Part shown: positions 1 to 64,000 of the stretch, piece by piece
Position numbering within the stretch: position 1 is the first letter of the stretch
How the letters are laid out: the number at the start of each line of letters is the position of its first letter
DNA from: a phage
Strand: one strand, 5' to 3'
DNA length: 64,000 nt
Sequence record: PZ386957.1
Position numbers and translations under genes: made by a program
Notes under the pieces: generated by a model
What the model saw: only the letters and a program-made list of their open reading frames with translations
What the model was told of the DNA's origin: nothing
Databases searched by the model: none

Positions 1-53
1 CGGAATATAGATTGATTAAGGTATACAATTCTAACTCCGGCTGCGTTACTCTG

Positions 54-1751
54 TCAAATGTTAACATTCATTTCAGTGAATCGCCCACGTTTAACCATCT
101 TGAGATGACGGCTAAAATCATCAGGGTTATGGTCACGATGGCTGATAATATACACGTTATCATCTAACTTGTCAATGATGGAATCAAGTGCTTTTACGCC
201 TTGAACGTCCGTAGCCCCATCATAAATTTCGTCGAGTACCAACAAAGAAATATTAGTACCAGATACTTTACCAGCAACATCACGCCACGTAAAGAGCATC
301 GCAAGATCAATACGTGCTTTTTCGCCTTGACTGAATGATGTATACGAAAACGATTCACGCCCCCGTGATTTAATTGTTTCGTTAAACTCTTCATCTAACG
401 TAAAGATATAATCCGCTTCCATGATATCAAGATAATACGCAATCCGATCATTGAAATATGGAATATATTTCTTGACGATAGACGCCTTAACACCGGAATC
501 CTTCAACATTTCTGTCACAAATCCACGATGATATTTTTCAAGAACTAGCTTTGATTTTTCATTAGTGATCTCTACCAGTTCGTGTTCCAGTTTAGCAAGT
601 TCTTCGGAATTGTCAACCCTTTCTTTTTGCAATTCCTGCATTGCTTTCTGAATCTGTTTAGCACGACCTACAGATGCCGTTAAATTCGCTCTCTGCGACT
701 CTATAGCGCGTTTAATTTCCAAGACCTTAGTTTGTGCTGTCTGGAAAGAATTGGCTTTCTCTGCGTATTCTACGCGTTTCTCGTCAATCAGAGACAGTTT
801 ATGTTCCGCTTGTGCTTTTTGTTCGCGTACAGCTTGATCATTACCTTGAATGATCGGTTGTGTGCACGTAGGACAGACCCCGCCTTTCTCATGCATATGA
901 ATAACACGGTCAAAGTTCTGGATCTGCGCACCAATCTGTGCGATAGCCGTATTAATTTTAGCCAATGCCGCGCTAGGATCTTCCGGCATAACAACAGCCA
1001 ATAGCTCATCGGTCAAGCGAGTTTCTTCGGCTTTAAATGCTTTAGCCGATTCTACCTCTTTATCATACATATTCTGTAAACGCTGGAGATTCTCGGCACT
1101 CGCCTTGCCAGCGTCTTCTATGTACTTTTTATGAGTGTTGATTTGTTGCTGAACGTGATTAGCTTTCATTTCCTGCATTTGGATATTCTGGGTTATCTCG
1201 CGCACATACGCTTTATTCAGTTTATCCATTTCGCCTAGCGTAGCAATATCAAGCAAATCCTCGACCAGTTTACGGCGACCCGCTGCCGGAAGACTCATAA
1301 ACGGAACATAACCAGCAGTGCCTAAAACAACGATCTGTTTAAAGCTGGCTAGGTTCATGCCTATGATACCTTCAAAATATTCCTGAAAGTCTTTGGTGCT
1401 TGCGCTCTCGTCGATCTTTTGACCGTCGCGATGCACTTCGAATACTTCCGGTTTTTGACCACGTTTGATGTAAAACTCTTTCCCGTCCAGTTCAAACCAG
1501 ACTTCGACTAACAGTTTCTTTTTGTTGACGCTGTTAATCAATTGGCCTTTCTTGATACTACGAAACGGTTTACCGAACAACACAAAGCAAAGCGCCTCGA
1601 TCATTGTTGATTTACCAGCACCGTTAACACCAGTGATTAGTGTCTTTTTGAATCCGTCTAGCTGAATCTCAACAGGTTCAGCACCCACGCTCATTATATT
1701 TTGATAGCGCAAGGTTTTAAAATTTAACTTTGCCATTAATCCACTCCGCAA
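54..1751 (-). CDS. 46: Recombination endonuclease subunit gp46 (SbcC/Rad50-like ATPase)
   Basis: 565 aa; N-terminal Walker A GVNGAGKST; long coiled-coil middle with CPTC zinc hook-like motif; adjacent to gp47 as in T4. Confidence 0.9.
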   Translation of the reverse strand: MRSGLMAKLNFKTLRYQNIMSVGAEPVEIQLDGFKKTLITGVNGAGKSTMIEALCFVLFGKPFRSIKKGQLINSVNKKKLLVEVWFELDGKEFYIKRGQKPEVFEVHRDGQKIDESASTKDFQEYFEGIIGMNLASFKQIVVLGTAGYVPFMSLPAAGRRKLVEDLLDIATLGEMDKLNKAYVREITQNIQMQEMKANHVQQQINTHKKYIEDAGKASAENLQRLQNMYDKEVESAKAFKAEETRLTDELLAVVMPEDPSAALAKINTAIAQIGAQIQNFDRVIHMHEKGGVCPTCTQPIIQGNDQAVREQKAQAEHKLSLIDEKRVEYAEKANSFQTAQTKVLEIKRAIESQRANLTASVGRAKQIQKAMQELQKERVDNSEELAKLEHELVEITNEKSKLVLEKYHRGFVTEMLKDSGVKASIVKKYIPYFNDRIAYYLDIMEADYIFTLDEEFNETIKSRGRESFSYTSFSQGEKARIDLAMLFTWRDVAGKVSGTNISLLVLDEIYDGATDVQGVKALDSIIDKLDDNVYIISHRDHNPDDFSRHLKMVKRGRFTEMNVNI

Positions 1752-1980
1752 TCACACATTCCATAATATTAAATGCTAACACATCTTCATCAATGTTGTA
1801 AACACTTGCCGCCTTCACTTTAACTAATGTGTCTCTGCGATCTGGCAGCATGATCACATAATCCAGTGTCGCAGGGTCATATGTCATAAAGGGATCAATG
1901 TAAATCCCTTTATTCAATGCCAGATATTCGCGAAGACCTTCTATAACCCTGTGTCTAAGGTAGGTCATCGATAGAATCAT
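1717..1980 (-). CDS. Hypothetical protein
   Basis: 87-aa minus-strand ORF tiling between flanking genes; no recognisable motif. Confidence 0.45.
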   Translation of the reverse strand: MILSMTYLRHRVIEGLREYLALNKGIYIDPFMTYDPATLDYVIMLPDRRDTLVKVKAASVYNIDEDVLAFNIMECVIAEWINGKVKF

Positions 1981-2561
1981 TTTAGTTTATGTTCCTCTAA
2001 AAATTCTTCAATTTCACCTTGCAGGTCTTCCGCTTGCTGTTCCAGAATATCGCGAAACTCACCTACACTCAAGCGGTAATCACATTTCACCAGTCGATGC
2101 GGGAGAATATACCCTTTATACATCGTCTCTGACGCTTCCAGGAATACCCCGCTATGCATAACAGAGATCCACCCTGTTAACGTCAAAGGTGTATTCGGAA
2201 AATAATATTTGCTGGATTGTTTCCACTGGACGAAAGCACCATATACAATCGGATTATATTCACCGACAACACTCTTAATAATGGATTCTACCCTGTCTTT
2301 TACAAAGTCGCCAATGTCCATAGTCACCATCAACTCTTGTGGGTGAATCACTTTAAGGTAACGACGATAATCATCATCATAGTACAGCTTAACCACTGGT
2401 CCACCCCACATAGACGAAATATTCGCTTTCAGATATCCATAAATCGGATTCTTATCATAGGATTGTTTTAGCGTGTAGTTATGCAACAGCGTAATAAAAT
2501 GTTGCATCACCTCAACCGCGCCCGTAATCGTATTCATAATATGTCCCCCTTTCAATTTCAT
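1977..2561 (-). CDS. Hypothetical protein
   Basis: 194-aa ORF, start overlaps stop of upstream gene (coupled); no motif recognised. Confidence 0.55.
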   Translation of the reverse strand: MKLKGGHIMNTITGAVEVMQHFITLLHNYTLKQSYDKNPIYGYLKANISSMWGGPVVKLYYDDDYRRYLKVIHPQELMVTMDIGDFVKDRVESIIKSVVGEYNPIVYGAFVQWKQSSKYYFPNTPLTLTGWISVMHSGVFLEASETMYKGYILPHRLVKCDYRLSVGEFRDILEQQAEDLQGEIEEFLEEHKLK

Positions 2562-2856
2562 ATTGTTTCAGGTCTTCTAAAAGCTCATCCATTGCTTGTT
2601 TCAGCACATGACGCAGAGTAAAGTAATAGCTTTCATCAAATTCTATTTCCGCGCGAGGGATAGAGCGAATCTTACACTTAACGGTAGTATCAGTGAGTCG
2701 CTTTTCGACCATCATCCGAACTTCTTCATGCTCTTTGGAATACCATACATCAACGGAGATCCCCTTACGTCGAGCAAACATAGGCAAAGCTGCATTAAAT
2801 TCTACTACTTTTTGTGCAAGTGTTTTCATTTTACATACTCCACGATTCACGGGCAA
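2512..2856 (-). CDS. Hypothetical protein
   Basis: 114-aa ORF; true start probably the internal Met (MKTLAQ) near 2832. Confidence 0.5.
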   Translation of the reverse strand: MPVNRGVCKMKTLAQKVVEFNAALPMFARRKGISVDVWYSKEHEEVRMMVEKRLTDTTVKCKIRSIPRAEIEFDESYYFTLRHVLKQAMDELLEDLKQYEIERGTYYEYDYGRG

Positions 2857-3094
2857 TCACATTCTGGGTAATATCAGCAATCTTACGGGATACGATGTTT
2901 GTTAGCCCCTCTTTGGTGATATTTTCACGATCAAATGGGATTTCGTCATGAGTCCATAACCCAGAGTTAGACCGAAATGATAGCATATACTGACCATCTC
3001 GTACAACCTCAAATACATGGATCTTAGTGAACTTCGCTAAACCTTCGTTGATTTTGTTCAGTGCATCAGTAATCATAATATAACCTCCAATCAA
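2831..3094 (-). CDS. Hypothetical protein
   Basis: 87-aa ORF directly downstream of a promoter/stem-loop module at 3104-3132. Confidence 0.5.
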   Translation of the reverse strand: MIGGYIMITDALNKINEGLAKFTKIHVFEVVRDGQYMLSFRSNSGLWTHDEIPFDRENITKEGLTNIVSRKIADITQNVIARESWSM

Positions 3095-3103
3095 TTTTTA
3101 GAG

Positions 3104-3132
3104 AGTATAACGGGGATTTCTCCCCGCGTCAA
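3104..3132 (-). promoter_or_regulatory. Sigma70-like promoter, TTGACG-17-TATACT, spacer is inverted repeat CGGGGAGAAATCCCCG
   Basis: Read on minus strand directly after the gp47 stop; followed by RBS GGAGG and ATG of 2831-3094. Confidence 0.6.
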
Positions 3133-4158
3133 CTAATTTTTTGCGCTATTTACTTCGGCTAAAAGTTCATCAGAAATACGCTTGACCGCCGCAAGTTCTT
3201 CCGGTTCTAGGTTTTGTTCTTCCAGATATTCATAGACCATCTGAATAGTGCTTTTAACCTCAATAACACCAGTTTCCTGTGATGCGCTACTCTCCAGCTT
3301 ATGGACCACTTTTAGCTTGTGTACAACGGCCTCTAACGCGCTTTCTAACTTAGTTAACCCATTATCAGCGACCGTTGCGATAAGACGCACACTAAGCCCC
3401 TTATAGCGTTCTACATCGATTTTATCATCTGACGGGTAAGTGATACGCACATGATAAGTTTTGTCGTTCTGGATAAACTCTTTTTTGTGTGTATCGGTAT
3501 CAAATACCCAAAAACCACGCGGATCATTTTCGTCACCAGCCGTTAGTGTGTATGGTGTACCGATATACGTTACGTTACCGCCATCACTGATAGTATGAAA
3601 GTGACCAGAAAACACTTCACGGTATTTCTTGAGGAAGTCCGCGCTATAACCTTCGGATTTTAACCCTTTATAGAAATAGTAACCGGACAATTCCCAATGA
3701 CCTACACAATATTCGCTAAATGAATTTTGAATAAACTCTAAAACCTCGGATTTATTGTCATCACAAAACCACGGGAACAGGTCGAATGATACCCCGTCAA
3801 AGCTAACGGTTTCCGGCTTATCAATGACCTTAATGCAATCATACTGGCTTAACACTTCACGCGGTGCGTTAGGCTGGATCTTGTTTCGTTTAAACATATC
3901 ATGATTGCCTACCGTGATATAACAGGTGATTCCTGCCTCTTCCAGTAATGGGATGACCTTAGTACGGTTAAATTTCATGGTTTCATGAGTTATCGCCTTG
4001 CGGCAATCAAACCAATCCCCTGTCTGAATCCATGTCTTAATATCATGTTCTTTTGAGTATTCAACCGCTTTCTTGATGGTATCAAGAATATAATCATGTA
4101 CCCACGGATCATCGCCACCGATACCAGTATGCAGATCACCCAAAAGCAAAATTTTCAT
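3133..4158 (-). CDS. 47: Recombination endonuclease subunit gp47 (SbcD/Mre11-like phosphoesterase)
   Basis: 341 aa; calcineurin-like motifs LGDLHTG, TGDWFD, GNHDMF; T4 gp47 is about 339 aa. Confidence 0.9.
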   Translation of the reverse strand: MKILLLGDLHTGIGGDDPWVHDYILDTIKKAVEYSKEHDIKTWIQTGDWFDCRKAITHETMKFNRTKVIPLLEEAGITCYITVGNHDMFKRNKIQPNAPREVLSQYDCIKVIDKPETVSFDGVSFDLFPWFCDDNKSEVLEFIQNSFSEYCVGHWELSGYYFYKGLKSEGYSADFLKKYREVFSGHFHTISDGGNVTYIGTPYTLTAGDENDPRGFWVFDTDTHKKEFIQNDKTYHVRITYPSDDKIDVERYKGLSVRLIATVADNGLTKLESALEAVVHKLKVVHKLESSASQETGVIEVKSTIQMVYEYLEEQNLEPEELAAVKRISDELLAEVNSAKN

Positions 4159-4197
4159 AGTCTCTTCCTCTCTTCGTTTTCGATGCTCTCACTATAT

Positions 4198-4226
4198 CAT
4201 AGAAAAATAAAAAGGGAAACCCCTTT
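4198..4226 (-). terminator. Putative intrinsic terminator (weak stem)
   Basis: Hairpin AAAGGG-GTTT-CCCTTT followed by TTATTTTT on minus strand. Confidence 0.4.
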
Positions 4227-4248
4227 CAGAGTCTCCCTTATAAAGCCA

Positions 4249-4536
4249 TTACAGCATACTTAATACCGTTTGACGTGTACTAACCCACATAGCGGAAAGC
4301 AGTTCTGGAGTGTGTGGCTGTTTGTAGATATCACGTAATTTTCCGATAGCGTAGATATACGCATCACGGTTATCATCGATGATAGCTTGTTCAGCCCACC
4401 GCTTAAGGCGTGCAATCTCTCGCGAGTTCTTACGCAAGATCTTTTCCGCTTTCTTAGCGGCTTTCGCCTCTAGTTCTGCTTGTACTTTGTCTACTTCATT
4501 CACTACAATCTGGTCATGTTGTTCATCGTAAGTCAT
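4249..4536 (-). CDS. Hypothetical protein
   Basis: 95-aa ORF in the slot where T4 carries a-gt; charged/helical composition. Confidence 0.5.
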   Translation of the reverse strand: MTYDEQHDQIVVNEVDKVQAELEAKAAKKAEKILRKNSREIARLKRWAEQAIIDDNRDAYIYAIGKLRDIYKQPHTPELLSAMWVSTRQTVLSML

Positions 4537-4537
4537 A

Positions 4538-4771
4538 TTATTTTCCTTCTGGGATATAGTCGATGATTAAAGAAAATTCATCTTCTGATACATTATAGCT
4601 ATGTGAGATTGTACCCGTCAAGACCTCAAGATCCGGTGACTTGATATTACACGGATCGATAATCACCGGAACGCCGCAATCTCTCAAAAATAATTTGGCG
4701 AAATACGGCACAAGGTCAGTTTCAAACTCTGCTTCTTCCAGCAAACGGGAAATATTAATTTTCAATCTCAT
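4538..4771 (-). CDS. Hypothetical protein
   Basis: 77-aa ORF between previous ORF and gene 55. Confidence 0.45.
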
Positions 4772-5288
4772 AGAATTGGTCCAGGCTAGGCAATTCCTCG
4801 GTCAATACATCTTCAACCTTCGGCGCTTTCGGCTTATTGACCGATTCCTCGTAATTGTTGATCTTATCGTAAATGTCCTGAATGAATGCCTCATCAGCAA
4901 TCTGGCACATATCAGCGTCGCGTTCGTCATATACATGATGCACAAAATACTTATATTTTGCGGCTGTCGCTGTTCTTTCTTTTTTAATGCGCTGTACAAA
5001 GGCATTAAAGCACGCTTGCGTAATGTAAGCATGAGGATTTTTATACTTTGTCTCGTCAAAATTAATCAAACCTTTGACCGCCGCTTCGATTCCATCGTCG
5101 ATCATTTCTTCGCGCCATGTTTGACTATAACCAGAAAAGTTAAAACGCCGTGATAGATTTTTAGAGATTTGCATAATTGCTAGACCGATTTGATCGCTCA
5201 TTGGAACTTGTCGACCTTCGGCTGCAATTCGCTGTTTCCAACGACAAATTTCTTCGTAAAGTTCTTTATTGTTTACATAATCAGACAC
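4755..5288 (-). CDS. 55: Late-transcription sigma factor gp55
   Basis: 177 aa; size, position after 47 and sequence character match T4 gp55 (185 aa). Confidence 0.8.
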
Positions 5289-5328
5289 TTCGCACCCTCG
5301 CTATTATTTAGGAAATAACCCTTTCGGG

Positions 5329-6801
5329 CTATCTCCATTCTCGTTTATATTTGCGGTCTTTATCAATCCACTGTTGCACCATCTCTATTGATTCAGGATC
5401 ATTTTCATCAAGGGTAAACCCTTTCTTCTTCATGCGGTATTTGAAACCATCAAATCTTTTAGCCTCATCACTGGTCATATTATGTTTCTTTTTAAATGAT
5501 TGCTTACTCTTACGTTGACCACAATCAAGCTGAATCATTTTATCAGTGATAATTTTTGCATTAGGGAAAAATTCTTTGATGTATTCAGCCAAAGGCCAAT
5601 CAGGAACATAGAGATTTACTTCCTGTGTTGATTCGTTATCACGCAAATTGCTACGGAGACACAACTGAAAAGCCGAATCAAGATAATCGGTTAAATGACG
5701 CGCATCAACAAAATCATTGACAGGAAGATCACAACTACGTGCTAATCCGCGAAGAATATCAATTTCCCACGGACGAGCGTTATAGCTATACAATACCGCA
5801 ACATTAGTATGATGTATATAATAGTTAAGACCATGTGGACCATATGATAAGCGAACACCTTTACCGCGTGTTGCGTATTCACGGTCTTTGTTTACTGTAT
5901 AGATGAAATTATCACCACATTCATTTATAACCAGGTCAATCATCTTTTCAAATGTACCATTAACCTTAGATTGATTTCGTGACCATCTCTCGGAATCGGT
6001 CATCAAAATGATGTTAACCCGGTGAGTATTCTTATACTCAGTAAAATACAATCTAGATCTTAACTCACTTTCGACAAATTCGCAACCAACATAATGTTTA
6101 AGATACTTCCCGCTATATGTTCGTTCCAGTTCAGCACTTGCTATAGTGACTTTCTTGAAATTTTCCCATACATGATGCTTTGTGTCGTTCAGGAAAATAA
6201 CCCGTGATCCATTTTCTCGATGGCCATCATTATGCTTCACCATAACGCGAATCTTACTATTCAATAACGCTCCATAAAGCGATGTAAGCGCACTATCGAT
6301 ATAATCTAACCCTTTCTTACCCTCATCTAGTTTTTGCTTGATATAGGGCGTTTCAGAAGGTTTTAGAATTAATTCCTGCATATCTTCCGATTTATCGGCT
6401 ATTGGTTCGCAATATTTCAGAATCATACCCAAATTAGATTTAAGTGCGCATTCTTCAAACTCAACCAATTTAGGAACTTCGTCAATATAAAGGCTATAAT
6501 CATTGAATAGCTTAGAAGGTTCCAGCGAGGCAAGCGCGTTATGTGTAATAAACAACACATCAATATCATCTCTAAGAGATTGAATAATAGACGCTTGCAC
6601 TGTCATGTAACTTTTTAGTTTGCTGTCACTATCAATCAAGACAGCACGACCGCCTAACTTCATAAACTTATTGTAAGATTGTTCACTTAAAACACGCGTT
6701 GGTGAAGCAATAACCGCTTTTTCTTTTGTCTCTAGGACGTGGGAAAGAATTGCGTCAGTCTTCCCCGCTGCTGGTAATGCGATTAATGTTTCAATTTTCA
6801 T
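5329..6801 (-). CDS. P-loop NTPase of unknown function (helicase-like N-terminus, basic C-terminal tail)
   Basis: 490 aa; N-terminal Walker A-like LPAAGKTDA, Walker B-like LYIDE; Lys/Arg-rich C-terminus. Confidence 0.6.
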   Translation of the reverse strand: MKIETLIALPAAGKTDAILSHVLETKEKAVIASPTRVLSEQSYNKFMKLGGRAVLIDSDSKLKSYMTVQASIIQSLRDDIDVLFITHNALASLEPSKLFNDYSLYIDEVPKLVEFEECALKSNLGMILKYCEPIADKSEDMQELILKPSETPYIKQKLDEGKKGLDYIDSALTSLYGALLNSKIRVMVKHNDGHRENGSRVIFLNDTKHHVWENFKKVTIASAELERTYSGKYLKHYVGCEFVESELRSRLYFTEYKNTHRVNIILMTDSERWSRNQSKVNGTFEKMIDLVINECGDNFIYTVNKDREYATRGKGVRLSYGPHGLNYYIHHTNVAVLYSYNARPWEIDILRGLARSCDLPVNDFVDARHLTDYLDSAFQLCLRSNLRDNESTQEVNLYVPDWPLAEYIKEFFPNAKIITDKMIQLDCGQRKSKQSFKKKHNMTSDEAKRFDGFKYRMKKKGFTLDENDPESIEMVQQWIDKDRKYKREWR

Positions 6802-7106
6802 TAGAAACCCTTACGTCGTGCTTTCTGGCATTTCTTGATCGCCTTATCCGAAATTTCACGTTTCGGGGCGATCTCTTTAACGCCAAATGCTTTCACTCCA
6901 AATTCAGAAAGAATATATTCTACCATCAATTCACGCACACGCGCTTTACCGATATTCACACCATTATTTTTCAGATATTGCTGGCCTTCTACTTGCATAA
7001 GGTCCAGATCTGCATCAGTGATATTAATCTCTTCCATGCGTCCAAATCGAGAGTAAACCATGTGTGCGATTGCATTGTGTACTAACATAATATATTCCTC
7101 ACTCAA
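6801..7106 (-). CDS. Hypothetical protein
   Basis: 101-aa ORF with basic C-terminal tail. Confidence 0.5.
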   Translation of the reverse strand: MSEEYIMLVHNAIAHMVYSRFGRMEEINITDADLDLMQVEGQQYLKNNGVNIGKARVRELMVEYILSEFGVKAFGVKEIAPKREISDKAIKKCQKARRKGF

Positions 7107-7109
7107 GAA

Positions 7110-7217
7110 TTACTTAATGATACTTACTTTACCAGATCCGTGACAATGAGCGCAACACCCATCACCACGCAATCCTGTTCCGTTACAGTGTTTACACTTC
7201 TTCAAAGGTAAAGCCAT
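7110..7217 (-). CDS. Small zinc-ribbon protein (35 aa)
   Basis: Hand-translated MALPLKKCKHCNGTGLRGDGCCAHCHGSGKVSIIK; CxxC...CxxC pattern; below the 60-aa track cutoff. Confidence 0.45.
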   Translation of the reverse strand: MALPLKKCKHCNGTGLRGDGCCAHCHGSGKVSIIK

Positions 7218-7257
7218 TATGGCAAATAAAGCAATAATGAACACCGAAACTAAATTC

Positions 7258-7527
7258 TCAATAATCATAAATCGCCCTCAGTTCTTTATAGCCTCCAATG
7301 TGCTCGTTGTCAATGAATATCTGGGGGTATACAAATCGGAGGCTGTCTTTACCCAACCTCCCCGCCAGTTCTTCAATCATATCACGGTCGGGAATAATGT
7401 CAACCCCGACCTGCTTGAATACTGGTTTAAGTGTATACGGAATACCCAGATCATCCAGTAGCTTCATTGCACTAATACAACCATAACAATGATAAGCCTC
7501 TTTCGGTATACCGTATATCTCGATCAT
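7258..7527 (-). CDS. nrdH: Glutaredoxin-like protein (NrdH-like)
   Basis: 89 aa; CYGC redox motif near N-terminus; YPQIF...HIGGY glutaredoxin fold signature; T4 nrdH position. Confidence 0.75.
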   Translation of the reverse strand: MIEIYGIPKEAYHCYGCISAMKLLDDLGIPYTLKPVFKQVGVDIIPDRDMIEELAGRLGKDSLRFVYPQIFIDNEHIGGYKELRAIYDY

Positions 7528-8024
7528 TTCTCAGCCTTTAATCTTTCCAGTTCTTCTTCCAGTTCCTTGATGCGTTGTTCTCGTTCAAAATCACGCTGTA
7601 ACTTAGTGGCGAATACTCGTTTAAACTGATTGTAATCATCGATTTTAAACACTTCTTCTTCGCCATAGCGACGTACAGAAACTTCGTAGTTATTGAAGAA
7701 TTGTTGCATCATTGCTTCGGATGATAGTTCTGCTGATACTACTTTAAAATATTGATCTTCTGTAGGCGAAAACCAATTGCAAGCATAAAGATAAACCTTT
7801 TCATTGTCTGGACACTGGTAAGCCTTACCATCGATTTCAATCACAGAAACATATTCAGGTATAGTAGATGAATCAATAGCTAAGACTTTAAACTGACGGT
7901 CCCCGATAAACTCGGAGATCGCACGATTCGCATCACTGATCGCAAATGCTTTACGCGCTTGTTCGTTTTTCCACTGATAGGTCATGCCAACAACAAACAT
8001 ATTACCAACCTCGCTCTTTACCAA
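7524..8024 (-). CDS. Paralog-family protein (GKTY-WK module + C-terminal coiled coil)
   Basis: 166 aa; MTYQWKNEQARKAF module; C-terminal KELEEELERLKAEK. Confidence 0.6.
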   Translation of the reverse strand: MVKSEVGNMFVVGMTYQWKNEQARKAFAISDANRAISEFIGDRQFKVLAIDSSTIPEYVSVIEIDGKAYQCPDNEKVYLYACNWFSPTEDQYFKVVSAELSSEAMMQQFFNNYEVSVRRYGEEEVFKIDDYNQFKRVFATKLQRDFEREQRIKELEEELERLKAEK

Positions 8025-8835
8025 TCAAAAATTCAACTTCACGACGTTTAATGTCTTCTTGAAGGTCTTTAATCTTCTGGCGATCTTGCATGATTTCGTC
8101 CATTTTGTCAAGTGCTGCGATGAAATCATCGAAACGTTCAAAGGTTTTACCTTCATTTGCTTCGCCAAATTTAACCATTGTCAGGCCGTAACGACTACTA
8201 AACAGACGTTTCAACTGTCCAACGACCTTAGAATCATCGTTCACCTTTTCTTCTGGTTCTTTCACTGTTTCAACTTCACGAAAATATTTTCGTTCAAGCC
8301 CAACAAACCACACAGCATCAACATCATCATCAACACCCGCCGAATGAGGATTAAATGTTCCACAAGCATTATCATTATTGACGTCGATCATAGTAACGAA
8401 ACCAACAGAATCAACGGAAGATACCGTAAAAGTCTCATCTCCTATCCAATCAGCAATTTTACGGTTGATATTAGAACAGTGAGAAAACGTCACTTTTGCG
8501 TTTACATCTTTCCAAGTATAAGTTTTACCAACTTCCCATTTAGGAGGAACTTCTTCAACTTCACGAAAGAATTTTCTATCGAATGGACTAAAGAAATATG
8601 TTGATGTCCAAATGTCTTTTCCTGTAGCAGTTTTCGCCGTATGATAAACACCGTCTAGCTCTATTGCATCAATCCAACCGTTACCCTCGATCTCGATGAT
8701 GGTAAATGGCTTGTCACCAATAGCTACACTAATATCGCTGTTAAGTGGAGAAAGACAACCGTCTACGTTAGTAATAAACTCAGTTTTAGCGTTTTCGTCT
8801 TTCCAAGTGTAAGTTTTACCAATTTCCCATTTCAT
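8002..8835 (-). CDS. Paralog-family protein with two tandem GKTYTWKD modules
   Basis: 277 aa; WEIGKTYTWKDENAKTEF and WEVGKTYTWKDVNAKVTF, each followed by ERKFFREVE-type motif; coiled-coil tail. Confidence 0.6.
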   Translation of the reverse strand: MKWEIGKTYTWKDENAKTEFITNVDGCLSPLNSDISVAIGDKPFTIIEIEGNGWIDAIELDGVYHTAKTATGKDIWTSTYFFSPFDRKFFREVEEVPPKWEVGKTYTWKDVNAKVTFSHCSNINRKIADWIGDETFTVSSVDSVGFVTMIDVNNDNACGTFNPHSAGVDDDVDAVWFVGLERKYFREVETVKEPEEKVNDDSKVVGQLKRLFSSRYGLTMVKFGEANEGKTFERFDDFIAALDKMDEIMQDRQKIKDLQEDIKRREVEFLIGKERGW

Positions 8836-8847
8836 AATATAATCCTC

Positions 8848-9327
8848 TTAACCGATTTTATCAAGTTCGTTTAATGCTTTCTCTGCTTCCTGTATAGCTT
8901 GCACCCTTTCCGGCATTTTGTCAAGAAAATCTTTCAACTCTTCAAAACTGGAGATATGACGCAAGGCGTTAGCACCGATAGCCGCATGTGATTTGCATTC
9001 AAAGCGAATTTTATAATTATCCATCGCCAACTTGAGAAGATCAATTAGTTTAGATTCTTCTGGAATAATAATTTCTTCAAATCTGCTACGGTCATGATCC
9101 AGAAACCAACAAGATAGACCTACATCGGTTGAACTCATATAAGTTCCATCATGAAGATATACAGACCGCACGTATCCTTTTTTCGCATCAACCGACGCAA
9201 CTTTAAACGGTAATCTCAGATATTTCAAATAATCAACATCATACCATTTAAAAAATTGGTTTGCATCTTTTACATCTTTCCACGCATAGGTCTTACCAGC
9301 TTCCCATTTCATAATATCATCTCTCAT
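8848..9327 (-). CDS. Paralog-family protein (GKTY-WKD module)
   Basis: 159 aa; KWEAGKTYAWKDVKDANQF; coiled-coil tail. Confidence 0.6.
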   Translation of the reverse strand: MRDDIMKWEAGKTYAWKDVKDANQFFKWYDVDYLKYLRLPFKVASVDAKKGYVRSVYLHDGTYMSSTDVGLSCWFLDHDRSRFEEIIIPEESKLIDLLKLAMDNYKIRFECKSHAAIGANALRHISSFEELKDFLDKMPERVQAIQEAEKALNELDKIG

Positions 9328-9856
9328 TTTTGATACGTGATTCTAATTGGATCATACGGTCGCGCGTTTGCTTGTATTCACGGATAGCACCGATCCGGCT
9401 AGGCATACCATCTAGGACGCTCTTAATCCCTTCTAGGGTAGTGATTTTAGCAATGCTATTATGTAACCCCATCTTATCGATCAACTGAATGTCGTAGGCT
9501 TCCATAAGCAGTCCCAGACGTTCTAAGGTTAAATCTTGTTCTTTATCTTCTTCCGATTCTGGAATCTTAGGTTCAATAGTAACTTCGGTAAAGAAACGAC
9601 GCTCACCACCCCAAAACCACACACCGGAACAGTCAATAGGGGATTCTTTTAAAGTCATGGAGTCGAAATCACTACCAATAATAGTAATTTCTCTAACATC
9701 ACCATCGTCGTCAATGTCTTCTACCTTAAACGGGCGACCAGCCAACAGGTCCATAATACATCTGTTAATACCAGACGAAAATTTAGTCAGTTCGGCTTTC
9801 GACGCTTCGCATTCAATCTTGTAAGTTTTACCAACTTCCCATTCCATAATAATCAC
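9317..9856 (-). CDS. Paralog-family protein (GKTY module)
   Basis: 179 aa; EWEVGKTYKIECEASKAEL; ERRFFTEV motif; coiled-coil tail. Confidence 0.6.
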   Translation of the reverse strand: MIIMEWEVGKTYKIECEASKAELTKFSSGINRCIMDLLAGRPFKVEDIDDDGDVREITIIGSDFDSMTLKESPIDCSGVWFWGGERRFFTEVTIEPKIPESEEDKEQDLTLERLGLLMEAYDIQLIDKMGLHNSIAKITTLEGIKSVLDGMPSRIGAIREYKQTRDRMIQLESRIKNER

Positions 9857-9857
9857 C

Positions 9858-10367
9858 TCAAATAATTTTCACTGGAATACTATTAACAATCTTGTATTGT
9901 ACTTGATTGTCAGACCCCCGCCACGGCTTCTTCGTTGGCATATCTTTAATATAACGCCCATCGATGAACATGTCAACTGATTCTACAATTTTTCTTTGCT
10001 CATCATTCAATTGGTCAAGGGTATAACCGGACCATAGCCAAATATCTTTATTTGGCATCCATGATTTTACTTCATCGATGATCCGCTGTACACCCTTTAA
10101 ATTGCGTTTATACAGTGGATCACCACCTAAGAATGTTAGCCCCTGAATAAAATCAGGTCTAAGCAGATCCAGAATCAATCCCATTGTATCATCGGTGAAT
10201 GGTTCCCCGTTCTTAGGATTGAGTAGGCTAGCATTAAAGCAACCATCACATGCGTGTGAACATCCGGTAACGTAAAGGGAGACTCTCACTCCCTCACCGT
10301 TAACCATATCACAATCTTTAATATCGGCATAGCGTAGTTTGCCGTATGTATCAGAACTCATATTCAA
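9858..10367 (-). CDS. nrdG: Anaerobic ribonucleotide reductase activating protein NrdG (radical SAM)
   Basis: 169 aa; CSHACDGC (CxxxCxxC) radical-SAM cluster motif; adjacent to nrdD. Confidence 0.9.
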   Translation of the reverse strand: MNMSSDTYGKLRYADIKDCDMVNGEGVRVSLYVTGCSHACDGCFNASLLNPKNGEPFTDDTMGLILDLLRPDFIQGLTFLGGDPLYKRNLKGVQRIIDEVKSWMPNKDIWLWSGYTLDQLNDEQRKIVESVDMFIDGRYIKDMPTKKPWRGSDNQVQYKIVNSIPVKII

Positions 10368-10503
10368 TTACCCCGAACTCGTTTACAATCTGCGCTTTAT
10401 AGTAACCACCGCGAGATGCTAATAGATAAGCTGGGCTTAGGTATTCGTATTCACGGATTTCTACTTGTGCGTTTTCAGTTTCCCAAATCAGTAAAGTCCA
10501 CAT
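10351..10503 (-). CDS. Small hypothetical protein (about 50 aa)
   Basis: The track ORF 10351-10578 runs through the promoter at 10546-10574; the ATG at 10503 follows RBS GGAGAA. Confidence 0.35.
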   Translation of the reverse strand: MWTLLIWETENAQVEIREYEYLSPAYLLASRGGYYKAQIVNEFGVIEYEF

Positions 10504-10545
10504 ATTTGATTCTCCTGTAAAGTTGTATCTCGTCTTGATGAATAT

Positions 10546-10574
10546 AGTATAGGGGATCTCGCGATCCCCGTCAA
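10546..10574 (-). promoter_or_regulatory. Promoter TTGACG-17-TATACT, spacer palindrome GGGGATCGCGAGATCCCC
   Basis: Minus-strand read; leader ends in AGGAGAATCAAAT-ATG. Confidence 0.6.
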
Positions 10575-10578
10575 GCAT

Positions 10579-11127
10579 TTATTTTAAATTTTTTCGAATG
10601 TATTCAGACCATTCCTTCCCTGTCAGTTCGGTCCCATTCTGGAAACTGAAATATTCATACGGCATCGAGTCAAGATAAAACAGGATCATACATCGCGCCA
10701 TATAATACCAATCACGATTAAAGTAAACTACGTTATCACCAGTACCATCAACCCCTTTATCATAACCATCGCTGGTACGGGCGACCCATTGAATAGTATC
10801 ATTTTTCTCACGGATAGTCACAGGTTCCCAATATCCAGCACATCCAGCATGACCACACGAACAAGTAAGGAAATATTGCCCTTTTGCTTTGTTGTCATCC
10901 CATTCACGATGGATTGGTTCGATCTCGTGAAACAGTGCCAAACAATCATGATTATGCAACACTGGCTTACCATCAATCAATGCATGGAATGTATACAAAC
11001 GACCCGTAGACAAATAGCTATCCTCACGCTCAACCAGTTCAATAGCAATCTTTTTAGCTCGTTCTTTGTGTCGTTGTGCTTTACGCTTACGGTTTAATGA
11101 TTTCATATTCACCTCACACATTATCAA
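10579..11127 (-). CDS. Hypothetical protein (Cys/His-rich)
   Basis: 182 aa; basic N-terminus; CSCGHAGCAGY cluster. Confidence 0.55.
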   Translation of the reverse strand: MIMCEVNMKSLNRKRKAQRHKERAKKIAIELVEREDSYLSTGRLYTFHALIDGKPVLHNHDCLALFHEIEPIHREWDDNKAKGQYFLTCSCGHAGCAGYWEPVTIREKNDTIQWVARTSDGYDKGVDGTGDNVVYFNRDWYYMARCMILFYLDSMPYEYFSFQNGTELTGKEWSEYIRKNLK

Positions 11128-11665
11128 AGGTCGCGATATAGTACATTATGAAAATGAGAACTTGCATTACCAATATTGTAGATAACAAATTCTTCATCCG
11201 GCGCTTGCGCTACAAATTGAGTATGAGCAACCGCTACGACTTTAAAAATACGATCCGTGATCTTGTGCTTAATTTCTGCCCCTACTTCCATAGGAACATA
11301 TTCATTTGTTTCTGTTTCAGTCGCAAAACAGCCATCTTCTTCATAAGCACGAACAAATCGGTCGCAATCAGTACGCTTAACAAATTCAAGAGTATATAAT
11401 TCTCGTGAATTGTCGGTATAGACCAATACAGAATTATTATGATAGCGAATCACATACAGGTTATTATCATCGTCAATTACGCAAAAGCTACGGATTCCTT
11501 CGCCTTGACTCCAGCAGATATTAACCACCGTTCCTCTAATAAAAAAACTTTCCTTTAAATTAAAACTAGTCAATGTGCTAGCGTGCATTTTAACAACAAC
11601 ACCATCACCAATTTCCAGTTTACGAAGTTTAACTTCTTTGCTCAGTACACAAAACATCATCATAT
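11124..11665 (-). CDS. Hypothetical protein
   Basis: Start reassigned to MMMFCV after the promoter/leader at 11692-11719; about 180 aa. Confidence 0.55.
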
Positions 11666-11691
11666 TGTCCTCTCTTTGTTTCGATGTGAGC

Positions 11692-11719
11692 ATTATACAT
11701 GAGCTAATCATGTTGTCAA
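11692..11719 (-). promoter_or_regulatory. Promoter TTGACA-16-TATAAT with CATCGAAAC leader
   Basis: Minus-strand read; preceded by nrdD terminator. Confidence 0.65.
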
Positions 11720-11725
11720 CACCCC

Positions 11726-11757
11726 AAAACGAAAAAGCCGACCCTTTCGGATCGGCT
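11726..11757 (-). terminator. Intrinsic terminator after nrdD
   Basis: GCCGATCC-GAAA-GGGTCGGC hairpin then TTTTTCGTTTT. Confidence 0.75.
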
Positions 11758-11762
11758 AAAAA

Positions 11763-13625
11763 TTACATGTGCTTAACGCGGTTTACCATCTCGGAGTGTT
11801 TCCCGTGGTTAAATGGACGCAGATCAACAGATCCAAGATATCCACTAACGCGGCGGATAACATTCATCTTTTCCAGATTGTCATTGCCGCAATCAGGGCA
11901 AACAAAACCAGACTCGGTCGCTCTCATTTCCTTATTAGATCCGCATACATGACATACATCAGAAGGAGTATTAACACCGAAGTAGTGCAATTTATCCATT
12001 GCATAGTCTACTACAGTTTCAAGACCTTTCAGGTTGTTTTTCATGTCTGGGAACTCAACATAAGAGATCATGCCACCGGACGCCAGACAGTGATAATCTT
12101 TCTCAAAGTCGATTTTCTCAAACGGTGTAACCTTCCGGTCTACGTCAAGGTGGAATGAGTTGGTGTACCAGTCTTTATCGGTAGCACCCTTAACAATACC
12201 AAATTGCTCTCGGTCCAGTCGATTAAATCGATAGCAAAGGCTCTCGGCTGGCGTACCGTAAAGACTAAAACCAAGTCCGGTTTCGTCCTTCCATTTTTCA
12301 GTATAATGACGCAAGATCTTAAGAATATGTTTACCGTATCGCTGCGCATCTTCCGAATCAAACGGATGAACACCAAACAGGACGCTCAATACCTCATGTA
12401 AACCAATATACCCAAGAGAGATACTAGCGCGACCATCTTTCAGCACTTCCAAAATTTCATCGTTTTGATGAATACGGAAAAATGCACCTTCGGTATACAG
12501 TACAGGGGCAACATTGGCTTTAGCACCTTTTAAAGCGTCTACGCGACTCATGAGAGCATCAAAACAAATAGGCATACGATTAGCTAGCTCTTGTTCGAAT
12601 AGCTCAATTCTGCGCATTACAGACGCTTTACCAGCACGACGCGCGGCAATAAGGGCAATACGCGGAAGATTCAGAGTCACAACACCCAAGTTATTACGTC
12701 CGTCTAATACTTCTTCGCCTTTCTCATTATGCCACACACCCAGGAAGCTACGACAACCCATCGGGCTAACCGGAACACTAGATCCGGTGATACTACGGTT
12801 ATTCTTCGCAGAGATATAATCAGGGTAAAGACGCTTACTAGAACATTCCAATGCAAGTTGCTTAATGTCGTAGTTCGGATCTTCCGGTTTAAGGTTTAAT
12901 CCTTCTTCTAAGAACATCACCAGCTTAGGAAACACCGGAGTTATACCATCTTTACCTAAACCTTTAGTTCGAACTTTCAGGATCGCTTTCTGAATCAGTT
13001 TTTCTTCCCAGCTAGTACCCATACCAAAGGTTAAAGTCACAAAAGGCGTTTGACCGTTGGTGGAGAACAAAGTGTTGATTTCATATTCCAACGCTTGATA
13101 CCCGTCTAAAGTTTCTTTTTCTGTCTTCTCTTGTGCATAGAGAGTATCAGCTTTGATTCCGTAGGTTTCGGCATCAGCAAGGTGTTTATGATATGTTTTC
13201 TCAACATACGGTGCTAACACCTGATCGATGTTTGCAATTGTGGTCCCGCCATATTGATGACTTGCCACCTGTGCGATAATTTGAGCGGTTACAGCACAAG
13301 CAACGCCGATTGATCTCGGACTTTCGATTTGTGCACTACCCAATTTAAAACCATTCTCTAACATGTCCTTGAGATTAACAAGACAGCAGTTAGTAAACGG
13401 CATAGCGGGTGCATAATCCATATCATGATAATGAATATCACCGTCTACATGCGCTTTATAGATGTGCTCAGGTAACACGGTTTTAGCAATCTGTTTAGAC
13501 ACAGCGCCAGCAATCAGATCTCGACGTGTCGGGAATGTTCGCGCGTCTTTGTTCGCGTTCTCTTTGCTTACTTCGTTTTCTTTACCCGTTGCAATCTCTG
13601 TAATGTCTTTGATTAGTTTTTCCAT
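11763..13625 (-). CDS. nrdD: Anaerobic ribonucleoside-triphosphate reductase NrdD (class III, glycyl radical)
   Basis: 620 aa; C-terminal CPDCG zinc motif and glycyl-radical motif RRVSGYLG; uninterrupted ORF. Confidence 0.92.
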   Translation of the reverse strand: MEKLIKDITEIATGKENEVSKENANKDARTFPTRRDLIAGAVSKQIAKTVLPEHIYKAHVDGDIHYHDMDYAPAMPFTNCCLVNLKDMLENGFKLGSAQIESPRSIGVACAVTAQIIAQVASHQYGGTTIANIDQVLAPYVEKTYHKHLADAETYGIKADTLYAQEKTEKETLDGYQALEYEINTLFSTNGQTPFVTLTFGMGTSWEEKLIQKAILKVRTKGLGKDGITPVFPKLVMFLEEGLNLKPEDPNYDIKQLALECSSKRLYPDYISAKNNRSITGSSVPVSPMGCRSFLGVWHNEKGEEVLDGRNNLGVVTLNLPRIALIAARRAGKASVMRRIELFEQELANRMPICFDALMSRVDALKGAKANVAPVLYTEGAFFRIHQNDEILEVLKDGRASISLGYIGLHEVLSVLFGVHPFDSEDAQRYGKHILKILRHYTEKWKDETGLGFSLYGTPAESLCYRFNRLDREQFGIVKGATDKDWYTNSFHLDVDRKVTPFEKIDFEKDYHCLASGGMISYVEFPDMKNNLKGLETVVDYAMDKLHYFGVNTPSDVCHVCGSNKEMRATESGFVCPDCGNDNLEKMNVIRRVSGYLGSVDLRPFNHGKHSEMVNRVKHM

Positions 13626-13635
13626 TGTATCACCT

Positions 13636-13660
13636 ATGAAAAAGCGGGATTTCTCCCGCT
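13636..13660 (-). terminator. Hairpin plus U-tract between 13670-14164 and nrdD (possible attenuating terminator)
   Basis: GCGGGA-GAAA-TCCCGC then TTTTT, 15 nt before the nrdD ATG. Confidence 0.5.
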
Positions 13661-13669
13661 CGTTGATAG

Positions 13670-14164
13670 TTATTTTACCAGTTCTGCTAATTCTTTTTCC
13701 GCCGCTTCCAGTTCAGCTTTCAGTTGTTTGATCTCTTGTCGCTTCTTATTAGCGGCTTCCTGCTTACTATTTCGGATAACCTGATCTAGATACAACTCCC
13801 AATCCTGAATATTTTTGATAATGTAGCCGTCAACATTAATTGGTCGGAGATTCAGTACAGCTTCCAGTTTAGTTGCAAAAACTTTAATTGCTGGGGTGAA
13901 GTATTCATATTCGTTATCTTCAAACCAATAACCTAGACTTGCATTCTCAATACGAAGATGAAGTTTAAGATCAAGGTCTTTATCATCGGTATATAGGTCT
14001 TTTACACACCCCATAGAATTAACAACAACTTTAAAACGAATTTTATCTACACCACCAAAAACATCTTCAAGAATATCAGCAATTGAGCTATTAGCGCAAG
14101 ATTGGTCGCTGAATGCGTCAAGGTTTTCTTTAGTTACAGTATACCAAACATCTTGTACCCACAT
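13670..14164 (-). CDS. Paralog-family protein (related module + coiled-coil tail)
   Basis: 164 aa; ASLGYWFEDNEYEYF motif; C-terminal KQLKAELEAAEKELAELVK. Confidence 0.55.
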   Translation of the reverse strand: MWVQDVWYTVTKENLDAFSDQSCANSSIADILEDVFGGVDKIRFKVVVNSMGCVKDLYTDDKDLDLKLHLRIENASLGYWFEDNEYEYFTPAIKVFATKLEAVLNLRPINVDGYIIKNIQDWELYLDQVIRNSKQEAANKKRQEIKQLKAELEAAEKELAELVK

Positions 14165-14193
14165 AATATAATCCTCTCGTTGTTAAGTGGGAG

Positions 14194-14221
14194 TATTATA
14201 GCATACTCCCTTCGCATGTCA
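14194..14221 (-). promoter_or_regulatory. Promoter TTGACA-16-TATAAT, -10 inside inverted repeat GGGAGTAT...ATACTCCC
   Basis: Minus-strand read upstream of 13670-14164. Confidence 0.65.
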
Positions 14222-15397
14222 AGCACTAACTTTTTTCTTTACTGCTTTCACCTTCTGGCGAATTGCTCGAATCTCTTCGATCTCTTTTTCAGTCTCTTTA
14301 ACAATTTCTTTGCGATTCTGAATATCTGTATCGAGATTATCATCAAGTTTAGGCAGCATGTCAATCAAGAACTTTTTAAAGTCTTTCAGGTTTCGAATAA
14401 CAGCACCTTCGCCCATTACCGCAACACCCACACCATCCGGCAGATCACCAAACAGCTTAACCAGTTCAGACAGATGATCATGATCTTCTAGTGCTTCTTC
14501 CGGTTCAGATGGCAGTTCAACAAAGTTATAACGTTCATCATTGCTGATCAAGTGATACCAGCAAAGCCCGAAAGATTTCGGTGTATATTCTACACCATCA
14601 ATTTCAACCGCGTCAACACTTCCATAATCATCTACTTTAGTTACCTTAAATCCTTGTCCCAGCTTTTGAACAATTTCAACAACATGACTTGATACAGTTT
14701 CAGCGGTAAACCAATATGGCAAATTATGCTGATTTGGCTTGTAGCGTTCACCTACTTTAAATCTCTGACCATCCGCTTGCATAGAATGAAATTGTTGTTT
14801 CGTGATTTCCGCGAAGTATTCAAATTCGCCACCATCAAACACACAAGCCCATTGATCACAAAAACGATCTGCCTTAACAGTTTCACCTTTCGCGGTGATC
14901 ATGGTAGCTGATCCGTGCAATTCTTCTTCAACTAAAAAGCCATATTCGACAAAATCAACAAGTTTCATAGCTTCTTTGTGATCTGGATCATGCTCTCCCC
15001 AGAATCGCTTAAATTCTTGCAAACCTTCTGGGGTAAACGAATAACATTTACCTTTTTCAAAGTAAGTCGGCATTGCATCCTCTTTCTTGTTCATCGCTTC
15101 GTATGCCTCTTTTGAGATGCGTTTAAAGTATTTACGCTCATTGTGCATAATCATAGTAGCCCAATAATCAACAATATCATTAGCGGAATAAACTACATCT
15201 CCAGCTTCAATAGTAATAACATGACCGTGGTCATCTTTTTCTAATACTTTAAAGCCCTTTTCTACGATTTCAGCAACCCGAATATGACCACGGCGCGAAG
15301 CATCGGTCAGAATAATTGAATAGCGAGAAAAGTCTAGAAACTCATCTTTACCGCCTTCACGGAATGCATAGTAATGACCTTCAAAGAATTTAGCCAT
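14219..15397 (-). CDS. Paralog-family protein with multiple tandem modules
   Basis: 392 aa; repeated GFKV..D..G.V..IE.DG..Y units; NERKYFKRISK motif; coiled-coil tail. Confidence 0.6.
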   Translation of the reverse strand: MAKFFEGHYYAFREGGKDEFLDFSRYSIILTDASRRGHIRVAEIVEKGFKVLEKDDHGHVITIEAGDVVYSANDIVDYWATMIMHNERKYFKRISKEAYEAMNKKEDAMPTYFEKGKCYSFTPEGLQEFKRFWGEHDPDHKEAMKLVDFVEYGFLVEEELHGSATMITAKGETVKADRFCDQWACVFDGGEFEYFAEITKQQFHSMQADGQRFKVGERYKPNQHNLPYWFTAETVSSHVVEIVQKLGQGFKVTKVDDYGSVDAVEIDGVEYTPKSFGLCWYHLISNDERYNFVELPSEPEEALEDHDHLSELVKLFGDLPDGVGVAVMGEGAVIRNLKDFKKFLIDMLPKLDDNLDTDIQNRKEIVKETEKEIEEIRAIRQKVKAVKKKVSA

Positions 15398-15428
15398 AAT
15401 ATAATCCTCTCGTTGTTTAGATGGGAGT

Positions 15429-15457
15429 ATCTTACTACTCCCGTTTCATCATGTCAA
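15429..15457 (-). promoter_or_regulatory. Promoter TTGACA-17-TAAGAT, -10 inside inverted repeat GGGAGTAG...TACTCCC
   Basis: Minus-strand read upstream of 14219-15397. Confidence 0.6.
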
Positions 15458-16038
15458 GCGTTAAATGACTTTTGGATCTCTTTCAGTTCAGCTACTTTAT
15501 CGGCGCTATATTTTGCTTGATGTTCCATGCGCTTAAGCTCACCTTTGATATAGGTTTCTAGCTTAGGTTTATTCTCAATCAGAAAATCTTTCAAGTCATC
15601 GGCATTTTTAAAGTATAGCTGATTATCAAAGCTAAAATCTTCCAGCGTCAAGGATACCAAAGAAGATTTCGCAAACAAGTTAATCAGATCTTCCAGAGAT
15701 TCTTCTTTCTTAACTGGTTTCATTTCTTCAAACTGCTTTTTAGTGATGCGTTTAAAGTATTTGCGCTCGTTTGCAGCAATCAGAACAGATGCACCTTCAT
15801 ACCCATGAGTTTCTACCAGATACACACGCCCCATCGCATCAACAGTGAGAACTTTAAAGCCGTTACAAAGCACGTCATACAAGAACTTATTATGTTGCGG
15901 ACATCGTTTGATAAATTCTGCGGCTGTTTCTGCACTACGGAAAGTGTAATAACGACCTCGTTCAAAAGCAGCATCATTTGAAGACTTAGCCGGATACAAT
16001 TTATACGTTTTCTGTACCATAATATAATCCTCTATCAT
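15454..16038 (-). CDS. Paralog-family protein
   Basis: 194 aa; NERKYFKRITK motif shared with 14219-15397; coiled-coil tail. Confidence 0.6.
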   Translation of the reverse strand: MIEDYIMVQKTYKLYPAKSSNDAAFERGRYYTFRSAETAAEFIKRCPQHNKFLYDVLCNGFKVLTVDAMGRVYLVETHGYEGASVLIAANERKYFKRITKKQFEEMKPVKKEESLEDLINLFAKSSLVSLTLEDFSFDNQLYFKNADDLKDFLIENKPKLETYIKGELKRMEHQAKYSADKVAELKEIQKSFNA

Positions 16039-16307
16039 TTCACTAATTGAACAGCACGAAACAGAATGCGGTCACACGGAAGAAGCATAAATTCCCAACG
16101 CGGATCAAAGTCTTTAGCGGTATATGTTTTCCCATCAACCGAGATTTCACTTACATAACCAATAGGTGACACTTTAAGAACAGTAAACCCATTCTTGATG
16201 ACTTCGTAGGTATCTTTCAAACCTTCGTAGTCATCCTCTAGGAAGTCTTTACGTGCTTGCTCAGATTTAAAAACATAGGCCACACCGGATTTAAACATCT
16301 TACGCAT
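16035..16307 (-). CDS. Paralog-family protein (single module)
   Basis: Start reassigned to MRKMFKSGVAYVFKSEQARKDF after promoter at 16339-16368; about 90 aa. Confidence 0.5.
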   Translation of the reverse strand: MRKMFKSGVAYVFKSEQARKDFLEDDYEGLKDTYEVIKNGFTVLKVSPIGYVSEISVDGKTYTAKDFDPRWEFMLLPCDRILFRAVQLVK

Positions 16308-16338
16308 TGTTGATTCTCCTTCTTGATTAGATGGGAGT

Positions 16339-16368
16339 ATTTTACTACTCCCATTTCTTATTGTCAAC
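16339..16368 (-). promoter_or_regulatory. Promoter TTGACA-17-TAAAAT, -10 inside inverted repeat GGGAGTAG...TACTCCC
   Basis: Minus-strand read upstream of 16035-16307. Confidence 0.6.
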
Positions 16369-16370
16369 TA

Positions 16371-16859
16371 CTATCTTAATCTTTGTATAAATTGTTTCTT
16401 ATACTTCTTCGTGATCTCTTCTCTTGTATCAGCGTCACAGTAATCGAAACCTTCTGCGTCCATAATAGCAACCATCTCCGCGCGTGTCAAGCGTGAAAAT
16501 CGTTTTACTTTATCAACAGCATATTGAGGATGTAAATGATTGTTGGTGTAGTCTCCTTTGATGTAATTAACATAGTTTGTAGCCCAAACAACGAAATCAG
16601 CACCTAAAGCACCAACACCAAACCGTTTAAAGTCTCCGGTCAACGATCCTTCTAGGCGGTTGCAACACGAATGAAGCAATCCCCTTACGCGGCCTTGCCC
16701 TTTACCATCTAGATCGTGGTCGTGGTCAAGATGGTTTTTGCTCATATCCTCAAAAAGTGGCAATTGACAAAGGGGGCAAATGCCCCCCTGTTTTTCGAAT
16801 AGTTCTTGTTTGTACTCTTTAGCACTCTTAGCAGTCAGTAACATAAATTCACCCTCCAA
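16371..16859 (-). CDS. 49: Endonuclease VII (Holliday junction resolvase) gp49
   Basis: MLLTAK..CPLC..HLDHDH..VRGLLHSCCN..DYTNNHLHP..RFSRL match T4 endo VII; likely start at internal MLLT (about 16844). Confidence 0.88.
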   Translation of the reverse strand: MEGEFMLLTAKSAKEYKQELFEKQGGICPLCQLPLFEDMSKNHLDHDHDLDGKGQGRVRGLLHSCCNRLEGSLTGDFKRFGVGALGADFVVWATNYVNYIKGDYTNNHLHPQYAVDKVKRFSRLTRAEMVAIMDAEGFDYCDADTREEITKKYKKQFIQRLR

Positions 16860-16868
16860 AGAAGGTAT

Positions 16869-17162
16869 TTAACCATGAATCTTGTTTTTGACTACAAAGG
16901 ATCGGAACTCATCAAAGCCACCAATATAATCACCATCATAGAAAATCTGCGGCATGGTGGCAATAACTTCTACCCCTGCGCGATCCTGAATATCGGCAAT
17001 GATAGAATCAATCTTTACAGGGCGACCGTTTTCGTCCACACCATCATTAACCGGAATGTAGATGTAAGGGATCTTACGCGCTTCACAAAGGCGCTTTGCA
17101 TTCTGGCAATACTTACAGTTGTAACCTTCAAAACCAAAAATTTCTACCATGTTATACCTCAA
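16869..17162 (-). CDS. nrdC: Thioredoxin/glutaredoxin NrdC
   Basis: CKYCQNAKRL active site and MPQIF..IGGFD, matching T4 NrdC pattern. Confidence 0.85.
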   Translation of the reverse strand: MRYNMVEIFGFEGYNCKYCQNAKRLCEARKIPYIYIPVNDGVDENGRPVKIDSIIADIQDRAGVEVIATMPQIFYDGDYIGGFDEFRSFVVKNKIHG

Positions 17163-17971
17163 TCTACGTTAGTTACATAAACTTCTTGCGTATCAGAAGA
17201 CTTGCCACCTGAACGATCTAGGCAATAGGTCTTATTCAACAGGACGCAGTTTAAATCATTCCGCTTGATAAAATCAAGCAAATGGTTGTTAACTTTCCCT
17301 TTGTGGTGAGTAACATTGCTTAATCCAAACTTAGTACCGCTAGACATTAATGATTCTATCCACATGTAGAATTTAATCTCTTCTTCTTCACTCCAGAACT
17401 TATTATATTCTGCCGACGTGATCCAATATGGCGGGTCCAAATAAACGAAATCACCGGGCAAGATCTCGATCTCGTCATAACGACCAGACGTAAAATTGAT
17501 TCGACCGTCTTTGTTTTCTTCTTTAAAATTCAGGACACGCTCTACCGCGTTTTCGTTAAAAGTCCGGCGACCAAAATTAGCATTAAATTCGCCCTTTCGG
17601 TTATGGCGGTTAATGTTGCTAAAACTATGCTGAATCAGAACAAACAGAGATAGCGGATCTGGATTCTCGTTATACTTCTTGCGGAATGCCATATAAGAAT
17701 CTTTATCATCACGAGACAAACCATTCTCGGCAATAATCCGCTTGATCGTAGAAACCGGATCAGGGCACTCGTCAATCGCTTTGTAAGCATCAATTAAGCG
17801 GTGATCATAGTCATTAGCCAGAACATCCCCTTCGACGTACAGAGACACGCTCAAACCGCCACAAAAGGCATCGACAAAGCGGTTATAGTGCTTAGGGAAA
17901 TACTTACTAACACCTGGCAATAACTTTTCCTTATTGCCAGTATAGGGAATTAAACCTAATGCTTTCTTCAT
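17159..17971 (-). CDS. dam: DNA adenine methyltransferase Dam (alpha-class N6-adenine MTase)
   Basis: 270 aa; N-terminal FCGGLSV SAM motif, C-terminal DPPY catalytic motif, YNKFWSEEEE; closely matches T4 Dam. Confidence 0.9.
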   Translation of the reverse strand: MKKALGLIPYTGNKEKLLPGVSKYFPKHYNRFVDAFCGGLSVSLYVEGDVLANDYDHRLIDAYKAIDECPDPVSTIKRIIAENGLSRDDKDSYMAFRKKYNENPDPLSLFVLIQHSFSNINRHNRKGEFNANFGRRTFNENAVERVLNFKEENKDGRINFTSGRYDEIEILPGDFVYLDPPYWITSAEYNKFWSEEEEIKFYMWIESLMSSGTKFGLSNVTHHKGKVNNHLLDFIKRNDLNCVLLNKTYCLDRSGGKSSDTQEVYVTNVD

Positions 17972-18402
17972 TATCCCTTCCTCAAATAAGTTCTTTCAAT
18001 TTCTACCAGTTCGAAAAATTCATCCCAATCACACGGAAAATTGCAGTTTCCGAAATGATCCTCTTTGTAAAGTTCTTTACCGGATGGCAGCTTAATATCT
18101 GTTACGCTGTAGTATCCGCAACAATCGCAATCACCATCTGTATATTCTGTTTTGGTAGGAATATCCATCATTGCCAGATACAAAGGTACATCGTCTTGCT
18201 CAAAGTTCATGTAACCTTCATGGTCGAATGAAACAAAGTTATCATCGCCACCGAAAGGGATATAGTGGTCATAATCGGTTACAGGTTGACCGTGCAATTC
18301 CCATTCTACAATTTTAACATTACCGCTAAACTTGATACCCATAATTTCAACAAGAAAATGAGTATCGTCAATGTAAATCTTACTAGGAGTTGGATAAACC
18401 AT
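17971..18402 (-). CDS. Hypothetical protein (Cys-rich, acidic)
   Basis: 143 aa; DGDCDCCGYY and CNFPCDWDEF clusters. Confidence 0.5.
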   Translation of the reverse strand: MVYPTPSKIYIDDTHFLVEIMGIKFSGNVKIVEWELHGQPVTDYDHYIPFGGDDNFVSFDHEGYMNFEQDDVPLYLAMMDIPTKTEYTDGDCDCCGYYSVTDIKLPSGKELYKEDHFGNCNFPCDWDEFFELVEIERTYLRKG

Positions 18403-18412
18403 TATATAATCC

Positions 18413-18709
18413 TCATATCTCAGAGAATAGAATCTCTGTTAGCTTCACTGACTGCTCTCTGAATGTTAGCGTATACTCGAAAGGAAAGTCAACACCCAAT
18501 TTCAGAAGAGAATAGCCTACCGCCTCTTTATGCTTGTCGGTTAGGGCGATCCTAACCAATTCCCGTTGAATCTCTTTAGGCGGTGAATGGATAGTAACAC
18601 GGGTATCATGCAATGTCCAGTCACCATTACGAATCAAGATTAACGGTTTATCGTCATTGAAGATCACCGACCCCTTTCCGGTCGGTGAGTGTTTTATACT
18701 AATCATCAA
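18413..18709 (-). CDS. Hypothetical protein
   Basis: 98-aa ORF. Confidence 0.5.
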   Translation of the reverse strand: MMISIKHSPTGKGSVIFNDDKPLILIRNGDWTLHDTRVTIHSPPKEIQRELVRIALTDKHKEAVGYSLLKLGVDFPFEYTLTFREQSVKLTEILFSEI

Positions 18710-18920
18710 ATTCTAAGAAATATTCTGGAACGATATAACCGTTAAAGTCATTACACTTATAAAAATGTGGTGCATTTAATGCTGGATGAGCATTAGTAAA
18801 GAGTGTACCCTCTAGAAACAGAATGTAATTAACAGGTCTGATACCGACAGAATCTGGATCTAATCCTTTTTCTCTCAGTTCAGCCAGCGTTAAAACTCGT
18901 CCAGATCGTCCCTTAGTCAT
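18699..18920 (-). CDS. Hypothetical protein
   Basis: 73-aa ORF. Confidence 0.45.
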   Translation of the reverse strand: MTKGRSGRVLTLAELREKGLDPDSVGIRPVNYILFLEGTLFTNAHPALNAPHFYKCNDFNGYIVPEYFLEFDD

Positions 18921-19206
18921 GATTTACCCCAAATTCATCAAGATTATGTCGCAGCATTTCAGAGTATTTTTCTACTTCTTTAATCTTAGTGTGGATCTCC
19001 ACGATCTCATCTCCAATATCAGAAAGTTTAATGGCAATTGCGAGCGTGCTTTTACCAGCTTTCGCAATCTCTTTCAGTTCAACCAATAGATCCGCGTATT
19101 TCAGTAGCAGTTCTTCACGTCGAACATAAGCGACGGTCAAAGCCTCATCAGCGATTTCTAAAGCATTTTCAGCGACACCAACAACCATTTTACGAGTAGA
19201 CAGCAT
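18913..19206 (-). CDS. Hypothetical protein (helical)
   Basis: 97-aa ORF. Confidence 0.5.
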   Translation of the reverse strand: MLSTRKMVVGVAENALEIADEALTVAYVRREELLLKYADLLVELKEIAKAGKSTLAIAIKLSDIGDEIVEIHTKIKEVEKYSEMLRHNLDEFGVNHD

Positions 19207-19220
19207 AAATTCACCTCACA

Positions 19221-19529
19221 TTATTTCACGTTAACGCCGTCATCAATCCAGCCGACGCTATTTGGTTTAACAGTTTTACCATAGGATGCATACTTAATCA
19301 AGCATGGTTTAACATCATTATCAAATCTTCCTAAACGTACTCCCAAATCAGGAATATCCATGTATGCGGCTTTATATCCCCATGTACAATATTCAGCATC
19401 AATCTCAACCGGACGGCCTTTAAAAGCATACACTACACCGTGACGGTCAACGATAACATAGCGATAGCCAGCCGGAAGATACACAGTTTCGCCGTAAACT
19501 TTAACTGGAGTAGCAGAAGAGATAAACAT
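19221..19529 (-). CDS. Hypothetical protein
   Basis: 102-aa ORF preceded by RBS GAGGAT. Confidence 0.5.
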   Translation of the reverse strand: MFISSATPVKVYGETVYLPAGYRYVIVDRHGVVYAFKGRPVEIDAEYCTWGYKAAYMDIPDLGVRLGRFDNDVKPCLIKYASYGKTVKPNSVGWIDDGVNVK

Positions 19530-19564
19530 AATATAATCCTCACATCGTTCATTTGATGCGGTTA

Positions 19565-19592
19565 TTATAGGATAACCGCATTTTCATATCAA
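19565..19592 (-). promoter_or_regulatory. Promoter TTGATA-16-TATAAT, -10 inside inverted repeat GCGGTTAT...ATAACCGC
   Basis: Minus-strand read upstream of 19221-19529. Confidence 0.6.
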
Positions 19593-19599
19593 CAGTTTT

Positions 19600-19974
19600 T
19601 TAAAAATCTTCTTCCGGTTTATATCGACCGTCATCGACTGGTTTTGGACTGAATCCTTTATGCGTGCGCGGCTTCGCTTCCGGTTTACCAGCAATCATCA
19701 AACCAAAACATTTCAGCCCCTTATAACACATAACAATATCAACCACGGTCCACGTTATAGGCCATACGATTGCAGCAATACAAAATGCTCCTGTATCGAC
19801 CTCTTTGGTGTCCTTGTCGAATCTGGCATACAAGCAGAATACTAGATACGAGATCATTGCACCAGTAGTCCAGATATAAAGTACATTAACAATATCTTGT
19901 GTTGTCACATTGTCCTCCTTACATGTCTTGCAGTGCGTAAAAGCATTTTTCTTCGTAGTCATAGAAAATGTCAA
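19600..19974 (-). CDS. Membrane protein (2 TM predicted)
   Basis: 124 aa; hydrophobic segments MISYLVFCLYARF and FCIAAIVWPITWTVVDIVMCY. Confidence 0.5.
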   Translation of the reverse strand: MTFSMTTKKNAFTHCKTCKEDNVTTQDIVNVLYIWTTGAMISYLVFCLYARFDKDTKEVDTGAFCIAAIVWPITWTVVDIVMCYKGLKCFGLMIAGKPEAKPRTHKGFSPKPVDDGRYKPEEDF

Positions 19975-20197
19975 AGTATGCTTTTTCTACATACTCGCCA
20001 TTGATCCAAGAGGCAGTAACAATCATAGTTGTCCAGTTAGATCCACTCTCAACAGCAAAGGTTTTGATGCCCAGCTTCGCTGCTAAGTCGAAAGCAAACC
20101 GGACGCAACCACGGCAGGAAGTGATATTGGAAGTTTTGATTTTGATGCCACCGCGAGTTTTGGAAATTTCTACTTTAGCGAAAGACAAGTTGCTCAT
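19919..20197 (-). CDS. Hypothetical protein
   Basis: 92-aa ORF after promoter/leader at 20240-20268. Confidence 0.5.
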   Translation of the reverse strand: MSNLSFAKVEISKTRGGIKIKTSNITSCRGCVRFAFDLAAKLGIKTFAVESGSNWTTMIVTASWINGEYVEKAYFDIFYDYEEKCFYALQDM

Positions 20198-20239
20198 TTT
20201 GATTCTCCTTAAGAAAGTGTGTTTCGTTTTGATGTGTGT

Positions 20240-20268
20240 AGTATAGGGGATACGTGATCCCCTGTCAA
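20240..20268 (-). promoter_or_regulatory. Promoter TTGACA-17-TATACT, spacer palindrome GGGGAT-CACGT-ATCCCC, CATCAAAACGAAACAC leader
   Basis: Minus-strand read upstream of 19919-20197. Confidence 0.6.
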
Positions 20269-20276
20269 CAACTTTT

Positions 20277-20606
20277 TTATGATTTTAGTGAATTAACCAC
20301 TACATCAAAATGATGTACAGAGCACACCTTACGAAACACATATTCATCATGTTTAGGAATCGCCCCTAACCGCTCTATTTCGCTTGCTGACACGATAAAC
20401 TGTTTATCTGGTGCATATGCCTTGCGTGCTTCAACAACGCACGGGAAACGCGTTTCAGAGAGTTCTGGATAGTTTTCTGAATCCATCAGGACAATGAATA
20501 CCCTGTTACATTGATTGTAGAATCCTGTTTTTGATTTCATCAAGTTTTCTTCTCTGTACAATTCGTGCAATCTTCCTTTCATGATTTCGTTGGTTCTTGT
20601 CTTCAC
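20277..20606 (-). CDS. Hypothetical protein
   Basis: 109-aa ORF; start may be an internal Met. Confidence 0.45.
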   Translation of the reverse strand: MKTRTNEIMKGRLHELYREENLMKSKTGFYNQCNRVFIVLMDSENYPELSETRFPCVVEARKAYAPDKQFIVSASEIERLGAIPKHDEYVFRKVCSVHHFDVVVNSLKS

Positions 20607-20862
20607 AGTTTACCCATTCAACAAGATCTTTACCTAACTCGAAAGCCCATTCTCGGTCTTGCTTTACGTTTTGTAGGTATGGACTTTCTGACACTCTACG
20701 AAGTGATGTTGTCGTAACAAGAATGATCCCAGGAATGGTCGGATGTTCCTTTCCATATACAATAGGACGAGAGTCACGCTCGACACCTTCCAAGAAGGTG
20801 TATCCTGAATCATTTAGAATCATATACATTTTCGGTTCGTTCATCACAGATTCCTCAGCCAA
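20506..20862 (-). CDS. Hypothetical protein
   Basis: 118-aa ORF overlapping the next. Confidence 0.45.
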   Translation of the reverse strand: MAEESVMNEPKMYMILNDSGYTFLEGVERDSRPIVYGKEHPTIPGIILVTTTSLRRVSESPYLQNVKQDREWAFELGKDLVEWVNCEDKNQRNHERKIARIVQRRKLDEIKNRILQSM

Positions 20863-21098
20863 TTGTTAAAACGAGCAAACAATGATGCTTTTCGTGCTTC
20901 TTTTACTCTACTCGCAGATAAGCCACTGAAACACCACTCATAATTATCGTGAAACTCAGGATCAACGGGAACGCCAGCTTTGCGTAATTCTCCGGTTGTT
21001 ACTAAGAATCCCTCATAGTATGGCGTACCTTCAACAATAATTGGAAGGTTAACTTCATCCAAGAATGAATAACGTCGGCAGAAAATTTCAATTTTCAT
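20844..21098 (-). CDS. Hypothetical protein
   Basis: 84-aa ORF. Confidence 0.45.
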   Translation of the reverse strand: MKIEIFCRRYSFLDEVNLPIIVEGTPYYEGFLVTTGELRKAGVPVDPEFHDNYEWCFSGLSASRVKEARKASLFARFNNWLRNL

Positions 21099-21343
21099 TT
21101 TACATTGTCTCCATAGATCTTGCCATCAATATCAATCTCACCAGCACGAACATCTAAGATAAGATGCGGTAGGTGTATGCAGTTTTCCCAACCTACGCGC
21201 TTCATTTCGGCTACAGCAACGTAAGCCCATCCGTTCGCTGTAATAAAGTCTACTTCAACTTTCAGGGGAAAGCAAGACTTTTCTATGTCTTCGAATCCGA
21301 CAATGTGTTTTGTTGTTGAATATGGAATGTATCCGGTAATCAT
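21095..21343 (-). CDS. Hypothetical protein
   Basis: 82-aa ORF, coupled starts and stops. Confidence 0.45.
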   Translation of the reverse strand: MITGYIPYSTTKHIVGFEDIEKSCFPLKVEVDFITANGWAYVAVAEMKRVGWENCIHLPHLILDVRAGEIDIDGKIYGDNVK

Positions 21344-21588
21344 TTTGTGATCTCCTTGTACTCAACACACCATAAGCGAGTAGCCCATGATAAACGCTCG
21401 TAACGCTGGCAGAAATCAGACCATAGGTATTGTGTACCGTCGTCCTGCATGGTTGAAATATGCGTCTTCTCTCCTACTTTCACGAATGAAGTATTCGATT
21501 TTGTGATCTCGACCGGAGTATAGCCAACTAGCGCCGCATGTACTTTAGTCTCGATTTCATCCATATCAGCCAATGTTTTAACCTTCAT
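21340..21588 (-). CDS. Hypothetical protein
   Basis: 82-aa ORF. Confidence 0.45.
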   Translation of the reverse strand: MKVKTLADMDEIETKVHAALVGYTPVEITKSNTSFVKVGEKTHISTMQDDGTQYLWSDFCQRYERLSWATRLWCVEYKEITK

Positions 21589-21598
21589 AATTTAATCC

Positions 21599-21889
21599 TC
21601 AAATGGTAGTTTTGCGAAGATGGTCATTACATGCTTTTAATGCATCAGTCGCGGTGTCATAGCGAGTATTATCATAGCACCAATCACCATCCGTCAACTG
21701 ATAAATTAATCCATCCTTTTTAGCTTCGATGAAAGATAACTCTTTGAAAGTTTCTACTTTCTTTGCTGACACTCCACGGTCACGGCGTTTGTAAAGTTTC
21801 TTTAAAACTCTTTCCGCTTGTTCTTCTTTCTCGCCAGACAGATCCCAGATAATGCTACGGATATGTTTGATCATTTGTTCGGTGTTCAT
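21599..21889 (-). CDS. Hypothetical protein
   Basis: 96-aa ORF after promoter/leader 21919-21946. Confidence 0.5.
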   Translation of the reverse strand: MNTEQMIKHIRSIIWDLSGEKEEQAERVLKKLYKRRDRGVSAKKVETFKELSFIEAKKDGLIYQLTDGDWCYDNTRYDTATDALKACNDHLRKTTI

Positions 21890-21918
21890 CTTTGATTCTC
21901 CTTAGTTGGTATGTGCGC

Positions 21919-21946
21919 ATTATAACATTGGGATTTTCATTGTCAA
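21919..21946 (-). promoter_or_regulatory. Promoter TTGACA-16-TATAAT
   Basis: Minus-strand read; immediately downstream of terminator 21958-21988; RBS AAGGAG. Confidence 0.7.
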
Positions 21947-21957
21947 CACCTAAAAAC

Positions 21958-21988
21958 AAAAAGGCTATCCCGAAGGACAGCCCATAAA
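21958..21988 (-). terminator. Intrinsic terminator after the glycine-rich protein gene
   Basis: GGGCTGTCC-TTCG-GGATAGCC hairpin then TTTTTGTTTTT. Confidence 0.7.
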
Positions 21989-21990
21989 AA

Positions 21991-22809
21991 TTACACGCGA
22001 GCACCGTAGATCGTGCCAACTTTAGTCCATGTTGGGGCATTACCAGTAACAGCTTTACCAGCAGCACCACCAGGCCACGGAACACCAGCGCGACCAGTAC
22101 CATCATACCATGAGTCGTTAGCCTTAGCACCTGCTTGACCAGCGTCACCACCGTTACCAGCATAATATATATTACCGTTATACGATCCTCTACCCGGCGC
22201 GGTATATGTAGCAGCGGTTGACCCTATTTCCATGTTGGAATATGCACCAGCCGCACCATAAGGACGACCACCACCACCACCCATTGACAACCCAATGATC
22301 GGATAATATGAGTAATAAGCACCGCCACCGCCACCGCCACCGCCAGCGATGACACCATTATTTGTGATGCGTAGACGTGTACCGATACCATTATTGATAG
22401 CAGTCCCGCCAGCTTGTCCAGGACCAGTGCTGGAATTAGTACCGCCATCACCACCCTTACCACCACGACCCCAAACATGGACACCTGGGTTAATGTTTAA
22501 TGTAATATACTCATTAGCAAGATCGCTAGGAAAATCGAGACACGGAACACTAGCAGAATGAGAAACAATATCCCCGGTAATGGTAATTACTACCGGAGTA
22601 GACCCGTGTGATCTTAGATAACTAATCAAAGTATCTTTATTGTAACTATGGTTAGACCCAATACTATAATAAACCTCTTTAGAACGTCCCACCATCGCAC
22701 TCATCCAAGCCGGACGACCTAAGCGTACAGCTTCCATTGCGGCACTCATCCACCGTTGGCCTGTTTCATTAACGGCAGATGATCCTACCCATCCAGAAGA
22801 TATTGCCAT
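21991..22809 (-). CDS. Glycine-rich protein (N-terminal globular region + Gly/Tyr-rich low-complexity region)
   Basis: 272 aa; runs GGGGGGGG, GGKGGDGG, MGGGGGRPYGAAG; correct strand and terminator; alt-frame ORFs over it are GC artefacts. Confidence 0.6.
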   Translation of the reverse strand: MAISSGWVGSSAVNETGQRWMSAAMEAVRLGRPAWMSAMVGRSKEVYYSIGSNHSYNKDTLISYLRSHGSTPVVITITGDIVSHSASVPCLDFPSDLANEYITLNINPGVHVWGRGGKGGDGGTNSSTGPGQAGGTAINNGIGTRLRITNNGVIAGGGGGGGGAYYSYYPIIGLSMGGGGGRPYGAAGAYSNMEIGSTAATYTAPGRGSYNGNIYYAGNGGDAGQAGAKANDSWYDGTGRAGVPWPGGAAGKAVTGNAPTWTKVGTIYGARV

Positions 22810-22825
22810 AAAATTTCCTCACAAG

Positions 22826-22850
22826 AAAAGCCCCAATTAAGGGGCATTGA
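22826..22850 (-). terminator. Intrinsic terminator
   Basis: GCCCCTTAATTGGGGC hairpin then TTTTCTTG. Confidence 0.55.
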
Positions 22851-22863
22851 TTAATAATATTAC

Positions 22864-23085
22864 TTAGATGATCTCTGCTTCAACATTCAGGAAGAAAGAC
22901 CATGTTTTGTTTGGGTAACGAAGCGCCCAAGATTCGGCAGTTTTAACACCAACTTCGAACAATTGACGGCTGGTTACTTTAGCCATACCATCTTCGATGA
23001 TAACGTTTTCAATAATCATCGGGTACTTAGCTCCACGCATGAAACCAAAGCCAGCAGATGATTTGATGATTTTAACAGTTGCCAT
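22864..23085 (-). CDS. Hypothetical protein
   Basis: 73-aa ORF after promoter/leader 23125-23152. Confidence 0.5.
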   Translation of the reverse strand: MATVKIIKSSAGFGFMRGAKYPMIIENVIIEDGMAKVTSRQLFEVGVKTAESWALRYPNKTWSFFLNVEAEII

Positions 23086-23124
23086 TTTGATTCTCCTAGA
23101 AAGTGTCGTGTTTCGATGTGTGCA

Positions 23125-23152
23125 TTATGATATATCCAGATCCGGCTGTCAA
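23125..23152 (-). promoter_or_regulatory. Promoter TTGACA-17-CATAAT with GCACACATCGAAACACGAC leader
   Basis: Minus-strand read upstream of 22864-23085. Confidence 0.6.
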
Positions 23153-23171
23153 CACTTTCTAAGAAAAATTT

Positions 23172-23456
23172 TTAAATTAATCGAATGTAGCCCAAAATTT
23201 CAGCACTTTTAGCCAGACCTAAAACTTCCCATTCAAGGTCGCCGTAGTCATAATTTGCAACCATCAGTTCACCGTTTTTCATACAGCAATCATGAGAGAA
23301 AATTTGCCCCGCATAAACCACGATAGTGATAAACTTTCCTGATTCTGGCGGTGTGGAAGACAAAGCGACCATATGACCATTCAGTTTAGTCACAAGTGAT
23401 GGAACAATAAAATTCGGGTTTACCTGAATCCCTTTCAATTCGTTAGTATCTTTCAT
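23172..23456 (-). CDS. Hypothetical protein
   Basis: 94-aa ORF. Confidence 0.5.
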   Translation of the reverse strand: MKDTNELKGIQVNPNFIVPSLVTKLNGHMVALSSTPPESGKFITIVVYAGQIFSHDCCMKNGELMVANYDYGDLEWEVLGLAKSAEILGYIRLI

Positions 23457-23833
23457 GCCATACCTCTTAAAACACTAATAGCATAATCATGCTGGTTATT
23501 CATAATATCGATTGCATTGTGGTAACGAGCTAAACCATCGAGGATAAATTCTTGTTTATCCTGTTTCAGCTTAGTATCACGCGCAGCCATCAGAGCATCA
23601 AGGACAGGTCCAAAGTGATTGTCTAATTCATATTCGGTCGCAATGTTTCCTATGGCCTCATCGATCCGTGATTCCAATGCTTGTTTTTCGTTGATCACTT
23701 GCTGGGTATATTCCAACACATCAAGAATATCGCGGGTAACATCGCCGTGATAAGGTATTCCCGCGTGAAGGTGATCAATTAGTCTTTGAATATCAATGTT
23801 CAATTGTAGCCCTCCTCTGAAAGTACATCCCAA
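23453..23833 (-). CDS. Hypothetical protein
   Basis: 126-aa ORF. Confidence 0.5.
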   Translation of the reverse strand: MGCTFRGGLQLNIDIQRLIDHLHAGIPYHGDVTRDILDVLEYTQQVINEKQALESRIDEAIGNIATEYELDNHFGPVLDALMAARDTKLKQDKQEFILDGLARYHNAIDIMNNQHDYAISVLRGMA

Positions 23834-24138
23834 ATCGTTGCGTCAAGATGCATTAAGTTCCACATAATAGAGTCATAACTACCGAAGCCAGAAGTAAAAA
23901 TTACATCACACTGTCGATAGGTCTTATGAAAATCGGTGGCTGTCTCTGCATCAATCGGCATATCGTCACCGGAAAGCACCAGACATTTAAGAATCATAAC
24001 TCTGTTAGCCGTCGGCGCTTGCTTAGTCTTTTCAGCATATTTTTCGATGATCCGTTTTGCCTTTTCTTCTTTGATACGTCCAGACATAATCCGGTTTTGG
24101 TATTGATTCATAATAACTTCAATTACATCATTTTGCAT
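23800..24138 (-). CDS. Hypothetical protein
   Basis: 112-aa ORF. Confidence 0.5.
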   Translation of the reverse strand: MQNDVIEVIMNQYQNRIMSGRIKEEKAKRIIEKYAEKTKQAPTANRVMILKCLVLSGDDMPIDAETATDFHKTYRQCDVIFTSGFGSYDSIMWNLMHLDATIWDVLSEEGYN

Positions 24139-24337
24139 TCTTCACGGTCTCCATAATTGTTTTGTAAGCCAGTTTAAGATGATCACCGAAAAACTTTGCG
24201 GTATTACCTTTCGGATCGCGAAGCATTGTTTCTACGATCTCGTCAGCAGTAACAATTTCTCCTTTCTTTGCGGCATGTTCTACCATATACTTCAAAGTTT
24301 CTTCGGAAGCAAGTGCTGCGGCTACTGGATTAATCAT
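24128..24337 (-). CDS. Hypothetical protein
   Basis: 69-aa ORF after promoter/leader 24367-24395. Confidence 0.5.
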   Translation of the reverse strand: MINPVAAALASEETLKYMVEHAAKKGEIVTADEIVETMLRDPKGNTAKFFGDHLKLAYKTIMETVKNAK

Positions 24338-24366
24338 TTTGGTTCTCCTTTGTTGTCGATGTGTGC

Positions 24367-24395
24367 ATTATGCTATACCTTATTCTTGTTGTCAA
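24367..24395 (-). promoter_or_regulatory. Promoter TTGACA-17-CATAAT with GCACACATCGACAAC leader
   Basis: Minus-strand read; downstream of terminator 24401-24431. Confidence 0.65.
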
Positions 24396-24400
24396 CACCT

Positions 24401-24431
24401 AAAAACGAAAAAGCCACCCTTTCGGATGGCT
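24401..24431 (-). terminator. Intrinsic terminator after the 715-aa gene
   Basis: AGCCATCC-GAAA-GGGTGGCT then TTTTTCGTTTTT. Confidence 0.75.
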
Positions 24432-24443
24432 TTTGATTACATT

Positions 24444-26591
24444 TTATTCTCGTCCATTTGTATAGTAGTGTTTGAATCGCCCATAGCCAGTTTCAATAGA
24501 CATATCTTTCTGTCGGACAATCGCCCAATAGCCATTGCATGAATCTTGCAAATACAGATCCTTACCTTTTAGGAACTCGTTAAAGATCGTAATCTGCCAA
24601 TCATAATAGACGGCATCAGCGAGACTATCCATCCAACCATGTGGATCATCCATCAGTTCGACAAGCTCATCGATAACCCAATATGGACACGGGCTAAATT
24701 TACCTTTACTAAAATCATTGAACAAGGTAACAAGTTTAACTTCCGGTCGCGGTTCATCCGGCTGCACAGGTCGTTTATTAACCACAACCTGTACATATTT
24801 CGTATACCCGATGATTTCGCCGGAGTCAAGAGTATCGTTATTGTTCTTATCTGCATAAGCCACAAAACGATAAACACCGGAATCATTTATTGTTGCATTA
24901 GCTTTACGGTAAATCGGCACGCGAGAATCAGCAATAGGTAATTTAACACCAGCTTTGCTAAACTCATAGGTAGGTACATAATCAGCCGGAGGCTTCAACA
25001 TGGTAGCCTCAAGAACAAGCGGTTCACCTTCCGTAATCTGTACCGGATGCGGACCATCAAATTCCATATTAGGCACTACCTCAACATGGTAGGTAGCGCG
25101 TGCTGCAATATCGTAATCGGTATGCGCACTATATGGATCTTTACTCGGACTATCGCGGTATTCATGCGACCAGATACCGTTATGGTCTCGGTCTGCGGAA
25201 TCAGTGATCTTATACTCTTTCGCTTCAATAGGCAAATCTGCGACTTTAACATCATTTTTCAGAATTACTAATGAACGCGTTTGAGTCGGATCACCGCTTG
25301 CTGGCGGTTCTGGATCGACGATCTTAATTACAATCGGTTCACCAATCTCAATATTACGATAATCATATTCTTTATCGTAAATGTCAAGCATACGGCGGTC
25401 ATAGAACAAAGGACGTCCGGTCGGTGTTCTCTGCGGATCATCATCACGCGCGGGAGCCACCAACAGTTGAAGTGCTACGCTATCGTCATATTGCAATTCA
25501 TTAAGCGTAATGCGGTCATATCCCGGATCACCGTATTTCTTGCTTTGGAGTTGCTTACCGCCTAGCATCCACGTAAAGTAAACATTATTTGCAAGCATAC
25601 CATAATGGCGGTTCCATGAGTTATCCGCTGGTAATACTGGCATATCAAAGTTTACTTCCGATCCAGAAGGATAACGAAATTCGATTGCTGCAAAGTCATT
25701 ACGGAAAAATTCGTTTTCCTTAACTTTGACAGTAAATCGGTGTCGCTGCCCTTCAATGAATGATTCACCAGCACCAGGTCCATTAACCACTTTATAGGAG
25801 CGAACGCAAGCTACATATTCACCTGCATCATTTTCGGTAGCATGTTTGGTTGCATAGAGTGTTTTGTTGGTAGACTCATAAACAAGAGTACCGTCGCCAC
25901 GCTCTAAGCGATACCTTACAATGGTATGCTCTGCGTCATTAGGCGCATCATCTTCTACCGTGAAATAAGCTGGTGCATATTTCTGGACATTGAATACTGC
26001 GGGATTTTCCTTAATATCGGCAACAAACGGATAAACAAATTTAACGTCGCCGTGTTCGTCGCTCAATTCCATTCGGTAATTACCGGAAAATTCAGGCCAT
26101 GCAAATTTTGCAATTTTAAATTCACGATGGTCTAATCCCAGATCACCATCAATGGAATCAACGAGGCCATTATTATAATACAGGTCAACCGAAATATTAG
26201 CCGGAATATTACTACGGAAAACAATTTTTGCTTTAATTTCATCACCAATATCAAAAGACGTTGGAGGATGAACATATTCGACAAAGACATTATCGAATAA
26301 ACTAAAGGTAAAGTTTTCCGTGCCGATATCTACGGATTCGCCAGAAAAATTTTCATCATCTTGCGCATAACCACGAAGGTTAACAGACCATCCGGTTTTA
26401 TCCTCTTCTTTCACTGAATCCAATACATAGGAAGGAGTTGCAGTAGTCGCAATGACCTTATTGTCTTTCTTCCACGTAAAACCCTTTTTAGGTTTAGTTG
26501 GTTCAGGGGATTCCCCAGCAAGGGAACAAGCGAAAGTATGAGGAAGCCAAATGGTAGTATTAACGCTAGTATCTTTATTTTCTACTGGCAT
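24444..26591 (-). CDS. Large protein with Ig-like repeat signatures
   Basis: 715 aa; repeated D.G.Y.C motifs (DAGEYVACV, DSGVYRFVA) typical of Ig-like beta-sandwich domains. Confidence 0.6.
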   Translation of the reverse strand: MPVENKDTSVNTTIWLPHTFACSLAGESPEPTKPKKGFTWKKDNKVIATTATPSYVLDSVKEEDKTGWSVNLRGYAQDDENFSGESVDIGTENFTFSLFDNVFVEYVHPPTSFDIGDEIKAKIVFRSNIPANISVDLYYNNGLVDSIDGDLGLDHREFKIAKFAWPEFSGNYRMELSDEHGDVKFVYPFVADIKENPAVFNVQKYAPAYFTVEDDAPNDAEHTIVRYRLERGDGTLVYESTNKTLYATKHATENDAGEYVACVRSYKVVNGPGAGESFIEGQRHRFTVKVKENEFFRNDFAAIEFRYPSGSEVNFDMPVLPADNSWNRHYGMLANNVYFTWMLGGKQLQSKKYGDPGYDRITLNELQYDDSVALQLLVAPARDDDPQRTPTGRPLFYDRRMLDIYDKEYDYRNIEIGEPIVIKIVDPEPPASGDPTQTRSLVILKNDVKVADLPIEAKEYKITDSADRDHNGIWSHEYRDSPSKDPYSAHTDYDIAARATYHVEVVPNMEFDGPHPVQITEGEPLVLEATMLKPPADYVPTYEFSKAGVKLPIADSRVPIYRKANATINDSGVYRFVAYADKNNNDTLDSGEIIGYTKYVQVVVNKRPVQPDEPRPEVKLVTLFNDFSKGKFSPCPYWVIDELVELMDDPHGWMDSLADAVYYDWQITIFNEFLKGKDLYLQDSCNGYWAIVRQKDMSIETGYGRFKHYYTNGRE

Positions 26592-26612
26592 ATTATCCCC
26601 TTATTGCTGACA

Positions 26613-27011
26613 CTAAGCCAGCTTAGTGAGTTTATAGATGGTTTTAAAGCATAGAACTTTAATATCGTCTAAAACGCTCTGTAGAGAGCTATCAACATCA
26701 TTATAAATCTCACTTGCCATTTGCGCTAATTCCTGCAAATAGGCAACTTCGCTAATCTCCTTTCGGACGACCAACGTCGGTTGATATCTTCCGGTAATAC
26801 CGATATTAGTTTCCGTGAAAGTATCAACCAATTCTTGCATTTCAAGATAGAACTCTTCTAGCGCCTTATGTTTTGCGTAAGACCCCGGACCAGTTACCCC
26901 AAAATGCGCAGAATGCATATAAGTAACGCTCATTAGGCATTCACCAATAAAGCGGTCCACATTATTAGCCTTTCCTTCATCGGAAGTTTTTCTAAATTCG
27001 CTGAATTTCAA
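26613..27011 (-). CDS. Hypothetical protein
   Basis: 132-aa ORF. Confidence 0.5.
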   Translation of the reverse strand: MKFSEFRKTSDEGKANNVDRFIGECLMSVTYMHSAHFGVTGPGSYAKHKALEEFYLEMQELVDTFTETNIGITGRYQPTLVVRKEISEVAYLQELAQMASEIYNDVDSSLQSVLDDIKVLCFKTIYKLTKLA

Positions 27012-27301
27012 TTTCGTCGATTCTCCACATTATAAGCAACTACAAATTGCTTCGCAGCATATTCGCCCATCATAAAACATTGTCTTGCATCCATACACCT
27101 ACTACGTGCATATGTTTTCATTAAATGCTCATGAAATTTTTGGCTAGTTTCAACGGATGGTTGGATCTTGCTTATATAGACAATCATCGCACCATCAAAA
27201 TAATCGGTAAAATCACCGACTGGATTATTTTGGTCGGCACTTACACTACCGACTGCCATTAGACAAAATGCTGCGGTTAAAGTTTTACGAATAAATGACA
27301 T
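27008..27301 (-). CDS. Secreted/periplasmic protein with N-terminal signal sequence (rI-like position)
   Basis: 97 aa; N-terminal hydrophobic LTAAFCLMAVGSVSA; sits next to tk where T4 carries rI (97 aa); TATAAATA late-type promoter upstream. Confidence 0.5.
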   Translation of the reverse strand: MSFIRKTLTAAFCLMAVGSVSADQNNPVGDFTDYFDGAMIVYISKIQPSVETSQKFHEHLMKTYARSRCMDARQCFMMGEYAAKQFVVAYNVENRRN

Positions 27302-27334
27302 AAGTCATTCCCCCAGATTAAAAAAGTTCAAGTA

Positions 27335-27342
27335 TATTTATA
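27335..27342 (-). promoter_or_regulatory. T4 late-type promoter TATAAATA
   Basis: Exact TATAAATA on minus strand about 34 nt upstream of the 27301 start. Confidence 0.45.
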
Positions 27343-27363
27343 ATCTAGGGTATATTTTAACCC

Positions 27364-27960
27364 TTATTGGGTAGTACCATCAGTAAAATGTTTACGACAA
27401 ACAGAAACATATTTATCCTCGGCACCGACTTCTATTTGAGCACCATCACGGATAACGTTTCCATCTTTATCAACACGAAGGACCATTGTCGCTTTCTTGC
27501 CACAATGACAGATACCCTTCATTTCGACCAGTTTATCAGCCAATGCCATTAATGCCGCAGATCCTTCAAATAAATTTCCCTGAAAGTCGGTGCGAAGTCC
27601 ATAGCACAAAACAGGGATATTGGCATCATCAACCAGTGCACATAAGCCTAAAACATGTTCTTTAGTCATAAATTGGGCTTCATCCACAAATACAGCATCA
27701 GGACGCCAGCGTTCCGGTCTACGCTTACCTAGTGATTCACGGTACACAAGGTCGAAAAGATCATCAGATTTAGTGAATGTGATCGCTGGAGCACTTAGAC
27801 CAATCCGTGAAACAACTTCACTTTCTGAATCTCGATTATCAATCGCTGGTTTAAGAATTAATACTCGCATATCACGTTCTGTATAGTTATAAGCACTTTG
27901 TAACAGGGAAGTAGACTTACCAGCGTTCATAGATGCATAGTAGAAATATAGTTGCGCCAT
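27364..27960 (-). CDS. tk: Thymidine kinase
   Basis: 198 aa; Walker A MNAGKST; FVDEAQF; CHCGKKA zinc motif; matches T4 Tk throughout. Confidence 0.92.
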   Translation of the reverse strand: MAQLYFYYASMNAGKSTSLLQSAYNYTERDMRVLILKPAIDNRDSESEVVSRIGLSAPAITFTKSDDLFDLVYRESLGKRRPERWRPDAVFVDEAQFMTKEHVLGLCALVDDANIPVLCYGLRTDFQGNLFEGSAALMALADKLVEMKGICHCGKKATMVLRVDKDGNVIRDGAQIEVGAEDKYVSVCRKHFTDGTTQ

Positions 27961-28253
27961 TAATTAATCTCCAAAAATCCAGCAAGACCTAAACCGATAT
28001 AAGTCCAGATACCAATGAAAAAGATGTTAATACTCATGGCAAGGATAAACCCTTTTAGCGTTTTAGGATACCCAACCCAATATTCCCGACCATCTTCTAA
28101 CCGGATCAGTTTATTGCCTTGCGAGTCCATATCAACTACAACATGTTTATTTCGAGATTGCAATAGATATTGGTTTACAATCTCTACACCAGCCATAATA
28201 CAAATAACGAAAAGAAAAGTCCACACAACAAGATTAATGATAGTCTCAAGCAT
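27960..28253 (-). CDS. Membrane protein (2 TM)
   Basis: 97 aa; N- and C-terminal hydrophobic helices. Confidence 0.5.
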   Translation of the reverse strand: MLETIINLVVWTFLFVICIMAGVEIVNQYLLQSRNKHVVVDMDSQGNKLIRLEDGREYWVGYPKTLKGFILAMSINIFFIGIWTYIGLGLAGFLEIN

Positions 28254-28500
28254 TTTCTATCACCTCAACCCAATCCGGTAGTTCTTGAAAGACTCCATCG
28301 CCTTCATGATGTTTACAGCCTTTATTGGTGCAATACATCCACCAATCCCACATTCCCCACGGTAAACGCTGCATATCGTCGTTGCAGCAAGTGAAGATAA
28401 TAGGCCAACCACATCTAACACATCGGCAGTTTTCCTTCATGTGAGCGCTATTAGGCTTCATATTCCACCACCACAATATTGATATCCGGCGTAAAATCAT
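28246..28500 (-). CDS. Cys-rich small protein (putative Zn-binding)
   Basis: 84 aa; CRCVRCGWP..FTCCNDD..YCTNKGCKHH. Confidence 0.45.
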   Translation of the reverse strand: MILRRISILWWWNMKPNSAHMKENCRCVRCGWPIIFTCCNDDMQRLPWGMWDWWMYCTNKGCKHHEGDGVFQELPDWVEVIENA

Positions 28501-28906
28501 TAATGATTTCTTCTACGCATTCCCATTCTAGGCCGCCAATCCCACAACCAATTTTAGGAATATAGAACGGCTTAACAGTACCTTCAAATGCGAAGTTAAG
28601 TTGTTCGAATCCACGGATGATAGCGGAATATTCAGCATTTGGTCCTGGACGGAATTGCGTATAAAGATTAATACCCATCCAGTTATAACCATTAACGGTA
28701 TGATGCCAAACATTAAACTCGCCTAGCTTACTAGCCGTTCCTCTCGGTGTCTTTTTGTCAGTAGCCAATGCTTGTGGGAACTCTTTTGCGATCTTTGCAG
28801 CAATACCAGCGCCCATAGTATGAAAACAATTACAACCATGAATCAAATGACCGTTTCCTTGTTTAAACAGGGCGATGAGATCGCCCTTTACAGTATCAAT
28901 AATCAT
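28451..28906 (-). CDS. Macro-domain protein (TARG1/OARD1-like ADP-ribose hydrolase fold)
   Basis: 151 aa; GDLIALFKQGNGHLIHGCNCFHTMGAGIAAKIAKEF fits the TARG1-type macro core (H-C-x-x-x-MGAGIA). Confidence 0.6.
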   Translation of the reverse strand: MIIDTVKGDLIALFKQGNGHLIHGCNCFHTMGAGIAAKIAKEFPQALATDKKTPRGTASKLGEFNVWHHTVNGYNWMGINLYTQFRPGPNAEYSAIIRGFEQLNFAFEGTVKPFYIPKIGCGIGGLEWECVEEIINDFTPDINIVVVEYEA

Positions 28907-28921
28907 AATATAAACCTCTCA

Positions 28922-29281
28922 TTAGTCACGGGAAGACAACCCAGCCATAAAACGGCTTAAAAGCGTGTCACGATAAGCAAAGCATAATTGCTTATCAGGG
29001 GCAGTATCACACAGGTTGCGTTTTGTTTTAGCAAAGCTGGCAATACTCAGATCCCATGCTCGATTTTTTCGTTTTTCGTCTCGGCCTTGTTTGTAGGCTT
29101 CGTCGAGTTCAAGTGCGATAAAATCGCTACACATGTTATCATCATCACAGAAGGTTTTAATGATCTTTTTGTTGATCTCAAATCCTTTGTATTCGAATTT
29201 TGGATAAGGTCGCTCATTACTAGCAAGCGCACCAGCAGAGAACATCATAGCAATCATAGCAATTATTGTCAACTTTTTCAT
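28922..29281 (-). CDS. Secreted protein with signal peptide
   Basis: 119 aa; MKKLTIIAMIAMMFSAGALA signal peptide. Confidence 0.5.
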   Translation of the reverse strand: MKKLTIIAMIAMMFSAGALASNERPYPKFEYKGFEINKKIIKTFCDDDNMCSDFIALELDEAYKQGRDEKRKNRAWDLSIASFAKTKRNLCDTAPDKQLCFAYRDTLLSRFMAGLSSRD

Positions 29282-29288
29282 ATATTCC

Positions 29289-29879
29289 TCAATAGCGTTT
29301 AGTTTTAAGGATGCCTTTACTCTTTAAATGGTTAGCCTTTTTTAGTACATCATCAGCATAACCCAATCCGGCTTTATAGTTCCATCCAGCATTGTAAGAA
29401 GCTAGCGCGAGTCGGATATTACCGTTTCGAACATCCAGCCAGTATGCTAACTCATCCATCGCGTAGAATGCAGAAACCTCGCGATTCATGATAAAGTTAA
29501 TTGTCTGGCGATCACTCATTTTAACACCGCGCTTTGCATTTTTCGCTTTCACCGTTTTAAGGTAATTTTGAAATAATCCATAAGCATGATGATTTTTCTT
29601 TGGTGCTAAGTTTGCACCCGCGCTTGATTCTTGCCATGCGATACCCGCCAGGATGTGACCTAAACCCTTTCCGTTATAGCGAATATTCGGATGGTCATTT
29701 TTCAACTTACCGCTTTTCTCGAATTGTTCGCCGTATTGATAGGCGAAATGTAAATTATCTAGTTGGTGTGCTGTAAAGTTGTCTATCGGCGCTTTTTTGA
29801 TCGGTGCGCTAGTCGATGCGTGTGCAGCACCAACGGCTAGTGACAGACTCAATACTATCGCTTTTAGAACTTTTAACAT
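29289..29879 (-). CDS. Secreted lytic transglycosylase (SLT domain) with signal peptide
   Basis: 196 aa; signal peptide LSLAVGAAHAS; SLT motifs WQESS, GLFQ, SYNAG. Confidence 0.7.
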   Translation of the reverse strand: MLKVLKAIVLSLSLAVGAAHASTSAPIKKAPIDNFTAHQLDNLHFAYQYGEQFEKSGKLKNDHPNIRYNGKGLGHILAGIAWQESSAGANLAPKKNHHAYGLFQNYLKTVKAKNAKRGVKMSDRQTINFIMNREVSAFYAMDELAYWLDVRNGNIRLALASYNAGWNYKAGLGYADDVLKKANHLKSKGILKTKRY

Positions 29880-29913
29880 TAATTTCTCCTGTTTGGCTTA
29901 ACTTTCTGATTCC

Positions 29914-29942
29914 ATAATATAGCCCTATCACCAGAAAGTCAA
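29914..29942 (-). promoter_or_regulatory. Promoter TTGACT-17-TATTAT
   Basis: Minus-strand read upstream of the SLT gene; RBS CAGGAG. Confidence 0.55.
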
Positions 29943-29964
29943 GCATTAATTTAACCAATTTCCA

Positions 29965-30429
29965 TTATTGGTCCACTTTCAAAACAACCGCCGACATTTT
30001 ACCAGCCAGTCGTTTTGGATTCTCTATAATCATTCGGCAGCATAGACCGTGATACGGTTTACCCTCTTCGATTAGATCTACTGTCATCCCGATCCACATG
30101 TTATTGTCAGTGATTTCTAATCGATTAGGTCGGTCTTCCATTTTCAGGAAGTCGAAGATCTCTGGCAAACGAGTTTCAATCTTATTGAATAGTTCCATCG
30201 TTTTATGTTCATCAATATGACGATCTGTTAGTCGATCAATCATGTGTGGACTAAAACGAATGAAAATATATTCACCGTAACCATCATTCAAGCATTTTTC
30301 TTTAATCTGCGCGTTAGTCTTACGCATTTCGGTTTCGAAGAATCTGCGCAGCTTGCTACGGCGAACGTGTACGTTAATTGTTTCCATTTTATTCTCCTTT
30401 CTTAAACAAATTGTGAAGCCAGTATACAA
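29965..30429 (-). CDS. Hypothetical protein
   Basis: 154-aa ORF; likely start at internal METINVHV. Confidence 0.5.
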   Translation of the reverse strand: MYTGFTICLRKENKMETINVHVRRSKLRRFFETEMRKTNAQIKEKCLNDGYGEYIFIRFSPHMIDRLTDRHIDEHKTMELFNKIETRLPEIFDFLKMEDRPNRLEITDNNMWIGMTVDLIEEGKPYHGLCCRMIIENPKRLAGKMSAVVLKVDQ

Positions 30430-30700
30430 ACGGGATTTCTTTAAACTTGAACTTACCCATATTGAGCATATTCACGCCGACACTTAAATCCCATAATTCT
30501 TTTGGGGTGATAATATGCCATTGATGGTCATGAAGATAAACACAACCGTGGCCTTTTGCAATAATAACATCAACCCAAATGCCTTGTTTTGTTCTAACTT
30601 TTGCGGTAATGCCATCCCCATTATCAATGGCAGCATAAGGTTTAAACGCTTCGAAATATCGGCTTCCGTCGTAATTTGTATAAATCAAAATTTCTTTCAT
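30389..30700 (-). CDS. Hypothetical protein
   Basis: 103-aa ORF after promoter/stem-loop 30728-30757. Confidence 0.5.
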   Translation of the reverse strand: MKEILIYTNYDGSRYFEAFKPYAAIDNGDGITAKVRTKQGIWVDVIIAKGHGCVYLHDHQWHIITPKELWDLSVGVNMLNMGKFKFKEIPFVYWLHNLFKKGE

Positions 30701-30727
30701 TTGGTTCTCCCTTGTTTCGATGGGGGT

Positions 30728-30757
30728 ATATTACTACCCCCCGTTTCATGTTGTCAA
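30728..30757 (-). promoter_or_regulatory. Promoter TTGACA-18-TAATAT, -10 inside inverted repeat GGGGGTAG...TACCCCC
   Basis: Minus-strand read upstream of 30389-30700. Confidence 0.55.
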
Positions 30758-31018
30758 CTACTTTTTCAAGAATTTTTTAATTGCGTTCCAAAGACCTTTA
30801 TTCTCAGGTTGTTTTGGTTCTTCGATCAGTGTCCATGTTCGACCGTCTAAGTGTGCACAATTTTTAAGGCAAATAAAAATCTGGTGTCCCTTATCATCAC
30901 GGATATAACCACTATTCGCAAATCTTTCATGTGGTGTATATTCATACAGTGTATTTGGTGTAATATACTTGCGGTTACTATAAGGTGTCATCACATACAT
31001 CATGGTATTAACTCCCAT
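30758..31018 (-). CDS. Small protein, paralog A
   Basis: 86 aa; shares Y.FTP...GYI.DD.G..I.I.L..C.HL.G..W.LI pattern with 31000-31194. Confidence 0.5.
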   Translation of the reverse strand: MGVNTMMYVMTPYSNRKYITPNTLYEYTPHERFANSGYIRDDKGHQIFICLKNCAHLDGRTWTLIEEPKQPENKGLWNAIKKFLKK

Positions 31019-31194
31019 TTATCACCGCGAAGATGAGAACATCCACCATCAAGAAGTATCGTAATACGATAACCTATATCATCTTTGATGTAACCGATTG
31101 TCGGTGGATTTTCGTCGTCTCGTGTCGGGGTAAAATCATACATCTTTCCGGGCGTAATATCTTGTCCTTTATTGCTATTGGTATAAACTTGCAT
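31000..31194 (-). CDS. Small protein, paralog B
   Basis: 64 aa; same pattern as 30758-31018. Confidence 0.5.
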   Translation of the reverse strand: MQVYTNSNKGQDITPGKMYDFTPTRDDENPPTIGYIKDDIGYRITILLDGGCSHLRGDKWELIP

Positions 31195-31215
31195 TTTCTT
31201 AATCTCCTATATTAA

Positions 31216-31914
31216 CTAACCACGTGTATAGTGTTCCAGAACAACGGTCAGATGAATATCTTCTAATAAATCTTTCCAAAAGTCAACATATGGTTCTTCC
31301 GGCATACCGTTTTTCTTTGCCTCTTCACGCGCGAGTTTAACACGCTCGTAGAGATCTTTCAATTCTTCCCGCACATCATCAAAGGTTCTTTCGCCCATCT
31401 TACATGCTAAGATAGAATCACGTTGAGATAGCGGGAATTGTAGATCACCTGTCTGATAGATTTCAAGTAGCTGATAACCAACACGCAGAGCATGAGAAAG
31501 ATCTTTCCAGTTACTGAAATACTTTTCAGATTTGGCTACCTGTTTCTTGAGATAACCAGACAAACCCCACATCCCAACATGATAGAATTTATCGCGATGT
31601 GTTCGGATGTATTCCCATTCTCTGGAGGATTCAATCAACATGTTACTAGGCGCGTGCACCATGTCAATAGCGCCAATATCACCTTTACATGCCAGATTGA
31701 TAAACCGTTTTAGACTGAACATATTAACGTCAATATCGTCTTTGGTGTTCTTGATACCTTGACCGCTAGTGCTTTGGTCATAGTGTTCTTTCATCGATCC
31801 TAAGATAATTTCTTTAGCAGTCGGAACAAAGATACCACGATAATCTTTATCGGAATTTTCAGTATTAAGGCCGTATAAGTGAGATCCGAAGACCATTTTA
31901 ACCATTGTATGCAT
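31216..31914 (-). CDS. Pol-beta superfamily nucleotidyltransferase
   Basis: 232 aa; N-terminal GSHLYGLNTENSDKDYRGIFV (GS-x9-D-x-D nucleotidyltransferase signature). Confidence 0.6.
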   Translation of the reverse strand: MHTMVKMVFGSHLYGLNTENSDKDYRGIFVPTAKEIILGSMKEHYDQSTSGQGIKNTKDDIDVNMFSLKRFINLACKGDIGAIDMVHAPSNMLIESSREWEYIRTHRDKFYHVGMWGLSGYLKKQVAKSEKYFSNWKDLSHALRVGYQLLEIYQTGDLQFPLSQRDSILACKMGERTFDDVREELKDLYERVKLAREEAKKNGMPEEPYVDFWKDLLEDIHLTVVLEHYTRG

Positions 31915-31956
31915 AATTAAACCCTCAGTTGATTAAGAGATTGCATCATATCATCA

Positions 31957-31989
31957 TAAAAAGAAAAAGCCAACCCTTTCGGATTGGCT
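31957..31989 (-). terminator. Intrinsic terminator after the GrcA-like gene
   Basis: AGCCAATCC-GAAA-GGGTTGGCT then TTTTTCTTTTT. Confidence 0.75.
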
Positions 31990-31995
31990 TAGAGT

Positions 31996-32412
31996 TTACA
32001 TTGATTCCGTAAAGGTTCGAGTAATAATATCTAATTGTTGCTCACGAGTTAAGCTATTGAAGCGGCAAGCATAGCCCGAAATTCGTACAGTTAGCGACGG
32101 GTATTTTTCAGGATTTTCCAGCGCATCCAGAAGAAGATCGCGATTCATTACGTTGACATTGATATGTTGAGCACCGCGATTAGTTCCGATCTCACCGTCA
32201 ACCATCACCGAACGGAAGCTAGTTGTGTGCAGTGCCAGCGAATCTACGTCTTCGGCAGTGATCACATGGTCTTCTGCGAAAGTCTTACTAACAATTACTT
32301 TAGCACCGATCAGTGCTTTCGGTTCTGATACCAGAATCATAGGCGCGAAGTGTCCACCAATAACAGTACCTTTATGCTCACCTTTCATGATTTGAATTGC
32401 TTTAAATTCCAT
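31996..32412 (-). CDS. Autonomous glycyl radical cofactor (GrcA/YfiD-like)
   Basis: 138 aa; C-terminal GAQHINVNV..PEKYPSLTVRISGYACRFNSLTREQQLDIITRTFTESM closely parallels E. coli GrcA glycyl-radical motif. Confidence 0.8.
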   Translation of the reverse strand: MEFKAIQIMKGEHKGTVIGGHFAPMILVSEPKALIGAKVIVSKTFAEDHVITAEDVDSLALHTTSFRSVMVDGEIGTNRGAQHINVNVMNRDLLLDALENPEKYPSLTVRISGYACRFNSLTREQQLDIITRTFTESM

Positions 32413-32547
32413 AATTCACCTCTTATAGATCAGGACGTTCGTCATTAATTTTACCAACCAAAACCCCATAGAGTTTATCAGGTTGGACTTTACGATTCTT
32501 TTTAATTGTAGCACGAAATCGACGAGCTACGCTATCTTTATTTTTCA

Positions 32548-33039
32548 TCAGTTGATACCTAAGCCAATGAAAATAGGTTGGTCTTCTACATTACCCATCC
32601 CAACACTAAGTCGATTTACTTCTAAAAACTGCAATACGCTGTCAGTAAATCCGCGCATGGTAGTATCTAGGATAAAAATTGTTTTGTCAAGCCGACGACC
32701 TCGCCATGTAATCGGATTCAGGAAAGTTCGGATAGACGTGCAATCTATATTTGAAATGTTGATATTTTCACCACGACCGCGATCTCGGATCGTTTTGGCA
32801 TGTTCCCGCGTCGTTGAAACGATAAAGACACTATAGCCTTTTCGCGTATAATGGTCATATAACTTGATTGTAGCGTCTGTATGCCCTGTTTGACGTCCTA
32901 AATTGATTGAGACGATGGAATCTAGGTCATCAGCAAAATTGCGCTTCTTACGGCGTTCTATGATGCCATTTACGGAAGAAACACACATAGCATAAATCAA
33001 ATCTTTACTTTCTAATTCTAAATCAATGTCAATATTCAT
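32548..33039 (-). CDS. Hypothetical protein
   Basis: 163-aa ORF. Confidence 0.5.
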   Translation of the reverse strand: MNIDIDLELESKDLIYAMCVSSVNGIIERRKKRNFADDLDSIVSINLGRQTGHTDATIKLYDHYTRKGYSVFIVSTTREHAKTIRDRGRGENINISNIDCTSIRTFLNPITWRGRRLDKTIFILDTTMRGFTDSVLQFLEVNRLSVGMGNVEDQPIFIGLGIN

Positions 33040-33099
33040 AATAAGTCTCCAGTAAACGGGGAGAGATCCTTAGATTGTCTCCCCATTGATGGTTAATAA

Positions 33100-33489
33100 T
33101 TATTTTGGATCTGGGTAAGCAGAACTCAGCAATTCAAAATGCACACCGTCTTTGAATGCCAAAAAATCCCCGCCCCATTTAATCGGAATATTCAATTCCT
33201 TACTAGCTTGTTTAAATGCATCAGCGATCATTCGGTAATATTTCATGTTCCATGTATCCTTATCTTTCGGATACGCTACAACATCAACCGCGAAGCCATG
33301 AAGATGGCGAGATTTCATAGTCTTAGACTTACCTTCCGCAAAATATTTCTTCTGCGTTTCCAGACTGCGCACACCTTCCGTAATGCCAAAATCTACAGGA
33401 GTTAATTCAAGTGCGCGAGTCGCCACCTTAACCAGATCTGGATGCACACCAACAAGTCGGTCTTTACTTCTTTGAGATAATTTAAACAT
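33100..33489 (-). CDS. Peptidase M15-type cell-wall hydrolase (putative endolysin, L-Ala-D-Glu peptidase-like)
   Basis: 129 aa; zinc-peptidase motifs SRHLHGFAVD and DGVHFE. Confidence 0.7.
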   Translation of the reverse strand: MFKLSQRSKDRLVGVHPDLVKVATRALELTPVDFGITEGVRSLETQKKYFAEGKSKTMKSRHLHGFAVDVVAYPKDKDTWNMKYYRMIADAFKQASKELNIPIKWGGDFLAFKDGVHFELLSSAYPDPK

Positions 33490-33517
33490 TATTCACCCCC
33501 TTTGTGAGTGATAATAT

Positions 33518-33709
33518 TTAGATTCCGGTGATCCTGCATAGAGTTCTTGTATTAGCACCAATCAGGATAGCATTAACGACAACCATTCCCCAATCAACCC
33601 ACGGATTATTATAAATGCTGAATCCGTTTGCAAGGCCAAATACAAGCATTCCGGTACACATACTCAGAGCAATAATCAACATCACGGTAAAACCAAATGC
33701 AAATTTCAT
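33518..33709 (-). CDS. Small membrane protein (2 TM)
   Basis: 63 aa, almost entirely hydrophobic. Confidence 0.5.
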   Translation of the reverse strand: MKFAFGFTVMLIIALSMCTGMLVFGLANGFSIYNNPWVDWGMVVVNAILIGANTRTLCRITGI

Positions 33710-33710
33710 A

Positions 33711-33941
33711 TTATTTTCCTTTTCTCTGTTTACGTTTATAAAAGTAATACATTACCTCATCGCGTCCGGTGATCCAACATGCTAGGGCAGTAAACAAGTT
33801 TACAATTCCCAACACACCTACGGATGCGGCGCTATCAACGGACATAGGAACAGTAAAGGCCATAGCTAGCATCGCAACGCCACAAATGATATTAAGCACC
33901 ATTATAATAAGACCGAAGAAAACCATTGTCAATCCTCCCAA
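33711..33941 (-). CDS. Small membrane protein (2 TM)
   Basis: 76 aa hydrophobic with basic C-terminus. Confidence 0.5.
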   Translation of the reverse strand: MGGLTMVFFGLIIMVLNIICGVAMLAMAFTVPMSVDSAASVGVLGIVNLFTALACWITGRDEVMYYFYKRKQRKGK

Positions 33942-34120
33942 ATAAGAAAACCAACAATCACACCCATAATAAGAGAGGATGCACCACTAATCAAGCAACC
34001 CGCGCCAAGTGATTCCCACCAGATCAGGGAAGCGACAATAACGCAAAATCCCCAGACTACCGCAATTATAACATAGACAAACATAATCCAAAATAGATAC
34101 TTGTTCATAATAAATCCCAT
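33929..34120 (-). CDS. Small membrane protein (2 TM)
   Basis: 63 aa hydrophobic. Confidence 0.5.
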   Translation of the reverse strand: MGFIMNKYLFWIMFVYVIIAVVWGFCVIVASLIWWESLGAGCLISGASSLIMGVIVGFLIWED

Positions 34121-34293
34121 TCACCAATCAAATATGAAAATAGCCAAATAAACAGAAACGAGACAATTGATCCAGCAAGCAAAATAATATTAGAGAATCC
34201 GCCGTTTATCCAGTCGATCAAACAGAATATTCCAGTATAGAAACACAACCCAATTACAAAACAGACGATAAGCAACCATAGGTAAAACGCCAT
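34105..34293 (-). CDS. Small membrane protein (2 TM)
   Basis: 62 aa hydrophobic. Confidence 0.5.
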   Translation of the reverse strand: MAFYLWLLIVCFVIGLCFYTGIFCLIDWINGGFSNIILLAGSIVSFLFIWLFSYLIGEWDLL

Positions 34294-34515
34294 AGAAAGC
34301 CCTCCAGTGAGCTAAATTAGTGCGGGTAGTACATTCTCCTACCCGCGTTGTTAATCATCGTATAGCGTGTTCTATGGCGACTCCTACAAGGCCACTAACA
34401 ACACCAGTACAGAAAGCAACTAGAGCATTCATTCGGTCTTTAGGGATCATTGCAAACAGTACAACACCCACACAGAAAGCCATCACCATTGAAGTTAACA
34501 TTTGTTCCATCATTA

Positions 34516-34854
34516 TTACACCTTTAAAGTCATAGACGCATAAACATTAATACCAGGCCAATTGGGATCACAATTATACTCAACATCCCACAAATAAAGC
34601 GGTTTGGATGTATCAGCCAAGTTTTTAAAATCTTCTACCCACATTTCAAGGCTATAGGATGGATAAACTAGGCTATCATATCCACCGTAACGTTGGCCTA
34701 CTGGTCTGTCAGTAAAAACTACCTCAAGATCCGGTAATTCTTTTTCTAGGATAACCGCCAGCGCATAAATCAGGCGGTCTTCCTTGTTACGCTGCCGTAG
34801 GACCGTTGTCAGTTGGTTCTTCTGGTTCACTAGCAAGTACCTCCACATTTTCAC
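34516..34854 (-). CDS. Hypothetical protein
   Basis: 112-aa soluble ORF. Confidence 0.45.
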   Translation of the reverse strand: MKMWRYLLVNQKNQLTTVLRQRNKEDRLIYALAVILEKELPDLEVVFTDRPVGQRYGGYDSLVYPSYSLEMWVEDFKNLADTSKPLYLWDVEYNCDPNWPGINVYASMTLKV

Positions 34855-35125
34855 AGAATGAAATTTTCACGGACACAATTTTACCATAAGTGAAGAATGA
34901 ATATACATTATCGAGATATTCAACATCACCTACAATCACATCAAACTGCGGGTCAGCCACTGCCGCAACATATTCTACCAGTTCATCAAGAGAATGCAAC
35001 TTAATTTCATCAATTCGGCTATATTTGGTTGCATCTTTAATTTTAAAACCACGTTCTTTCAGCTTATCAATCAGAATTTCACGCGGAGTTTCAAACAGTT
35101 TGCTCATAATATAATCCTCACACAA
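34787..35125 (-). CDS. Hypothetical protein
   Basis: 112-aa ORF; start likely the internal MSKLFETP. Confidence 0.45.
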   Translation of the reverse strand: MCEDYIMSKLFETPREILIDKLKERGFKIKDATKYSRIDEIKLHSLDELVEYVAAVADPQFDVIVGDVEYLDNVYSFFTYGKIVSVKISFCENVEVLASEPEEPTDNGPTAA

Positions 35126-35129
35126 TTAA

Positions 35130-35324
35130 TCAATGGTCAATAATCTTACACATTACAATTGAAAGAACAAAGACAGCAACCCACATATAGATCCCAGCAA
35201 TCAGGGCAATTTCAATCTCACAGTATCCAAGAAGTACAACAGGAATAAAAACAAACATACAGACCAGCGCAAAGAAACTAGCAAAGGCGCTCGAAAATCC
35301 GATGGCAGTATTAGTAATCTTCAT
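35130..35324 (-). CDS. Small membrane protein (2 TM)
   Basis: 64 aa hydrophobic. Confidence 0.5.
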   Translation of the reverse strand: MKITNTAIGFSSAFASFFALVCMFVFIPVVLLGYCEIEIALIAGIYMWVAVFVLSIVMCKIIDH

Positions 35325-35330
35325 ATTAAG

Positions 35331-35528
35331 TCATCTCACAGTTTTATAAATGAAAACAATAAAATCCCAGACAAAAAAGACAGTGAAAATAATCATCGTC
35401 AAGACAGTAAACACTGTCAGATTTTCATCGTTAGTTAATTCATAGTCGCCCATCCATACAATCACAAGATATAGCATTGAAAGAACGGAAGCACCTACGA
35501 AGTTGAAAAACATATTCTTGAGCGTCAT
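35331..35528 (-). CDS. Small membrane protein (2 TM)
   Basis: 65 aa hydrophobic. Confidence 0.5.
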   Translation of the reverse strand: MTLKNMFFNFVGASVLSMLYLVIVWMGDYELTNDENLTVFTVLTMIIFTVFFVWDFIVFIYKTVR

Positions 35529-35529
35529 A

Positions 35530-35712
35530 TTAACAATCCTCGCGGCTTAAGTCAACTGCAATTGCATACAGCATAATGAATATGCTAGCAGATCCTAGAA
35601 TCAATGCACCTTCACATGTTGTAACCCGCTCGTCAAAGTATAGCATCAGCCATCCGAGGATGTTAAAGGCGCATACAGCGCCTATGTTGGCTAACCAATT
35701 AATCTTTTTCAT
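35530..35712 (-). CDS. Small membrane protein
   Basis: 60 aa hydrophobic. Confidence 0.5.
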   Translation of the reverse strand: MKKINWLANIGAVCAFNILGWLMLYFDERVTTCEGALILGSASIFIMLYAIAVDLSREDC

Positions 35713-35720
35713 ATTGTACC

Positions 35721-36048
35721 TTAGAAAGAAACTGTTTTCAAGAAATCCAGATTTTCAGTGCCGAAAGTAGAAAAGTAGTGTTTTCCTTTTTCGGTTTTAG
35801 AGAAAGCGATTGTCTTCTCTACATGGTGACGGAAGCCAGACAGACGATCACCCAGATCAAGGCGGCAAGCGTAAGTAGTGCCGTTTTCGAAAGTAACCTC
35901 GATTTGAGTTTTGTCATATTCGCCTTCATAGGCTTTTGCTGCGGCGTCCTGTGCTTTACGCTCGAAGTCTTCGAAGTGGAATACTTCGTTTGCGTTAGCG
36001 AATACGGAAGATTCAGAGAAGATAACTTTAACAGATACTGGTTTCATT
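35721..36048 (-). CDS. Hypothetical protein
   Basis: Start reassigned to MKPVSVKV after promoter/leader 36085-36113; about 109 aa. Confidence 0.5.
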
Positions 36049-36084
36049 TTGATACTCCTTTGTGTGTTTCGTTTCGATGGGTGT

Positions 36085-36113
36085 ATTATGCTATACACCC
36101 TATCGTATGTCAA
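36085..36113 (-). promoter_or_regulatory. Promoter TTGACA-17-CATAAT, -10 inside inverted repeat GGGTGTAT...ATACACCC, CATCGAAACGAAACAC leader
   Basis: Minus-strand read upstream of 35721-36048. Confidence 0.65.
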
Positions 36114-36120
36114 CAACTTT

Positions 36121-36309
36121 TTAGTCTTTTTTCATAATTTCTAGGGCAGCTTCTACCGCACCTTTCCAACCTTCCCACATGATGGACATGGTAAGGAAGT
36201 TAAAGCACCCGCAGGAATCGGCCTTTTTAGAAATAAACCATTCTACAAACTCTGTGCTAATGCCATTCTCTTTAGCAGATTCGCGCAGTTGTTCAATCTG
36301 GTCTTCCAT
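36121..36309 (-). CDS. Hypothetical protein
   Basis: 62-aa ORF. Confidence 0.45.
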   Translation of the reverse strand: MEDQIEQLRESAKENGISTEFVEWFISKKADSCGCFNFLTMSIMWEGWKGAVEAALEIMKKD

Positions 36310-36318
36310 AGTATCACC

Positions 36319-36507
36319 TCAACACTTAACGTTATTCAAACGGTTTTGAAAATAAACATAACATGCATAATTCTGTTTTGGCTGTACCGTATCAGATAAG
36401 CACGCTTTTACCGCTTCGCGATCCGATGGATCTACACCCTCAGCTTTAAGTAGTGCTAAGATCTGGTAGTAGCGTTCTCTCAGTTGCGCTAATGGTTTCT
36501 CTCCCAT
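36319..36507 (-). CDS. Hypothetical protein
   Basis: 62-aa ORF. Confidence 0.45.
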   Translation of the reverse strand: MGEKPLAQLRERYYQILALLKAEGVDPSDREAVKACLSDTVQPKQNYACYVYFQNRLNNVKC

Positions 36508-36516
36508 AATACCCCC

Positions 36517-36738
36517 TTACAGTTGATCAGCAATGTAAGCATGACAAGCTCGAAGTTTCATTAATGCACTACCTTTCACTTCGCCTACGATGTTCATAAC
36601 TTCTAAGCGGTCAGATGGATTCATTTTAGAGCACCAGATCTGGTTAGCCAGTTCCAGCTTGCTCATATTAGGTTCCATCTCAAACAGTTCACGCTCAAAG
36701 TCGATAATTTCTTTTGCTGCTTCTTTAAAGTTGATCAT
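36517..36738 (-). CDS. Hypothetical protein
   Basis: 73-aa ORF after promoter 36768-36796. Confidence 0.5.
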   Translation of the reverse strand: MINFKEAAKEIIDFERELFEMEPNMSKLELANQIWCSKMNPSDRLEVMNIVGEVKGSALMKLRACHAYIADQL

Positions 36739-36767
36739 TTTGATTCTCCCGTTCAGTTGATGGGTGT

Positions 36768-36796
36768 ATTGTAGGGGAGTTGTCCTCCCCTGTCAA
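36768..36796 (-). promoter_or_regulatory. Promoter TTGACA-17-TACAAT, spacer palindrome GGGGAG-GACAA-CTCCCC
   Basis: Minus-strand read upstream of 36517-36738. Confidence 0.6.
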
Positions 36797-36806
36797 CACT
36801 TTTTTA

Positions 36807-36992
36807 TTAGAAATATGCAATATAGTTTGCCAGTCCTACAGAGTCATCATTCGGCATTGCTTTTACTGCCAGTTCAAATCCTGCTTCAACTTTCTGTTTA
36901 GCGGATTCTTCGTTATAACCCCAGATCACCAGAATAGCTACTACGTTTTCTTTGCTTACTGCTTTCAGTGCTTTAGTGATGCGACGTGCCAT
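36807..36992 (-). CDS. Hypothetical protein
   Basis: 61-aa ORF after promoter/leader 37039-37068. Confidence 0.45.
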   Translation of the reverse strand: MARRITKALKAVSKENVVAILVIWGYNEESAKQKVEAGFELAVKAMPNDDSVGLANYIAYF

Positions 36993-37038
36993 AATTTGAT
37001 TCTCCTAGTTAGAAAGTGTATCTCGTTTCGATGGGTGT

Positions 37039-37068
37039 ATTATGCTATAGACCGGATCTGGTGTCAAC
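37039..37068 (-). promoter_or_regulatory. Promoter TTGACA-18-CATAAT with CATCGAAACGAGA leader
   Basis: Minus-strand read upstream of 36807-36992. Confidence 0.55.
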
Positions 37069-37091
37069 AACTTTTTTAAAAAAATTTAGGT

Positions 37092-37120
37092 AATAAAAAA
37101 GCCACTCCGAAGAGTGGCTT
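37092..37120 (-). terminator. Intrinsic terminator capping the ORF-free region
   Basis: AAGCCACTC-TTCG-GAGTGGCTT then TTTTTTATT. Confidence 0.7.
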
Positions 37121-37269
37121 ATAGGGAAGGTAGCGAATCTTCCTTGTCTCCAACCTGCTAGCGGCCTAGCAAGTGAATGCTTTAGCGTACCGGATTACCC
37201 CCATACGCTGTAATAAATGCGGCTAGGTGACGTCCAAATCATTCTAACCGCGCTGTTTTTAGTTCACTA
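37121..37269 (-). ncRNA. Putative structured small RNA (ORF-free, terminator-capped)
   Basis: About 150 nt with no ORF on the coding strand; several local hairpins; ends in intrinsic terminator 37092-37120; T4 carries stable RNAs in the analogous region. Confidence 0.25.
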
Positions 37270-37488
37270 TTATTTATATAGCTTTCTATCGCTACGTTTC
37301 CGGTCTTCTTCCTTGATACAATTAAATGCATCAAACAGACACATACCGCTGATAGTGAACATGATCAGGTTTTCGACGATATCCCACGTTTTAGCCCCTG
37401 TGCAGATATTCCAAACAGTCATAAAAGCAAATAGTGCAGAAGAGATCACAAGCATGATACTTGCTAAGATATAAAAAGTCATTTTCAT
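37270..37488 (-). CDS. Small membrane protein (2 TM)
   Basis: 72 aa hydrophobic. Confidence 0.5.
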   Translation of the reverse strand: MKMTFYILASIMLVISSALFAFMTVWNICTGAKTWDIVENLIMFTISGMCLFDAFNCIKEEDRKRSDRKLYK

Positions 37489-37679
37489 GGTTTTACCTCA
37501 ATTCTTCGATATTCATCACACATCCACGCAGTAAGCAAGAATCCCATCACATAAGCAACAAAATACGTTAATGCTTCTTCTGGTTCGGTGCTATGCGCCA
37601 TCATCAGACCAGCGAGAAAGGTCTTAACAATTACATTTAAAATAATTAGCCACGCAAATAATTTCATCGTTTGCCCCAT
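37485..37679 (-). CDS. Small membrane protein (2 TM)
   Basis: 64 aa hydrophobic. Confidence 0.5.
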   Translation of the reverse strand: MGQTMKLFAWLIILNVIVKTFLAGLMMAHSTEPEEALTYFVAYVMGFLLTAWMCDEYRRIEVKP

Positions 37680-37906
37680 TTCGGACGAGATTTTTCAAAT
37701 TTATACATTCCGTAACAATCTCGGATCATCCACGTAACAAGAGCACCAGTCAATACAGAAAGTACACAGAAAAAGTAAAACGGTCCAGTTGCATTGTCAA
37801 CATGAGCAAGCCAGGTAAAGAAAGCACATGCTAAGAACGTAAAGAACATCATAAAACACAGGAAAGCGAAATATTTTATGCTACTCATAGCGCCACCATA
37901 CAACAA
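37664..37906 (-). CDS. Small membrane protein (2 TM)
   Basis: 80 aa hydrophobic. Confidence 0.5.
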   Translation of the reverse strand: MLYGGAMSSIKYFAFLCFMMFFTFLACAFFTWLAHVDNATGPFYFFCVLSVLTGALVTWMIRDCYGMYKFEKSRPKWGKR

Positions 37907-37991
37907 ATCATAAGAAAGCCCAACGCAATAAGAATTGCATCAAATTTAGTGAACTCCGGTCCACCTATCAACATCATTCGTTCTATCTCGT

Positions 37992-38237
37992 TCATAGCGT
38001 ACATACCCATCTGAAAGCTCCACATAAAGCGATCAGTAGACTAGGTATAAACGAGACTAAAACAAGATAACAAAAATCATCTAAGGTAACACCGGAATAG
38101 CTACCAACTGTAATCACACCGATGATCAGACACAGAAAGAAAACAAATGCAATCAGAAACAAAGTATTGCTAAACAGTTTAGTGATCATTAGACACCCCA
38201 CGACGGTCAATTTCAAAAACTTTCTTATCACCAACAA
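37992..38237 (-). CDS. Small membrane protein
   Basis: 81 aa hydrophobic; start may be internal. Confidence 0.45.
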   Translation of the reverse strand: MLVIRKFLKLTVVGCLMITKLFSNTLFLIAFVFFLCLIIGVITVGSYSGVTLDDFCYLVLVSFIPSLLIALCGAFRWVCTL

Positions 38238-38388
38238 AGCAGGTCACTACCGCCTCGTTGACTTCCGCAAATTGTTGTGTTACCCACTTAAGGTCATTGC
38301 GCATCAATGTTTTATTAATAACAAATGTTGTGCCTTTCTTATCCTTACCCATAAATTTTGCTTTAACCACATCAAAATCATATTCCAT
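38179..38388 (-). CDS. Hypothetical protein
   Basis: 69-aa ORF. Confidence 0.45.
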   Translation of the reverse strand: MEYDFDVVKAKFMGKDKKGTTFVINKTLMRNDLKWVTQQFAEVNEAVVTCFVGDKKVFEIDRRGVSNDH

Positions 38389-38397
38389 ATTATCACC

Positions 38398-38568
38398 TTA
38401 TTTGCTAATCGCTAAACCCAATCCAAAGAGAGCACCCGATGCTACAGTATATCCGAAAGTTTCAAGGGCAGTAAAGATATCGAAGCCACCAGCTAACAGA
38501 GTTGCAGCAAACATAGAGCCACCTGCGAACATAAACACATTTCCAAAAGTTTTAGCAATAATTTTCAT
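38398..38568 (-). CDS. Small hydrophobic Gly-rich peptide (56 aa), unannotated in track
   Basis: Hand-translated MKIIAKTFGNVFMFAGGSMFAATLLAGGFDIFTALETFGYTVASGALFGLGLAISK; RBS AGGAGAA 6 nt upstream; promoter 38600-38628. Confidence 0.55.
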   Translation of the reverse strand: MKIIAKTFGNVFMFAGGSMFAATLLAGGFDIFTALETFGYTVASGALFGLGLAISK

Positions 38569-38599
38569 GTTGATTCTCCTCTCGTTTGTTTGTGGGGGT

Positions 38600-38628
38600 A
38601 TCTTACTACCCCCGTTTCATGTTGTCAA
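38600..38628 (-). promoter_or_regulatory. Promoter TTGACA-17-TAAGAT, -10 inside inverted repeat GGGGGTAG...TACCCCC
   Basis: Minus-strand read upstream of the 56-aa peptide gene. Confidence 0.6.
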
Positions 38629-38634
38629 TTGTTT

Positions 38635-39012
38635 TTAAGAAAATTTTACTTCGTCTACAATGTCTTTCATGACATTGATTTCCATTCCGGTCAGAACACG
38701 TTGGAACATGTGCTGCACATACGCTTTCAGGTATCCATTTGATGGCTTGCTATCAAAAGTCTTTTTAGTGTAGTAGTCATCACCGAAAGCTACTGTAATT
38801 ACATTTTCGTCGTCGTTCCAAGCGATATAAGCAAATTTGCCGTTATCCCAGAAGCGAGCACTAATTGCTACTTTTGTTGAATCGAATCCTACTTCGCTGT
38901 GAGATTCAAGAACTACTTGCGTGCCAGTTTCTTTATGAATGTAGTAGCGGGATACTAAGTCAAAGTTACGGGTGTAGTGACATTCGAAGTTATCTTTAAA
39001 CATCATCATCAT
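38635..39012 (-). CDS. Hypothetical protein
   Basis: 125-aa ORF starting MMMMFKD after promoter/leader 39051-39079. Confidence 0.55.
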   Translation of the reverse strand: MMMMFKDNFECHYTRNFDLVSRYYIHKETGTQVVLESHSEVGFDSTKVAISARFWDNGKFAYIAWNDDENVITVAFGDDYYTKKTFDSKPSNGYLKAYVQHMFQRVLTGMEINVMKDIVDEVKFS

Positions 39013-39050
39013 TTTTGATTCTCCTAAGTGTGTTTCGTTTCGATGTGTGC

Positions 39051-39079
39051 ATTATGCTATAGTCGTTTATGGTTGTCAA
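39051..39079 (-). promoter_or_regulatory. Promoter TTGACA-17-CATAAT with GCACACATCGAAACGAAACACAC leader
   Basis: Minus-strand read; downstream of terminator 39085-39115. Confidence 0.65.
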
Positions 39080-39084
39080 CACCT

Positions 39085-39115
39085 AAAAACAAAAAACCCC
39101 GAAAAAATTCGGGGT
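39085..39115 (-). terminator. Intrinsic terminator after 57B
   Basis: ACCCCGAA-TTTTTT-CGGGGT then TTTTTTGTTTTT. Confidence 0.7.
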
Positions 39116-39121
39116 ATAGAA

Positions 39122-39592
39122 TTACAGTTTGGTCGTCCACTCCAGATCTAGATCTTCGACATACTCATGAGATCGGACAATCTCTAAATCGAACTCTAGG
39201 TCAGTGCCAAATTTACGCGCACCAACATCATAAGAAAGCGTGATATGCGGTACATATTCAGGATAATCCCACGTCGCACCTAAAGCAGTTCCGATATCGT
39301 GTCTGAATTGCATGTAGTCGCTTTCAAATGCCAGCACAAGTGCATTAGTACCGGATTGAGTTTCAAACACTTTCAGATGGCATAGAGAGCCTAAGAACTT
39401 CTCCCCTTCTTCTGGGATAAACGGAACATAAACACGAGAATATAAGATAGTGCTATGCAGTTTATCACGAGGAACGGCATTAGGAAGATCGTAGAACTCT
39501 TGCAATTTTTCAATGCGGTCTAGTGTATCCTCAGTGAATTTAACCGCCGCATATGTACCTTTAACGGATTCTTTGAACGGGGTCATAATCAA
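39122..39592 (-). CDS. 57B: 2H phosphoesterase (gene 57B position; Acb1-like)
   Basis: 156 aa; two H-x-T/S-x motifs (LHSTIL, PHITLS) diagnostic of the 2H superfamily; located upstream of 57A/1 as in T4. Confidence 0.7.
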   Translation of the reverse strand: MIMTPFKESVKGTYAAVKFTEDTLDRIEKLQEFYDLPNAVPRDKLHSTILYSRVYVPFIPEEGEKFLGSLCHLKVFETQSGTNALVLAFESDYMQFRHDIGTALGATWDYPEYVPHITLSYDVGARKFGTDLEFDLEIVRSHEYVEDLDLEWTTKL

Positions 39593-39855
39593 GCCTCCGT
39601 GATCAGTTCTACTTCCTCTTTAGCGTCTTCCGCTGCTTCGTCTTTAGAGAGAAGTGCTTTTACTTCTTCAACAATTGCATCAAGGGAAACAGTGCCATTT
39701 TCATCTGGCTGAATACCCAGAATACGCACCAATTCCATCAAGACGCGCTCACGATCTTTCAGTTGGCCTTCTAAGAATGCGGCTTTTTCTTGAGTGTCAA
39801 ACAGACGTACTTTCAGGACATTAATCATTTGTTCATGCTGATTGGACATATTCAC
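39589..39855 (-). CDS. 57A: Tail-fiber assembly chaperone gp57A
   Basis: 88-aa coiled-coil acidic protein; KVRLFDTQEKAAFLEGQL resembles T4 gp57A; conserved position. Confidence 0.7.
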   Translation of the reverse strand: MNMSNQHEQMINVLKVRLFDTQEKAAFLEGQLKDRERVLMELVRILGIQPDENGTVSLDAIVEEVKALLSKDEAAEDAKEEVELITEA

Positions 39856-39881
39856 ATCTCCTACTTGTTGATAACTTTTTA

Positions 39882-40538
39882 TTAAATGTTCGCGAGAATC
39901 GCGCTTTCAAATTCTTCTAATGTACCATTATTTATGATAATGGTTTCACCGTCAATAGGCAAAATTCCTTTTTCGGTGGAGTGAGTCGATACAATACCAG
40001 TATCACGCTGAATATGCAACACCTTAGCACCCATAGCACGCATGAGAGCAATTTCAATAGGCTGACGAACATCAACCACTACAAAATACCCTTCTTCATT
40101 TTTGCGCTTCATAAACTCATTCACGAAGAGATTACACCAGTAAAGCGGATTAATCAAGTTAACCATTATATCAGTACCGAGAGTGGTTAACATGAGACGA
40201 ATAGACCAGACGTTATTATGTTTTTCGCCGATCTCATTAACGACCTTGTAAATCTCAACCAGACGGTCACACGTAAAGGAACTACCGCCACACTTCGAAT
40301 CTAGCATAAGAAGACACTGGATAAACCATTTATGCGCTGTGTAGGTATCAATACCTAGATCGGCTTCTCTGTCACGCCCTAGCCCATCAAAATCAAGATA
40401 CGTTAGACCTAAATCCGGTTGACATTCACATAAGACTTCTTTGATCGGTGCTGCTAGTTGATAACTATGACCATCAATGATTAACGCGGCAGTATCTTTC
40501 CCCACTCGTTTTTTACCACAAAGTGCAATCAATTTCAT
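39882..40538 (-). CDS. 1: Deoxynucleoside monophosphate kinase gp1
   Basis: 218 aa; MKLIALCGKKRVGKDT P-loop; LAAPIK, RLMLTTLGTD, LYWCNLF, MRAMGAKVLH match T4 gp1. Confidence 0.9.
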   Translation of the reverse strand: MKLIALCGKKRVGKDTAALIIDGHSYQLAAPIKEVLCECQPDLGLTYLDFDGLGRDREADLGIDTYTAHKWFIQCLLMLDSKCGGSSFTCDRLVEIYKVVNEIGEKHNNVWSIRLMLTTLGTDIMVNLINPLYWCNLFVNEFMKRKNEEGYFVVVDVRQPIEIALMRAMGAKVLHIQRDTGIVSTHSTEKGILPIDGETIIINNGTLEEFESAILANI

Positions 40539-40553
40539 AATATAATCCTCGTA

Positions 40554-41144
40554 TTACTTTCTAAAAGCTGGATGCATTGCTTTGATACCCTCAACCCTCT
40601 GGCGGTCAGCCGCCTGAATTGCCGGACGAGGAACGATCAATTGTCCATCCCGTTCAATGCTCATTGTTTTAAATGGAAGAATTGCAGTACATACCAGAGA
40701 TTCATGCATATCATCGGTGTATGTTAACTCAAGTTCTCCTAATTGGGAACACCAACAACCATAAAAGTTAAATGTGCATACAATGTTACGGCGTTCATTG
40801 TCCATCATGTGAACTTGAACGGCTTCCGGCATTGAATCCTTCCACGCAGTGGAGTTCCCGTTATTGTAGTCTACTATAGAAAGCATCCAGGTGTAAAGGT
40901 TTAGATAGCTTTCTAGATGTTCATCGACAATAAACCGGACTACCAACGGATCAAACTCTACATGACTAGAAGGATAGTCTGCCATAGCCAAACCATATTG
41001 ACCAGCAACTTGTTTAGTCGGTGGAATTGTTATAGCAGGAAGTGTAACACCTTGACAGTTTAAAGTAAAGCCTTTTGTTAGTTGACCATCTGGAATGGTT
41101 ATTTGCCAGTTACTAGGATTAGCATAGTTAAAGAGATTAGACAT
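40554..41144 (-). CDS. 3: Tail completion/sheath stabiliser gp3 (by position)
   Basis: 196 aa; occupies the T4 gene 3 slot between 1 and 2; no motif check possible. Confidence 0.55.
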   Translation of the reverse strand: MSNLFNYANPSNWQITIPDGQLTKGFTLNCQGVTLPAITIPPTKQVAGQYGLAMADYPSSHVEFDPLVVRFIVDEHLESYLNLYTWMLSIVDYNNGNSTAWKDSMPEAVQVHMMDNERRNIVCTFNFYGCWCSQLGELELTYTDDMHESLVCTAILPFKTMSIERDGQLIVPRPAIQAADRQRVEGIKAMHPAFRK

Positions 41145-41349
41145 GTTAATACCTTCTTAAATGAAAATATTTATCAAATAGTATCGCTTCGCGAGTGCCG
41201 GAGGCACTATTTTTGTTATTATTTTTGATGATTAATTATTAATCAAACGTGTATCTTTCAGGATAATAAAGATCACCGTTTTGGTGCTTTTTTAATCACT
41301 ACCTGTAAATTTATACAGTAATAAATAAAAGGGATAAACCGTTAGAGTA

Positions 41350-41610
41350 TTGCTTATGTCAGAAGATATTTTGTTAAAACTCTATGATCGATTAGATAAC
41401 GAGTTAGCAACATTACGTGGTGAAGTTCTCTATTTGTCTAAATGTAATCAGGATCTGCTTAAGCAGATTGCAGAAAGGGATGACCAAATAAAATCCCTTT
41501 CCGGTGCATTACGTGATCGTGACAAGGCATTAGAGATTTTACAGCGTGTAACCAATAAAGAAGAATTGAAAGATTTTCTACATGGTTATGCTCACGCCAT
41601 CGATCTATAA
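41350..41610 (+). CDS. Small coiled-coil protein (opposite strand to neighbours)
   Basis: 86 aa, heptad-rich; followed by hairpin terminator 41610-41636. Confidence 0.5.
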   Translation: MLMSEDILLKLYDRLDNELATLRGEVLYLSKCNQDLLKQIAERDDQIKSLSGALRDRDKALEILQRVTNKEELKDFLHGYAHAIDL

Positions 41611-41636
41611 TAAAAAAGCCCGTCAATGACGGGCTT
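41610..41636. terminator. Bidirectional hairpin terminator between the plus-strand small ORF and gp2
   Basis: AAGCCCGTCA-ATGACGGGCTT flanked by A-run upstream and T-run (minus read) downstream. Confidence 0.65.
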
Positions 41637-41649
41637 AATTGTATGTAGT

Positions 41650-42477
41650 TTAAAACAGTTTCCAGACTTTTCGAGCGTCGTAATTTTTTCCTTTGGACAA
41701 AAATTTATAGGTCGGAAGATATACTGCCCTAGCCCAATCTTTTGGCGATATCTCTATCAGTTTTGTCCTGATATGTCCTGGCAAATATGCTTTGATCATG
41801 TGATCACTTCCACGCATACCCTTTACGTCGCTCCATTTGATTTTTAAGCGAGTTTTATTGCTTAGACTAGGGGTAGATGCGTATTGCTTTAAAAGTGCTT
41901 CTAAGAACTGTTGACGCGCTTTAGGAGGCGCATAGTGCAAGTTCAAGCCTAACATGATCGTATTACCCGCTTTACTGGTTCCTTCACCTAGACAGATGAT
42001 CAACGGAAAAGCATCGTAAAATTCAAGAGTATTCTTATATTTTGGGTCATATGCATAAGTATAGATCCGGCCTACTTGTGGTTTTACTACCTGGTGACCT
42101 TTTACTCCTGCTTTGATAGTCTTCATAAACCATTCTTGCGACTTCTCTTTAGGTCGGGATACTTTAGCCATATCCCGGAGGGACGCACGAAAATCATTAA
42201 TAAGCATCATAGCACGTTGTTGCTTATTCAAACCTTTAGCACTTTTACCCTTTAATCGTGCAATCTCAATTGCTTGTTTAATCTCTCCTGAATAACGAGA
42301 CATACTCTTAGTGAATGTGGTATAGGGTATTCCTTTTTCTTGAGCAAATGCTTTAGCTGTAATGCCTTTTGCTTTCGCTTTAGCGAACTCTATACCCAGG
42401 TCAATCCACTGTTTAGCCTTTCTTTGTTGTGGCGTTTGCTTAACGTCTTCTTCTGTGATTATTTCAAATACGCTCAT
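41650..42477 (-). CDS. 2: DNA end-protector protein gp2
   Basis: 275 aa (T4 gp2 is 274 aa); conserved position between 3 and 4; basic DNA-binding character. Confidence 0.75.
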   Translation of the reverse strand: MSVFEIITEEDVKQTPQQRKAKQWIDLGIEFAKAKAKGITAKAFAQEKGIPYTTFTKSMSRYSGEIKQAIEIARLKGKSAKGLNKQQRAMMLINDFRASLRDMAKVSRPKEKSQEWFMKTIKAGVKGHQVVKPQVGRIYTYAYDPKYKNTLEFYDAFPLIICLGEGTSKAGNTIMLGLNLHYAPPKARQQFLEALLKQYASTPSLSNKTRLKIKWSDVKGMRGSDHMIKAYLPGHIRTKLIEISPKDWARAVYLPTYKFLSKGKNYDARKVWKLF

Positions 42478-42488
42478 AATATTATCCT

Positions 42489-42965
42489 CTATTTGTTAAG
42501 CCCTTTAAACCCGAATACTTTCTTTAATGCATGTTCGGTGATGATCTTAAACTCCATGTTATTTTTCTTACATAGTTCCACCGCCGCAGCCCATTTTTCT
42601 GTATTCACTGTGTATGTGTAACATTCTTGCATATATCTTTGCTTAGTCTTTGCCGTTATTCGTTTTGGTTTTTGTGGTGGCATTGTTTCTTTTGCTGGTT
42701 TTATTTCCCATAGATACTCCTTACCATCATCAAATTTAACTGCGATATCCATATAATAACGGCGTTTCTTGTTATCGGCGCTGGACCAGTATGGAATTAC
42801 TACCGTCTCAGATCCCCACCTAACCACATGTGGATTGCGGTCGAGCCAACGGAAAATGTGCAGCTCCCAAGATGACCGATACGTGATTTTATGAATGTTG
42901 GGACCGCGATACTTCTCAGGATTTTCTGGCTTAAATTTGCCCTTGTAAGTGTTAGATCCTCCCAT
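42489..42965 (-). CDS. 4: Head completion protein gp4
   Basis: 158 aa (T4 gp4 is 150 aa); divergent from gene 53 as in T4. Confidence 0.75.
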   Translation of the reverse strand: MGGSNTYKGKFKPENPEKYRGPNIHKITYRSSWELHIFRWLDRNPHVVRWGSETVVIPYWSSADNKKRRYYMDIAVKFDDGKEYLWEIKPAKETMPPQKPKRITAKTKQRYMQECYTYTVNTEKWAAAVELCKKNNMEFKIITEHALKKVFGFKGLNK

Positions 42966-42980
42966 TTTAGCACCCTTTCT

Positions 42981-42988
42981 TATAAATA
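42981..42988 (+). promoter_or_regulatory. T4 late-type promoter TATAAATA (gene 53)
   Basis: Exact TATAAATA about 24 nt upstream of the gene 53 ATG. Confidence 0.6.
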
Positions 42989-43011
42989 CATAATACTATT
43001 TATTAATTGGA

Positions 43012-43575
43012 GTGCGAAAAATGCTCTTTTCTTTCTTCCCAGCCGTAGAATACAATGGCAAGATGATTACTGACATTGTGCGAAATTATCGCGCCTACTT
43101 TAATTCTATCATCTCAGATTATAATATTCAAACTTATTACATTCAGGGTAGCCCACGACCGGAACAAGTTGCATATGAAGTATACGGAAATCAGCAATTA
43201 TATTGGATCTTGTTGATGTTAAATGACGTATATGATCCGTTCCATGACTGGATCACCGATCAGGAGACTGCCTATGAATCAGCCGAACAGCGTTACTCCC
43301 GCGTAGGAGGAAATCAGGTATTATATCACGTTGACATTGACGGAAACAAGTATTGGAACTTAACAGAATATCCGAAGGGATCAGAGAACTGGTATGATAA
43401 AGGCGATATTCATCACCGTCATTTGCAGTTTCATGGTGCATTGTCGGCAGTCGATACACTAGAAGATGCAATTCTTCGTAATGAGGAACGACGCAAGATT
43501 AAAATTATCGATCCGACTCAAATTAAACAATTCATTAACGCGTTTATTCGTGAAATGGAAAAGGCTGATGTGTAA
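43012..43575 (+). CDS. 53: Baseplate wedge protein gp53
   Basis: 187 aa; TATAAATA late promoter at 42981-42988; position before gene 5. Confidence 0.7.
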   Translation: MRKMLFSFFPAVEYNGKMITDIVRNYRAYFNSIISDYNIQTYYIQGSPRPEQVAYEVYGNQQLYWILLMLNDVYDPFHDWITDQETAYESAEQRYSRVGGNQVLYHVDIDGNKYWNLTEYPKGSENWYDKGDIHHRHLQFHGALSAVDTLEDAILRNEERRKIKIIDPTQIKQFINAFIREMEKADV

Positions 43576-43584
43576 GGTGATAAC

Positions 43585-45384
43585 ATGTTAATGATTAATA
43601 ACTCCGTTAAATGGTTTACCGGGATTGTGGAAAACAGGGAAGATCCATTGATGTTAGGACGGTTACAGGTCCGTATTCATGGTGTACACCCTTCATTATC
43701 CGCTCACGGTGATATACAAGGTTTACCGACCGAAGACCTGATATGGATTACTCCAGTACAAGATATTACAAGCGCGGCGATCTCCGGTATAGGCCAAAGT
43801 CCTACTGGTATTGTTGAAGGTTCAATGGTATTTGGTTTAGCCTTAGATGAACGTTATTTGAATTGCCTTATTCTGGGGACAATTGCAGGACAATATACAG
43901 AGCAACCATTAACAACCGAGGGATTTTGTGATCCGTCCGGTGCATATCCTCGCTATATCGGCAACGATGTTAATATTCTTGCTCGCGGCGGGGTTAATCC
44001 ATCAACGGGACAAACAACAAAACCTGATAGTGTCTATATTCGAGATGAAAACACTGGAGTTGCCGTAAATCCAGACGACGAGCCATTAGACCAAATTCCG
44101 GTTGACGATAACCCAGAATACACAATAGAAAAAATGTTGCGGGGCGATGAGGGATATCGCGAGAAATGGTATCTTGATTCAGAAGGATATCCGACAATAG
44201 GCATCGGGCATTTGATCATTTATAAGAAAACCAGTGATCTGGGTATTATCAATAATGAACTTTCTAAGCTGGTAGGGCGTGAAGTTACAAACGGAAGACT
44301 TACCGCCGAAGAAGTTAGTAAAGTATTTGCTGACGATATAGAAAAGACTCGTCGTGATATGCGCAAACATCCACGAATTGCACCTGTCTATAATAAATGT
44401 AATGCCTCACGTCGTATGGCATTAGAAAATATGGCGTTTCAAATGGGTGTTGGTGGATTGGGTAAATTTAAGAATAGTCTTGCTGCAATGCTGGCGGAAG
44501 AATGGAAACAAGCCTATGATGGATTACGTCAATCTGTATGGGCTAATCAAACTCCAGGACGCTCCAGCCGTGTTTCTAAAATTATTTTAACTGGTAACTT
44601 AGAATCATATGGCGTAATTGCTCCAAAGAAAGAGGAATCAATTTCGGATGATCCGCGAGCACGTTTAAGAAATGCCCGTATTGCTGCCTATAAGACACAG
44701 AGAGCAGAAGAAGACCCAGAAGCACCGTTTACCCCACAAGACACACGAATCATGTTTAAAGAGCCTAAGAGTTCGTATTCTGCAAGGTATCCTTATAACC
44801 ATGTGTACGAGTCAGAGAGCGGTCATATTATCGAGATTGATGATACTCCTTCTCATGAGCGATATCATCGTAAACATCCTTCTGGTACATTTGAAGAAAC
44901 CAGACCGGACGGAACGAGGGTAGAAAAGATTGAAGGCGATGACTATTTGATCGTTAAACAAGGCCGGAAAGTAAACGTTAAGGGTAATTTGCAAGTTGTT
45001 GTTGAAGGTGACGCGCAAGTTTATTATATGGGTAATGTTATGCAAACCGTTGATGGTAACGTCACTGAATTTATTCGTGGCAATGTTAATCAGACCGTTG
45101 AAGGCACTGCTAACATGCATGTTGTCGGTGATGTTATCGCACAGCTTGACGCTAATTTGACGGCTAATGTCAAGGGTAATGCTGAATTAATGATCGAGGG
45201 TAACACTACAGAGACAATTAAAGGTAACTATGATTTAACCGTTGAGGGTAATTTTAATATGACCGTCAATGGCACTAAATCAGATCAGGTTAATGGTGAC
45301 TGGTCCCGTAATTGTGGTGCAAGCGTTAAAGATATTGCATCTGGTACAGTTAAAATTGATGGTAGCCGTATTGATCTTGGGTGA
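43585..45384 (+). CDS. 5: Baseplate hub/cell-puncturing protein gp5 with lysozyme domain
   Basis: 599 aa; lysozyme motif GYPTIGIGHL; C-terminal beta-helix VxGxxxxx octapeptide repeats. Confidence 0.9.
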   Translation: MLMINNSVKWFTGIVENREDPLMLGRLQVRIHGVHPSLSAHGDIQGLPTEDLIWITPVQDITSAAISGIGQSPTGIVEGSMVFGLALDERYLNCLILGTIAGQYTEQPLTTEGFCDPSGAYPRYIGNDVNILARGGVNPSTGQTTKPDSVYIRDENTGVAVNPDDEPLDQIPVDDNPEYTIEKMLRGDEGYREKWYLDSEGYPTIGIGHLIIYKKTSDLGIINNELSKLVGREVTNGRLTAEEVSKVFADDIEKTRRDMRKHPRIAPVYNKCNASRRMALENMAFQMGVGGLGKFKNSLAAMLAEEWKQAYDGLRQSVWANQTPGRSSRVSKIILTGNLESYGVIAPKKEESISDDPRARLRNARIAAYKTQRAEEDPEAPFTPQDTRIMFKEPKSSYSARYPYNHVYESESGHIIEIDDTPSHERYHRKHPSGTFEETRPDGTRVEKIEGDDYLIVKQGRKVNVKGNLQVVVEGDAQVYYMGNVMQTVDGNVTEFIRGNVNQTVEGTANMHVVGDVIAQLDANLTANVKGNAELMIEGNTTETIKGNYDLTVEGNFNMTVNGTKSDQVNGDWSRNCGASVKDIASGTVKIDGSRIDLG

Positions 45385-45392
45385 GGTAACTA

Positions 45393-45959
45393 ATGGTTGA
45401 AATTCTTCCGATGAGTTCAAAATTGGAGGATATCAGCGAGCGAGAACTCTTTGAGGTGGTGTTCTCTTATAAAGCAACGCCACCGGATGCAAATACCACA
45501 TACACGATTAAAGAGTTTAAGATCAGCGAGTATCGCCCTAATAAGGGCGTTACCGTTGAAGAAACTAAAATATCTGGTGAGTATCTGGATAGTTTTTCGC
45601 TTGGCGCGGATTCTCTTAAATATATAACGAAAGATCGAATTAAAAAATCTGCCGGAAGTTTTGATGATTTACCAGATCCAACTACCGCAGATCTATATTA
45701 TTTTAACGCTCCTACACGTCTACAGGAGGTTTATACTTATAAAGTAACCCTAACCTATATCCAATCTGTTTCAGAGTCTTCTGGGGGTTCTGGTGAAGGA
45801 AATAGTGGTGGTTCCAATAGCCGAGAGGGTGCTGGTGAAACTAATCCGCCTCCGGTAGTAACAGAGCACACAATAGAGAAAGTTTATACTCAAACCGTTT
45901 TTGGAAATTGGGATGTGTGGGCGCAACAACTAAGAGACTATGTACATAGGGGTGTTTAA
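45393..45959 (+). CDS. Hypothetical protein (5.1 position), Ser/Gly-rich C-terminal region
   Basis: 188-aa ORF between gp5 and the PAAR protein. Confidence 0.45.
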
Positions 45960-46252
45960 TGGCTGGATTATCATATGACAAAGCACGAACAACCGGACAT
46001 GAACAATTTCCACCCACGATAATTAATGCATCACAATCTAAGGTATTCGTTGAAGGTATTCCGGTATTAGTGGAAGGTGATTCTATAATTCCACATACAC
46101 GAACAGTTAAGCCCTATGATACACACGGAGGAACTACCGTAGCCAGTACCCCGAAAGTATTTGTTACCGGAAAGAAAGCAATTCAAATGGCAGATCGTAT
46201 TAGCTGTGGCGATACCGTCGCTATGGCATCTTCTAAGGTTTATATAAGGTAG
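45959..46252 (+). CDS. 5.4: PAAR-repeat spike tip protein gp5.4
   Basis: 97 aa (same as T4 gp5.4); PAAR-like repeats [15 protein letters not shown] and [19 protein letters not shown]. Confidence 0.8.
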
Positions 46253-46256
46253 TAAC

Positions 46257-46811
46257 ATGAAAGAAAACGTCATTCATTACACAGAAGAAGACCGTAATTT
46301 TTATAACGAACTTCATAATGCTTTCGTCTATGATGATGGTATTCTTTATTGGAAACATACAAGATCGAATCGTATAAAACCCGGCGACATTGCAGGTGTG
46401 TTATGGACAAACAATAAAACCGGATATTCTAGTTGGAAGATCGGATTTAATGGCAAGAAATATCATCGGTCATTACTGGTTTATGTTATGCACTATGGAC
46501 ATATACCAACGGCTTCTCAAGTTATCGACCATATAAACAACACATCAACGAATGACAGAATAGAAAATTTGCGGGTCACAACCCAGCATCAAAATACTCA
46601 GAATAAGTCGAAGGCGAGAAATAAAACCAATGGAAAATACAAGGGTGTGTTTTTAACCAAAAACGGAAGATGGAAAACCCAGATTGTCGTGAATGGTCGA
46701 TGTGTTTACTTAGGAACATTTGACTGTGAAGAAACCGCCGCAAAAGAATACAACAAAGCTGCAACTCATTATTTTGGTGAGTATGCGAAATTGAACGAAT
46801 TAAGGGTATAA
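46257..46811 (+). CDS. HNH homing endonuclease with AP2 DNA-binding domain
   Basis: 184 aa; HNH motif IDHINNTSTNDRIENLRVTTQHQN; AP2-like YKGVF..GRWKTQIVVNGRCVYLGTFDCEETAAKEYNKAA; inserted between 5.4 and 6. Confidence 0.8.
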   Translation: MKENVIHYTEEDRNFYNELHNAFVYDDGILYWKHTRSNRIKPGDIAGVLWTNNKTGYSSWKIGFNGKKYHRSLLVYVMHYGHIPTASQVIDHINNTSTNDRIENLRVTTQHQNTQNKSKARNKTNGKYKGVFLTKNGRWKTQIVVNGRCVYLGTFDCEETAAKEYNKAATHYFGEYAKLNELRV

Positions 46812-46812
46812 A

Positions 46813-48717
46813 ATGACAAAGCAAAAGATTACACAAATTCCTGATATTTTTAATGCTGCTACATTCGATGAAATTAAAAGCGCATTAACAGACTGGATGA
46901 GAAACCAGGAAGAATTTAAAGATTTTGATTTTAATGGTGCTGGTATTAACGTATTGATGGACTTGCTTGCATATAACACTCTGTATATTCAGCAATTCGC
47001 TAACGCCGCTCTATATGAATCTTTTATCAGAACGGCAATTAAGCGTAGTTCAGTTGTTCAAGCCGCGCAAGATTTAGGATATTTGCCAGCGAGTAAAACT
47101 AGTGCATCAACTACTATTATGTTGCACGTATCACATCCGCGAAATCCGGCAAGTATTCGAATCCCACGAGGAACTAAATTTATTGCAAGTGTGGATCGCC
47201 AGACTTCTTACCCATTTGTTACTACAGAAGACGTTGTGAGCGTTTTAGGTTCAAATGGTTTATATACGCCTATGCTTAAAGTCGCACAAGGTCGTATCGT
47301 TAGAACAGAAATGTTATTCGATCCTAAAAAGCAAATTCTGATCCGCGATCCAGATATTGACCGCGCTCAGGTTAAATTGTGGGTGGATGGTGCTGAATGG
47401 AAAGACTGGACACGAGAAAGTATTGTTAATGCAACTGGCGCTAGTAATATTTTCTATATGCGCGAAACCGTAGACGGACATACAGAAATTTTCTTTGGTG
47501 AAGGTGAATCAACTTTATCTGCTGCTGGCGGTGCACTGGAAGCAAATTATATTGGTGGACTTAAGCCGTCAACTGGTGCTAATATTGTTATCGAATATAT
47601 CAGCACTAAAGGCGCGGAAGCTAACGGATCTGTCAATTTCACATACGCGGATACATTGTCATCTATCTCTATTGTTAAAATTATTGAGAATCCGACAAAT
47701 GATCGTGATTATGTCGGTGCTGATGGTGGCGGTGATCCTGAATCAATCGAACGTATTCGTGAACTTGCTCCGGTAATGCGTGAATCTCAGCGTCGTTGTG
47801 TAACTGCTTCCGACTATGAGGCTTTTGTTTCAAGCCGATTTGGTAGTATTGTTCAGGCGGTACAATGTTTCACCGATCGAGAAAAACCTGGTTATGCTTT
47901 TGTTGCTGTTAAGCCTAAATCTGGTTTGCGCTTGACAACTGTTCAAAAAGAAGATATGCGGGATTATCTGGCAAAATATAATCTTGCTCCTATCACGCCG
48001 AGCATCATTGACCCTAACTATCTGTATATTAAACAGAATATTAAAGTTTCCTATTCAATCAATGACTTGTCAGAATCAGAGCAGTGGTTGCGCGGTGCGG
48101 TTATTGATCAGATTGATGCATACTATACCGATGAAGTGGAAATTTTTAACCAGACCTTTAGTAAGTCTAAAATGCTTGCGCGTATTGACAAAGCCGATGT
48201 TTCTGTGATAGGTTCTAGTGCAGAGATTGAAATGGTGCGTGAAATTGACAATTTCTATAAAGCGCCTATGGCTGGCATCAAATTTTTAAACCAGTATAAG
48301 AGCGGTGTTAAATCAAGTTCGTTTAACTTTGAGAAAGACGGGAAGCAATATCCGATCCACTATGTGAGCACCGAAATGGACACCGAAAGCGGATTGGCTA
48401 AAATGCTGGTTGGACCATTCCCTGTAGGGGCAACAATAGCATTACCTCATTATGACGGCACTGATTTTGATAAAGAGACTATCGAAGGTGCGGATCTTTA
48501 CTTTGTGGTAGGTGAAGTTGACCATTACAATGATTTAATCTCATGGGATCTGGGTAGACTTAACATTCATTCCGATTTCTTCACTGGTTCTTATATTGAG
48601 TTGACAGCGAAGCCAATCGCTGATAACATCTTTACAAGAGACGGGTCATTGATTGTATTCGAAAATGATCTTCGTCCGCAGTATACAACTATTAGTCTGG
48701 AGGCAATTGCTCAATGA
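46813..48717 (+). CDS. 6: Baseplate wedge protein gp6
   Basis: 634 aa (T4 gp6 is 660 aa); conserved order. Confidence 0.85.
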   Translation: MTKQKITQIPDIFNAATFDEIKSALTDWMRNQEEFKDFDFNGAGINVLMDLLAYNTLYIQQFANAALYESFIRTAIKRSSVVQAAQDLGYLPASKTSASTTIMLHVSHPRNPASIRIPRGTKFIASVDRQTSYPFVTTEDVVSVLGSNGLYTPMLKVAQGRIVRTEMLFDPKKQILIRDPDIDRAQVKLWVDGAEWKDWTRESIVNATGASNIFYMRETVDGHTEIFFGEGESTLSAAGGALEANYIGGLKPSTGANIVIEYISTKGAEANGSVNFTYADTLSSISIVKIIENPTNDRDYVGADGGGDPESIERIRELAPVMRESQRRCVTASDYEAFVSSRFGSIVQAVQCFTDREKPGYAFVAVKPKSGLRLTTVQKEDMRDYLAKYNLAPITPSIIDPNYLYIKQNIKVSYSINDLSESEQWLRGAVIDQIDAYYTDEVEIFNQTFSKSKMLARIDKADVSVIGSSAEIEMVREIDNFYKAPMAGIKFLNQYKSGVKSSSFNFEKDGKQYPIHYVSTEMDTESGLAKMLVGPFPVGATIALPHYDGTDFDKETIEGADLYFVVGEVDHYNDLISWDLGRLNIHSDFFTGSYIELTAKPIADNIFTRDGSLIVFENDLRPQYTTISLEAIAQ

Positions 48718-51700
48718 TTAAAGCGCCTAGTGTTACCAGCTTGACAATTGAAAAATTGTCTGCAAATCAGGCGTATATCACATGGGATGACGTAGGCGAA
48801 AACTTCTTTTATTTTGTGGAGTTAGCCGAAACCAGAACTCAAGACGGGGAGGAAATCCCCGTCGAGGAATTGACATGGGTCAATCTGGGATATACAGCCG
48901 ATAATAACTGGTTTGAAGATAAAAACTTATTCCCTGAATATTTTTACAAGTTCAGGGTAGCTGTTGCCGCAGAAGGGTTTGAACAAAGCAAATGGATCGA
49001 AACAGAAGAATTTCAGACATTTGCGACCAATGCTTATAACTTCTCTATGATGCGTGAATTTAATCTCGCGAATGAGTTTGTTAAACAAAAATTTACTTTG
49101 GATAATCGGGATTATATCAAGTTTAATACTGACTTGATTCAAGCGTCATTGATGAAAGAAGATTTTATCTTTAGTCCAGAATATGCGAATATTACAAATA
49201 TCGCCGATAAAATCATTGTAGATGAGAACTTTCATGAGATCCAAGATCACATAGAAAAAGTCTGTACAGACATTAACCGCACTATGTTAGCGGAAATGAA
49301 CGGCGTGCTATATCTCTTCGAACGTTTTCAGCCGATTGTCAAAGTATCCAATGACAAAGGTCAGACATGGAAAGCATATAAGGCATTCAATGACCGTGTA
49401 GGCAATCCAGTTTCCAGAACATGCGTTTATCAGTCTAAGACGACTACTTACGTGCTAGGGTATGACCGTATATTTTATGGACGACAAGCAAGCGATACTC
49501 GCTGGAGTGCCGACGATGTGCGGTTTAGTGATGATACTATCACATTTGCTAAAATTGGCGATGAGAATGACTTAGGCTTTGATGTTGAAGTCTTTGGTGT
49601 GTTTGCTCGATTGACTGGCGATACCACGAAATACGCCGAAGCAATGGCGTGTAATGACGCTTATTTGTGGGTTGGTGCTAAAGACATTATCCGTCGTATT
49701 CGTCTTACTAATACCCCGGTCGATACCGTGCAAGGATCACCGACTTTCGGGGAGAAGATATTCGATCCTGATGTTATTCGTGTTACTGGTAATGATAAAG
49801 CAGTAATTCAGAAAATGGATGTGGTAGACGGGCAATTATTGGTCTTTGTTACTGGTGAAGTAAAACAGAGATATCAAGATCCGACTAAACCGGAAAACGT
49901 GATTCCGTCCGAGGATGCTGGTGTATATCTTATGGTTGAAGATGGTCTGTCTTTTATTCGTGTATTCGGGAATACCCCAGAAGAACGTGAATACATTCAG
50001 CACGGATTTAGTAACATGTCAACCAATGGTGATGAGGCGTTTATTAGCCATTATAATCATCATTTCGGGGCAATATTACCTGATCCAGAAACTGCCGCAA
50101 AATATGACGGGTTAAGTGCTGCTGTAAAATATTCTCAGGAGCCAACTTATCTAACTGATAAGAAAATTCATCAAACGACATTCCGCGCAAGCTACGATGA
50201 CCTGCGTATGTGGCAATTAGGACCGCAATCCTATTACAATGAGGCCGATTATACATGGATGCGTCGAAATGGTGTGCGAGTATGGATCACTAATGATAAT
50301 AGACCACTGGTTGTTTATCCAGAGGTAGTGTACACTCAGGAAGTAGATCCAACTGGTATTGCTGATGAAAACAGAATTAATAAAGAAGTTTACGATAAAG
50401 GAACAGTCACCTGCTACCTGAATAATGTTAAATTTGAAGGATTCAAACAATATGCATCCGGTGTAATGTTCCATAAGAACACAGGGGAGATCATAGGATT
50501 CTATCAATTTAACTATCGTGTTCGCGACCAAGTTGGTGTATACTGGAAGCCTACTAATGTTGCATTCATCGCAGAATTGCAAAATCAGGTTCGTGAAGTT
50601 CCGTGGGTTCCCGTTCACTATGAGCGTGAATTAGATCCAGATTTACGACCTTTATTGAATAAAATGTCACCGGATAGTTTCTTGCTGGATAATGACGGAT
50701 TCAGAAAATTCTCTGAATATTATCTGCAATTCTTAAGTGATGGTTCCGGCACATATTATAATAAATTAAAAAATCTGATTAAGAACAAATACCCGCGCGA
50801 GCAAGATGCATATGAGTATCTTTGGTCAGAGATGAATAAACGAAATATCTATGCAGATAAAAACAAGCGAGATGCGGTAGTAAGATTCTTTGAATCCCGT
50901 AAATCAGATTTTTATTCCACTAAAGGTGTGGAGGCTTCTTATAAGTTCCTGTTTAAGCTACTTTATAACGAAGATGTAGAAATTGAGGTTGAATCTCAAG
51001 CCGGATTAGAATATGATATTGTGGTTAGTTCGACAAACATTGATGAGGATATTGTAGGCCGCACGATCTATACCCCAACCGGACGGGCTAATGTCACTTA
51101 TCTTGAAAGGGAATATGAAGGAGGTCGCTTGCGTTGGCGAATTACTATTCATAACCTGATTGGACGATTCGAAGAAGGACAGGAGATCAAGTCAGAAAAG
51201 ACTGGTTTTGAGGGTATGATCCTTGTTGGTGTACGTGGTAAAGAGTTGTTGAGTAGTTCAATTGACTATATCAACCGTTCACGCAGCCAATACACCATGA
51301 AGATTAAAAGTGCATTACCAGTTTCGCGCTATGCGAATGATGTAATGCGATTCGTTCATCCGGTAGGTTTTGGATTCATCGGTGTTACCCTGCTTACGAT
51401 GTTCATTAACAGCGGGTTAAGTTTGAAACATACAGAGACGATTATTAATACTCTGAAAAACTATAAATTTGACAGCGGATTGCCTAGCGTGTATCCTGAT
51501 CGAGTTGCTGATCTTGATGTTGATGGAAATATCAAGAAAGATCCTTTGACTGGTAAATCGCTGTATCTTGACGCACCAAATGCAGGACAAGATTTTCCGG
51601 TTCCGGCAAGTTATGATAAAGAGAATAGCGAATTGTTCTATGGACGAAAAGCAAGCGAACGACGATTTGCAATGAGTCCTCTTTTTGATCAATCTGCTGT

Positions 51701-51803
51701 ATCGTTCTCTATGTTCCGTGAACTGGTAGATAAGCGACTAAAAGATAATGTAGGGAATCCGCGAGATCCGAAGAATCCGACACAGAGGAAAGTTAATGGC
51801 TAA
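48714..51803 (+). CDS. 7: Baseplate wedge protein gp7
   Basis: 1029 aa (T4 gp7 is 1032 aa); conserved order. Confidence 0.85.
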   Translation: MIKAPSVTSLTIEKLSANQAYITWDDVGENFFYFVELAETRTQDGEEIPVEELTWVNLGYTADNNWFEDKNLFPEYFYKFRVAVAAEGFEQSKWIETEEFQTFATNAYNFSMMREFNLANEFVKQKFTLDNRDYIKFNTDLIQASLMKEDFIFSPEYANITNIADKIIVDENFHEIQDHIEKVCTDINRTMLAEMNGVLYLFERFQPIVKVSNDKGQTWKAYKAFNDRVGNPVSRTCVYQSKTTTYVLGYDRIFYGRQASDTRWSADDVRFSDDTITFAKIGDENDLGFDVEVFGVFARLTGDTTKYAEAMACNDAYLWVGAKDIIRRIRLTNTPVDTVQGSPTFGEKIFDPDVIRVTGNDKAVIQKMDVVDGQLLVFVTGEVKQRYQDPTKPENVIPSEDAGVYLMVEDGLSFIRVFGNTPEEREYIQHGFSNMSTNGDEAFISHYNHHFGAILPDPETAAKYDGLSAAVKYSQEPTYLTDKKIHQTTFRASYDDLRMWQLGPQSYYNEADYTWMRRNGVRVWITNDNRPLVVYPEVVYTQEVDPTGIADENRINKEVYDKGTVTCYLNNVKFEGFKQYASGVMFHKNTGEIIGFYQFNYRVRDQVGVYWKPTNVAFIAELQNQVREVPWVPVHYERELDPDLRPLLNKMSPDSFLLDNDGFRKFSEYYLQFLSDGSGTYYNKLKNLIKNKYPREQDAYEYLWSEMNKRNIYADKNKRDAVVRFFESRKSDFYSTKGVEASYKFLFKLLYNEDVEIEVESQAGLEYDIVVSSTNIDEDIVGRTIYTPTGRANVTYLEREYEGGRLRWRITIHNLIGRFEEGQEIKSEKTGFEGMILVGVRGKELLSSSIDYINRSRSQYTMKIKSALPVSRYANDVMRFVHPVGFGFIGVTLLTMFINSGLSLKHTETIINTLKNYKFDSGLPSVYPDRVADLDVDGNIKKDPLTGKSLYLDAPNAGQDFPVPASYDKENSELFYGRKASERRFAMSPLFDQSAVSFSMFRELVDKRLKDNVGNPRDPKNPTQRKVNG

Positions 51804-52791
51804 TGAAAATAGTGTGATCTATCGCTCAATCATTACTAGCAAATTCAGGACAGAAAAACTTCTGAATTTCTATAATTCAGTGGGTGATGCATCCAATCAA
51901 ATTACAATCTATGGAACGTTCGGACGTTCTACGCCGTGGTCGGAAAACGAAAAAGAGGTGGGCTTCGCGCCCCCTTTCCCAACTGATTCAACGGCTGGTG
52001 TTGTTGACATGTGGTCACATATGATGGGTGTGGTTAAAATTAATAAATCTCTTCTTGATGCGGTTATCCCTCGTAAAGATTGGGGAGATACCGGACAAGA
52101 TAACCCGCGCACATTCTTTATCAATGATATTGTGGTAGTAAACTCAGCGCCATATAACCGTACAGATGTTGGTAGCGGTTGGATGGTTTATCGTGTGACC
52201 GATGTTCCTGATCGCGGTTACTGCTCGATTTCAAGCATTGACGCTAAAGTAGAGTGTTTGAAGCTGGGCGGAAAGTGGACACCTACCCATGAATCAATTG
52301 CGCCACCTGTAGGAAAGGGAGATTCTATTGATATGGGTGATGGATATCGTTGGGAATATCTGTACACAATTCCGCCTGATGCGGCGATCAACCGTTGCAC
52401 CAATGAGCATATTGTTGTACCGTTCCCTGATGAACTGCGACAAGATCCGGCGCGTTGGGGCTATGACAATGTGATCACCTGGTATAATGACTATAATCTG
52501 CTTTATCGGCTGAAAGTAGTAACTTTGCGTTTTCAGGCTTATATGGACTCTGCGCAATTCCCAACTTCCGCGTTAGTTGGTAACACTGGTTTCCGTCAGT
52601 TAAGCATTATCCTTAACCCATTGGAAAAGAAAGCGCGACCTAGTGATCCAGATGTTAAAGCTGTTAAAGATAAGTACCGTCCGCAAGACTTAGAGCCACA
52701 CTCAGGCGAAATGATCTACATGGAAAACCGACAACCTATCGTTCGTTCACTCGATCAAACAGAACTTGTTTCTGTATTGTTTGAGTTCTAA
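51796..52791 (+). CDS. 8: Baseplate wedge protein gp8
   Basis: 331 aa (T4 gp8 is 334 aa); conserved order. Confidence 0.85.
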   Translation: MANENSVIYRSIITSKFRTEKLLNFYNSVGDASNQITIYGTFGRSTPWSENEKEVGFAPPFPTDSTAGVVDMWSHMMGVVKINKSLLDAVIPRKDWGDTGQDNPRTFFINDIVVVNSAPYNRTDVGSGWMVYRVTDVPDRGYCSISSIDAKVECLKLGGKWTPTHESIAPPVGKGDSIDMGDGYRWEYLYTIPPDAAINRCTNEHIVVPFPDELRQDPARWGYDNVITWYNDYNLLYRLKVVTLRFQAYMDSAQFPTSALVGNTGFRQLSIILNPLEKKARPSDPDVKAVKDKYRPQDLEPHSGEMIYMENRQPIVRSLDQTELVSVLFEF

Positions 52792-52803
52792 GTATATGAT
52801 TTT

Positions 52804-52838
52804 AAAAGCCAATTCGTAAGAGTTGGCTTTTTCTATTT
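52804..52838 (+). terminator. Intrinsic terminator after gene 8
   Basis: GCCAA...TTGGC hairpin then TTTTTCTATTTTG. Confidence 0.6.
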
Positions 52839-52844
52839 TGGGTG

Positions 52845-52872
52845 TTGACAATCTTATCTGGCAAGGTATAAT
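52845..52872 (+). promoter_or_regulatory. Consensus sigma70 promoter TTGACA-16-TATAAT driving the methyltransferase cassette
   Basis: Perfect hexamers between the gp8 terminator and the 52902 ATG; RBS GGAGG. Confidence 0.7.
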
Positions 52873-52901
52873 GCTAGCATCTAAACAACGGAGGATAAAT
52901 T

Positions 52902-53159
52902 ATGGCACGTCGTAAATTTACAGATAATTGTGAAGCAATTCAGGTATCCCCTTGTGGTTGGGAGGTGATCGCGAACGGTGAAAAGATCGGAGAGATCATC
53001 GATCATACTCATTCATCACTAGCCGATTACACCGATGAACTATGGGAGGGTATTAATTGCGCTAACGTAACCAAACGATTCAAGACTATTGATGAAGCTA
53101 TACATTTTGTGTATAATCCAACTTTCGGTATGTGGAGTGATAGAAAATGGCACGCGTAA
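52902..53159 (+). CDS. Hypothetical protein (cassette gene 1, MAR start)
   Basis: 85 aa; first gene after promoter 52845-52872; overlaps next gene. Confidence 0.55.
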   Translation: MARRKFTDNCEAIQVSPCGWEVIANGEKIGEIIDHTHSSLADYTDELWEGINCANVTKRFKTIDEAIHFVYNPTFGMWSDRKWHA

Positions 53160-53476
53160 ATATTAAACTGCATTACACAATGAGTAAACCAAAACATCCA
53201 ATGCATAAAGTGTTTTGGGGCTTGCATCTTCAAGAAAAATGGCATGATAACTATTGGTTTTGTGACCATGATAAGAAGTGGCATTCTCAAGATGAAGTTA
53301 ATGCGATGATGGAACAGGGTATCAAATTTAATTACTCTAATTATGACCATAACATTACTTGTATTCGAAAATTGAAACGGTTTATTCGAAAGAATCCGCA
53401 ATTTAAAAACTTTGTGTTCTTTATGTCTCATGTTTATTTGGGGCATAGCGTTACCATCACTGCAAAGGTTAAATAA
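53147..53476 (+). CDS. Hypothetical protein (cassette gene 2, His/Trp-rich)
   Basis: 109 aa; coupled to flanking genes. Confidence 0.55.
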   Translation: MARVNIKLHYTMSKPKHPMHKVFWGLHLQEKWHDNYWFCDHDKKWHSQDEVNAMMEQGIKFNYSNYDHNITCIRKLKRFIRKNPQFKNFVFFMSHVYLGHSVTITAKVK

Positions 53477-54315
53477 TGGCACGACTTTCTAAACAAGAAC
53501 AAAAATTACACGACCGAGCAATGGAGTTGATCAATTCAGATCGTCAATTGACATATGAAGAAAAAGAATTTTGCTATAACAACTATCAGGGCGATGGTCT
53601 AGGCGGTTCAGGTGCATTCTTTACACCAGAAGGGCTTGCCTGGGATTTTACCATTGATGCACATTGTACAGGAAAGGTATTAGATCTTTGTGCTGGGATC
53701 GGTCGATTGTCTTTCTGTATGTTACATCGTTGCAAACCAGAAAAGATCGTATGCGTCGAACTCAATCCAGAATTTGCGCGGATCGGTAAACGACTATTAC
53801 CGGAAGCAGAATGGATCACAAGCGATGTATTCGAATTCGAATCAAGTGAAAAGTTTGATGTTGTGATCAGCAATCCACCTTTCGGAAAAATCAATACAAC
53901 CGACACAAAGGATGTATTCGAATACACTGGCGGTGAGTTTGAATTTAAGGTTATGACATTAGGCCAGAAGTTTGCCGATGTAGGTTATTTTATTGTTCCT
54001 GCTGGTTCCGCTGGTTTTGCCTATTCCGGTCGGCCTTATTATGATGGTACAGTAAAATCTAATAAATACCTAAAGTGGAGTAAGCAAACTGGTTTAGTGA
54101 CTTATGCCGGATGTGGGATTGATACTTCAATATATCGTGACGAATGGCATAGCACAAATGTACTAACGGAAGTCGTCGAAGTCAGATATTACGAAAAAGA
54201 AGCCGTAGAAGCAACTAAATCACAACCTAACGAACAAATAGAAGAAAGTAAGGCAATCACCTTACCTGATACAGAGAACGCGTCAGTGACGCTCTCAGAC
54301 TTGTTTGACATTTAA
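53476..54315 (+). CDS. Gamma-class SAM-dependent methyltransferase (probable N6-adenine DNA MTase)
   Basis: 279 aa; motif X GAFFTPEGLA, motif I VLDLCAGIGRLS, motif IV ISNPPFG in gamma order; terminator at 54322-54347. Confidence 0.75.
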   Translation: MARLSKQEQKLHDRAMELINSDRQLTYEEKEFCYNNYQGDGLGGSGAFFTPEGLAWDFTIDAHCTGKVLDLCAGIGRLSFCMLHRCKPEKIVCVELNPEFARIGKRLLPEAEWITSDVFEFESSEKFDVVISNPPFGKINTTDTKDVFEYTGGEFEFKVMTLGQKFADVGYFIVPAGSAGFAYSGRPYYDGTVKSNKYLKWSKQTGLVTYAGCGIDTSIYRDEWHSTNVLTEVVEVRYYEKEAVEATKSQPNEQIEESKAITLPDTENASVTLSDLFDI

Positions 54316-54321
54316 TATTGA

Positions 54322-54347
54322 TAGCCGTCCTTGTGGGCGGCTTTTTT
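54322..54347 (+). terminator. Intrinsic terminator after the methyltransferase gene
   Basis: AGCCGTCC-TTGT-GGGCGGCT then TTTTTTG. Confidence 0.6.
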
Positions 54348-54355
54348 GTATGTAT
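54348..54355 (+). promoter_or_regulatory. T4 late-type promoter TATAAATA (gene 9)
   Basis: Exact TATAAATA about 37 nt upstream of the gene 9 ATG. Confidence 0.6.
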
Positions 54356-54391
54356 TTTATAAATAACATATCATAACAAGAGGATTTAATA

Positions 54392-55246
54392 ATGGCACAG
54401 ATTCCAAAGAAAAGAATATCGACCGGTATTATCGGAAATCCATCAACGGGTGATATTCTGTACGATGGCGGTATTAAAATAAATGATAACTTTGATTCAA
54501 TTTATGATGCATTTGCCGATCAACGTTTTAATGATATCGACAACGGCGTAGGTAGAATGGTTATTCACGCTACAGGATATTATCAGAAACATACACGACA
54601 AAGTTATGCAGGGTCGGCAGTAGAGATTGGTAGTTTACATGATATTGATACTACTCAAGGCGCATTAGTAGTTATTCTCCCGAAAGCTAAGGTTGGCGAA
54701 GGTGTTGTTTTCATAAATAGTAACGGTAGCTTTTCTACAACCACACCACTAAACATTCGAGCACAAGCAGGTGATGCTATTGTTGGTTATTCTGGCGATG
54801 CAGCTATTACCCAACCTTACAGCAAAGTTACGGTATGGTGTACGGCAGTTGAAGGTAACAGAATGACGTGGCGCGTTGGTATTGAAAGTATGTTCACCGA
54901 CACAACTACACCAGTAGATAAAACGGTTAACGTAACTGGCGTGGCTACCAACGTAGCAATTGCTTCAAAGACAGAATACAACACAATTAAACTTTTGACA
55001 ACCGCTACAAATACGTCTGGCACTAAAATGCGGTCCAGCGAAACGCTGTTACTAATTGACGCGAAAGCAGGACAAGTTTATGCCACAGAATATGGCGTAC
55101 TACAGAAAACCGAAGATGAACTATACACGGTTCGTTATTTTATCGGTTCCGGTGATAAGGTATATGCAGAATATAAAGCCGTAGGTGAAAACATTCGATT
55201 AGCAATTAAGGCTACGGACACAGTTAAAATCGGGGTTGCTACATGA
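54392..55246 (+). CDS. 9: Baseplate wedge/tail-fibre socket protein gp9
   Basis: 284 aa (T4 gp9 is 288 aa); TATAAATA late promoter at 54348-54355. Confidence 0.8.
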   Translation: MAQIPKKRISTGIIGNPSTGDILYDGGIKINDNFDSIYDAFADQRFNDIDNGVGRMVIHATGYYQKHTRQSYAGSAVEIGSLHDIDTTQGALVVILPKAKVGEGVVFINSNGSFSTTTPLNIRAQAGDAIVGYSGDAAITQPYSKVTVWCTAVEGNRMTWRVGIESMFTDTTTPVDKTVNVTGVATNVAIASKTEYNTIKLLTTATNTSGTKMRSSETLLLIDAKAGQVYATEYGVLQKTEDELYTVRYFIGSGDKVYAEYKAVGENIRLAIKATDTVKIGVAT

Positions 55247-57045
55247 AACAATTAATTAATATCGGGAATGTCGTCGACGATGGCACTGGCGATTATCTAA
55301 GAAAAGGTGGGGAAAAGATCAACTCCAACTTTTCTGAAATTTATACTAAGCTGGGGGATGGTAGTATCCCTCATGCGTCCGGTGCATGGAAAACACACAC
55401 AAAAACACTTTTAAAACCTGCGTTTGGTGACGCGTGGGCTATCAATACTACGAATAATGCTGTAACGGTGGAACTACCTAAAGGTAAAACTGCCGATTAC
55501 AACAAAACAATTAAACTTCGCGATGTTTGGCGTTCATGGGCTGCACATAACGTAACGTTGAAACCAGCGCAAGGTGATACTATTAAGGGTTCACCGAACG
55601 ATCGTGAATTGTATAAAGACTTCATGGATGTTGAATTGGTATATTGTGCACCTGGACGCTGGGAATTTGTCGAAAACAAACGCATCGATACTATCACAAC
55701 TTCCGATTTAAGTACAGTAGCAAAAGAAGTTTATCTAGCTACGGAAGGACAAACTGACTTCCCTAATGTTTTTGGTTCAAATACCTATAATATCAACAAC
55801 GTAGAAGTTTATTATCGAGGAAACTTGCTGTACTATGGTAAAGATTTAACCGCAGATTCTAACTATGGTTCGATCGGCGAGAATGGGACTATTGTACCAC
55901 TTGACGGAAAGAGTATCAAATTACGTTTTCCGTGTTCCGCTGGTGATACTGTCCAGATTATTACCTATATGGACGGTATTGCTTCTTTCCGTTCCAGTTA
56001 CACTACCCACACGATCCGAGTTTATGAAACCGGAATGACTGCTCTTGAATCAATTCCCGGTGAAGTTTGGGTCGGTGAACTTGCTAATAAGAAAGAATTT
56101 ACTAATGCTGAATTAGGTGTGAGTAAACGAGATCTTATTAACCCAAATTCATTTGAATTGCTGATAAACGGCACACAAATGATTAAAGCGGGTGATGCGG
56201 ATTTACCTTCCTTTATTTGTGAAGGTGCTGACGGCGAAACAGAAGAAACGTGCGCACTTGCTGGTGGTCAATGGGTTCAATCTGGTGAAGATTATTCCTT
56301 GCTATTTGATGAAAACAGTGTTGTTACTGGCGTTAAATTGGCTAAACCACTGGATAACCGCGATACTCTTACTATTCGCTGGTTTAATAATGATATTGGT
56401 ACTTTGCTTGATTGGGATGGTGTTGGCGGTATTAAGGAAAAAGCAGATTTAATTTATCTGAATAACGAAGATGAAGTTAATCTGACTAATCAGATCGAAT
56501 ATACCGATTTTCAGAATCCTAGCCAGAAAAACACACGTCCAGTGGAAGAATATTCCGGTCGAATTATGGATATCTATTCCATGTTCGATATTTTCCATCC
56601 GGTAGGAACAATTTACGAAAACGCACATAACCCAGCTAACCCAGCAACATATATGGGATTCGGTATGTGGGTTAGGTATGGTGAAGGTGAATTTTTGGCT
56701 GGGTGGTCTTCCGATGCGGGTAATAAAAATTTTGCATTAAACAACAATGATCTTGATTCACAGGGACAACCGACACACACCGCTGGTGGTAATGGTGGTG
56801 AAATTGCATATCAAATCAAGAAAGATATGATTCCTGAATTACAGACCACTGATAAAGTTTTAGTGAAGGATGAAAACGGGACAGTTATTATCGGTGGTTG
56901 TCAGGTTGATCCTGATGCAACGGGTCCGGCATTTACAAAATACCGTGAGGATATTGTAAAAGTTAATGCAGGGAACACCGATCCATCAATGATGGGTATT
57001 CTTCCTCCATACAGAACTGTTTATCGCTGGTTAAGGGTGGCTTAA
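55243..57045 (+). CDS. 10: Baseplate wedge protein gp10
   Basis: 600 aa (T4 gp10 is 602 aa). Confidence 0.85.
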   Translation: MKQLINIGNVVDDGTGDYLRKGGEKINSNFSEIYTKLGDGSIPHASGAWKTHTKTLLKPAFGDAWAINTTNNAVTVELPKGKTADYNKTIKLRDVWRSWAAHNVTLKPAQGDTIKGSPNDRELYKDFMDVELVYCAPGRWEFVENKRIDTITTSDLSTVAKEVYLATEGQTDFPNVFGSNTYNINNVEVYYRGNLLYYGKDLTADSNYGSIGENGTIVPLDGKSIKLRFPCSAGDTVQIITYMDGIASFRSSYTTHTIRVYETGMTALESIPGEVWVGELANKKEFTNAELGVSKRDLINPNSFELLINGTQMIKAGDADLPSFICEGADGETEETCALAGGQWVQSGEDYSLLFDENSVVTGVKLAKPLDNRDTLTIRWFNNDIGTLLDWDGVGGIKEKADLIYLNNEDEVNLTNQIEYTDFQNPSQKNTRPVEEYSGRIMDIYSMFDIFHPVGTIYENAHNPANPATYMGFGMWVRYGEGEFLAGWSSDAGNKNFALNNNDLDSQGQPTHTAGGNGGEIAYQIKKDMIPELQTTDKVLVKDENGTVIIGGCQVDPDATGPAFTKYREDIVKVNAGNTDPSMMGILPPYRTVYRWLRVA

Positions 57046-57046
57046 T

Positions 57047-57691
57047 ATGATTTCTAAAACACGGTCTAAAGCTAGTGCATTTTCTAATGACGCAGCATTT
57101 ATTTCATATGATCCGGGATCGAAAGATCCCGTTATCGGCAACTCTCGTCCGATTGGTGGTGTGAGTGTTGACCAATCCCGCAAGGGTTCTTATATCAATA
57201 ACGTACAATCGGCTATTGATGACCTGTATTCTTTATCCATGATCCGAATCGGTGATGTGCTGGTAACAACCAATTCAACTCCACCGCAAGCAGCCGGACA
57301 GATTGAAACATTATCTTTTACGGGTACAGTTAATAACCAACATGATCCAGAAGCAAAGAAAGTTCAAATTGATGTATTGGGATATCCGTTTATTGTTGAT
57401 GTTGGTACATCCGGCGTTGCTCTATGTGAGAAAGTTACGGCTAAATTTACTGAATTGATGGGTCAAAATACTATATTTAAAACAGTAAAACGTAAAGGTT
57501 CCGGTAACGACCAGATTGAAATCCATTATATTGATTCAATGGATCATCCAGCGACTAATATTAACAAATATGGAATTTCTATCACCGGGGAAATTAATTC
57601 CCCAGCCAGAACTGGCTATGGTTCATGGTCGCGTATGGGAACAGAAGAAAAGTTTAATACGACGCTTTATTATTTTAAACGCATTGCATAA
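57047..57691 (+). CDS. 11: Baseplate wedge protein gp11
   Basis: 214 aa (T4 gp11 is 219 aa). Confidence 0.8.
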   Translation: MISKTRSKASAFSNDAAFISYDPGSKDPVIGNSRPIGGVSVDQSRKGSYINNVQSAIDDLYSLSMIRIGDVLVTTNSTPPQAAGQIETLSFTGTVNNQHDPEAKKVQIDVLGYPFIVDVGTSGVALCEKVTAKFTELMGQNTIFKTVKRKGSGNDQIEIHYIDSMDHPATNINKYGISITGEINSPARTGYGSWSRMGTEEKFNTTLYYFKRIA

Positions 57692-57698
57692 GGTGTGA

Positions 57699-59105
57699 AT
57701 GATGGCAAACAATACTATTAACCACGTAAAAGACGATGCTCAATATGTCAAATTTAATCCTACAGGGTCATGGCCTACAAATATTAAAAACGTGCAAGCG
57801 GCATTAGCCGCTATTCAGGGCTTTGCTGTAGCTGGTTTACCCGCCGCAACCGAATCTGTTGCTGGCATCGCTGAAATTGCAACTCAGGAAGAAGTTAACG
57901 CAGGGACAGTAGATAATAAAATTGTAACGCCAAAAACGCTGGCAGTTAAAATGTCTCGTCCTGATGCGACTAAACTCGTTAAGGGTATTACCCGTTTTGC
58001 AAATAATCAGGAAGCATTATCGAAAGCCGAAAACATCGCAATTGGTCCTGATACCCTAGACCATTATTTTAATTCTAAAAAATCGACCGAAACCGTTCAG
58101 GGTACTATTAAACTATGTACTATGGAAGCTGCGAAAATCGGTAGCGATGATACGATGGCTGTTACTCCGAAGAAAATGCACGCGGCTATTTCTCAGATCG
58201 TGCCAGGTTTAATTCCAGACCAGAATACTGCATCTGAAAGCACTCAGGGTTTAGTACAATTAGCAACAAACGCGCAAGTATTACAAGGAACAATCCGAGA
58301 AGGATTTGCAATTAGCCCGTATTCGTTCGCTAATGCCCGTGCTAATGAAAATCAGGCTGGTACTGTCAAGATCGCATCCCAATCTCAGATGAACGCAGGG
58401 ACAGATGATACAGTCGCGGTATCAGCTAAAAAATTTGCTAACACAAGAGCAACGACAAGTCAATATGGTATAGTTAAATTGCGCGATACTTTAGGTAGTG
58501 AGGCTAACGCAGCATTATCCTCAAATGCTCGCGTATTATCTTCCGATGGTGGTGTAGTTAACGGTGACGTTTATCGGCATGGACGATCAGACGGAAACCA
58601 GTTTACAACTAAAAACGAGATGGATGCATGGTCTATGCCTATTGGTGCAATTATCTTAACTGCATTCAATAGCAACGACCACGGTGCATTTAAAATCTGT
58701 AATGGACAATGGTTAGAAAAAGATCGTTACCCAACGCTATTTGCTCGTATCGGGTATACTTACGGTGGTAACGGTGGTAGTCATTTTGCGGTTCCAGATA
58801 TGCGCGGCCTTGTTGCTCGTGGATGTGACTGGGGTCGTGGTTTAGATCCAGGCCGTGGATTTGGCACGTATCAAGATGACACTATGCAGCAGATGACAGG
58901 ACATTTCCCGTCTGCTAACAGATGGCGTGGTTGGACAGGTGGTGCATTTACCATTTCAGGTGGTCAATGGAGCACGAACTATAAAAGCGGGGGCGGTGAC
59001 GATTGGGGTAGTACAGTATATTTTGATAGCGCACGTCAAGTCAGAACATCGGGTGAGACACGAGTTAAAAGCCTTGCATTAAACTACGTTATAAGGGTAC
59101 AATAA
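57699..59105 (+). CDS. 12: Short tail fibre protein gp12
   Basis: 468 aa; repetitive N-terminal region and Gly-rich C-terminal receptor-binding region; conserved order. Confidence 0.75.
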   Translation: MMANNTINHVKDDAQYVKFNPTGSWPTNIKNVQAALAAIQGFAVAGLPAATESVAGIAEIATQEEVNAGTVDNKIVTPKTLAVKMSRPDATKLVKGITRFANNQEALSKAENIAIGPDTLDHYFNSKKSTETVQGTIKLCTMEAAKIGSDDTMAVTPKKMHAAISQIVPGLIPDQNTASESTQGLVQLATNAQVLQGTIREGFAISPYSFANARANENQAGTVKIASQSQMNAGTDDTVAVSAKKFANTRATTSQYGIVKLRDTLGSEANAALSSNARVLSSDGGVVNGDVYRHGRSDGNQFTTKNEMDAWSMPIGAIILTAFNSNDHGAFKICNGQWLEKDRYPTLFARIGYTYGGNGGSHFAVPDMRGLVARGCDWGRGLDPGRGFGTYQDDTMQQMTGHFPSANRWRGWTGGAFTISGGQWSTNYKSGGGDDWGSTVYFDSARQVRTSGETRVKSLALNYVIRVQ

Positions 59106-60874
59106 TGATTGAACAGCTAAACATTCGTAACATTCCTAACGTTGATGGTGTTCCGGGCGAAGGTCAACACACTATCATGTGGATGAAAAATGGCGAATGT
59201 TTAAGCGCAGCAACTACCCAGACTGGTCATGATGGTACGCTTAACCGCGTACCTTATGCTATTCAGGAAAACGTTGTTCGCTTAGACGAAAACGCCAAAA
59301 CAACCAAGACAAAAGTTAACGAGATTGTAACGGCAGTAAATGACATTAAAGCAACGCTGGGTGCAGTCGGTGACGGTAGCGTTATTGACATTGTAAACCA
59401 GACTATCGAGCATGTAAAGGTCGTAGAAAATAATGTCGGGGAAACTGCACGGACAGTGCAAACTGCCGTTGATGAACTCGCTCAGGTTAAAATCAAGATC
59501 GGTGAACGTCCGGCGGCAGATCCGAGCACCCGCTCGATCTATGATGACATTTCTTTCATCAAACAGGAAATGGGTGCTTTCCCTAGCTTTAATATCAATG
59601 GCGCACCTGATGCGGGTAGTTCCGGTTCCGGTCTGAAATATCGTGTAATGCAGAATACCGCAGCACTCAATGATCACGGGCAGCGAATCGTCCAGCTTGA
59701 AAGCGATTGGCAGGATTCAGACGTAGGCGAACTGACTACACAGGTTAACAAACTTCGTCTAGAATTAGGTGATTCTGGTCTGGCAACACAGGATAATGTG
59801 TATCTCCGTTTGCGCACCAATACCCGCAATATTGCTAACTTATCAAATGAGATTGTAGAAGTCAAGAAAGCAATTTTGTTTGATGCGGTTCCTGATCTGG
59901 GAACTAAAGTTACTACCCTGCAATCTGATTATGAACGTCTGAATAATGAGGTTAACGGGGTAAGTTCCGGTATTCGTCCACGATTAACTACACTGGAAAC
60001 TAAGATCGGCAATGCTCAAGCCGCAGGAAGTATTGATTATCGTTTAACCAACCAAGAACGTGAATTTGCCACGCTGCAAACTACTGTCGGTGTTAGTGGT
60101 GCTGATGGCCTACGTGGTGAAGTTGCACGCCTTGCTAATCAGATCGGGACCGATGTTGATCGTCATACTCTCGCGGGTCGTATCAAGATTGTAGAGAACA
60201 CACAAGGCCGATTAGAAGCAAGTATTCAGGATATTGAGGATATCATGGGAAACCATGAAGCTGGTATGGTCGCGGGGATGATGAAAATTTCTACCGACTT
60301 ATACGGCGATCCACAAGGTACTGATCAATTTGCACAAGATGGTATTGTGAAAACTGTCAAGGCGATCCAGAAATCTGATGCGGGTAAAGTATCCGATGTT
60401 CCTGATGACGGATTCCATTATCTCCGTAAACACGGCGAATGGGTGCAAGTGGCATATGCGGCAGGGGCATTCAAAAATACCGCTGACATTACAGTAGAAC
60501 TTGATGCACAAGATGCTTATAAGGGCATTCCTTTGACTGATATGACCGCAGAAGTTCCGGTGCGCCAGATGGTTAAAAGTGAATCTCTTGTTACGGTTCA
60601 GGACAAAGGTTTATTCCGTTGTGTATTCCGTACATCAATTCACGCGCAACATAACGCAACCTTCATTGTTGGTATTTTCAAAAACGGACAATTGGCACAC
60701 GAGGTCAAAAATGGTCACTATGGCACTGATGAATTAATTAGCTATTCTACCAGTGCGTTTCTAAATATTGAAAAAGGTGACAATATTGATATTCGTATTA
60801 AGGGTGTTTCTGCCGAGGCAGTAGCCCAGCCAGTACAAATTAAAGAGTTCCTCTTTGGGATTTCTCCGGTTTAA
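59105..60874 (+). CDS. wac: Fibritin (whisker) Wac
   Basis: 589-aa largely coiled-coil protein between 12 and 13. Confidence 0.75.
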
Positions 60875-60883
60875 GAAATATTA

Positions 60884-60908
60884 AAGGGGCGAAAGCCCCT
60901 TTTTCGTT
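60884..60908 (+). terminator. Intrinsic terminator after wac
   Basis: AGGGGC-GAAA-GCCCCT then TTTTTCGTTT. Confidence 0.7.
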
Positions 60909-60921
60909 TATAGGTGATAAT

Positions 60922-61854
60922 ATGTCAGGATATGTAACAAATAATCCGCGTGAATTAAAAGATGCTATTCTCCGTCGATTGGGTGCACCTGTAATTAATA
61001 TCGAGGTGACAGAAGACCAGATTTATGATTGTATTCAACGGGCATTAGAACTCTATGGAGAATATCATTTTGATGGTGTGAATAAAGGTTATAAGGTATT
61101 TCATGTTAGCGCAGAACAAGCACAACACGGGGTATTTGATTTAAGCGATTCCGGTGTGTATGCAGTGACTAAAATCATTCGAACTAACGTAGGCAGCGCG
61201 GCGACGATGGATGGTACTGCCGTTTATCCGTGGTTTACTGACTTCCTGTTAGGTTTAGCGGGTGTAAACGGTGGATTGGGATCTGGTTGCAGTAAATTCT
61301 ATGGTCCAAATGCAATGGGCGGTGATTTGGGTTACTTCGCCCAGCTTATGAGCTATCGCGCTACTATGCAAAATATGCTTAATCCACTTCCAGATTACTG
61401 GTATAATAGTGCAAACGGACAATTAAAAATTACTGGTAACTTCCGTGCGGGTGATCTGATTGTAGCGGAAGTATATGTGAAAAGCTATATTGATGTTCCT
61501 GATATGATGGGGTCGGTGGCTGGTTATGCTCGCGCTGGCGGGTGTGCTACTATCGGTGACATTGATGCAATATATGATAATCCTACCGCTGGATTAAATG
61601 GCATTGTTGCTGGCATGGGTTCTATGCGTGAAAATAATCAAGGTGCATATAATAACCGTTGGGTGAAAGATTGCGCAACGGCGTTTGTTAAGGAATGTTG
61701 GGGTAATATCATGGCTAAACATCAAGGGCTACAATTGCCAGGTGGTGTCACTGTTGATGGTATCAGAATCATAGAAGAAGCGAGAGTAGAAATAGAACGA
61801 CTGCGAGAAGAATTAATGGATCTCGATCCTCCATTTGGTATCCTCATGATTTGA
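60922..61854 (+). CDS. 13: Neck protein gp13
   Basis: 310 aa (T4 gp13 is 309 aa). Confidence 0.8.
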
Positions 61855-61889
61855 TTAATACGGGGAGAAATCCCCGTTTGGAGTAACAC

Positions 61890-62630
61890 ATGTTCAATAA
61901 TACTCTCTTTGCCCGTTTAGAATCCCAAAAGGACTACGAGCATACACGACAAACAGAGATTCTCAATCCCTACGTAAACTTCAATCGACATACTAATACC
62001 CAGACATTAGCCGATGTGATGGTCGCTGAATCTATTCAGATGCGCGGGGTAGAATTATATTATATTCCTCGTGAATTTGTCAAGCCCGATATGATCTTTG
62101 GTGAGGATGTTCAAAGCAAATTTACTAAAGCATGGAAATTTGCTGCATATATCAATTCATTTGATGGATATGAAGGGGCGGGTAATTTCTTCCAATCTTT
62201 CGGTTATACTGCAAACGACGAATTAACTTTTACGGTTAACCCCAACCTATTCAAACATCAAGTAGATGGTCAAGAGCCGAAAGCTGGTGACTTGATTTAT
62301 ATACCAATGAGCAATGATCTCTTTGAAATCAATTACTTAGAGCCGTTCCAGCCGTTTTTTCAGAACGGAAAGAACGCCATGCGTAAAATTATTGCAGAGA
62401 AATTTGTGTATAGCGGTGAAGAACTACGACCAGAATTACAGCGTAATGATGGAATTAATATCGACGAGTTCGCGGATCTGGACCTTGCACCAATCACTAA
62501 TCTGGATGGATTGACAGACATTAATCTTGACCAATATAAAGAAGATAAGCAATTCAGAAGCGAAGGACAGGATTTTATTCAACCGTTCGATCCGATTAAT
62601 GGTGTCGGTTCTCCTTTTGCTGATTTTTGA
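61890..62630 (+). CDS. 14: Neck protein gp14
   Basis: 246 aa (T4 gp14 is 256 aa). Confidence 0.8.
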
Positions 62631-62656
62631 TAAATACTCATAAAAGGAGGTATATT

Positions 62657-63490
62657 TTGTTCGCATGGTCATATAATTCGTCGATTCGACGATATATTGT
62701 ATTGCTAGGTAATTTATTCTCCGGCGTACAGATTAAAAGGGTGCGTAGTGATGGTGAGCGTTATATTAAAGTTCCTATCACCTATGCGAAGAAAGAAAAA
62801 TTCATGATGAGTCTGGACAAATACAACAATATTGCAAGCGAAGAAGATGTTGCAAAGGTAGAAACAATTCTACCGCGTATGTGTCTTTCTTTGATCGATA
62901 TGTCTTACGCTCAGAACTTTAAAACCAATATTGCTAATAAAACAACTCCACGTTATACAGAAAATGGAATAAAGAGCATAACTCAATATAATCCGGTTCC
63001 GTATAAGTTTACGTTTGAGTTAGGGATTTATACTAGACATGAAGATGATATGTTTCAGATAATTGAACAGATTCTTCCTTATTTCCAGCCTCATTTCAAC
63101 TGTAAGATTAAAGAACTACACGGTAATGATGTATGGATCGACCGAGATATTCAGGTCACTATTAGCTCTATTACTCCAGATGAACAGGTAGGCGAAGATA
63201 AGTTTTCTCGTCGCCGTCTTGAGTGGACCATTATGTTTGAGTTTATCGGGTTTATATATCCTCCTGCAACCGACGTTAAAGGAGAGATCAGGACGATTTA
63301 TCTTGATTTTCATGCTAATTCCCGTGAATTAAATCCTAGCGGTAATTTTGAATCGGTGGACCATGAGGTGGTGAGTCGAAATGTAGATCAGAGCAAATGG
63401 GATGGAAATAGCCGAGAATCATATTCTAGTGATATTCCTGTACCAGTTGCACCGACTCCACCGGGTCCACGTATTGTAAGAGAATTTTAA
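62657..63490 (+). CDS. 15: Tail sheath stabiliser/completion protein gp15
   Basis: FAWSYNSSIRRY..PITYAKKEKFMM..VAKVETILPRM..DDMFQIIEQILPYFQPHF match T4 gp15; probable TTG start at 62657 after RBS GGAGG. Confidence 0.85.
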   Translation: MFAWSYNSSIRRYIVLLGNLFSGVQIKRVRSDGERYIKVPITYAKKEKFMMSLDKYNNIASEEDVAKVETILPRMCLSLIDMSYAQNFKTNIANKTTPRYTENGIKSITQYNPVPYKFTFELGIYTRHEDDMFQIIEQILPYFQPHFNCKIKELHGNDVWIDRDIQVTISSITPDEQVGEDKFSRRRLEWTIMFEFIGFIYPPATDVKGEIRTIYLDFHANSRELNPSGNFESVDHEVVSRNVDQSKWDGNSRESYSSDIPVPVAPTPPGPRIVREF

Positions 63491-63503
63491 GAGGTAATTT
63501 ATT

Positions 63504-64000
63504 ATGTCAGATCTAGGCTTAGATATGAAGCAATTAATGAATTTCGAAAGTCTAGGTCTTCCGGGGTCATTCGACGCGGAAGAAGATCGAGTGAGTTATG
63601 ATCCGCTCGTCTTGACTCCGGTCGAAAGTCATCCAGAAGATCGCACAATTGACTTACAACGAGATTATAATGAGGCACGCCAGAACATTCATTTTCAGAA
63701 TCAGATGATGATGGACGCCGCAAAGATTTATCTTGAACTTGCTAAAAATAGCGAGTCTCCACGATTCTTACAAGCATTTAACGGTCTCATGCAGCAAATG
63801 AGCAACAACAATAAAGAATTGCTGAATATCCATAAGGATATGAAGAAAATCACCGAGGAAGCAGGTGCTAAGAAAAAAGATAATAATGTACCCGCCGCAC
63901 CAGTTAATATCCAGAATGCGACTGTCTTTATGGGTTCTCCTAGTGATTTAATGGATGAAATCGAAGACGAAGAAGCGCGAGTTATTGAAGGTGAGACAGT
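63504..64000 (+). CDS. 16: Terminase small subunit gp16 (3' end truncated by window)
   Basis: ATG at 63504; NIQNATVFMGSPSDLMDEI and HFQNQMMMDAAKIYLELAKN match T4 gp16. Confidence 0.85.
   Translation, partial: MSDLGLDMKQLMNFESLGLPGSFDAEEDRVSYDPLVLTPVESHPEDRTIDLQRDYNEARQNIHFQNQMMMDAAKIYLELAKNSESPRFLQAFNGLMQQMSNNNKELLNIHKDMKKITEEAGAKKKDNNVPAAPVNIQNATVFMGSPSDLMDEIEDEEARVIEGET

Follow-up and report, generated by a model that had tools for sequence, protein, structure and literature searches.

The vs.6 locus and its surroundings

We analysed a 64,000-nt stretch of phage DNA (PZ386957.1; the window), whose source is a Krischvirus, an RB49-like T4 relative that infects E. coli. A vs.6-like ORF lies on its minus strand, starts with ATG and encodes 138 amino acids. 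The features at this locus are the following.

31996..32412, minus strand: coding sequence of a predicted GrcA/YfiD-like autonomous glycyl-radical cofactor, the Krischvirus vs.6 orthologue (ORF with Pfam, TIGR04365, phrog_1209 and PDB matches)
32212..32412, minus strand: N-terminal half, codons 1-67, homologous to the GrcA N-terminal half and near-invariant in Krischvirus
31999..32211, minus strand: codons 68-138, variable linker and glycyl-radical module, the rare 'W' allele (from nucleotide diversity and dN/dS)
32074..32076, minus strand: codon of Gly113, the predicted radical site, corresponding to PflB G734 and GrcA G102 (alignments of 34 and 36 sequences; RVSGYAV motif)
32065..32067, minus strand: codon of Cys116, at G+3 (homologue alignments)
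32417..32422, minus strand: Shine-Dalgarno sequence GAGGTG, 4 nt before the ATG, a strong RBS (sequence reading)
31967..31990, minus strand: intrinsic terminator, a 10-bp stem followed by a T-tract (terminator scan; conserved in alignment)
31915..31966, minus strand: empty insertion site for an HNH homing-endonuclease gene, from the terminator to the nrdC.11 start (interval comparison among Krischviruses)
31973..31945, minus strand: sigma-70-like promoter site, putatively for nrdC.11 (promoter scan)

The Shine-Dalgarno sequence was kept in all eight aligned Krischvirus loci (8/8). The terminator hairpin starts 5 nt past the vs.6 stop codon and closes the transcription unit, and a terminator is annotated at the same locus in Makalu_001, TB34, G2248 and G37-3. 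No late promoter (TATAAATA) was found within 4.5 kb upstream of vs.6 on the minus strand, the count of such sites being not above chance. Sigma-70-like sites were found near vs.6, but their number did not clearly exceed the shuffle expectation. Expression of vs.6 would be early or middle.

The gene order in the window (endolysin, vs.8, a 41-aa ORF, vs.6, nrdC.11, and further on RegB and tk) can be set beside that of RB32 (e, Ip4, vs.8, vs.7, vs.6, then regB, vs.1, vs, tk.4 and, further on, tk). The map position of vs.6, between the endolysin/vs.8 genes and regB, is thus conserved with T4-type phages. The earlier note had listed nrdD (with its own intact glycyl-radical domain), nrdG, nrdH and nrdC as companions of this gene, and we recovered all four, the nrdH call being the weaker one. 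These genes and the two flanking landmarks are located as follows.

11763..13625, minus strand: NrdD, class III (anaerobic) ribonucleotide reductase (Pfam NRDD 1e-175, Gly_radical 4e-23; zinc ribbon and RRVSGYLGS at the C-terminus)
9858..10367, minus strand: NrdG, radical-SAM activase of NrdD (Pfam Fer4_12 2e-43 and Radical_SAM; in phage kvi labelled as the small subunit of an anaerobic NTP reductase)
16869..17162, minus strand: NrdC-like glutaredoxin/thioredoxin
7258..7527, minus strand: NrdH-like glutaredoxin (22.6 bits against a cut-off of 22.9)
33100..33489: endolysin (M15 peptidase)
29965..30429: RegB

Family assignment of the predicted protein

We compared the 138-residue protein with profiles, structures and individual homologues. 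The Pfam Gly_radical family (PF01228) was matched at E=4e-14 (53.4 bits against a cut-off of 22.2), and phrog_1209 was matched over its full length (E=1.8e-43; residues 3-138 against profile positions 1-121 of 121). The match to TIGR04365 (GrcA) was strong (5e-31, 107.6 bits), although it fell under the 170-bit NCBIfam equivalog cut-off. E. coli GrcA scores 234 bits on this profile, and the T4-type vs.6, RB49 and JK32 proteins score 153.3, 132.4 and 113.7 bits; since all three are below 170 bits, the cut-off excludes every phage version, including the presumed Y06I type. A PDB sequence search returned GrcA/YfiD (6OWR; E=1e-24, aligned residues 37-138). BLASTP gave 50% identity to E. coli GrcA over 104 aa.

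T4 Y06I, which we take from its size and map position to be vs.6 (UniProt Y06I_BPT4), was represented by RB32 vs.6. The window's protein was 47% identical to the T4-type vs.6 over the whole length (BLASTP, E=1e-38). Both are small stand-alone proteins and PHROG 1209 members, with an N-terminal half of the form 'KAxQIxxGxHKGTI...IVSKTF.ED' and a C-terminal PFL-type glycyl-radical module, and their genes occupy the same map position. The window's protein differs in being 18 residues longer, with two insertions in the N-terminal half (Krischvirus-specific, at about residues 19-32 and 57-61), and in having Cys rather than Val at G+3.

The earlier note had described the C-terminal 60 residues as nearly collinear with E. 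coli GrcA around the radical glycine, and this held on rigorous alignment: R110-I-S-G113-Y-A-C116-R-F in the phage protein stands against RVSGYAVRF in GrcA and PflB, and G113 was invariant in alignments of 34 and 36 sequences. In the 34-sequence alignment 22 positions were invariant, the radical glycine and 21 others (including R110, S112, Y114 and A115). The C-terminal similarity was judged to be far beyond chance. The homology extends to the other half as well. An hhalign comparison restricted to the N-terminal halves, phage family against bacterial GrcA, gave a probability of 96.9% (E=1.4e-10, 62 columns). Judged by its sequence, the predicted protein is a full-length GrcA homologue and carries more than the glycyl-radical motif alone. 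Like other GrcA-type cofactors, a class of about 14 kDa, it is small and stands alone. It differs from E. coli GrcA in being phage-encoded and in a 12-14-residue insertion in the N-terminal half.

The last 60 residues were 67% identical to E. coli GrcA (20/60 differences), 77% to PflB (14/60) and 70% to TdcE, so that the phage module resembles PflB more than it does GrcA. Of the 14 substitutions relative to PflB, nearly all are conservative. The C-terminal domain of PflB (residues ~700-759) was the best match of the module, at 77-80% identity and collinear to the last residue (PDB sequence search, residues 699-759, E=2e-26). Unlike PflB, a protein of ~760 aa, the phage protein has no 10-stranded barrel and no catalytic Cys418/Cys419, and thus cannot be an enzyme alone. 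The TIGR01255 (PFL) profile was matched at its C-terminal end only (positions 683-744 of 744; 83 bits against a cut-off of 994), and the 'pyruvate formate-lyase' labels of relatives are therefore misnomers.

In the AlphaFold model, the C-terminal 59 residues superposed on the YfiD NMR structure (6OWR) and on the PFL C-terminus (TM 0.79 against 6OWR, normalised to target). In the N-terminal half, beta-strands were predicted at pLDDT 70-84, with low confidence for the insert residues 25-31; residues 1-60 of YfiD, in contrast, are disordered in solution (PMC8683613). A PDB structural search with the N-terminal half of the model gave no significant neighbour.

Homologues were present in 1,579 phage records, some of them in relatives labelled "autonomous glycyl radical cofactor". 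Short GrcA-like proteins of T5-like phages (Demerecviridae), like bacterial GrcA2/GrcA3, share the PFL-type radical module (52-55% over residues 51-138). The T5-like proteins lack most of the N-terminal half and form a separate lineage, and their gene lies in a tRNA region rich in homing-endonuclease genes.

Phage T4 is a known carrier of the spare-part gene family. The earlier note pointed to such a T4 protein, and the literature agrees: biochemical validation as a spare part exists for two proteins only, T4 Y06I and E. coli YfiD (PMC8683613; Wagner et al. 2001, as cited in PMC13450708). Taken as a gene call, the finding is routine: spare parts have been described since 2001, and this adds a further phage copy. 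It does correct database labels such as 'pyruvate formate-lyase', 'glutaredoxin' and 'acetyltransferase-related'.

Divergence of the radical module and the adjacent HNH genes

Among Krischviruses, the 5' half of the gene and both flanks were 94-100% identical in DNA. For the 5' half, identity was 95-100% across 19 sequences and 59 database records, and the window matched all 59 records at 94-97%. In the 3' 210 nt, where the radical module is encoded, the sequences fell into about six recombining alleles with a mutual identity of 58-80%. Nucleotide diversity was 0.15-0.33 in the module as against 0.00-0.06 in the flanks, an approximately tenfold jump exactly at 31996 to 32205, and DNA conservation returned at the terminator. 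We also observed a clean crossover and conversion patches in kvi and AV108. Only one related locus was available in IMG/VR, too few for a population analysis, and GenBank phage loci were used.

The RB49-type allele, the commonest in Krischvirus, shares 90% of its protein sequence with GrcA. The allele of the window ('W') is rare; its 3' half had a best database DNA match of 80.7%, and it was seen again, at 96%, in two Logan contigs from independent samples (L013 and L014). The residue at G+3 is Val in at least 90% of homologues and Thr in some Krischvirus alleles; Cys at this position occurred only in the window and in the protein of the two Logan contigs (P0001) among the 120 homologues listed.

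The 3' divergence cannot be put down to relaxed constraint or to a pseudogene, since dN/dS was about 0.1 with dS saturated. Across the alleles the module dN/dS was 0.07-0.17, with dS from about 1 to saturated, and the radical module is under purifying selection. That the ORF is a decaying remnant devoid of function is extremely improbable. The score below the NCBIfam GrcA cut-off and the high divergence of the 3' half among close relatives might suggest decay, but the ORF was intact in 23/23 Krischvirus sequences examined, the motif residues are invariant, the RBS and terminator are conserved, and the W allele came from two independent samples; the signature of selection effectively refutes this reading.

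We then consider the downstream interval. From the vs.6 stop to the nrdC.11 start there are 591-662 nt with an HNH/NUMOD4 ORF in JSE, phiS, JK32 and AV108, as against 81 nt in the window. All eight sequenced genomes that carry the endonuclease gene (8/8) had modules other than the RB49-type or kvi-type recombinants, while 4/15 genomes without it had such modules (these genomes are not phylogenetically independent). Each endonuclease lineage pairs with its own module allele. Recombinants aside, the non-RB49-type alleles were linked to a downstream HNH gene or, as in the window, stood beside an empty site, and the K-type allele was found in either setting, next to the endonuclease gene in JSE and lacking it in KFS-EC. 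A further endonuclease polymorphism upstream, in the vs.8-endolysin interval, showed no correlation with module type.

Free-standing homing endonucleases of T-even phages (the Seg and Mob families) cause localised marker exclusion and co-conversion of flanking genes. The Krischvirus arrangement resembles these systems in that the HNH/NUMOD4 gene is present or absent at one intergenic site, each endonuclease lineage is linked to a distinct adjacent allele, and the alleles diverge at synonymous sites while the protein is conserved. It differs in that the divergence lies on one side only and stops precisely at the border of a protein domain, and in that divergent alleles are also found without an endonuclease gene (the window and KFS-EC); homing itself is putative here. 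Counted against a homing layer were the K-type allele with and without an endonuclease gene, the lack of such a gene beside the window's allele, the phylogenetic dependence of the genomes, and the fit to the domain boundary, which homing alone does not explain. T5-like phages have a homologous HNH gene at ~1 kb from the one for the GrcA-like protein; this was not used as support for targeting, because the tRNA region is generally full of such genes.

The T4-type phages show a different pattern. Their module is identical in protein (100%) and 97% identical in DNA to E. coli K-12 grcA, which indicates a recent copy of host sequence, while the N-terminal half is unrelated in DNA and GC3 jumps from 20% to 46% between the N-terminal half and the module. 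The module was 95-99% identical in DNA to E. coli grcA in 633 phage records, and ~88% in Klebsiella T4-like phages. Taken with the protein identity of the RB49-type allele to GrcA, this raises the alternative that the 3' divergence in Krischvirus, too, arose as host grcA, pflB or tdcE repeatedly converted the phage gene, rather than through allele exchange linked to endonucleases. We consider this unlikely. Unlike the T4-type module, the module in the window was only 62-66% identical in DNA to E. coli grcA, pflB and tdcE (62% for grcA), with third-codon positions near random (33-38%), and it has phage-like codon usage, its GC3 of 36% being the same as that of the phage N-terminal half. No close donor was found: the best match in 5,426 complete E. 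coli genomes was tdcE (69.6-70.6% in DNA), 185,579 GTDB species representatives gave Firmicutes PFLs only (at most 67% in protein), and among 5.8 billion proteins the module reached at most 80% identity outside Krischvirus. Since these searches returned no donor, we rejected recent host capture for the W allele.

We are evenly divided on the proposition that the radical half is an exchangeable cassette, in which old alleles recombine within Krischvirus and are kept distinct by the downstream HNH genes. In this scheme the HNH genes would probably target the conserved coding sequence of the radical module. The fuller model may be put forward tentatively, as possible rather than probable: the radical cassette would be mobile and allelic, HNH enzymes encoded just downstream of the terminator would maintain ancient alleles by targeting the glycyl-radical sequence, and T4-type phages would instead recopy host grcA. 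If this is true, the rare allele of the window would be an endonuclease-resistant survivor, and Cys at G+3 could alter radical stability or oxygen sensitivity. The sharp break between conserved and hypervariable sequence within one gene, coupled to endonuclease polymorphism, makes a clean test case for the effect of selfish endonucleases on the coding sequence of an auxiliary metabolic gene.

A candidate spare part for host pyruvate formate-lyase

PFL-AE activates YfiD and T4 Y06I, both of which restore cleaved PFL; binding requires the N-terminal half (PMC8683613). In vivo, the radical on G102 of GrcA is passed to C419 of PflB (PMC12338860). On the homology described above, the gene in the window is likely to be the Krischvirus version of this T4 vs.6 (Y06I)/bacterial GrcA (YfiD) 'spare part'. 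Active PflB in an anaerobic or micro-oxic host would be cut by O2 at the Gly734 radical, and the truncated PflB would be bound by the N-terminal half of the phage protein. The host activase PflA would place a radical on Gly113, the C-terminal module would fill the position of the lost PflB C-terminus, and the radical would be handed to Cys419. The pay-off would be ATP and acetyl-CoA, along with formate as a reductant for the phage NrdD/NrdG. We found neither a PFL nor a pflA gene in the 64,000-nt window, and a spare-part function would therefore depend wholly on host proteins.

The T4 experiment is not automatically transferable to this protein, since T4-type phages have a module with exactly the protein sequence of GrcA, and the window's module differs at 20/60 positions from GrcA and at 14/60 from PflB. 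From homology we infer that PflA activates the protein, that it docks into E. coli PflB in spite of its 14 substitutions, and that the phage gains in fitness; rescue of PFL by the window's allele would follow on the same basis. The cysteine three residues past the radical glycine, the module identities of just 67% (GrcA) and 77% (PflB) and the TIGR04365 score under the cut-off were counted against the spare-part role.

These same features lend themselves to another account, which we regard as quite unlikely. The protein may be a GrcA homologue that does not rescue O2-cleaved PflB; it would serve TdcE or inactive full-length PflB instead, or act as a decoy or sink that titrates PflA and redirects pyruvate flux. 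The module differs from both GrcA and PflB and is 70% identical to TdcE, tdcE is its best E. coli DNA match, and Cys116 and Ile111 flank the radical glycine inside the peptide recognised by PFL-AE. In vivo, an action of GrcA on full-length PflB G734A has also been reported (PMC12338860). Against this account, the differences from PflB are nearly all conservative and every family-invariant position is kept; the N-terminal half, which YfiD requires to bind cleaved PFL (PMC8683613), is homologous and strongly conserved; and T4 Y06I does rescue cleaved PFL (PMC8683613). It is very improbable that this spare part serves NrdD, the O2-sensitive enzyme of the phage itself, and not host PFL. The genes for NrdD and NrdG do lie on the strand of vs.6, at a distance of ~18 kb, and O2 cuts glycyl-radical enzymes in general at the radical glycine (PMC8683613). 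However, BLASTP against the window's NrdD gave nothing past a 5-residue R[IV]SGY match (E=2.4), which ruled this idea out; the module instead resembles the PflB C-terminus, and the phage protein lacks the NrdD-type C-terminus (a zinc ribbon followed by RVxGYLG).

The spare-part reading bears on the suggestion of the earlier note that the phage invests in anaerobic metabolism, which is a reasonable one. The class III RNRs that have been characterised use formate as reductant, and a role for formate as a cofactor of T4 NrdD has been discussed (PMC4493059); the suggestion is strengthened because formate is a product of PFL. The Krischvirus alleles (58-80% identity in DNA, 65-85% in protein), with the Cys116 allele of the window among them, form a natural panel of variants for activase recognition, PFL docking and oxygen sensitivity. 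Since PFL makes the formate that the phage NrdD would consume, the gene would tie host fermentation to phage dNTP supply in the gut.

The vs.6 protein as a GrcA homologue

We examined the 138-aa reading frame that the earlier note had called an autonomous glycyl-radical cofactor.

31996..32412, minus strand: vs.6 CDS, ATG start, 138 aa
4 nt 5' of the vs.6 ATG, minus strand: Shine-Dalgarno GAGGTG (sequence reading)
5 nt past the vs.6 stop codon, minus strand: hairpin (stem of 10 bp) plus T-tract (terminator scan)

The GrcA-like frame was confirmed at the place given in the note, and its Pfam, NCBIfam and PDB matches lay far beyond chance. The Pfam search detected the glycine-radical domain PF01228 (E=4e-14), and NCBIfam ranked GrcA (TIGR04365, E=5e-31) at the top, followed by GrcA3, GrcA2 and PFL. 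In the PDB, a sequence search hit E. coli PflB at residues 699-759 (E=2e-26) and the YfiD/GrcA NMR entry 6OWR (E=1e-24), with 6OWR aligned from residue 37 of the vs.6 protein up to its C-terminal end. At 107.6 bits the protein scored below the NCBIfam GrcA cut-off of 170 bits; since T4-type vs.6 (153 bits) and RB49 vs.6 (132 bits) also score under it, this cut-off excludes the phage versions as such. The radical motif (R110-I-S-G113-Y-A-C116-R-F) held up under alignment, with G113 and 21 further positions invariant in both alignments made (34 and 36 homologues).

With the glycyl-radical module removed, one profile made from 13 phage N-halves was set against another made from 12 bacterial GrcA N-halves. 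The two profiles matched over 62 columns (probability 96.9%, E=1.4e-10), and the vs.6 protein is a complete GrcA homologue rather than a PFL fragment. Two lineage-specific insertions were seen in the aligned Krischvirus N-half, at about residues 19-32 and 57-61. An AlphaFold2 model built from the 36-sequence alignment had a mean pLDDT of 76, with a confident C-terminal domain (pLDDT 88-94) and strands of moderate confidence in the N-half. The best Foldseek match in the PDB was YfiD 6OWR (TM 0.79, target-normalised), with PFL structures next, while Foldseek found no PDB neighbour for the N-half of the model.

Over 3 kb around vs.6, 59 genomes of Krischvirus (RB49-like, Straboviridae) matched at 91-92% identity; KFS-EC, kvi, JSE and RB49 are among them. 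The orthologue is labelled "autonomous glycyl radical cofactor" in kvi and vs.6 in RB49 and JSE; the gene type is already known. The order in the window is endolysin, vs.8, a 41-aa ORF, vs.6, terminator, nrdC.11 and, farther along, regB, vs and tk; in the T4-type phage RB32 it is e ... vs.8, vs.7, vs.6 ... regB, vs, tk. The vs.6 protein matched phrog_1209 end to end and was 47% identical to RB32 vs.6 over its full length. Using tblastn, we observed homologues in 1,579 records of T4-like and T5-like phages, with hosts including Escherichia, Salmonella, Klebsiella, Shigella, Aeromonas and others. The earlier call was correct: the gene product is an autonomous glycyl-radical cofactor of the GrcA/YfiD kind, and the gene is orthologous, in Krischvirus, to T4 vs.6.

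The nrd genes named alongside it were also found: NrdD (11763..13625, which has a zinc ribbon and a radical motif of its own, RRVSGYLGS), NrdG (9858..10367) and, for NrdC, an NrdC-like redoxin (16869..17162). The call of NrdH is plausible but marginal, the glutaredoxin at 7258..7527 (minus strand) reaching 22.6 bits against the Pfam Glutaredoxin cut-off of 22.9. The neighbour downstream of vs.6, nrdC.11 (31216..31914, minus strand), is an RlaP-type nucleotidyltransferase (PF10127, 3e-14), and the labels 'glutaredoxin', 'thioredoxin' and 'nrdC' in several relatives are therefore wrong.

Two further genes were noted in the window. The early nrdC-tk 'hyperplastic' region, remote from the tail-fibre genes, contains a homologue of the tail-fibre adhesin Gp38 (21991..22809, minus strand; PF05268, 1.6e-70, and Gp38_N); the homologue is missing at the same place in kvi and occurs in JK32, GEC-3S and others at 82-87% DNA identity. 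A 715-aa ORF (24444..26591, minus strand), with a weak Ig_2 match and nothing else, fills an insertion of ~2 kb relative to kvi and is shared with JK32, SSG23, Brandy and G2248 at about 82-84% DNA identity.

A conserved 5' half and a divergent module

When the two halves of vs.6 were searched separately, every one of the 59 Krischvirus records matched the 5' 207 nt at 94-97% identity. For the 3' 210 nt, phiS alone reached 80.7% and a handful of records 73-74%; further matches were T5-like phage genes and E. coli tdcE, each at ~70%. Among 19 aligned Krischvirus sequences, nucleotide diversity was 0.00-0.06 over nrdC.11, the N-half, the 41-aa ORF and vs.8, and 0.15-0.33 at 31996-32205. The edges of this tract were sharp (codon ~67 and the stop codon), and the terminator was conserved again. 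By the Nei-Gojobori method, dS was 0.02-0.17 in the N-half and ~1 to saturation in the module, where dN/dS was 0.07-0.17. These values indicate that the module is under purifying selection as a protein and that its alleles are far older than the genome around them. The divergence reflects replacement of alleles and neither decay nor hypermutation.

About six allele classes were distinguished among Krischviruses.

Module alleles, the genomes carrying them and the endonuclease gene downstream of vs.6
RB49-type (majority): RB49, an IMG/VR contig, UPWr_E1, ELT4, Makalu_001, TB34, Brandy, MIZ6, Delraymugoa; none
kvi-type (5' K-type and 3' RB49-type): kvi, G2248; none
K-type: KFS-EC, none; JSE, 011D4, Whisky, type A
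J-type: JK32, AV108, FL04, G37-3 and, by BLAST inference, five more; type B
P-type: phiS; diverged type A
W-type: the window and two Logan contigs; none

The crossover was clean in the kvi module, where 16 informative sites in a row are K-type and the next 30 or so RB49-type, and the module of AV108 carried an RB49-type conversion patch of 10 sites. The W allele, including Cys116, recurred at 96% identity in two contigs from independent sequencing runs, with differences scattered evenly along the gene; it is therefore a genuine circulating allele and no sequencing error.

The T4-type phages provide a contrast. RB32 vs.6 (locus L002, 3998-4360) is chimeric: its N-half is AT-rich phage sequence (GC3 20%) and unrelated to grcA DNA, whereas its last ~180 nt, from the EGGQH codons on, match E. 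coli K-12 grcA (locus L009, 3067-3450) at 97% identity, with a GC3 of 46%. A search with the 3' 185 nt of grcA from E. coli gave 95-99% identity in 633 phage records and ~88% in Klebsiella T4-like phages. These identities indicate that T4-type phages carry a recent copy of the host module, and suggest that the host gene recurrently converts the phage module, which would thus track its host. Unlike these, the window module bears no host-copy signal: it is 62-66% identical in DNA to E. coli grcA, pflB and tdcE, and its GC3 (36%) equals that of the rest of the gene. We found no close relative of it among 185,579 bacterial species representatives, nor outside Krischvirus among 5.8 billion proteins. 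The searches also returned bacterial 127-aa proteins (P0023-P0031, P0035, P0040), mostly from short ENA contigs, with a GrcA N-half and a C-terminal module identical to PflB and not GrcA; these are either products of bacterial grcA/pflB gene conversion or assembly chimeras.

Endonuclease genes beside the module

In JSE, phiS, JK32 and AV108, an ORF of 175-197 aa with HNH_3 and NUMOD4 domains directly follows the vs.6 terminator. In the window only 81 nt separate the vs.6 stop from the nrdC.11 start, with no inserted ORF.

31915-31966: empty endonuclease site in the window
L003 890-1417, L007 713-1243, L004 857-1450, L005 859-1452 (phage loci): inserted HNH/NUMOD4 genes

The insertion was found in 13 Krischviruses at the same intergenic point and belongs to two unrelated lineages (175-176 aa and 197 aa), or three when the diverged type A of phiS is counted apart. 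Type B occurred in nine phages; all four that we sequenced carry the J-type module, and the other five share the 74.3% BLAST signature of AV108. Type A was found in JSE, 011D4 and Whisky, all with the K-type module, and phiS pairs a 74%-identical type A variant with the P-type module. An RB49-type or kvi-type module was present in 0 of 8 sequenced genomes with an endonuclease gene versus 11 of 15 without (Fisher exact p about 0.001, hand-calculated, the genomes being non-independent).

Free-standing homing endonucleases of T-even phages (Seg/Mob) travel with a cleavage-resistant version of a neighbouring conserved coding sequence. We give an even chance that the linkage observed here is the pattern left by such enzymes, which would account for both the scrambled synonymous sites and the conserved protein. 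Homing alone does not account for a divergent tract that ends exactly at the domain boundary, nor for the K-type and W alleles that lack an endonuclease gene (KFS-EC and the window). For the wider reading, in which the module is a recombining cassette tied to these endonucleases, we likewise hold the chances to be even.

Two other endonuclease neighbourhoods were observed. Between vs.8 and endolysin, phiS, JK32, JSE, TB34 and G2248, but not the window, have a second polymorphic gene of 576 nt, labelled HNH endonuclease or 'pathogenesis-related transcriptional factor and ERF protein'; its presence showed no correlation with the vs.6 module type.

L003 2601-3176, L004 2598-3173, L007 2391-2966, L018 2391-2966, L019 2396-2971: copies of the second gene
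about 33040-33100: the same site, empty in the window

T5-like phages carry a 122-aa GrcA-like gene within their tRNA gene region (phA11, L033 3045-3413; smaug, L034 919-1287), with an HNH homing-endonuclease gene ~1 kb away whose product is 41.6% identical to the JSE type-A protein. This neighbourhood may be coincidental, the region being rich in endonuclease genes.

A proposed role in PFL upkeep

T4-like phages shut off host gene expression, so damaged PflB would be irreplaceable in the infected host. By homology with YfiD and Y06I, the vs.6 protein would run the same cycle, with Gly113 as radical site and host PflA as activase. In that cycle PFL-AE puts the radical onto the small protein, and oxygen-cleaved PFL regains its activity in a complex with the activated protein, whose N-terminal half is required for binding and efficient activation (PMC8683613). 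In vivo, the GrcA G102 radical passes to PflB C419 (PMC12338860). YfiD and T4 Y06I are stated to be the sole validated spare parts (PMC8683613; PMC13450708, citing Wagner et al. 2001). The T4 precedent carries a caveat for the window protein: in protein, the T4-type module and E. coli GrcA are 100% identical, whereas 20 of 60 residues in the window module depart from GrcA and 14 of 60 from PflB (nearly all changes being conservative). A spare part for the phage's own NrdD was also considered and is unsupported, as BLASTP similarity to the window NrdD ends at the R[IV]SGY match.

By homology, PFL rescue by the vs.6 protein is probable. Formate is the reductant of characterised class III reductases and has been discussed as a cofactor of T4 NrdD (PMC4493059). 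As formate is also a product of PFL, keeping the enzyme alive would supply the phage NrdD/NrdG, in addition to sustaining ATP production. Besides the evidence for a recombining, endonuclease-linked module, what the window adds to this known gene type is a rare, non-host-like module allele with a cysteine at G+3.

Follow-up and report, generated by a model that had tools for sequence, protein, structure and literature searches.

The window analyzed here, a stretch of 64,000 nucleotides from the phage sequence record PZ386957.1, is a segment of a Krischvirus genome (RB49-like, T4-type coliphage). The region from 33518 to 35712 carries eight minus-strand genes for small membrane proteins of 52 to 71 amino acids, indicated here as A, B, C, F, G, H, I, and J (Table 1). 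The operon runs in the order LPD25-domain gene, A, B, C, D, E, F, stem-loop, G, H, I, and J, and is packed with ATGA overlaps and spacers of 1 to 6 nt. The dense array of at least seven small hydrophobic protein genes described in a first-pass annotation of this DNA is real and, with eight genes, slightly larger than claimed. The genes had been called consecutive or nearly so, and the cluster indeed exists, but D and E, which are conserved and encode soluble proteins, interrupt it. An additional 52-amino-acid gene, placed at 34358 to 34516, is present as gene F and annotated in every relative examined, with its position corrected by 3 nt to 34355 to 34513. The upper size of 76 amino acids, which referred to gene I, should be lowered to 71, the ATG after a GGAGG being the more likely start. 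Moreover, since all the genes in the region are on the minus strand, the array lies upstream (5') of the endolysin gene (33489..33100) and not downstream of it, as had been stated.

Table 1. Features of the array, the adjacent endolysin gene, and the second cluster (gene coordinates of the array include the stop codon)
Feature	Coordinates	Strand	Remarks
Putative promoter, sigma-70-type early, TTGACA-17-CATAAT, A-rich stretch upstream	36085..36113	(-)	Operon head; 11/12 match
LPD25-domain gene, first of the operon, soluble, 108 aa	35721..36047	(-)	Pfam PF18840, E = 1.4e-14; dN/dS 0.27
Gene A, 60-aa two-TM hairpin, acidic loop DERVTTCEG	35530..35712	(-)	phrog_16425; dN/dS 0.24
Gene B, 65-aa two-TM hairpin, invariant acidic loop GDYELTNDEN, dispensable	35331..35528	(-)	
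Gene C, 64-aa two-TM hairpin, two allelic forms across the genus	35130..35324	(-)	
Gene D, 106-aa soluble ORFan	34787..35107	(-)	dN/dS 0.08
Gene E, 104-aa soluble ORFan, GTG start, 44-nt overlap with D	34516..34830	(-)	dN/dS 0.04
Gene F, 52-aa two-TM hairpin, basic loop PKDRMN	34355..34513	(-)	phrog_16035
Stem-loop F/G, 8 bp, GC-rich	34322..34346	(-)	ARNOLD terminator annotation in G2494
Gene G, 62-aa two-TM hairpin, zero Lys/Arg	34105..34293	(-)	phrog_19354; dN/dS 0.31
Gene H, 59-aa two-TM hairpin, ATGA overlap with G	33929..34108	(-)	phrog_16151; dN/dS 0.20
Gene I, 71-aa two-TM hairpin, strongly basic C-terminal tail	33711..33926	(-)	dN/dS 0.04
Gene J, 63-aa hairpin directly 5' of endolysin	33518..33709	(-)	dN/dS 0.19
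Hairpin with late-promoter-like box TCTAAATA (33522..33515) within its 5' arm	33483..33522	(-)	
Endolysin, M15 peptidase, 129 aa, without signal or SAR sequence	33100..33489	(-)	Pfam PF13539; endolysin annotation in relatives
P, small membrane protein	38398-38568	(-)	Second cluster
dmd	38179-38388	(-)	Within second cluster
O, small membrane protein	37992-38189	(-)	Second cluster
N, small membrane protein	37885-37995	(-)	Second cluster
M, small membrane protein	37664-37888	(-)	Second cluster
L, small membrane protein	37485-37667	(-)	Second cluster
K, small membrane protein	37270-37488	(-)	Second cluster
Acb1	39122-39592		Anti-defense gene in same region

A second early cluster on the same strand (37270 to 38568) contains six further small membrane protein genes, arranged around dmd, a gene which in T4 shares one operon with sp. 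Genes O, N, M, L, and K are linked via ATGA overlaps, and the cluster has a putative promoter at 38628 and a terminator at 37120 to 37099. Overall, early promoters are predicted at 36113, 37067, 38628, and 39079, and stem-loops at 37120 to 37099 and 39115 to 39096.

The array genes are real and under purifying selection. Shine-Dalgarno-like motifs precede all eight of them, they are intact in 10 to 13 relatives (in the comparison of 10 isolate genomes, six of the eight are intact throughout, while B and C vary), and their dN/dS values range from 0.04 to 0.31, thus being below 1 throughout. Furthermore, of the 24 six-frame ORFs in the window that have two or more TM segments, 7 are located in the 2.2 kb of the array (Poisson p = 2.5e-5), and 14 of the 21 "novel" RB49 ORFs with TM helices lie within ORF103c to ORF124c (hypergeometric p = 3e-13). 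A frame check found gene A open in 10/10 isolate genomes (the 011D4 annotation calls just 117 nt), and gene B is missing from JSE, Makalu_003, and SSG23 and frameshifted in W115 and 011D4. As for gene C, the window has the JSE-type allele, to which the full-length Phi1-type allele is 34% identical (E = 5e-12), with flanks that are 96 to 98% identical. Gene F shares just 78 to 84% nucleotide identity with the isolate genomes. Gene I is the most constrained of the array, and I and J, the best conserved, apparently occur in every Krischvirus record. The window is mosaic across F to J, with F, G, H, and P nearest to a metagenomic lineage, and its combination of A, B, and the JSE-type C is new.

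All eight genes are genus-restricted ORFans. In a tblastn search of the eight proteins against 50,697 phage records, matches occurred only in the same 59 Krischvirus records. Gene I is represented by 10 protein clusters, all with at least 79% identity, and neither a word-indexed search nor a HMMER profile search run exhaustively over 1.84 billion representatives returned homologues outside Krischvirus-like phages; gene J is represented by 6 protein clusters only, all at least 89% identical and all Krischvirus-like.

The two-helix membrane character proposed in the first-pass annotation holds for each protein, on the basis of Kyte-Doolittle profiles in the window and published TMHMM predictions for the RB49 orthologues. 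In particular, the GRAVY values of the eight proteins are between 0.84 and 1.73, and two 17-residue Kyte-Doolittle segments above 1.6 are found in seven of them, J having one strong and one weaker segment; for RB49 ORF103c to ORF112c, the J orthologue included, two helices each were reported in 2006. The AlphaFold2 model of gene I (pLDDT 79) consists of a helix at residues 2 to 25, a turn, and a helix at residues 30 to 69. Among the 13 two-TM proteins of both clusters, most have acidic or uncharged loops and Lys/Arg residues at the termini, and the predicted periplasmic loops span just 7 to 18 residues. The clear exception to this positive-inside pattern is F, the sole basic-loop hairpin of the array, which possibly has the opposite membrane orientation, given its basic loop. 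TM2 of H features a small-xxx-small zipper (G37-S41-S45-G49-G53), and the helices of I contain Asn residues (N12 and N43). The distribution of variable sites among loops, helices, and tails showed no overall trend, just gene-specific invariant segments, namely, the periplasmic loop of B and the cytoplasmic tails of I and L.

The suggestion that the array might be a duplicated family found no counterpart in the comparisons carried out. The eight proteins fall into eight separate PHROGs, all of them function-unknown matches. Smith-Waterman comparison of 91 pairs, with 300 shuffles each, gave a best z of 3.8 and only two pairs with z > 3, a result without significance once multiple testing is corrected for, and the best probability in an all-versus-all hhalign comparison of the family alignments, whose profiles are shallow, was 10.9%. 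An ancient duplication is nonetheless conceivable, since these hairpins diverge very fast, as the two C alleles illustrate. Pfam returned for the eight proteins only subthreshold noise (BILF1, SHP, and Phage_holin_3_5, the last with E = 0.17), and no sequence or profile similarity linked the hairpin families to T4 e.2, e.3, e.4, trna.4, Imm, Imm.1, or Sp. When the AlphaFold2 hairpin of I was compared with viral models, the sole significant match was the Phi1 orthologue, the remainder being generic helical hairpins. Genes D and E have no Pfam or PDB sequence match, and AlphaFold2, run on the single sequence of E, gave a model (pLDDT 68) with no fold match. A candidate sRNA showed no relationship to T4 rnaC/rnaD, nor any in Rfam or tRNA scans.

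The sole promoter predicted to serve the array is of the sigma-70 early type. It is the positional equivalent of RB49 Pe:57746, with the next predicted early promoter downstream at 52389; the RB49 early promoters are consistent with 5'-end mapping, and RB49 has neither motA nor a middle mode (Nolan et al.). Promoter and terminator activity has been demonstrated for the PeSL-type promoter/stem-loop cassettes of the genus. No late-promoter box with up to one mismatch occurs on the coding strand between 33523 and 36113, the next one on this strand being at 37278. The F/G stem-loop, which has no U-tract and is followed by no promoter, is probably an attenuator or RNA-end element and could lower the early expression of G to J. 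From this sequence context, we infer that the array is expressed early; no published work on the expression or function of these Krischvirus ORFs turned up in our literature search, nor did transcript, ribosome-profiling, or proteomic data for any Krischvirus. A promoter-like site (33932 to 33904) was also observed inside the H/I junction, in bases that double as coding sequence.

At the endolysin start, a hairpin of about 15 bp contains in its 3' arm the Shine-Dalgarno sequence and the AUG of the gene. This structure (dG -12.3 kcal/mol, z = -4.97) is 100% identical in 13 relatives, and 0/200 shuffles fold as well. The spacing of 33 nt between the late-promoter-like box and the ATG is that of other late boxes in the window, and a transcript from about 33509 would lose the hairpin. 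The box matches at just 7/8 positions, with a C at the second one, which is rare outside phage Aeh1, and no late promoter was predicted there (Nolan et al.).

The best explanation of these observations is that the eight are ORFans independent of one another, located in a "hyperplastic region" of the Krischvirus genome. Superinfection exclusion or membrane-targeting host takeover, both already suggested in the first-pass annotation, is compatible with all the findings and is the reading we prefer. More specifically, we tentatively propose that the array encodes early, dispensable, and fast-evolving accessory proteins of the inner membrane, whose role would most plausibly be superinfection immunity or envelope protection. 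Host RNA polymerase would transcribe one operon from the promoter at 36113 and continue into the endolysin gene. Each product would form a helical hairpin in the inner membrane of Escherichia coli, in most cases with the two termini cytoplasmic and a short acidic loop in the periplasm, and would act in the first minutes of infection as a dispensable accessory factor, not as a lysis protein. The endolysin would stay silent on the early read-through RNA, in which its ribosome-binding site is predicted to be sequestered, because the conserved hairpin would bury the Shine-Dalgarno sequence and the AUG; the box in the 5' arm would then yield late, translatable transcripts lacking that arm. The most probable job of the hairpins would be to shield the envelope of the infected cell from further attack, through an Imm-like superinfection immunity in which inner-membrane routes of DNA entry are plugged or altered.

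We infer the topology of the hairpins from their charge pattern and an exclusion or conflict role from several other features. In Phi1, the one relative whose annotation was considered, imm and sp are unannotated at their T4 positions; T4 Imm is itself a small two-TM protein; dmd, an operon partner of sp in T4, is embedded in the second membrane gene cluster, with Acb1 and Dmd in the same region; and the loss or frameshift of B, the diverged alleles of C, and the mosaicism of F to J point in the same direction. Against exclusion, 13 different hairpins far exceed the number used by any exclusion system known to us, and, to our knowledge, the hairpins of known exclusion systems share their architecture with holins and small toxins, from which they are not distinguishable.

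The same neighborhood would also suit a role in counter-defense, which we consider rather unlikely and in which the hairpins would bind, early and within the bilayer, membrane-embedded or membrane-attacking immune effectors of the host (for instance, pore-forming effectors of abortive infection, channels of the Rex type, or membrane sensors) and so neutralize them. The proven anti-defense genes acb1 and dmd are nearby, the first gene of the operon encodes an LPD25 "polyvalent protein" domain, and arms-race genes would be expected to show what is seen here, namely, an early-promoter context, restriction to the genus, presence/absence polymorphism, and strongly diverged alleles. However, co-location is weak evidence, because all nonessential genes of T4-type phages cluster in hyperplastic regions, and dN/dS is below 1 everywhere. 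Moreover, the characterized phage anti-defense proteins that we know of are overwhelmingly soluble.

It is less probable that each protein serves host takeover by binding and inhibiting or retuning an inner-membrane complex of the host (for transport, respiration, secretion, division, or proteolysis) or by mildly depolarizing the membrane, with the physiology of the host being shut down or redirected as a result. The early operon context would agree with this, the intrahelical Asn residues of I and the small-xxx-small motifs of the H zipper favor helix-helix binding, and the invariant segments of B, I, and L suggest specific partners. However, conserved host targets fit poorly with the loss of B and the 34% identity of the C alleles, other coliphages face the same host without any homologue, and no partner can be named.

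A holin/antiholin role had been suggested in the first-pass annotation from the proximity of the lysis gene, and it is conceivable that I and/or J, perhaps with others, act as a second holin, pinholin, or antiholin tuning the adjacent M15 endolysin. The array genes lie directly 5' of the endolysin, which has no signal sequence and therefore needs a hole-former, and the genus-wide conservation of I and J would be in line with such a role. Like a class II holin, I combines two TM helices with a highly basic C-terminal tail in only 71 residues, and the holin hallmark of a TM helix followed by a charged hydrophilic C terminus is clearly recognizable in it (7 K/R in the tail, variable at 1/18 sites); the other seven array proteins have TM helices, but their tails are weak or acidic. 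However, late expression together with the endolysin, as expected of a holin, is at odds with the early promoter and with the fact that none of the eight genes is preceded by a late box, and the endolysin hairpin implies that the upstream region is transcribed when lysis has to be avoided. No holin family was matched, the best hit being that to Phage_holin_3_5 noted above. Furthermore, Phi1 has a canonical T4-type holin t beside the tail fiber genes and rI/rI.-1 annotated elsewhere, and the T4 PseT.3/PseT.2 spanin families have members in RB49, Phi1, and JSE, so that no lysis function is missing; in T4-type phages, lysis genes are, moreover, unclustered. The idea that this endolysin travels with a holin-like neighbor was rejected, since in Vibrio phage 10AMN, which has the nearest non-Krischvirus endolysin found (56% identical), the upstream gene is soluble. 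A T4 RI-type antiholin, which has an N-terminal signal anchor and a periplasmic domain binding that of the holin, was likewise rejected, as the periplasmic loops here are only 7 to 18 residues long and an rI orthologue is annotated elsewhere in Phi1, and so were spanins, there being no periplasmic domain and no lipobox. The holin/antiholin suggestion is thus unsupported, and a lysis-timing role of the array proteins is unlikely.

Least probable of all is that the genes are diverged paralogues of one old family forming a single hetero-oligomeric membrane complex or channel, as the uniform size (52 to 74 amino acids), the hairpin design with acidic loops, the tight translational coupling through ATGA overlaps and 1- to 6-nt spacers, and the weak similarity between the tails of I and M (W-x-x-RD...MY-x-F-x-K...GK; 45 columns in hhalign, with just 4.5% probability) might suggest, against which stand the nonsignificant pairwise and profile similarity, the separate PHROGs, and the independent loss or swap of B and C, unlike obligate subunits.

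A broader reading, which we regard as improbable, would make A to J and K to P (14 proteins in 5 kb) a diversified "battery" of bilayer-embedded blockers, with each hairpin plugging a different inner-membrane route by which competing phages bring in their genomes or disarming a different membrane-acting defense effector of the host. If this were true, B loss, C replacement, and mosaicism would be the footprint of an arms race, and the region would be an exclusion/anti-defense island made wholly of transmembrane microproteins, a class with almost no characterized members.

Several known systems can be compared with the array. Class II holins or pinholins, such as S21 of phage 21, resemble I in size, in the two TM helices, and in the charged C-terminal tail, and an endolysin gene is nearby here as well. 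They differ in that the array has an early-promoter context, no dual-start motif, no family match, and a non-SAR endolysin. T4 Imm, which is made early, is an 83-amino-acid two-TM inner-membrane protein and is nonessential; the array proteins match this small two-TM architecture, and their early timing is suggested by the promoter context and the endolysin hairpin. According to its annotation, Imm alters the membrane in such a way that the DNA of a superinfecting phage is left in the periplasm. However, the hhalign probability of Imm is at most 1.7% with all 14 families, which fall in separate PHROGs, and Imm is encoded by a single gene and not by an array and has a basic loop and probably the opposite orientation. 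The T4 genes e.2, e.3, e.4, and trna.4 encode predicted membrane proteins in the same interval (vs.8 to 57B/gene 1), 5' of e, and trna.4, with 61 amino acids and two hydrophobic stretches, is like the array proteins; however, hhalign probabilities are at most 6%, and e.2 to e.4 are longer (102 to 130 amino acids).

With the ORFan cassettes that are flanked by PeSL elements in T4-type hyperplastic regions (Arbiol et al. 2010, PMC2839356), the array shares the restriction of homologues to the phage type, and the region has sigma-70-like early promoters and stem-loops, as well as indel and replacement polymorphism (B and C). Unlike in such cassettes, no promoter/stem-loop pairs visibly bound the B and C indels and replacements within A to J; the pairs flank larger units (36113; 37120/37067; 39115/39079).

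The closest counterparts are RB49 ORF103c to ORF112c and ORF118c to ORF124c, Phi1 ORF103 to ORF112, and JSE 00107 to 00115, which are the same genes in the same order with 78 to 97% nucleotide identity; in phage W115, the orthologues are annotated as "putative membrane protein." Since two-TM predictions for the RB49 orthologues have been published since 2006, the array is already known and not new as a feature: small membrane ORFan clusters of T4-type early plastic regions have been in databases and supplementary tables since 2003 to 2006, and the window adds one allele combination. What stands out is that about 14 tightly packed and selectively maintained genes for tiny inner-membrane proteins occur in a well-studied phage group. 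Should they be exclusion or counter-defense factors, they would represent a largely unexplored class of proteins of intrabilayer phage-host and phage-phage conflict, relevant to phage cocktail design, as Krischvirus phages are in therapeutic use. The most concrete new point may be the endolysin hairpin. At the syntenic locus, T4 gene e likewise has its late-promoter box within a hairpin that hides the ribosome-binding site, but its product, a GH24 lysozyme, is unrelated to the M15 peptidase of the window; the gene e arrangement would have been either kept or reinvented by an unrelated endolysin.

The genes of the array belong to the minus strand, which carries every gene from approximately 31 to 42 kb of the window (the GC skew was also computed). 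The coding-strand order is promoter, LPD25 protein, A, B, C, D, E, F, stem-loop, G, H, I, J, and endolysin, where A to C and F to J encode small hairpin membrane proteins and D and E soluble ones; it follows that, along the transcript, the array lies upstream of the endolysin, and not downstream of it, as the first-pass annotation had stated. The interval is flanked by vs.8, vs.6, nrdC.11, and regB on the low-coordinate side and by dmd, 57B, 57A, and gene 1 on the other. By megablast, 59 phage records match positions 33000 to 36200 with about 88 to 92% identity, all of them from Krischvirus (RB49-like, Straboviridae). Among the relatives, JSE (L004, 397 to 972) has an extra 191-aa ORF between vs.8 and the endolysin, and a homing-endonuclease/HNH-type gene occurs between nrdC.11 and vs.6 in 011D4 (L002, 2419 to 2949) and in a metagenomic contig (L013, 7892 to 8419).

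Features of the array, its surroundings, and the early region (window coordinates)
Feature	Position	Strand	Remarks
Small hydrophobic candidate ORFs	21855-22163, 22224-22484, 26132-26290, 28528-28713	minus	2-3 predicted TM segments
Endolysin, M15_4 peptidase	33100-33489	minus	Pfam on the window's own ORFs
Endolysin hairpin	33483-33522	minus	about 15 bp; 5' arm 33520-33506
Array	33518-35712	minus	Lengths (aa): A 60, B 65, C 64, D 106 (soluble), E 104 (soluble), F 52, G 62, H 59, I 71, J 63
Promoter-like site, TTGACA-17-TATTAT (11/12)	33904-33932	minus	straddles H stop and I start
Stem-loop after F	34346-34322
LPD25 protein	35721-36047	minus	Pfam on the window's own ORFs
Sigma-70 promoter, consensus TTGACA-17-CATAAT	36113-36085	minus	heads array operon
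DUF7421 gene, 61 aa	36807-36992	minus	Pfam E = 4e-40
Other sigma-70 promoters	37067, 38628, 39079	minus	head neighboring units, beside GC-rich stem-loops
Candidate small RNA	37095-37278	minus	late-transcribed candidate; RNA 37265..37095
Intrinsic terminator of candidate small RNA	37120-37099
Exact TATAAATA box	37278..37271		overlaps gene K stop codon
Second cluster	37270-38568	minus	order P, dmd, O, N, M, L, K
Dmd	38179-38388	minus	Pfam on the window's own ORFs
Acb1 = 57B	39122-39592	minus	Pfam on the window's own ORFs

The second cluster, around dmd, comprises six further small membrane proteins (K to P), with ATGA overlaps joining O, N, M, L, and K. The four small hydrophobic candidate ORFs found elsewhere in the early region have no PHROG match at an E value of ≤0.01, unlike all 14 proteins of the two clusters. 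The DUF7421 gene is 72 to 77% identical at the nucleotide level to genes in many T1-like siphoviruses (about 50 kb; SH6, Tuinin, damhaus, pSf-1, and others), which points to horizontal transfer between groups of coliphages that are not related.

We confirmed, with corrections, the hydrophobic array that had been noticed in the first reading: GRAVY values range from 0.84 to 1.73 for all eight small proteins, and two clear hydrophobic segments are present in seven of them, J featuring one strong segment and one weaker. The density is non-random: of the 24 ORFs in all six frames of the window that have two or more TM segments, 7 fall within the 2.2 kb of the array (p = 2.5e-5). Each of the eight genes is preceded by a Shine-Dalgarno-like motif, with spacers of 1 to 6 nt or ATGA overlaps between genes, and, except for the different states of B, the frames are open in 10 isolate genomes and three metagenomic contigs. 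The dN/dS ratios (Nei-Gojobori) are 0.04 for I, 0.19 to 0.31 for the other small genes, and 0.04 to 0.08 for D and E. Constraint differs gene by gene, the acidic loop of B and the cytoplasmic tails of I and L being invariant or nearly so. On this sequence evidence the array genes are real. The AlphaFold2 model of protein I is a hairpin (helix 2 to 25, helix 30 to 69; pLDDT, 79). With topology predicted from hydropathy and charge only, the array proteins would be early, dispensable, and fast-evolving inner-membrane hairpins, most of them exposing an acidic loop to the periplasm and keeping both termini cytoplasmic, with F possibly inverted.

The promoter equivalent to that of the array operon is Pe:57746 in RB49, and the next predicted early promoter occurs only at 52389 (Nolan et al. 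2006, PMC1524935); since none is predicted between the two, ORF113c through the endolysin is predicted to form one early unit. In the same phage, early promoters are consistent with mapped 5' ends, and motA and middle promoters are absent (Nolan et al. 2006, PMC1524935). No TATAAATA-like box (at most one mismatch) was found on the coding strand between 33523 and 37270. A near-consensus sigma-70 promoter-like site at the H/I junction, if active, would yield an RNA that does not include the start of I and codes for J and the endolysin only, its promoter signal being inseparable from coding constraint. The stem-loop after F may attenuate early expression of G to J.

Among characterized proteins of this hairpin kind, those that can be named confer superinfection immunity, an example being T4 Imm (83 aa, two TM segments). 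Neither imm nor sp is annotated in Phi1 at the T4 positions, and dmd, which in T4 shares an operon with sp, lies among membrane hairpins in the Krischvirus window. For these reasons we tentatively favor a role in envelope protection or superinfection immunity, under which we include the general claim of early non-lytic accessory membrane proteins. Counter-defense against membrane-acting host immunity is an unlikely alternative function, and host-membrane takeover is more unlikely still.

Control of lysis, by holin- or antiholin-like functions as proposed in the first-pass annotation, is improbable, because relatives already hold t, rI, and spanins and the array sits in an early-promoter context. 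In particular, Phi1 encodes a T4-type holin t of 218 aa after the tail-fiber genes and rI with rI.-1 beside tk, and the T4 PseT.3 and PseT.2 spanin families include RB49, Phi1, and JSE; lysis genes are unclustered in T4-type phages. What is said of t, rI, imm, and sp rests on the annotation of relatives, since those regions lie outside the window. Upstream of the closest endolysin found outside Krischvirus lies a gene for a soluble protein. A lysis role retains some residual probability because protein I, a two-helix protein whose tail is basic, resembles a class II holin. An antiholin or spanin role for the hairpins was rejected, their predicted periplasmic loops (7 to 18 residues) being too short. 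Overall, the functional interpretation of the first reading, which had also named exclusion, is partly supported.

That the proteins form a single complex or an old paralogous family is very improbable, and the possibly duplicated family suggested at first could not be detected: each small protein matches, over the full length, a separate PHROG of unknown function, pairwise Smith-Waterman scores are unremarkable against shuffles, and in profile-profile comparisons, both among the 14 families and between these and T4 e.2, e.3, e.4, trna.4, Imm, Imm.1, and Sp, the probability never exceeded 10.9%. A Pfam search of the small proteins returned noise only. The tblastn matches of all eight proteins among 50,697 phage records are exactly the 59 Krischvirus records, and a DNA search at about 65 to 70% sensitivity is consistent with this restriction. 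Among 5.8 billion proteins, protein I is represented by 10 clusters with identities of 79% or more, and a profile search across 1.84 billion representatives added nothing further; for protein J there are 6 clusters, with identities of 89% or more.

Within the genus, gene B is lacking in JSE, Makalu_003, and SSG23 and carries a frameshift in W115 and 011D4, and C occurs as two alleles with a full-length identity of 34% (E = 5e-12), so that the B/C pair shows at least four states in 14 genomes (B absent, B frameshifted, and B accompanied by one or the other C allele). The LPD25 and D genes on either side of C share 95 to 98% nucleotide identity. F, G, and H are only 78 to 89% identical to those of the isolates and, together with P, are nearest to a metagenomic Krischvirus-like lineage (90 to 96% amino acid identity; 90 to 95% for F, G, and H), whereas I shows the reverse and, like L, is nearest to the Phi1/RB49 group. 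Because F, G, and H side with the metagenomic lineage and I with the isolates, the window is a recombinant mosaic.

The array is already known as an annotated part of Krischvirus genomes: its orthologues are annotated as ORFs in RB49, Phi1, and JSE, and seven of them as "putative membrane protein" in W115. TMHMM gave two helices for RB49ORF103c, 104c, 106c (listed twice), 107c, and 110c to 112c, as well as for 118c to 120c, 122c, and 124c, and one for 121c (Nolan et al. 2006, PMC1524935, Additional file 2). From that table we calculated that, of 21 "novel" RB49 ORFs carrying TM helices, 14 lie within ORF103c to 124c (hypergeometric p = 3e-13); smaller runs of such ORFs occur in RB43, 44RR, and Aeh1 (same file). 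Furthermore, novel ORFs are concentrated in the region that corresponds to T4 40 to 75 kb (Petrov et al. 2010), and hyperplastic regions, promoter/stem-loop cassettes, and ORFan turnover have been described for Krischvirus (Arbiol et al. 2010, PMC2839356).

At the end of gene K, we could notice a candidate small RNA, with an exact TATAAATA box, about 170 nt of non-coding sequence with five hairpins (consensus, -60 kcal/mol), and then an intrinsic terminator. It is 94 to 98% identical in 13 relatives, versus only 82 to 85% for the adjacent gene K, and features one compensatory pair (G-C to A-U) and a terminator tetraloop that is either UUCG or GAAA. Comparisons of the candidate with Rfam and with T4 rnaC/rnaD gave no match, and a tRNA scan was negative.

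The sole late-type box near the endolysin, TCTAAATA, lies 33 nt before the ATG, a distance consistent with the window's bona fide late genes (boxes 31 to 41 nt upstream). It is located in the 5' arm of a hairpin whose 3' arm holds the endolysin Shine-Dalgarno sequence and AUG (-12.3 kcal/mol; z = -4.97; none of 200 shuffles folds equally well), and RNA begun about 6 nt past the box, near position 33509, lacks the 5' arm. The 35-nt element is identical in 13 of 13 relatives. The box matches the late consensus at 7 of 8 positions, a variant rare outside phage Aeh1 (Nolan et al. 2006, PMC1524935). We found no literature description of a promoter within a hairpin at the endolysin of RB49-type phages.

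The syntenic T4 gene e has the same layout, with a late box in the 5' arm of a hairpin (-14.9 kcal/mol) that covers the Shine-Dalgarno sequence and AUG; there, two TATAAATA boxes precede the ATG by 34 and 21 nt, the more distant one being in the arm, and, different from Krischvirus, the product is a lysozyme unrelated to the endolysin. McPheeters and colleagues reportedly showed in 1986 that the e hairpin keeps early read-through transcripts from being translated, while late transcripts have their start within it. Given the shared layout, by this logic the Krischvirus genes upstream of the endolysin would be transcribed when lysis must be prevented. In T4, too, genes upstream of e are predicted to encode membrane proteins (e.2, e.3, and e.4), with trna.4 farther up.

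Follow-up and report, generated by a model that had tools for sequence, protein, structure and literature searches.

What is encoded by the longest gap between genes in a phage DNA whose median gap is 10 nt? The DNA analyzed here, a stretch of 64,000 nt (the window), originates from a Krischvirus, an RB49-like T4-type coliphage, and the genes around the gap are located on the minus strand. The gap comprises 277 nt (36993-37269) and reaches from the stop codon of a 72-aa ORF (37270) to the next ATG (36992). For its ranking the real genes were used, with a spurious plus-strand ORF set aside. Its unusual length had already been remarked on in the original prediction, in which the region was proposed to be a small RNA ending in a strong terminator. 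A stretch of approximately 175 bases in this gap, called the element here, is probably a phage small RNA or a structured 3' UTR. Explanations at the level of the DNA, of a protein product or of neutral sequence are unlikely.

Genomic context and the PeSL cassette

The 1-kb stretch around the element shows 93-94% identity to 59 Krischvirus genomes (GEC-3S, Phi1, RB49, JSE and others) and matches nothing else. Each of the 59 sequenced Krischvirus genomes carries the element, including those of several phage-therapy isolates. A homologue of dmd is located upstream of the locus and a homologue of 55.3 downstream. The cluster of tRNAs and stable RNAs in T4 sits between e.8 and ipI/57B, and the analogy to this T4 region drawn in the original prediction therefore does not hold. 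In the direction of transcription, the locus contains the following features.

37270-37488, minus strand: upstream 72-aa ORF of the RB49ORF118c family (phrog_15168), final gene of an early operon of which the element is the 3' UTR
37271-37278, minus strand: TATAAATA, a perfect match to the T4-type late-promoter box, overlapping the codons TAT-AAA-TAA that end the 72-aa ORF
37252-37269, minus strand: A-rich single-stranded 5' leader, TAG TGA ACTAAAAACAGC, unpaired in the folds and with one variable column (A/G)
37219-37251, minus strand: hairpin 1, GCGGTTAG/CTAGCCGC, 8 bp, internal loop and 4 bp, with the loop UUGGAC
37184-37209, minus strand: hairpin 2, GCGTA/TACGC, with a 7-bp lower stem and a hypervariable apex
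37149-37177, minus strand: hairpin 3, GCTAG-GCCG-CTAGC, with an 8-bp core (CUUGCUAG/CUAGCAGG), the loop GCCG and a weaker 4-bp extension
37125-37143, minus strand: hairpin 4, GGAAG/CUUCC, with the 9-nt loop AUUCGCUAC, preceded by the purine-rich linker GGAGACAA
37093-37120, minus strand: intrinsic terminator, a 9-bp stem with a cUUCGg loop (37120-37099) and a U6AUU tail
37039-37067, minus strand: PeSL early promoter of the sigma70 type, TTGACA (37067-37062), N17 and CATAAT (37044-37039), matching the consensus at 11 of 12 positions
36807-36992, minus strand: downstream 61-aa ORF (RB49ORF117c, DUF7421), driven by the PeSL early promoter

In the records of the relatives, the gap is annotated only with a terminator and a promoter, together with two mutually inconsistent automatic CDS calls. 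The known part of the gap is its 3' portion of approximately 125 nt, the PeSL cassette. The 5' portion of approximately 150 nt, with the four hairpins, is unannotated. PeSLs (promoter-early stem-loops) are composite terminator-promoter cassettes of the phages RB49 and phi1, which mediate the modular shuffling of ORFans (Arbiol et al. 2010, PMC2839356; Comeau et al. 2014, PMC4122927). Positions 37039-37120 combine a stem-loop terminator, an AT-rich tract and a near-consensus sigma70 promoter in an intergenic and repeated unit, as defined for PeSLs. The order is the same as in RB49 and phi1, with the terminator (37120-37099), an AT-rich spacer and the promoter (37067-37039) in a hyperplastic region, and the 3' end of the element is the PeSL stem-loop. 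In contrast, the four hairpins and the TATAAATA box are single-copy and are not mentioned in the two PeSL studies (PMC2839356; PMC4122927).

The strong terminator that the original prediction had placed at 37092-37120 was confirmed, its T-run reaching to about 37093. It had not been recognized there as one half of a PeSL promoter-terminator cassette. In GEC-3S and G37-3 it is annotated as a terminator. It is the sole terminator after the operon and the element, with none in between, and forms the common 3' end of the early operon and of the putative late RNA described below. The promoter half of the cassette, annotated as a promoter in GEC-3S, lies outside this RNA and marks the downstream boundary of the module. 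It recurs elsewhere in each genome or locus. The four hairpins do not belong to the repeated PeSL unit, as only the query positions 223-271 (the promoter) give secondary matches and a covariance model of the element detected no second copy in the window. The other PeSL terminators of the window are located in gaps of 66-109 nt and are not accompanied by such a hairpin region. New at this locus is the four-hairpin candidate RNA, while the attached PeSL cassette, as well as phage-encoded or 3'-end-type sRNAs as a kind, were already known.

Many metagenome and Logan contigs (L012, L016, L020-L024) end 237-285 nt past the stop codon of the ORF, at the PeSL promoter, which fits with a dispersed repeat that breaks assemblies. 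In one lineage (L017-L022, L024) the tetraloop UUCG of the terminator is replaced wholesale by GAAA on an identical stem; both loop classes are extra-stable.

Early promoters are located at 38628 and 39079, and no minus-strand terminator lies between them and the element. Transcripts of the early operon must therefore carry this stretch as their 3' UTR. The GC content of the element (0.44-0.47 compared to 0.35-0.42 nearby) is only mildly raised and uninformative. Most Krischviruses share the downstream DUF7421 protein of 61 aa (36807-36992, minus strand) with 100% identity. Homologues with 72-80% identity occur in about 100 T1-like siphoviruses of approximately 50 kb (vojen, tiwna, ISF002 and others), and this small ORFan module is thus common to myovirus and siphovirus families.

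Folding of the four hairpins

The minimum-free-energy fold of the minus strand contains all four hairpins, and these are the four local stems named in the original prediction. For the 185-nt region including the terminator, a folding energy of -66.4 kcal/mol was calculated (z = -4.64), which was reached by none of 200 shuffled sequences. Without the terminator the energy is -48.7 kcal/mol (z = -3.13) and 1 of 200 shuffles was as good. The antisense strand folds no better than its shuffles (z = -1.02), and the fold of the sense strand includes six G-U pairs. When the transcribed strands of the ten longest gaps of the window are compared, the gap of the element belongs to the most structured ones. 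Folding better than that of shuffles was also seen, on one strand, for two further long gaps that are poor in ORFs, 62631-62803 (plus strand, z = -3.2) and 41145-41355 (minus strand, z = -2.6).

The tetranucleotide CTAG, which is generally rare in enterobacterial and coliphage DNA, occurs three times in approximately 70 nt of the element (CCTAGCC, GCTAGGCCGCTAGC). All three copies are located within stems (37154-37177 and 37219-37230, minus strand).

The fold could not be assigned to a known RNA family. No tRNA or tmRNA gene was detected by ARAGORN in the whole window, in agreement with the original prediction, for which no tRNA cloverleaf could be fitted by eye. The Rfam scan suggested along with it (Rfam 15) gave no match at the gathering thresholds in the 64 kb. 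The best scores below threshold were obtained for STnc370 (24 bits, gathering threshold 54), RNAI (22.8 bits, threshold 47) and EF3314_EF3315 (22.3 bits, threshold 100), and reflect only the layout of hairpins followed by a terminator. A blastn search with word size 11 in 50,697 phage records revealed, outside of Krischvirus, only terminator-like matches of 25-32 nt. Similar sequences are absent from 5,426 E. coli genomes and from the GTDB genomes.

Three further assignments were considered. The 3' tail is U6AUU, but directly 5' of the terminator (CCCUAUAA) there is no U-rich sequence, so that no classical Hfq module is apparent. A decoy of the CsrA type was rejected, as four GGA motifs are present in 173 nt and about three are expected. 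The third candidate was a degraded PeSL promoter inside the element, based on the resemblance of GTTGGAGACA to GTTGTTGACA. It was dismissed because a consensus scan found no promoter-like site in 37093-37269 and the element shows no similarity to other PeSLs.

Conservation, covariation and coding potential

For the analysis of conservation, loci were collected from 11 GenBank/IMG records, from 14 contigs encoding relatives of the upstream ORF and from 3 metagenome contigs, the latter being the only loci added by a metagenome scan. Compared to the window, the element differs by 1.7-5.6% in the relatives. The adjoining 72-aa ORF differs by 12-20% overall and by 19-33% at third positions, and the promoter/5' UTR on the other side of the element by 7-12%. 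The element is thus a local peak of conservation, and its flanks on either side are more divergent. In 18 distinct lineages, variation was seen in 24 of the 177 columns of the element. For the adjoining ORF the counts are 40 of 62 at third codon positions and 32 of 124 at first and second positions. Where two lineages diverge by more than 0.1 at the third positions, the element changes at 0.12 times that rate. Conservation in relatives, on which the proposal of a small RNA had been staked, was found throughout, with a constraint much stronger than that of the flanks in all relatives.

Part of this contrast could reflect a mosaic, recombining history of the region rather than selection. In its strongest form, this would mean that the element is a neutral spacer which appears conserved through a recent spread of the segment among the sampled phages. 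The region is indeed mosaic, the 61-aa gene next to the element likewise shows about 99% conservation and all relatives belong to one genus. Nevertheless, a recently spread neutral segment seems highly improbable, as much more divergent sequence flanks the element on both sides, the variation is concentrated at loop and apex positions and is compatible with pairing in the core stems, and the folding energy is exceptional among the gaps of the window.

The variation is distributed unevenly over the element. Fifteen of the 24 variable columns are located in the apex of hairpin 2 (8), the loop of the terminator (4) and the tail (3). Hardly any variation is seen in hairpins 1, 3 and 4, including their loops, or in the linkers. 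In hairpin 1, 11 of 12 pairs are invariant and the remaining one changes from U-A to U-G, by which pairing is kept on the sense strand only. The core of hairpin 3 is unchanged across 15 distinct sequences, and a C-to-A change breaks one pair of its outer extension. Hairpin 4 shows a single change from A-U to G-U and is otherwise invariant. In the stem of hairpin 2, a G-C pair is converted to A-U via G-U intermediates and an A-U pair to G-U. All 13 sequence variants of this hairpin fold as the same hairpin (-10.3 to -15.7 kcal/mol), with GNRA-type loops (GUAA or GUGA) and indels of 1-2 nt at the apex in several lineages.

The apex of hairpin 2 (37190-37203, minus strand) is a peculiarity of its own. 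Its 13 variants include 1-2-nt indels in a G-run, and they toggle a GATC site as well as the GUAA and GUGA loops. The apex differs even where the third positions of the adjoining ORF are identical, e.g. between L008 and L009 (4% compared to 0). Such variation could arise from a hot spot of slippage or from diversifying selection on a surface.

The consensus fold of the alignment is identical to the fold of the single sequence. Pairing is retained in 99.4% of the cells of the alignment, compared to 29-45% if the partners are slid by 1-3 columns. Only one pair is changed on both sides, G65-C88, which becomes A-U through G-U intermediates. One-sided changes convert three other pairs to G-U, and one G-U pair to A-U or G-C. 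The one clear break of a pair is that in the weak outer extension of hairpin 3, and two lineages lose an apical pair of hairpin 2 and refold in a shifted register. The observed covariation score was reached by 9 of 500 column shuffles. The covariation is formally weak because divergence is low and most pairs never vary. The family of the 72-aa ORF comprises only 7 clusters among 5.8 billion proteins, all of them at least 76% identical, and for this reason no distant relatives are available for covariation. Folding with covariation, as recommended with the original prediction, thus fits an RNA paired on the sense strand but is too sparse to prove the fold.

One contig deviates from this picture. 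In L027 (OQVL01013596.1, positions 1-60), hairpin 3 (ending in GGAGACGAGGAAGA) is followed by 49 nt of unrelated sequence up to the end of the contig, so that hairpin 4 and the terminator are missing (window position ~37138 onwards). Either a real rearrangement or a chimeric assembly may account for this break.

Sequence conservation that includes the loops would also be expected for an element acting at the level of the DNA, e.g. as homology for recombination or module shuffling beside the PeSL, as a protein-binding site or as a replication site, with the hairpins as incidental palindromes. A PeSL directly adjoins the element, and PeSLs are recombination sites (PMC2839356). In addition, the ORF on one side is present as a divergent allele, and this divergence ceases close to its stop codon. 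However, the fold is specific for one strand (z = -3.1 for sense and -1.0 for antisense), including the six G-U pairs, and only one copy of the element exists, no paralogue having been detected in the window. Moreover, the one-sided changes in the stems give G-U pairs on the sense strand, which are A-C mismatches on the other strand, and pairing is thus maintained on the sense strand only. A function of the DNA itself is therefore considered very unlikely.

The coding potential of the element was also considered. ORFs with an ATG start reach at most 15 codons on the coding strand, which confirms the limit given in the original prediction, and a TTG ORF of 25 codons runs through the terminator. 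An ATG which is common to all lineages opens the frame MIWTSPSRIYYSVW, with 15, 19, 24 or 51-65 codons depending on indels of 1-2 nt. The versions of 51-65 aa occur in RB49, GEC-3S and Brandy, and CDSs of 30-48 aa are annotated in Delraymugoa and FL20. These observations would be compatible with a gene for a small protein that annotation has missed, or with what is left of a decayed ORF. Against this speaks that the length and the C-terminus of the product shift with the indels and that every substitution in the frame is non-synonymous. The ATG has no Shine-Dalgarno sequence and is base-paired inside hairpin 1, the long versions cross both terminator and promoter, and the two annotated CDSs disagree in frame or strand. 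The CDSs called here by annotation pipelines are almost certainly spurious, and we regard a protein-coding origin of the element as extremely improbable.

The late-promoter box and possible transcripts

The last codons of the 72-aa ORF contain the box TATAAATA (37278-37271), which is followed by ATAGT and thus combines the two sequence features of a T4-type late promoter, the box and an A/T-rich segment downstream. In T4 late promoters the box occupies positions -13 to -6 (PMC2988020). In the 64-kb window only 4 copies of TATAAATA are present on both strands, compared to 6.6 expected from shuffled sequences, which suggests that stray copies are avoided. The other three copies are all intergenic and located 25-35 nt upstream of the Shine-Dalgarno sequence and ATG of a gene.

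27335-27342, minus strand: box upstream of an rI-like gene (lysis inhibition)
42981-42988, plus strand: box upstream of a gp53-like gene (baseplate wedge)
54358-54365, plus strand: box upstream of a gp9-like gene (baseplate/tail-fibre connector)

These are the kinds of genes that are served by late promoters. The box at 37278-37271 is the only one of the four copies that is not followed by a protein gene; it heads the conserved ORF-free block. A single copy thus departs from the canonical late-promoter position, whereas shuffles predict 6.6 copies in total. It is invariant in 20 distinct relatives, and the variation in the C-terminal codons of the 72-aa ORF ends abruptly at its 5' edge. In one metagenomic relative, L026 (MAVA01000028.1, 3325-3345), it is lost by a 14-nt deletion (TATATAAATAATAG, window positions 37266-37279) which also removes the TAA-TAG stops, and the ORF ends there with ...KLN* at a downstream TAA. 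All four hairpins and the rest of the element are intact in L026, and the promoter is therefore dispensable, at least for the retention of the element.

As judged from its sequence, the consensus box upstream would offer a concrete route to a discrete transcript of approximately 172 nt, with a predicted start at ~37265, about 6 nt past the box, and an end at ~37093. We propose, with moderate confidence, that the element is a functional, genus-specific structured RNA which early in infection forms the 3' UTR of an mRNA and later is produced as a separate transcript of ~172 nt. On the minus strand, the module would consist of the late-promoter box (37278-37271), the A-rich leader, the four hairpins and the terminator (37120-37093). 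Early in infection, the stretch would be transcribed as the structured 3' UTR of the operon ending in the 72-aa ORF. Once gp55-dependent late transcription has taken over, a discrete RNA from ~37265 to ~37093 would be initiated at TATAAATA. Since the loops and linkers of hairpins 1, 3 and 4 are near-invariant, recognition may depend on sequence and not on shape alone, either by base pairing to a target RNA or by binding of a protein, which would go beyond the mere protection of a 3' end. From the original prediction of a small RNA, the non-coding character, the structure of the sense strand, the strong terminator and the constraint are retained; the sparse covariation and the loss of the box in L026 weigh against it.

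A live alternative, which is compatible with a small RNA and does not exclude it, is that the element serves the upstream early operon as a structured 3' UTR. In the narrower sense, the element would act only in cis as a 3' UTR, by protection from exonucleases, by providing processing sites or as an aid to termination, and TATAAATA would be an inactive by-product of the codons TAT-AAA-TAA. A stray box with a terminator 170 nt downstream would be harmless and could simply be tolerated. The element is co-linear with the operon of the early promoters and shares its terminator, the hairpins of L026 are kept without TATAAATA, and the searches for targets described below remained at chance level. 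On the other hand, the other PeSL terminators of the window do without a hairpin region, invariance extends to the loops and linkers as much as to the stems, beyond what simple exonuclease blocks would require, and conservation begins exactly at TATAAATA, the other three boxes all being located at late genes. A purely cis-acting 3' UTR is therefore possible but somewhat doubtful.

A more specific form of the proposed structured RNA would be a dedicated small-RNA gene of RB49-like phages with its own gp55-type late promoter, which is switched on after DNA replication and acts in trans on RNA or protein of the host or the phage, the fast-evolving apex of hairpin 2 possibly serving as a surface for recognition or evasion. 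We consider such a gene rather unlikely. In the literature searched, no description was found of a trans-acting regulatory RNA driven by a late promoter in the T4 family. The best antisense matches of the element within the window are 11-12 nt long, which is the level expected by chance. Silencing of the PeSL-driven early mRNAs via their conserved leaders was rejected, since the mean duplex energy was -22.0 compared to -23.9 for shuffled sequences and 92% of the shuffles were at least as good.

T4-type phages are among the best-studied viruses, and to our knowledge hardly any genes for non-coding RNAs have been described in them beyond tRNAs and the enigmatic RNAs C and D of T4. Like the putative RNA of the element, the latter (rnaC and rnaD; species 1 and 2) are non-coding, small and structured and belong to a T4-type phage. 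However, they lie in the tRNA cluster and are co-processed with tRNAs, whereas the element is located between the dmd and 55.3 homologues in a window with no tRNA genes. Homology was rejected, as the covariance model of the element, run with filters off, reached at most 6.3 bits in T4 positions 69000-74500, with nothing on rnaC or rnaD. The RNAI of ColE1 (RF00106) shares with the element a series of stem-loops that ends in a terminator and follows a single-stranded 5' tail. With 22.8 bits against a gathering threshold of 47, and no plasmid-origin context, this is a resemblance of layout only.

Bacterial 3'-end sRNAs with a promoter inside the upstream ORF, e.g. MicX, have been described (PMC9438474). 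As in sRNAs of this type, the putative promoter of the element overlaps the end of an ORF, the RNA would correspond to the 3' UTR and use the intrinsic terminator of the mRNA, and its size would be similar (about 170-190 nt). In contrast to them, the promoter would be a late promoter of the phage gp55 type under temporal rather than stress control, and no homology was detected. DapZ and MicL are further 3'-end sRNAs with an ORF-internal promoter. If the element is expressed from the late promoter, RNA-based regulation would be added to the early-to-late programme of this phage family. If the proposed structured RNA is real, the 'hyperplastic' ORFan regions would hold constrained non-coding modules besides shuffled genes.

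At the junction of the ORF and the element, the 72-aa ORF is closed by three different stop codons in frame and in tandem, TAA-TAG-TGA (37264-37272, minus strand).
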